From positions 1 through 10,261 of the forward strand of contig CATMOE010000094.1 of the NCBI GenBank assembly GCA_950072105.1: a stretch of DNA of 10,261 nt. Reading direction: 5' to 3'. A program made the position numbers and the translations under genes. Origin of the DNA: an uncultured Dehalococcoidia bacterium (lineage in GTDB: Bacteria > Chloroflexota > Dehalococcoidia > Lucifugimonadales > UBA3495). Under the pieces are notes generated by a model. The model was not told where the DNA came from. It saw only the letters and a program-made list of their open reading frames with translations, and ran no database searches. Shown here one piece after another: positions 1-10,261 of this stretch (the first letter of the stretch is position 1; the number at the start of each line of letters is the position of its first letter).

Positions 1-263
1 ACCCCGTCCAGGTCTCCCAGTTCATCTTTCATTCGGGCCAGCAGGTTGAGGGCGCACCATCGGGCGGCTTCGTATCCTTGCTCCACCGTCAGATCGTTCC
101 CCAGTTTGCCAGAGATACGCGGGCCATCGGCCGTTCTAGAACCAACTCCGGCCATCCACATGATGTTTCCGCTTCGTGTGACCGGGAGATAGTTCCCCAC
201 TGGAGCAGGAGGCGGGGGCAGGGTATATCCCAGACGAGTCAATTCGGCTTCGATTTCAGGCAC
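1..263 (-). CDS. RidA/YjgF/YER057c/UK114 family protein (Rid1-like), 3' end truncated by window edge
   Basis: Not in the ORF track. Manual translation from GTG at 263, with GAGGAG RBS 6 nt upstream: MPEIEAELTRLGYTLPPPPAPVGNYLPVTRSGNIMWMAGVGSRTADGPRISGKLGNDLTVEQGYEAARWCALNLLARMKDELGDLDG... The LGxxLPxxPxPxGNY and GKLGxDLTxEQGYxAAR motifs are typical of this family. Confidence 0.9.
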   Translation of the reverse strand, partial: MPEIEAELTRLGYTLPPPPAPVGNYLPVTRSGNIMWMAGVGSRTADGPRISGKLGNDLTVEQGYEAARWCALNLLARMKDELGDLDG

Positions 264-384
264 TTATGTCTCCTCGCGGACCGACAGATCGAATATCGGC
301 GGCGACGTTTAACTGTTGTACCAGTATCGGAGGGCCGGTTGCCGCTCCCGTTGGAAAACCGGGGCCCTCATCTGTTGTGAGCCG

Positions 385-1086
385 TTATTTCTTGGTTATC
401 TCGATCCCGATCCCTTGGATGACGACAGGCTGATTCGGCTTGTTGCCCCGGCCCGCCGGCACGGTAGAGATGGTATCCGCAACATCCTGGCCTTCAAGCA
501 CCTTCCCGAATATGGTGTGATTACCGTTTAAATGGGGAGTGGAAGCCGTCGTGATAAAGAACTGGCTGCCGTTGGTGTTGGGGCCGGAATTGGCCATGGC
601 GAGAATACCCGGCTTCTCAAATCCCAATTTAGGGTCTATCTCGTCCTCGAAATTATATCCCGGTCCGGAGGTGCCCGTTCCGGTGGGGTCGCCGCCTTGA
701 ATCATGAAGTTTGGAATCACCCTATGAAATATGATCCCATTATAAAAACCCTCGTTGGCCAGAAAGACGAAGTTATTCACCGTCTTGGGGGCGGACGCCG
801 GAAATAGCTCTATAACGATGTTGCCTTTGTTGGTCTTGATCTTTGCCGTATATCCGGCCGACGAGTCAATGCTCATCTGCGGAGGGGCGGCGTATTTCTT
901 GGAACTCCCGGCGCTTTGCTTACTTTGATTTGCCGATGAAGCATTGCTAGAACTAGAAGATTGGGCGGTTGGTTGGGCTACCGGCGCGGAAGTTGGCGCG
1001 GGGGTAGGCGCGGGAGCCGCCGGGGCACTGCAGGCTATTAAGAATAGTACTGTAGTCAGGGCGCTGATTAAAATCATCGGTTTCAT
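385..1086 (-). CDS. Cyclophilin-type peptidyl-prolyl cis-trans isomerase, predicted lipoprotein
   Basis: Motifs APKTVNNFVFLA, FHRVIPNFMIQGGDP, LAMANSGPNTNGSQFFIT and HLNGNHTIFGKV. N-terminal signal with lipobox LIAC, then a Pro/Ala/Ser/Gln-rich linker. Confidence 0.96.
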   Translation of the reverse strand: MKPMILISALTTVLFLIACSAPAAPAPTPAPTSAPVAQPTAQSSSSSNASSANQSKQSAGSSKKYAAPPQMSIDSSAGYTAKIKTNKGNIVIELFPASAPKTVNNFVFLANEGFYNGIIFHRVIPNFMIQGGDPTGTGTSGPGYNFEDEIDPKLGFEKPGILAMANSGPNTNGSQFFITTASTPHLNGNHTIFGKVLEGQDVADTISTVPAGRGNKPNQPVVIQGIGIEITKK

Positions 1087-1273
1087 AGAAGTTCGTCTAT
1101 ACCTTTCCTAATTTATGAATAATATGACGGAGCCAGAGCCGGCAGATGTCGATCTGGCACGGGCAATTCTGTCTGTTAAACCGTACGGAAATGATAATCT
1201 TCTTTGGTTGCCATCACAAGTCCGGTTACCTATTTCGCTACTGTTTAGGGTCCGTTTTAGCGGGCTCGAGATC

Positions 1274-1762
1274 CTAGCAGGTCTGGCGAATCAGTCTCAG
1301 CGACTCGATTATCTGGTCCGCGTGGAGCCGCACGTGGCGGGCTGTGTACTGTATGACACCGGCGGCAGTCATGGGGTTATCTTCCCGGTGGCCGGGCCGG
1401 TCCAATTTCGCTGGATCGATCGCGCCCACGACATCGATCACCTAGTCGTTGACGGCGTTCATCTGCTGGATAAGGCCGGCCAGATCGTCCTGGGAACGGT
1501 CCGTCACCGCGGCCAGGCGCTCGTCGTTCTCCACGGCCGTCCGGGTGATCTGAGGGTCGTCCACTTGGGTGATCAAAACGGCTTTGGAGATCCAGAATGG
1601 CTGAAGCTCGGTGATATGGGCCAGCAACTGGACCACGGCCCACTCTCCGGGCTCGGGGATCTGATGTGCTTCCGTCTCAGATACCCCTTCGACAGCCGCC
1701 AAGACAGCGTCCCTTCCGGAACGCAAGTCTTGTTGAAGTTGTTGATTCTCGCTGCTAATCAT
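1274..1762 (-). pseudogene. DinB/YfiT-like four-helix-bundle protein interrupted by an in-frame TAG at 1442-1444
   Basis: The N-part has GEWAVVQLLAH. The frame continues 55 codons past the TAG (VIDVVGAIDPAKLDRPGHREDNPMTAAGVIQYTARHVRLHADQIIESLRLIRQTC*), including the family's C-terminal HxxxHxxQI motif. The total of 162 codons is a normal size for the family. Confidence 0.8.
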
Positions 1763-1888
1763 CTGTCAGATCTTCCCGTCAAGTGCGGGATTGCCGGTGG
1801 GTGTGGCTGCTCTCTGAATTCTTGGCTGTAGTGGGCCGGAGCATAGCAGAAAGTTTCTCTATCGTGAAGTTCGCGTGAAACTTGAAGC

Positions 1889-3226
1889 CTAGAAAGGGTC
1901 GTCCCGATCTCGTTCCCGGTCCAATACGTCCGGGTCCTCCCAGGGCTGCAACCCTTCCTCGGGGTCCAAATTTGATCGAAACTTGCCAACCGTGTATCGG
2001 AGCAGCACGGACGTCAGGGCTACCAGGGCCAACAATCCGATGAGCCACACGTCGAAATAAATGAACGGCGATGGTCTGGGGCTGGATACTCTAGCCGGAG
2101 CGTGGCGGCCCCGAGAGTCGGCGGACCAGAGTTCTTCAAGTCCGGCGGCATCGAATCCGTAGGTCAATCTCAACCCTTCATCCACCGCGCGGCCTTCCCG
2201 GAGCCGGTCCAAGAGGCTTCGGAACCGGTCTTCCCCGTGCTCTTCAATAAGAAACGCGACCACGCTTTCCGCTTTCAGGTAGAAGTCCCGAATGTCCCGG
2301 GGAGTTCCGTGAACCGCCGTCATGGACGTGAGGGGCACGCTCATCGCGCTGAGGCTCTGGCCGCTATAGGGGTTTGCGCCTGGTTCCATGTAGCTGGCGA
2401 ACCCCTCATCCAGCCATGCGGGCATCCTGGCGACTCCACCTCTCAAGGTCTGGTGAAGCATCACGTGGGCCGACTCGTGGACGATGAGCCTGGGCGACAT
2501 CCCCAAGCCGACAAATAAGCCGCGTTCCGGGAAAGCAAACCCTTCAAATACATGCTGGTCAGTGATCGTACGGCTCTGGTGGGGAAAGGCGTCTATGGCT
2601 GCCGACCTTTCGTTATAGATGATGCCTTTGATGGGACGGGAGGTGTCCAAACGAAGCATTGAGGCGAGCCGACGCAGTTCGACCTCTACCTGGCTGGTAA
2701 CTTCGGCGACCTTGGACCGGGGAATATCGTGATACATCAATATCAAGGGTCCGGCCTGGGCCTGCTGCCACTGGAAGCGGGTGTCGGTGTACTCCAGAGA
2801 TTTGGCCGGGGTTTCATATACGCCGCCCTGATCGTCGCGGATCACGTAATAGTACTCAAGCTGAGCGTCTAGAGGTAGAACATCTCCGCCAACAGCACTA
2901 AGGTTGAAAGTGGCGGTCACCCTCTGCCCAGGTTCGAAAGCGGGGTAGGCGTATGACCAAACGCGGTTGCCCACCGTACGGTAACGCAGCCGCACCTCAA
3001 CGATCTGCTGCTGTGACTGGGCGGTTAGATCGAAGGCGATCAGGCCGGGGAATTGAACGACCCATCGGTCCTTGACCACGGTGACCTCTCCACCGGAGTC
3101 CTGGGCCAAGGCCGCCGGTGGAGATTGCAGCGCGATAACGGCCAGCGCCGCCATAAGCCACAGCGTCAGGAACAGGCCTGTCCGTGGCAGCCTCTGCAAT
3201 AACCAACGTGTGAACGTGGAGAACAT
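1889..3226 (-). CDS. Exported, C-terminally membrane-anchored zinc metallopeptidase (peptidase MA-like/gluzincin)
   Basis: HESAH (HExxH) followed by MPAWLDEGFASY with the third-ligand Glu. Signal peptide ending PAALA-QD, and C-terminal hydrophobic helix VWLIGLLALVALTSVLL. Start moved from TTG 3244 to ATG 3226 because AAGGA precedes the ATG and a TATAAT lies only 2 nt upstream of the TTG. Confidence 0.85.
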   Translation of the reverse strand: MFSTFTRWLLQRLPRTGLFLTLWLMAALAVIALQSPPAALAQDSGGEVTVVKDRWVVQFPGLIAFDLTAQSQQQIVEVRLRYRTVGNRVWSYAYPAFEPGQRVTATFNLSAVGGDVLPLDAQLEYYYVIRDDQGGVYETPAKSLEYTDTRFQWQQAQAGPLILMYHDIPRSKVAEVTSQVEVELRRLASMLRLDTSRPIKGIIYNERSAAIDAFPHQSRTITDQHVFEGFAFPERGLFVGLGMSPRLIVHESAHVMLHQTLRGGVARMPAWLDEGFASYMEPGANPYSGQSLSAMSVPLTSMTAVHGTPRDIRDFYLKAESVVAFLIEEHGEDRFRSLLDRLREGRAVDEGLRLTYGFDAAGLEELWSADSRGRHAPARVSSPRPSPFIYFDVWLIGLLALVALTSVLLRYTVGKFRSNLDPEEGLQPWEDPDVLDRERDRDDPF

Positions 3227-3246
3227 CAAGGCATTCCTTAGCAACT

Positions 3247-3252
3247 ATTATA
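3247..3252 (-). promoter_or_regulatory. Putative -10 element (TATAAT) of the leftward gene cluster
   Basis: ATTATA on + reads TATAAT on -, about 20 nt upstream of the peptidase ATG. No convincing -35. Confidence 0.5.
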
Positions 3253-3283
3253 ACTTGAATCGGCTGCGGCTGACCGTGGGTTA

Positions 3284-3313
3284 TTGTTTAGTAGTACATG
3301 TGTTCTATATAAT
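3284..3313 (+). promoter_or_regulatory. Sigma70-type promoter of the mutagenesis operon
   Basis: TTGTTT (3284-3289), 18-bp spacer, perfect TATAAT (3308-3313) in an AT-rich patch. Confidence 0.7.
3292..3307. promoter_or_regulatory. Putative LexA (SOS) box
   Basis: TAGTAC-ATGT-GTTCTA is one mismatch from the GAAC-N4-GTTC box used by Firmicutes, Actinobacteria and Chloroflexi LexA. It sits between -35 and -10 upstream of an imuB-dnaE2 cassette, a class known to be LexA-regulated. Confidence 0.8.
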
Positions 3314-3324
3314 GCTAGCCCGGC

Positions 3325-3360
3325 TGAGGTGGGGCCGAGCTTTCAGCCGTCAGCCGTCAG
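3325..3360 (+). repeat. Short dispersed repeat with TCAGCCG heptamers (copy 1 of 2)
   Basis: TGAGGTGGGGCCGAGCTTTCAGCCGTCAGCCGTCAG aligns with 5307-5337. Confidence 0.6.
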
Positions 3361-3397
3361 GGGTTACGAAGAGGTCAGATAGTTGGTTGCTGTGGAG

Positions 3398-3432
3398 GAA
3401 ATCCCCCCAACCTCCCTTTACGAAAGGGGGGC
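3398..3432 (+). repeat. Palindromic REP-like repeat type A, copy 1 (left inverted flank of DUF559 gene)
   Basis: GAAATCCCCCCAACCTCCCTTTACGAAAGGGGGGC. 9-bp stem with ACG loop. Confidence 0.92.
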
Positions 3433-3452
3433 TATAAAGAGGTTTGGTGCCG

Positions 3453-3890
3453 GTGCTTAGATACGACCACAACTTAAAGCAAGTGGCGCGTGGCTTGCGT
3501 AGCGGGATGACCCGTAGCGAGCAGATGTTGTGGCCGCGATTGCGCGGGAGGCAGATTCAAGGCGTTCAGTTTTACCGGCAGAAGCCCATTGGTGCATACA
3601 TTTTGGACTTTTACGCGCCTAAAGCAAAGTTGGTGGTGGAATTAGATGGACTGCAACATCTGGAATTAGAGCATGGGGAGAATGATGCAAGGCGAGATGC
3701 GTACCTGGCGGGCGCGGGGCTAAAAGTGCTGCGTTTTAGCAACACACAGGTAATCCAAGAACTCGATGAGCTAGTGAATCTGATCGCTAATGCTCTTCCA
3801 GAACGAACGCGCCCATCTCCCCATTTCGTAGAGGTAACCCTGCTTCCCCCCTTTCGTAAAGGGGGGCCAGGGGGGATTTCCCACCCCTAA
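3453..3890 (+). CDS. DUF559 / Vsr-like endonuclease domain protein
   Basis: Motifs ARxLRxxMTxxExxLWxxLR, FYRQKPIGAYILDFYAP, LVVELDGxQH and DARRDAYLxxxGLKVLRFSN. GTG 3453 preferred because AGAGGT lies 9 nt upstream; 3444 and 3447 are alternatives. The C-terminal tail reads through repeat copy 2. Confidence 0.9.
   Translation: MLRYDHNLKQVARGLRSGMTRSEQMLWPRLRGRQIQGVQFYRQKPIGAYILDFYAPKAKLVVELDGLQHLELEHGENDARRDAYLAGAGLKVLRFSNTQVIQELDELVNLIANALPERTRPSPHFVEVTLLPPFRKGGPGGISHP
3846..3880 (-). repeat. Palindromic repeat type A, copy 2 (right inverted flank, inside the DUF559 3' end)
   Basis: Reverse complement is GAAATCCCCCCTGGCCCCCCTTTACGAAAGGGGGG. Confidence 0.92.
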
Positions 3891-3891
3891 C

Positions 3892-5073
3892 ATGAACATC
3901 GCTTGCGTACTTATCACCCACCTTCCGGTGAAAGCGGAGCAGCGCCGGGACCCGGCGCTGCTGGGGCGGCCGGTGGTTATTACCGAGAGCTTCGGCTCCA
4001 AGCAGGTAGTCTTGGACAGTTCTCCAGAGGCTCGGGGAGTTACCGCCGGGATGTCCCTCCAAGAAGCCGTGTCCCGGAGCAAGGATACAGTTTTGCTCCG
4101 CGCCGACGAGCCCTATTACGACTCGGTTTTCACCGAGATGCTCACTTCTCTGGAGGGAAGGAGCCCCCTGGTGGAAAAGGCTGATTTGGGCTGCGCCTAC
4201 GTGGGGTTGGATGGGCTGGAAGCCATGTATGGTGGCGAAGCCAGGCTCATAACATCCTTGCTCCAAGCGGTGCCTCACCAGTTCAATCCCCGTATCGGCG
4301 TGGCCACGGGGAAATTCCCGGCCTACGTCGCCGCGGTAACCAGCAGTGGCGGACGGGCCAGCAAAGCGCCGGATGACGTGGCCGGGTTCCTGAAGGAGTT
4401 TTCCATAGACCTGCTGCCTCTGTCGTGGCAAAACAAGACCCGGTTGCACCACTTCGGGTTGCACACCTTGGGGCAACTGGCCGCCCTGCCGGCAGGCTCC
4501 ATCCAGGCCCAGCTAAGGGCCGAGGGAAGCCGGGCTTGGGCGCTGGCCAAGGGCATCGATCCCAGTCCGCTGGCATCCTGGCAGCACGAGGAAGTCGTCG
4601 CGGAGTTTCTCACCTTCCCTTCGCCCACCGTCACCCAGCACGCCATCCTAACGGCCTTGGCAACGTTGCTTGGCAGGGCTTTCGTTCGCCCGGAGATCAA
4701 GGGCCGGTACGTTCGCACCGCTACCATTGAGAGTCGCATCGTCCGGCACACTCCATGGGTCAAGCACTTCCCCTTCAAGGAGTCGGTGGGCAGCAAGGAA
4801 AGAGCCCTGTTCTCCCTGAAAAGCCGGTTGGACAACCTGCAACTGCCCGGCCCTTTGGAGGACATGAAGCTAACCCTGGGCGGGATCACCGGCGAGTCGG
4901 GCATCCAGTCCAGTCTTTTCTCGGATGTCCGCAAACGAGAGCAACTCAAGGAAATGATGCGGCAACTGGAAGTCCTCTTGGGTTGTAAGCCCCCCATATA
5001 CCAGATGAAGGAAGTGGAACCTTGGTCCAGAATCCCCGAGAGGCGGCAAGCTCTAGTCCTATTCGATCCCTAA
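3892..5073 (+). CDS. imuB: Y-family DNA polymerase homolog, ImuB-like (predicted catalytically inactive)
   Basis: IMS-domain motifs (GRPVVI, SPEARGVTAGMSLQEA, SPLVE, RIGVATGKFPAYVAA, LHHFGLHTLGQLAALP), but the DxD and SxDE catalytic carboxylates are replaced (ACVLITH, ADLG). Clamp motif QSSLF. Located upstream of dnaE2. Confidence 0.85.
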   Translation: MNIACVLITHLPVKAEQRRDPALLGRPVVITESFGSKQVVLDSSPEARGVTAGMSLQEAVSRSKDTVLLRADEPYYDSVFTEMLTSLEGRSPLVEKADLGCAYVGLDGLEAMYGGEARLITSLLQAVPHQFNPRIGVATGKFPAYVAAVTSSGGRASKAPDDVAGFLKEFSIDLLPLSWQNKTRLHHFGLHTLGQLAALPAGSIQAQLRAEGSRAWALAKGIDPSPLASWQHEEVVAEFLTFPSPTVTQHAILTALATLLGRAFVRPEIKGRYVRTATIESRIVRHTPWVKHFPFKESVGSKERALFSLKSRLDNLQLPGPLEDMKLTLGGITGESGIQSSLFSDVRKREQLKEMMRQLEVLLGCKPPIYQMKEVEPWSRIPERRQALVLFDP

Positions 5074-5309
5074 ACCTGCCTGCTCCTATACAGGTTGAAG
5101 AGGATGCCCATCAACGGCCACTGGCTATCAGCCTGCGGCGCCGCAGGCTGGGGGTAGCCTCGGTAGACGACCTGTGGGAGATCGACGAAGAGTGGTGGCG
5201 GGAGAATCCAATCGTCCGGAGATATTACCAATTGACCACCGAAGATGGCAGGCCCATGACCATCTTTCGGGACCTCGTTTCCGGGGAATGGTACCGGCAG
5301 GGAGGGTGA
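5022..5309 (+). CDS. Small standalone protein resembling the ImuB C-terminal domain
   Basis: WEIDEEWWRENPIVRRYYQLTTEDGRPMTIFRDLVSGEWY resembles the WW...RxYY...DG....FRD...W pattern at ImuB C-termini. TTG start with AAGGAAG upstream, overlapping imuB by 52 nt. Confidence 0.75.
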   Translation: MVQNPREAASSSPIRSLNLPAPIQVEEDAHQRPLAISLRRRRLGVASVDDLWEIDEEWWRENPIVRRYYQLTTEDGRPMTIFRDLVSGEWYRQGG

Positions 5310-5337
5310 GGGGGACCGAGCTATCAGCGGTCAGCGG
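5307..5337 (+). repeat. Short dispersed repeat with TCAGCGG heptamers (copy 2 of 2)
   Basis: TGAGGGGGACCGAGCTATCAGCGGTCAGCGG aligns with 3325-3356. Confidence 0.6.
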
Positions 5338-5340
5338 GGC

Positions 5341-5375
5341 GAAATCCCCCCAACCCCCCTTTACGAAAGGGGGGC
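5341..5375 (+). repeat. Palindromic repeat type A, copy 3
   Basis: GAAATCCCCCCAACCCCCCTTTACGAAAGGGGGGC, one substitution from copy 1. Confidence 0.92.
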
Positions 5376-5384
5376 GGAACGGGT

Positions 5385-5410
5385 CCCTCCCACTTGTGGA
5401 GGGTGAGGGG
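5385..5410 (+). repeat. Palindromic repeat type B (degenerate)
   Basis: CCCTCCCACTTGTGGAGGG hairpin ending in GGGTGAGGGG, the same tail as the 8071-8135 element. Confidence 0.55.
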
Positions 5411-5508
5411 CAAATCAACTAAGGAGGTGAAAGTTGGCGGGGCCGTGTGGGACCACCTGGAGAGATTCTTTGGGTGGCTGGGTGGATGTGATATGACGCG
5501 ACTAACGC

Positions 5509-8500
5509 ATGAACTCAAGCTACGCCGAACTGCATTGCCACAGCAATTACTCATTCCAGGAGGGGGCCTCATCGGTTGAGGACCTGCTGTTTCGCGCCAA
5601 GGATCTGGGCTACCGGGCTTTGGCCCTTACCGACCACGACAATCTGTGCGGGGCCATGCACTTCGCCCAGGTTGCCCGGACCCTGGAGATTCAAACCATC
5701 ACCGGAGCGGAGATCACCCTCGATGACGGCTCCCACCTCACCCTGCTGGCCGAGACGCAGCAAGGGTACAGCAACCTGTGCAACATCATCTCCTACTCCT
5801 ACATATCCGGCGGCCGCAAAAACCCGGCCTTCGACATCAAGCACTTGTCCGAGATGGCTCAAGGACTCATTCTGCTTACCGGATGCCGTCAGGGACAGAT
5901 CCCCAGCCTGGTAACGGAGGGTCGCCACCGGGAGGCCGAGGACCTGTTGCGGCAGTACCTAGACTGGTTCGGCACGGCCAACGTCTTCGTGGAACTGCAA
6001 CACAACCTGGTCCAGGGAGACACTCCACGCATCCGGCAGCTGGTGGCCTTGGCGAATAGATACGGCGTCTCTCCAGTCGCGACCAATAACGTTCACTACC
6101 ACATCCCGGAACGCCACCGGCTCCAGGACGCCCTGGTGGCCATCAGCCACAACCAGAGCCTGGAAGAAACCCACCGGCAGCGCCGGCCCAACCGCCATTT
6201 CCACCTCAAGTCTCCGGAGGAAATGGCGGAGCTGTTCCTGGAGTGTCCCCAGGCCGTTAAAAACACTCTGCGTATCGCCGACCGGTGCGGCTTCGATATC
6301 ACCAGGGACATGGGGTACCGCTTCCCCGATTACCCGGTGCCTGAAGGGTTCACTCCCCAAAGCTTCCTGGAGCACCTGTGCCTCCAGGCCGCCAAGCGCC
6401 GCTACGGCAGCATCACCGATAGGGTGCAAAACCGGCTGGACGAAGAGTTACGTCTGATAAATAGGCACAACCTGTCGGGGTTTTTCCTGATCTACTACGA
6501 AATCATACAGATGGCCCGGGAGATCATGATAGAGCTTGGCCTGAGCGACGTGGAGATACCCTTGGAAGAGCGCCCTCCCGGAAGAGGCCGCGGTTCTTCA
6601 GTGTCCATGCTGGTGGGCTACTTGATCGGCTTGTCTCACATCGACCCCCTGAAATACAACCTCTCTCTGGAACGTTTTCTCTCCGACGATATGGGCTCCG
6701 TCCCCGATATAGACCTGGACTTTCCCCGGAACATCCGGGAGGAGTTGATCAAACGCGTGCATGAAAAGTGGGGCTGGGACCACGCCGCTCTCTCCGGAAT
6801 GATCAGCACCTACAAGATGAAGGGGGCGATACGGGACCTGGGTAAGGCGTTGGGGTTACCCAAGCAAGACGTGGACAAGCTGGCCAAGAGGGTGGATGCC
6901 CACAGCGCCCGGGAACTAAAGCTGGAGATGCAGGAGTTACCCGAGTTTCGGGACAAGACCGATGCCCCGGTCTGGCGCGACCTCATCGACCTGGCGGACC
7001 AACTGGATGGGTTTCCCAAGTACCTGGCCCAGCACCCCGGCGGCATGATCATCAGCTCTTCCCCCCTCACCGACATGGTTCCGGTGCAGCAGTCGGCCAT
7101 CGACGACCGCTACATCTGCCACTGGGACAAGGACAGCATCGACCAGGCCGGTTTCGTGAAGATCGACTTCCTGGCCCTAGGGGCGCTGTCTCAGATGCAA
7201 GAATGCCTTCAGCTTATCGAGGAGCGGGACGGTCACTACATCGACCTGAGCCGCATCGACTTTGACGACCAGGCAGTCTACGGAATGATGCACCAGGCCG
7301 ACACCATCGGAATATTCCAGGTGGAGTCGGCGGCCCAGATGCAGACCGTCCCCCGCATCAGACCCGTCAACCTCACCGACATGGCCTACGAGGTAGGAGC
7401 GGTCCGCCCCGGAGTCGGCGTCAACGACGGTGTCACCCAGTTCATACAACGGCGCACCCAGGGCATTCCATGGGACTACGACCACCCATTGGAACAGCGG
7501 GCCCTGGAGCGGACCTTGGGGATTATCCTCTTCCAGGATCAGGTGAACCATGTGGCGCGGGACGTAGCCGGATTCACTCCCCTTGAGGCCGACCAACTCC
7601 GCCGGGCCTTCGGCCGTAAGCATAACCAGTCTCTGATCGCTTTTTACTGGGAAAAGTTCCTTCAAGGAGCCAGTGAGCGGGGCGTTCCCGGAGACGTGGC
7701 CGAGAAGATATTCAAAAAATTCAATGGACAGTACATGTTTCCCGAGTCCCACGCCTTCGCCTTTGGCGCAACGGCCTACCACATGGCCTGGCTTAAGTAC
7801 TACCATCCGTTGGAGTTCTTTGTCGCCATCTTCAACCAGCAACCCATGGGATTCTACAACACAGAGACTCTAAAAGAGGACGCTAGGCGGCATGGCATCA
7901 CCGTCATTAACCCCGACATCAACCTTAGCATGGAAAAGTGCACCATAGTGAGTGGTGTACGCCCCCCCTTTGATCCCCCCTTCGTAAGGGGGGAAATAGG
8001 GAGATACACAAAGGAGGAGAGAGGCGAGTCTAATAGCTCTCCTTTCGTAAAGGGGGGTTGGAGGGATTTCCGGCCTTCACCCCCTACCCCCTCTCCTTCA
8101 GGGAGAGGGGAGGCCGAAGGCCGGGGTGAGGGCTGCGATGCCCTCCTCTTAGGCTTTCTCTACGTGAAAGGCGTGGGAAAATCTGCGGCGTCCTCCATAG
8201 TCCAGACAAGAGACAGCGGACGACCGTTCAGCGACCTGGGCGACGCCATGGAACGGACCGGGTTGCAGCGGGAAGCCCTGGAGAACCTGGTAGCCGCCGG
8301 AGCCTTCGACTCCCTGACTCCAGACCGGCGGAATGCGTTGTGGGAGGTGGGGTTGCGTTACCGCCCACATGGCTATCAACAAGCGCTGCCTCTTCCCGTT
8401 GAGCAGGACATGGCCGAACTGCCCAAACAGACCGACTGGGAAATTATGATGGACGAATACCGCACCATGCGGCTTCATCCCAAGGGACACTTGATGACCA

Positions 8501-8832
8501 TGCTGCGGCCTTACCTGGGCCAGGATGTGTTAAGCAGCCAGGACCTTCTGGGACGGGCCGATGGCGAAGTGGTGACCGTGGCCGGCATGGTGATCCGTCG
8601 GCAACGCCCCTTGTCCAAGGCTGTGTTTCTCACCCTGGAAGACGAGTTTGGGCACATCCCCATCGTGGTATGGCCCCAGGCTTTCAAGAAGCACCGCATG
8701 GACATAAAGGAGCCGGTGCTGATAATCCGAGGCCAGGTTTCCCGCCGTGACGGCACCATGAACATAATAGCCCAGCACATTCGAGGCACCCAGGGATTGC
8801 CCCACATGCCCAAGGCCCGTAGCTGGCAGTAG
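5509..8832 (+). CDS. dnaE2: Error-prone DNA polymerase III alpha subunit DnaE2 (ImuC), with an in-frame repeat-derived insertion
   Basis: PHP domain (YAELHCHSNYSF, ALTDHD, ATNNVHY), GRGRGSS, catalytic PDIDLDF and KIDFL, FPESHA, NQQPMGFY, OB-fold VAGMVIRRQRP, and C-terminal ARSWQ (variant of the DnaE2 SRxF[HR] motif). Downstream of imuB. Confidence 0.95.
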   Translation: MNSSYAELHCHSNYSFQEGASSVEDLLFRAKDLGYRALALTDHDNLCGAMHFAQVARTLEIQTITGAEITLDDGSHLTLLAETQQGYSNLCNIISYSYISGGRKNPAFDIKHLSEMAQGLILLTGCRQGQIPSLVTEGRHREAEDLLRQYLDWFGTANVFVELQHNLVQGDTPRIRQLVALANRYGVSPVATNNVHYHIPERHRLQDALVAISHNQSLEETHRQRRPNRHFHLKSPEEMAELFLECPQAVKNTLRIADRCGFDITRDMGYRFPDYPVPEGFTPQSFLEHLCLQAAKRRYGSITDRVQNRLDEELRLINRHNLSGFFLIYYEIIQMAREIMIELGLSDVEIPLEERPPGRGRGSSVSMLVGYLIGLSHIDPLKYNLSLERFLSDDMGSVPDIDLDFPRNIREELIKRVHEKWGWDHAALSGMISTYKMKGAIRDLGKALGLPKQDVDKLAKRVDAHSARELKLEMQELPEFRDKTDAPVWRDLIDLADQLDGFPKYLAQHPGGMIISSSPLTDMVPVQQSAIDDRYICHWDKDSIDQAGFVKIDFLALGALSQMQECLQLIEERDGHYIDLSRIDFDDQAVYGMMHQADTIGIFQVESAAQMQTVPRIRPVNLTDMAYEVGAVRPGVGVNDGVTQFIQRRTQGIPWDYDHPLEQRALERTLGIILFQDQVNHVARDVAGFTPLEADQLRRAFGRKHNQSLIAFYWEKFLQGASERGVPGDVAEKIFKKFNGQYMFPESHAFAFGATAYHMAWLKYYHPLEFFVAIFNQQPMGFYNTETLKEDARRHGITVINPDINLSMEKCTIVSGVRPPFDPPFVRGEIGRYTKEERGESNSSPFVKGGWRDFRPSPPTPSPSGRGEAEGRGEGCDALLLGFLYVKGVGKSAASSIVQTRDSGRPFSDLGDAMERTGLQREALENLVAAGAFDSLTPDRRNALWEVGLRYRPHGYQQALPLPVEQDMAELPKQTDWEIMMDEYRTMRLHPKGHLMTMLRPYLGQDVLSSQDLLGRADGEVVTVAGMVIRRQRPLSKAVFLTLEDEFGHIPIVVWPQAFKKHRMDIKEPVLIIRGQVSRRDGTMNIIAQHIRGTQGLPHMPKARSWQ
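7962..7995 (+). repeat. Palindromic repeat type A variant, copy 4 (intragenic)
   Basis: C-tract followed by the TCCCCCCTT-CGT-AAGGGGGGA hairpin. Encodes PPFDPPFVRGE within DnaE2. Confidence 0.75.
8037..8070 (-). repeat. Palindromic repeat type A, copy 5 (intragenic)
   Basis: The reverse complement of 8041-8071 is identical over 31 nt to 10120-10150. Encodes SPFVKGGWRDF. Confidence 0.9.
8071..8135 (+). repeat. Palindromic repeat type B (intragenic, branched)
   Basis: Outer stem 8071-8083/8123-8135 encloses CCCCTCTCCT-TCA-GGGAGAGGGG and GGCC-GAA-GGCC. Encodes PSPPTPSPSGRGEAEGRGEG. Confidence 0.8.
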
Positions 8833-8844
8833 CAAAATCTCCGA

Positions 8845-8872
8845 TTGACACCCTTTGCCCCGATGCTACAAT
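8845..8872 (+). promoter_or_regulatory. Sigma70-type promoter of the LLM gene
   Basis: TTGACA (8845-8850), 16 bp, TACAAT (8867-8872) with extended TGn. GGAGG RBS at 8897-8901. Confidence 0.75.
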
Positions 8873-8908
8873 TGCCACGCTCTTAGATAGACCACCGGAG
8901 GCGCGCCG

Positions 8909-10093
8909 ATGCAGGTGTTCGGATTCGACCTGCTCCCCTACCCGGAGCACCTGGACCATCTCAAAGTAGACGGCGAGTTGCCATACCCCCTGCCCAAGCG
9001 GCATTTCCGCCCGGAATCAGCCGTGAGCAACTACAAGGAGCATCTTGACGCCTGGGCGCTGATGGACAAATTGGGCTTCGACGGTTTGGGTTTCAACGAG
9101 CATCACACCTCGCCTTATGGAATGATGCCCTCTCCCAACCTCATAGCGGCGGCGGCCTCCCAAAGAACCGATCGGATGAAGCTCCTCATCTACGGCAACT
9201 GCTTGCCGATCCACGAGCCGCTACGGTTGGCGGAAGAACTGGCGATGTTGGACTGTCTTACCGACGGCCGCCTGATCTCGGGATTTGTCCGGGGAATCCC
9301 CCGGGAATACGTTGCCTACGGCGTAGACCAGGGAGAATCCAGAGCCCGCTTCCAGGAGGCCTGGGAAATCATCAAGCTGGCCTGGTCGGAAGAGGTATTT
9401 TCGTACAAAGGGGATTTCTGGAGTTACACCGACGTGGCGATCTGGCCTCGGCCGGTGCAACAGCCCCGTCCGCCGGTCTGGGTGCCGGTGACGGTCAGCA
9501 AAGAGACCATCGAGTGGGCCGGGCGAGAGAACATCCCCATAACCCCCGGGGCCAACGCCACCCTGGCGGTAAGACAAGACATGATCCGCTTCTACGCCGA
9601 GTGCCTCGCCAAGAACGGCCACACTATCACACCCGATCACGTGGTCTTGGGGGCCAGCGTGTACGTGGCCGACAGCCGGCAACAGGCGATGGAAGAAGCG
9701 GGGCCGTACATGCTGTACTTTTTCCACACCCTGTTCAGTCACGGGAACGTGTCCAACGTGACCAACCAGCAACGGAGCGGCTACCGCTCCGAATCAGACT
9801 ACGACTATATCAGGCCGGAGAACCGTGAAGCCTTCATGGGCGCCTTGCAAGGGTTCCGCAGCATGACTCTGGAGGACGTGGAACGCAACGAACGGGTTTG
9901 CTGGGGGTCGCCCGAGGAGGTACGGGACTCATTGATAGCCCTGGCCGATACCTTGGGTGGGGGTACTCTGATGCTTAACTTCAACCAAGGCGCCATGCCC
10001 CATGACATGTTCGTCCGCAACCTGCAACGGTTCGGCGAAGAGGTGCTCCCGGCGCTGCAGGCCCATCAGGTAACAACGGTCCCGATCTCTTAG
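8909..10093 (+). CDS. LLM-class (luciferase-like) flavin-dependent oxidoreductase
   Basis: GFDGLGFNEHH, PSPNLIAAA, PLRLAEELAMLDCLTDGRLISGFVRG, WPRPVQQPRPPVW, GSPEEV, RFGEEVLP. Confidence 0.95.
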   Translation: MQVFGFDLLPYPEHLDHLKVDGELPYPLPKRHFRPESAVSNYKEHLDAWALMDKLGFDGLGFNEHHTSPYGMMPSPNLIAAAASQRTDRMKLLIYGNCLPIHEPLRLAEELAMLDCLTDGRLISGFVRGIPREYVAYGVDQGESRARFQEAWEIIKLAWSEEVFSYKGDFWSYTDVAIWPRPVQQPRPPVWVPVTVSKETIEWAGRENIPITPGANATLAVRQDMIRFYAECLAKNGHTITPDHVVLGASVYVADSRQQAMEEAGPYMLYFFHTLFSHGNVSNVTNQQRSGYRSESDYDYIRPENREAFMGALQGFRSMTLEDVERNERVCWGSPEEVRDSLIALADTLGGGTLMLNFNQGAMPHDMFVRNLQRFGEEVLPALQAHQVTTVPIS

Positions 10094-10120
10094 AACCTAT
10101 CCAAAATCGGCTGGACGGGG

Positions 10121-10155
10121 GAAATCCCTCCAACCCCCCTTTACGAAAGGGGGGC
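10121..10155 (+). repeat. Palindromic repeat type A, copy 6
   Basis: GAAATCCCTCCAACCCCCCTTTACGAAAGGGGGGC, beginning 28 nt after the LLM stop codon. Confidence 0.92.
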
Positions 10156-10167
10156 TTGCCGGTAGCG

Positions 10168-10261
10168 AACGTTCTCCGGGTACTAACGTTCTCCGGGTAC
10201 TAACGTTCTCCGGGTACTAACGTTCTCCGGGTACTAACGTTCTCCGGGTACTAACGTTCTC
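10168..10261. repeat. Perfect 17-bp tandem array (AACGTTCTCCGGGTACT), at least 5.5 copies, truncated by window end
   Basis: Units start at 10168, 10185, 10202, 10219, 10236 and 10253 (partial). No spacers. Stop codons on both strands. Confidence 0.97.

Follow-up and report, generated by a model that had tools for sequence, protein, structure and literature searches.

The BoxC/PIT/TM repeats have been known since the 1990s, but they have so far lacked a known function or mobiliser, according to the main text of Holder et al. (2015; PMC4666352). In that text, BoxC, PIT and TMECO are described as markers of unstable loci whose triplexes are stable in vitro; folding in vitro is shown for TMECO only, and neither an in vivo footprint nor mobility genes around TMECO were found. 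The same main text names no partner gene or nuclease ("nuclease" and "ycjD" have 0 occurrences), and Table S2 of its supplement, which lists the TMECO-flanking genes, may name ycjD (PMC4666352). A literature search that reached few subscription papers found no paper linking DUF559 to repeats of the BoxC/TM kind.

In REPtrons (RAYT/TnpA(REP) genes plus REP/REPIN repeats), as in the system described here, a single-copy gene is flanked by genome-wide dispersed repeats, each gene lineage has its own repeat, and the evidence for mobilisation is indirect, according to the available text of PMC5581495. The first-pass annotation had called the present locus REPtron-like: this holds for the layout but not for the enzyme, which is Vsr-like PD-(D/E)XK (PF04480) and not HUH/Y1, with no strand-transfer chemistry known. 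The enzyme itself can be compared with: (i) the EDxHD homing endonuclease I-Bth0305I (PDB 3R3P), with which it has in common the catalytic fold and the E-D-x-H-D residues, as well as, if our reading is correct, selfish spread by cut-and-repair (available text of PMC3239194); and (ii) Vsr, Caulobacter VsrA and Escherichia coli YcjD, with which it shares the DUF559 domain and a matching residue spacing (available text of PMC12907096 and PMC3424549). In its accessible sections, the VsrA paper mentions neither palindromes nor flanking repeats (PMC12907096).

The window, i.e., the whole stretch of 10,261 nt that was analysed, belongs, as a single contig, to an assembly of 4.08 Mb and 92% completeness (hereafter G000). 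It contains the following features:

3294..3312, + strand: predicted LexA-type operator, GTAC-N4-GTTC, beside a TATAAT -10 box (sequence)
3339..3360, + strand: relic heptamer repeats, AGCCGTC-type, a second element family using the same slots (sequence)
3398..3431, - strand: left arm, type-A class II triplex motif (hairpin 3411-3431 plus outward mirror tail, one mismatch)
3444..3890, + strand: DUF559 (Vsr/EDxHD-like) predicted nuclease, clade A (PF04480, E=3.9e-33)
3810..3833, - strand: candidate decayed inner (tails-in) arm (better-kept remnant at the same place in G010)
3846..3880, + strand: right arm, type-A class II triplex motif (perfect, outward tail)
3892..5073, + strand: imuB-like Y-family polymerase gene, host operon (PF00817)
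5022..5309, + strand: conserved 95-aa ORF between imuB and dnaE2 (weak DUF6504 match, E=0.04)
5341..5375, - strand: gene-less type-A triplex motif in slot 2, where the sister G001 has a clade-B DUF559 cassette
5509..8832, + strand: dnaE2, host operon (profile match)
7949..8131, + strand: in-frame insertion in dnaE2, ~183 bp, approximate boundaries, three triplex motifs inside
7962-7994, 8037-8070 and 8075-8110: motifs within the dnaE2 insertion, of types C, A and B, respectively
10121..10154, - strand: gene-less type-A triplex motif after a monooxygenase gene (sequence and scan)

The two arms are inverted, with their tails facing outward, and bracket the DUF559 ORF; the arm-gene-arm unit, which had been estimated at ~480 bp, measures 483 bp. 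In the triplex geometry scan each arm scores 9 triads, with 1 mismatch on the left and 0 on the right. The start used by the DUF559 family is probably the GTG at 3453, and the C-terminal extension of the ORF continues through the right arm to a stop 1 nt before the imuB ATG. The four gene-less copies previously proposed at 5341, 7962, 8037 and 10121 are all present, but those at 7962 and 8037 lie inside dnaE2 instead of between genes, and the former is of type C. The dnaE2 insertion is common to G000 and G001 and absent in 11 other orthologues.

The predicted operator would drive DUF559, imuB, the 95-aa ORF and dnaE2. A similar operator-like box is found upstream of imuB in most relatives, and recA and lexA of G000 have partial LexA-box matches only; the available text of PMC3323433 gives the motif as GAAC-N4-GTTC and places the dnaE2 cassette under LexA control. 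The operon (imuB-like gene, conserved 95-aa ORF and dnaE2; 3892-5309 for the first two) lacks imuA. At the contig end (10159-10261), about six tandem 17-mers contain the same operator-like GTAC-N4-GTTC motif as at 3294, an array that is probably an assembly loop. Contigs from RNA libraries cover the DUF559 gene in 3 of 4 runs with DNA carry-over uncontrolled, and are thus not taken as evidence of expression. In the present lineage, the cassette now behaves as an inherited single-copy gene and would be co-transcribed from the predicted SOS promoter.

By its sequence, the repeat is a class II triplex motif of the BoxC/PIT/TM kind and not a REP, as had been supposed: it has a mirror third strand and lacks the GTAG/CGTC tag that defines REPs (PMC3733652). 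The tail is the mirror image of the purine arm of the hairpin, with G opposite G and A or T opposite A; this pattern was read from the flanks of DUF559 genes in 40 relatives, where it recurs in several different sequence types. As in the BoxC/PIT/TM repeats, in so far as these are described in the available literature, (i) a C-rich stem is followed by a loop, a G-rich stem, a short loop and a mirror G-rich third strand; and (ii) the copies are dispersed, number tens to hundreds, often form inverted pairs and are patchy among relatives. Two differences from the described repeats can be mentioned: the G000 arms carry the variant CCCCCCTTT/AAAGGGGGG and, compared by eye, depart from the TMECO pattern CCCTCNCCC-N3-6-GGGNGAGGG-N3-GGGNGAGGG; and G000 copies occur also in frame within genes. 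In-frame triplex motifs were seen in other long ORFs of G000 (C15:25445-25558, C61:4939, C21:37955 and C3:91306) and, with gene names assigned by eye, in a ValS-like gene of G018 and an acyl-CoA-ligase-like gene of G004 (L245, L246).

The scan looked for a pyrimidine stem, a loop, a purine stem, a loop of 1-6 nt and a mirror third strand with <=1 mismatch, accepting G.G, A.A or T.A triads. It returned 179 hits at 170 sites of G000 versus 0, 0, 1, 0 and 0 in five dinucleotide shuffles, so that the motif is over-represented and dispersed in the genome. Roughly typed, the 170 sites comprise 65 of type A, 53 of type B, 43 of type B' and 9 of type C; the 19-mer singled out by the first-pass annotation has 39 exact matches and 81 with <=2 mismatches, counted on both strands, where palindromes can count twice.

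The mirror relationship was tested on 104 distinct type-A units anchored only by the stem and the tail end, which keeps the test non-circular. An A in the purine arm was matched by an A at the mirror position of the tail in 44 of 48 cases, versus 10 of 576 for a tail A opposite an arm G and 1 of 48 in direct orientation. Among the 44 mirrored pairs, 35 occupy the outermost position, where they may be of common descent; at inner positions, the count is 9 of 9, spread over four positions. Templated copying yields direct or inverted repeats and is not known to yield mirrors, and hence this co-variation points to selection on a three-stranded structure. Both A.A and T.A triads are present in the repeat units, which is consistent with a purine motif on the G-rich strand. 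Since the purine-motif triplex does not form in RNA, according to the main text of PMC4666352, single-stranded DNA would be the likely substrate. The exact variants of the G000 arms are expected to fold as triplexes.

Regarding the orientation of the arms, the innermost ones are tails-in on both sides in 37 of 60 non-edge cross-phylum relatives, and a tails-out pair is present in 0 of 60. As tails-in is the usual arrangement, the G000 cassette has likely lost its inner arms (3810..3833 is likely one of them in decayed form) and, on this comparison, its tails-out layout is a derived state.

The association between repeat and gene extends well beyond this locus. G000 has a second DUF559 gene, located after uvrB, with type-C arms on each side, so that both genes are bracketed, each by its own arm type; the genome holds only two inverted pairs 300-600 bp apart, and each encloses a DUF559 gene. 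Among 65 relatives from public genomes, of which 62 have full flanks, 43 show two-sided arms and 58 arms on at least one side. In total, 182 DUF559 loci were pooled, in sets seeded by the two G000 query proteins; removal of 21 partial, broken or duplicate rows left 161, of which 149 have full flanks. Two-sided arms were found at 96 of these 149 non-edge loci versus 2 of 2100 control windows in the same loci, and at least one arm at 135 of 149 versus 107 of 2100. Visual inspection shows this module at many of the remaining loci as well, its second loop containing a hairpin.

On a quick maximum-likelihood tree (LG+G4, 112 columns), arm type follows protein clade across 10 phyla: a 67-row clade (SH-aLRT 94) consists of 62 type-A, 4 unscored and 1 type-B loci. 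Type A is spread over 10 named host phyla, in which the arms stay intact beside the gene as the neighbouring genes change, and Chloroflexota contain clades A, B and C. The labels require 30 changes on the tree versus 86 when shuffled (0/200), which agrees with the proposed co-variation of DUF559 phylogeny and repeat sequence, as the bracketing counts do with the proposed association across genomes; in any case, such clade-to-type clustering can arise from linkage alone. Viral carriage was considered and rejected: the best viral match has 45% identity, 3 of 16 full-length matches are bracketed, and arms were found beside 0 of 49 distant partial ones. In E. coli, the DUF559 gene ycjD is followed at ~170 bp by one intact TMECO-type motif, and a decayed arm overlaps the stop of the gene.

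Some further loci deserve description. In type I R-M operons of Proteobacteria, clade-A cassettes lie directly after hsdR, in most cases with hsdS on their other side (L074, L084, L090, L092, L105, L111, L117 and L118). A 20-row DUF559 clade (L165-L206) has arms whose second loop contains a hairpin; this longer form of the module may be related to the Caulobacter CIR repeats. At L222 and L235, DUF559 and its arms are in frame in an ORF of >1100 aa, between pterin-binding and B12-binding domains (methionine-synthase-like).

Within 40 relatives, which are not independent of each other, a clade-A gene or pseudogene is accompanied by type-A motifs in 7 of 7 genomes and was found in 0 of 26 genomes free of such motifs, and a clade-B gene or fragment is accompanied by at least 13 type-B motifs in 14 of 14 genomes. 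The converse does not hold. Type-A motifs without a clade-A gene occur in 7 genomes, including G020 (114), G018 (95) and the single-contig G019 (18), and at least 10 type-B motifs are present in 7 of 26 genomes without a clade-B gene, among them G000, with ~96 type-B sites. Gene loss, incompleteness or another mover can explain these orphan repeats.

The protein is a single domain of ~115 aa whose gene is intergenic in an operon, and its closest DUF559 relatives are in Chloroflexota records. Residues E26, D55, E66, D68, H72 and D81 are intact in G000 and at least 98% conserved; the catalytic EDxHD set, as mapped by spacing, would be E26, D55, D68, H72 and D81. The 29-13-4 spacing agrees with the VsrA-to-Vsr mapping in the available text of PMC12907096 and with the EDxHD set in that of PMC3239194. 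A predicted model (pLDDT 86) matched in Foldseek 3HRL (E=1e-7), 3R3P, i.e., I-Bth0305I (E=1e-4), and Vsr, 1VSR (E=0.05); the predicted fold is thus closer to 3HRL and 3R3P than to 1VSR. The dN/dS of 0.16-0.20 within the genus indicates purifying selection. Allele replacement of the G000 copy is not claimed: its dS to the sister is 0.66 versus 0.15 for imuB, but as much divergence is seen in 42 of 713 genome windows. Unlike the EDxHD homing endonucleases, the G000 protein and gene show no NUMOD/HTH domain and no intron or intein context, and the family has many unrelated insertion sites and bracketing triplex arms.

The Vsr-like residues and fold, the VsrA-ScmA genetic link (available text of PMC12907096) and the about ten clade-A loci inside type I R-M operons could point to a nickase of the ordinary Vsr type, which acts on T:G mismatches in the service of DNA methyltransferases, with the nearby repeats as incidental insertions. 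Nevertheless, incidental insertions fit poorly with 96 bracketed loci out of 149 versus 2 control windows out of 2100 and with arms that are type-specific; moreover, unlike Vsr and VsrA, the G000 gene has no linked cytosine methyltransferase, no methyltransferase gene of any kind being found within the 10,261-nt window, and the fold is nearer to 3HRL and 3R3P than to 1VSR. This explanation is therefore deemed very improbable.

As regards other candidate movers, Y1/RAYT transposases (PF01797) number none in the 92%-complete G000 and occur in 4 of 40 relatives at E<=0.001, with five matches in total: three are RAYT-like with REPs of their own, one is IS200-like and one is apparently spurious. 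Consequently, RAYT/IS200 was rejected as the mover, and the expectation that no such transposase would carry the same repeat held. The RAYT-like gene of G018 has a type-A module ~120 bp beyond it, on one side only. Another partner gene in repeat-rich genomes was likewise sought and rejected, as 7 arm pairs in G020, G018 and G004 enclosed ordinary genes.

The history of the locus can be followed in 13 genomes through two operon slots: slot 1, between the promoter and imuB, is occupied by a cassette in 6 and by gene-less arms in 1, and is empty in the other 6; in slot 2, before dnaE2, 3 genomes have a cassette, 7 have other elements or repeats, and the remaining 3 are empty. Empty promoter-imuB sites, which had been predicted among relatives, do exist. 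The outgroup genomes are empty, as is one genome (G008) that is nested among carriers. G023 has the clade-B cassette in slot 1 and G001 has it in slot 2 (79% over 434 bp, with homology ending near the arms), and the clade-A cassette shows the reverse placement; the swapped slots indicate that cassettes have moved. None of the outcomes that the first-pass annotation had named as contrary to its proposal (lack of association across genomes, a RAYT or IS200-type transposase flanked by the same repeat, or lack of empty orthologous sites) has occurred.

Defined ends and a target duplication had also been expected from alignment with relatives, but the ends are ragged. Out of 73 orthologous site comparisons, the 12 clean-enough motif-bearing indels (G000 versus G001/G002) revealed no target-site duplication, only junction repeats of 0-2 nt and ragged flanks. 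No target duplication is evident at the dnaE2 insertion, and the 4-nt AAAT repeat around the G001 slot-2 cassette is a single case, indistinguishable from microhomology. Near-identical duplicate cassettes were not seen: the G004 pair is 71% identical and the two G000 genes 36%. In three metagenomes of different studies no credible empty allele was found, and the gene is at about flank depth. Excision or inversion in populations was considered and rejected: the joints have sides of 22-35 nt, explained by other repeat copies, and raw reads were at ~2x. The locus hence differs from an insertion sequence or MITE, with neither sharp ends with target-site duplication nor near-identical copies of an autonomous unit. 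The autonomous, self-mobilising unit originally envisaged is not upheld, given (i) the missing target duplication; (ii) a single copy per clade in G000; (iii) the missing empty allele in the three metagenomes; and (iv) relatives with up to 114 type-A motifs and no detectable cognate gene.

The same slots receive other elements. Heptamer (AGCGGTC-type) arrays occur at 3339-3360 and 5318-5337 of the window, at 6242-6616 of L056, and in L061 and L053; in relatives, where they are longer, they bracket a four-helix-bundle gene (TIGR02436) in G008 and a similar, broken one in G015. These arrays and the genes they bracket may constitute a second repeat-plus-gene system. Among the sites listed for G000 versus G001, several unrelated families of palindromic repeats replace one another at the same intergenic positions within the genus. 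In slot 2 of G020 (L058, about 4400-5150), ~750 bp next to type-B motifs resemble a group II intron end. The G004 and G023 cassettes are nested in heptamer arrays, with homology extending into the arrays, and so they may have been carried passively.

Such nesting, the other units and repeats that collect in the slots, the repeat-rich genomes without a cognate gene and the lack of target duplication would suit a passenger role, in which another factor acting in trans, or host recombination, moves the repeats, DUF559 was captured between two of them, and the match between clade and type reflects old linkage. However, the 7 arm pairs of G020, G018 and G004 give no other gene family that is consistently bracketed, the sole inverted pairs 300-600 bp apart in G000 enclose DUF559, the arms stay with the gene in 10 phyla while its neighbours change, and the Y1 genes have REPs of their own. 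A passenger role is accordingly regarded as unlikely.

Both G000 genes adjoin DNA-damage genes (imuB and uvrB), which, with purifying selection and a single copy, could speak for a service to the host: the nuclease would resolve or repair stalled structures at triplex repeats, the flanking arms would be regulatory (ribosome-binding tail, autoregulation), the repeats would spread because they block replication and are therefore unstable, and the gene would be retained as useful. In line with this, TM sites are unstable loci at which polymerase is blocked in vitro (main text of PMC4666352), and the DUF559 protein VsrA of Caulobacter is induced by damage and has activity in vivo (available text of PMC12907096). 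Across phyla, nevertheless, no SOS bias is apparent: the 113 neighbour ORFs of 61 clade-A loci gave 0 matches to the imuB, dnaE2, uvr or recA families, the neighbours being hsdR/hsdS, hydrogenase and metabolic genes, mostly co-oriented. This variety indicates that the SOS setting is lineage-specific or local, and SOS targeting was ruled out as a family trait. Besides, a host service leaves the two inverted arms and the slot swapping unexplained, and genomes with >90 repeats persist without the gene. Taken as a whole, the host-service explanation appears rather improbable.

The best reading is a nick-and-repair system of nuclease and triplex repeat, REPtron-like in layout but not a REPtron. Direct support exists for the cassette, the mirror co-variation, the matching of clade and type, purifying selection, the empty sites and the slot relocation. 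Across phyla, every lineage of the enzyme retains a repeat variant of its own, and for this reason the partner responsible for spreading the repeats, missing until now, is likely this enzyme. On balance, although narrowly, we consider it probable that they spread as follows: (i) the DUF559 enzyme would recognise its own repeat variant in single-stranded DNA; (ii) as a predicted nuclease, it would nick this cognate motif; and (iii) host repair and recombination would copy gene-less repeats to new sites and, rarely and by the same route, the whole cassette. A PD-(D/E)XK nickase is not known to join strands, and integration would therefore depend on functions of the host; the ragged ends and the lack of target duplications are consistent with this.

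A broader version of this nick-and-repair reading is put forward tentatively, at somewhat less than an even chance. According to it, DUF559 proteins would be structure-specific nickases that read a triple helix of single-stranded DNA, each clade with its own triad code; as the autonomous partner of the BoxC/TM repeats, they would represent a widespread, undescribed class of transposase-free mobile elements spreading by nick-and-repair, here under SOS control beside an error-prone polymerase.

If the nick-and-repair reading is true, the system would stand beside REP/RAYT as a second pairing of repeat and enzyme, built on unrelated chemistry, and its enzyme may be a bacterial protein capable of recognising an intrastrand DNA triplex. 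The same reading would also account for the proline/glycine-rich in-frame peptides left by the repeats in genes such as dnaE2. A cognate nuclease family would make the origin of the BoxC/PIT/TM repeats directly testable, also in E. coli K-12 by means of ycjD.
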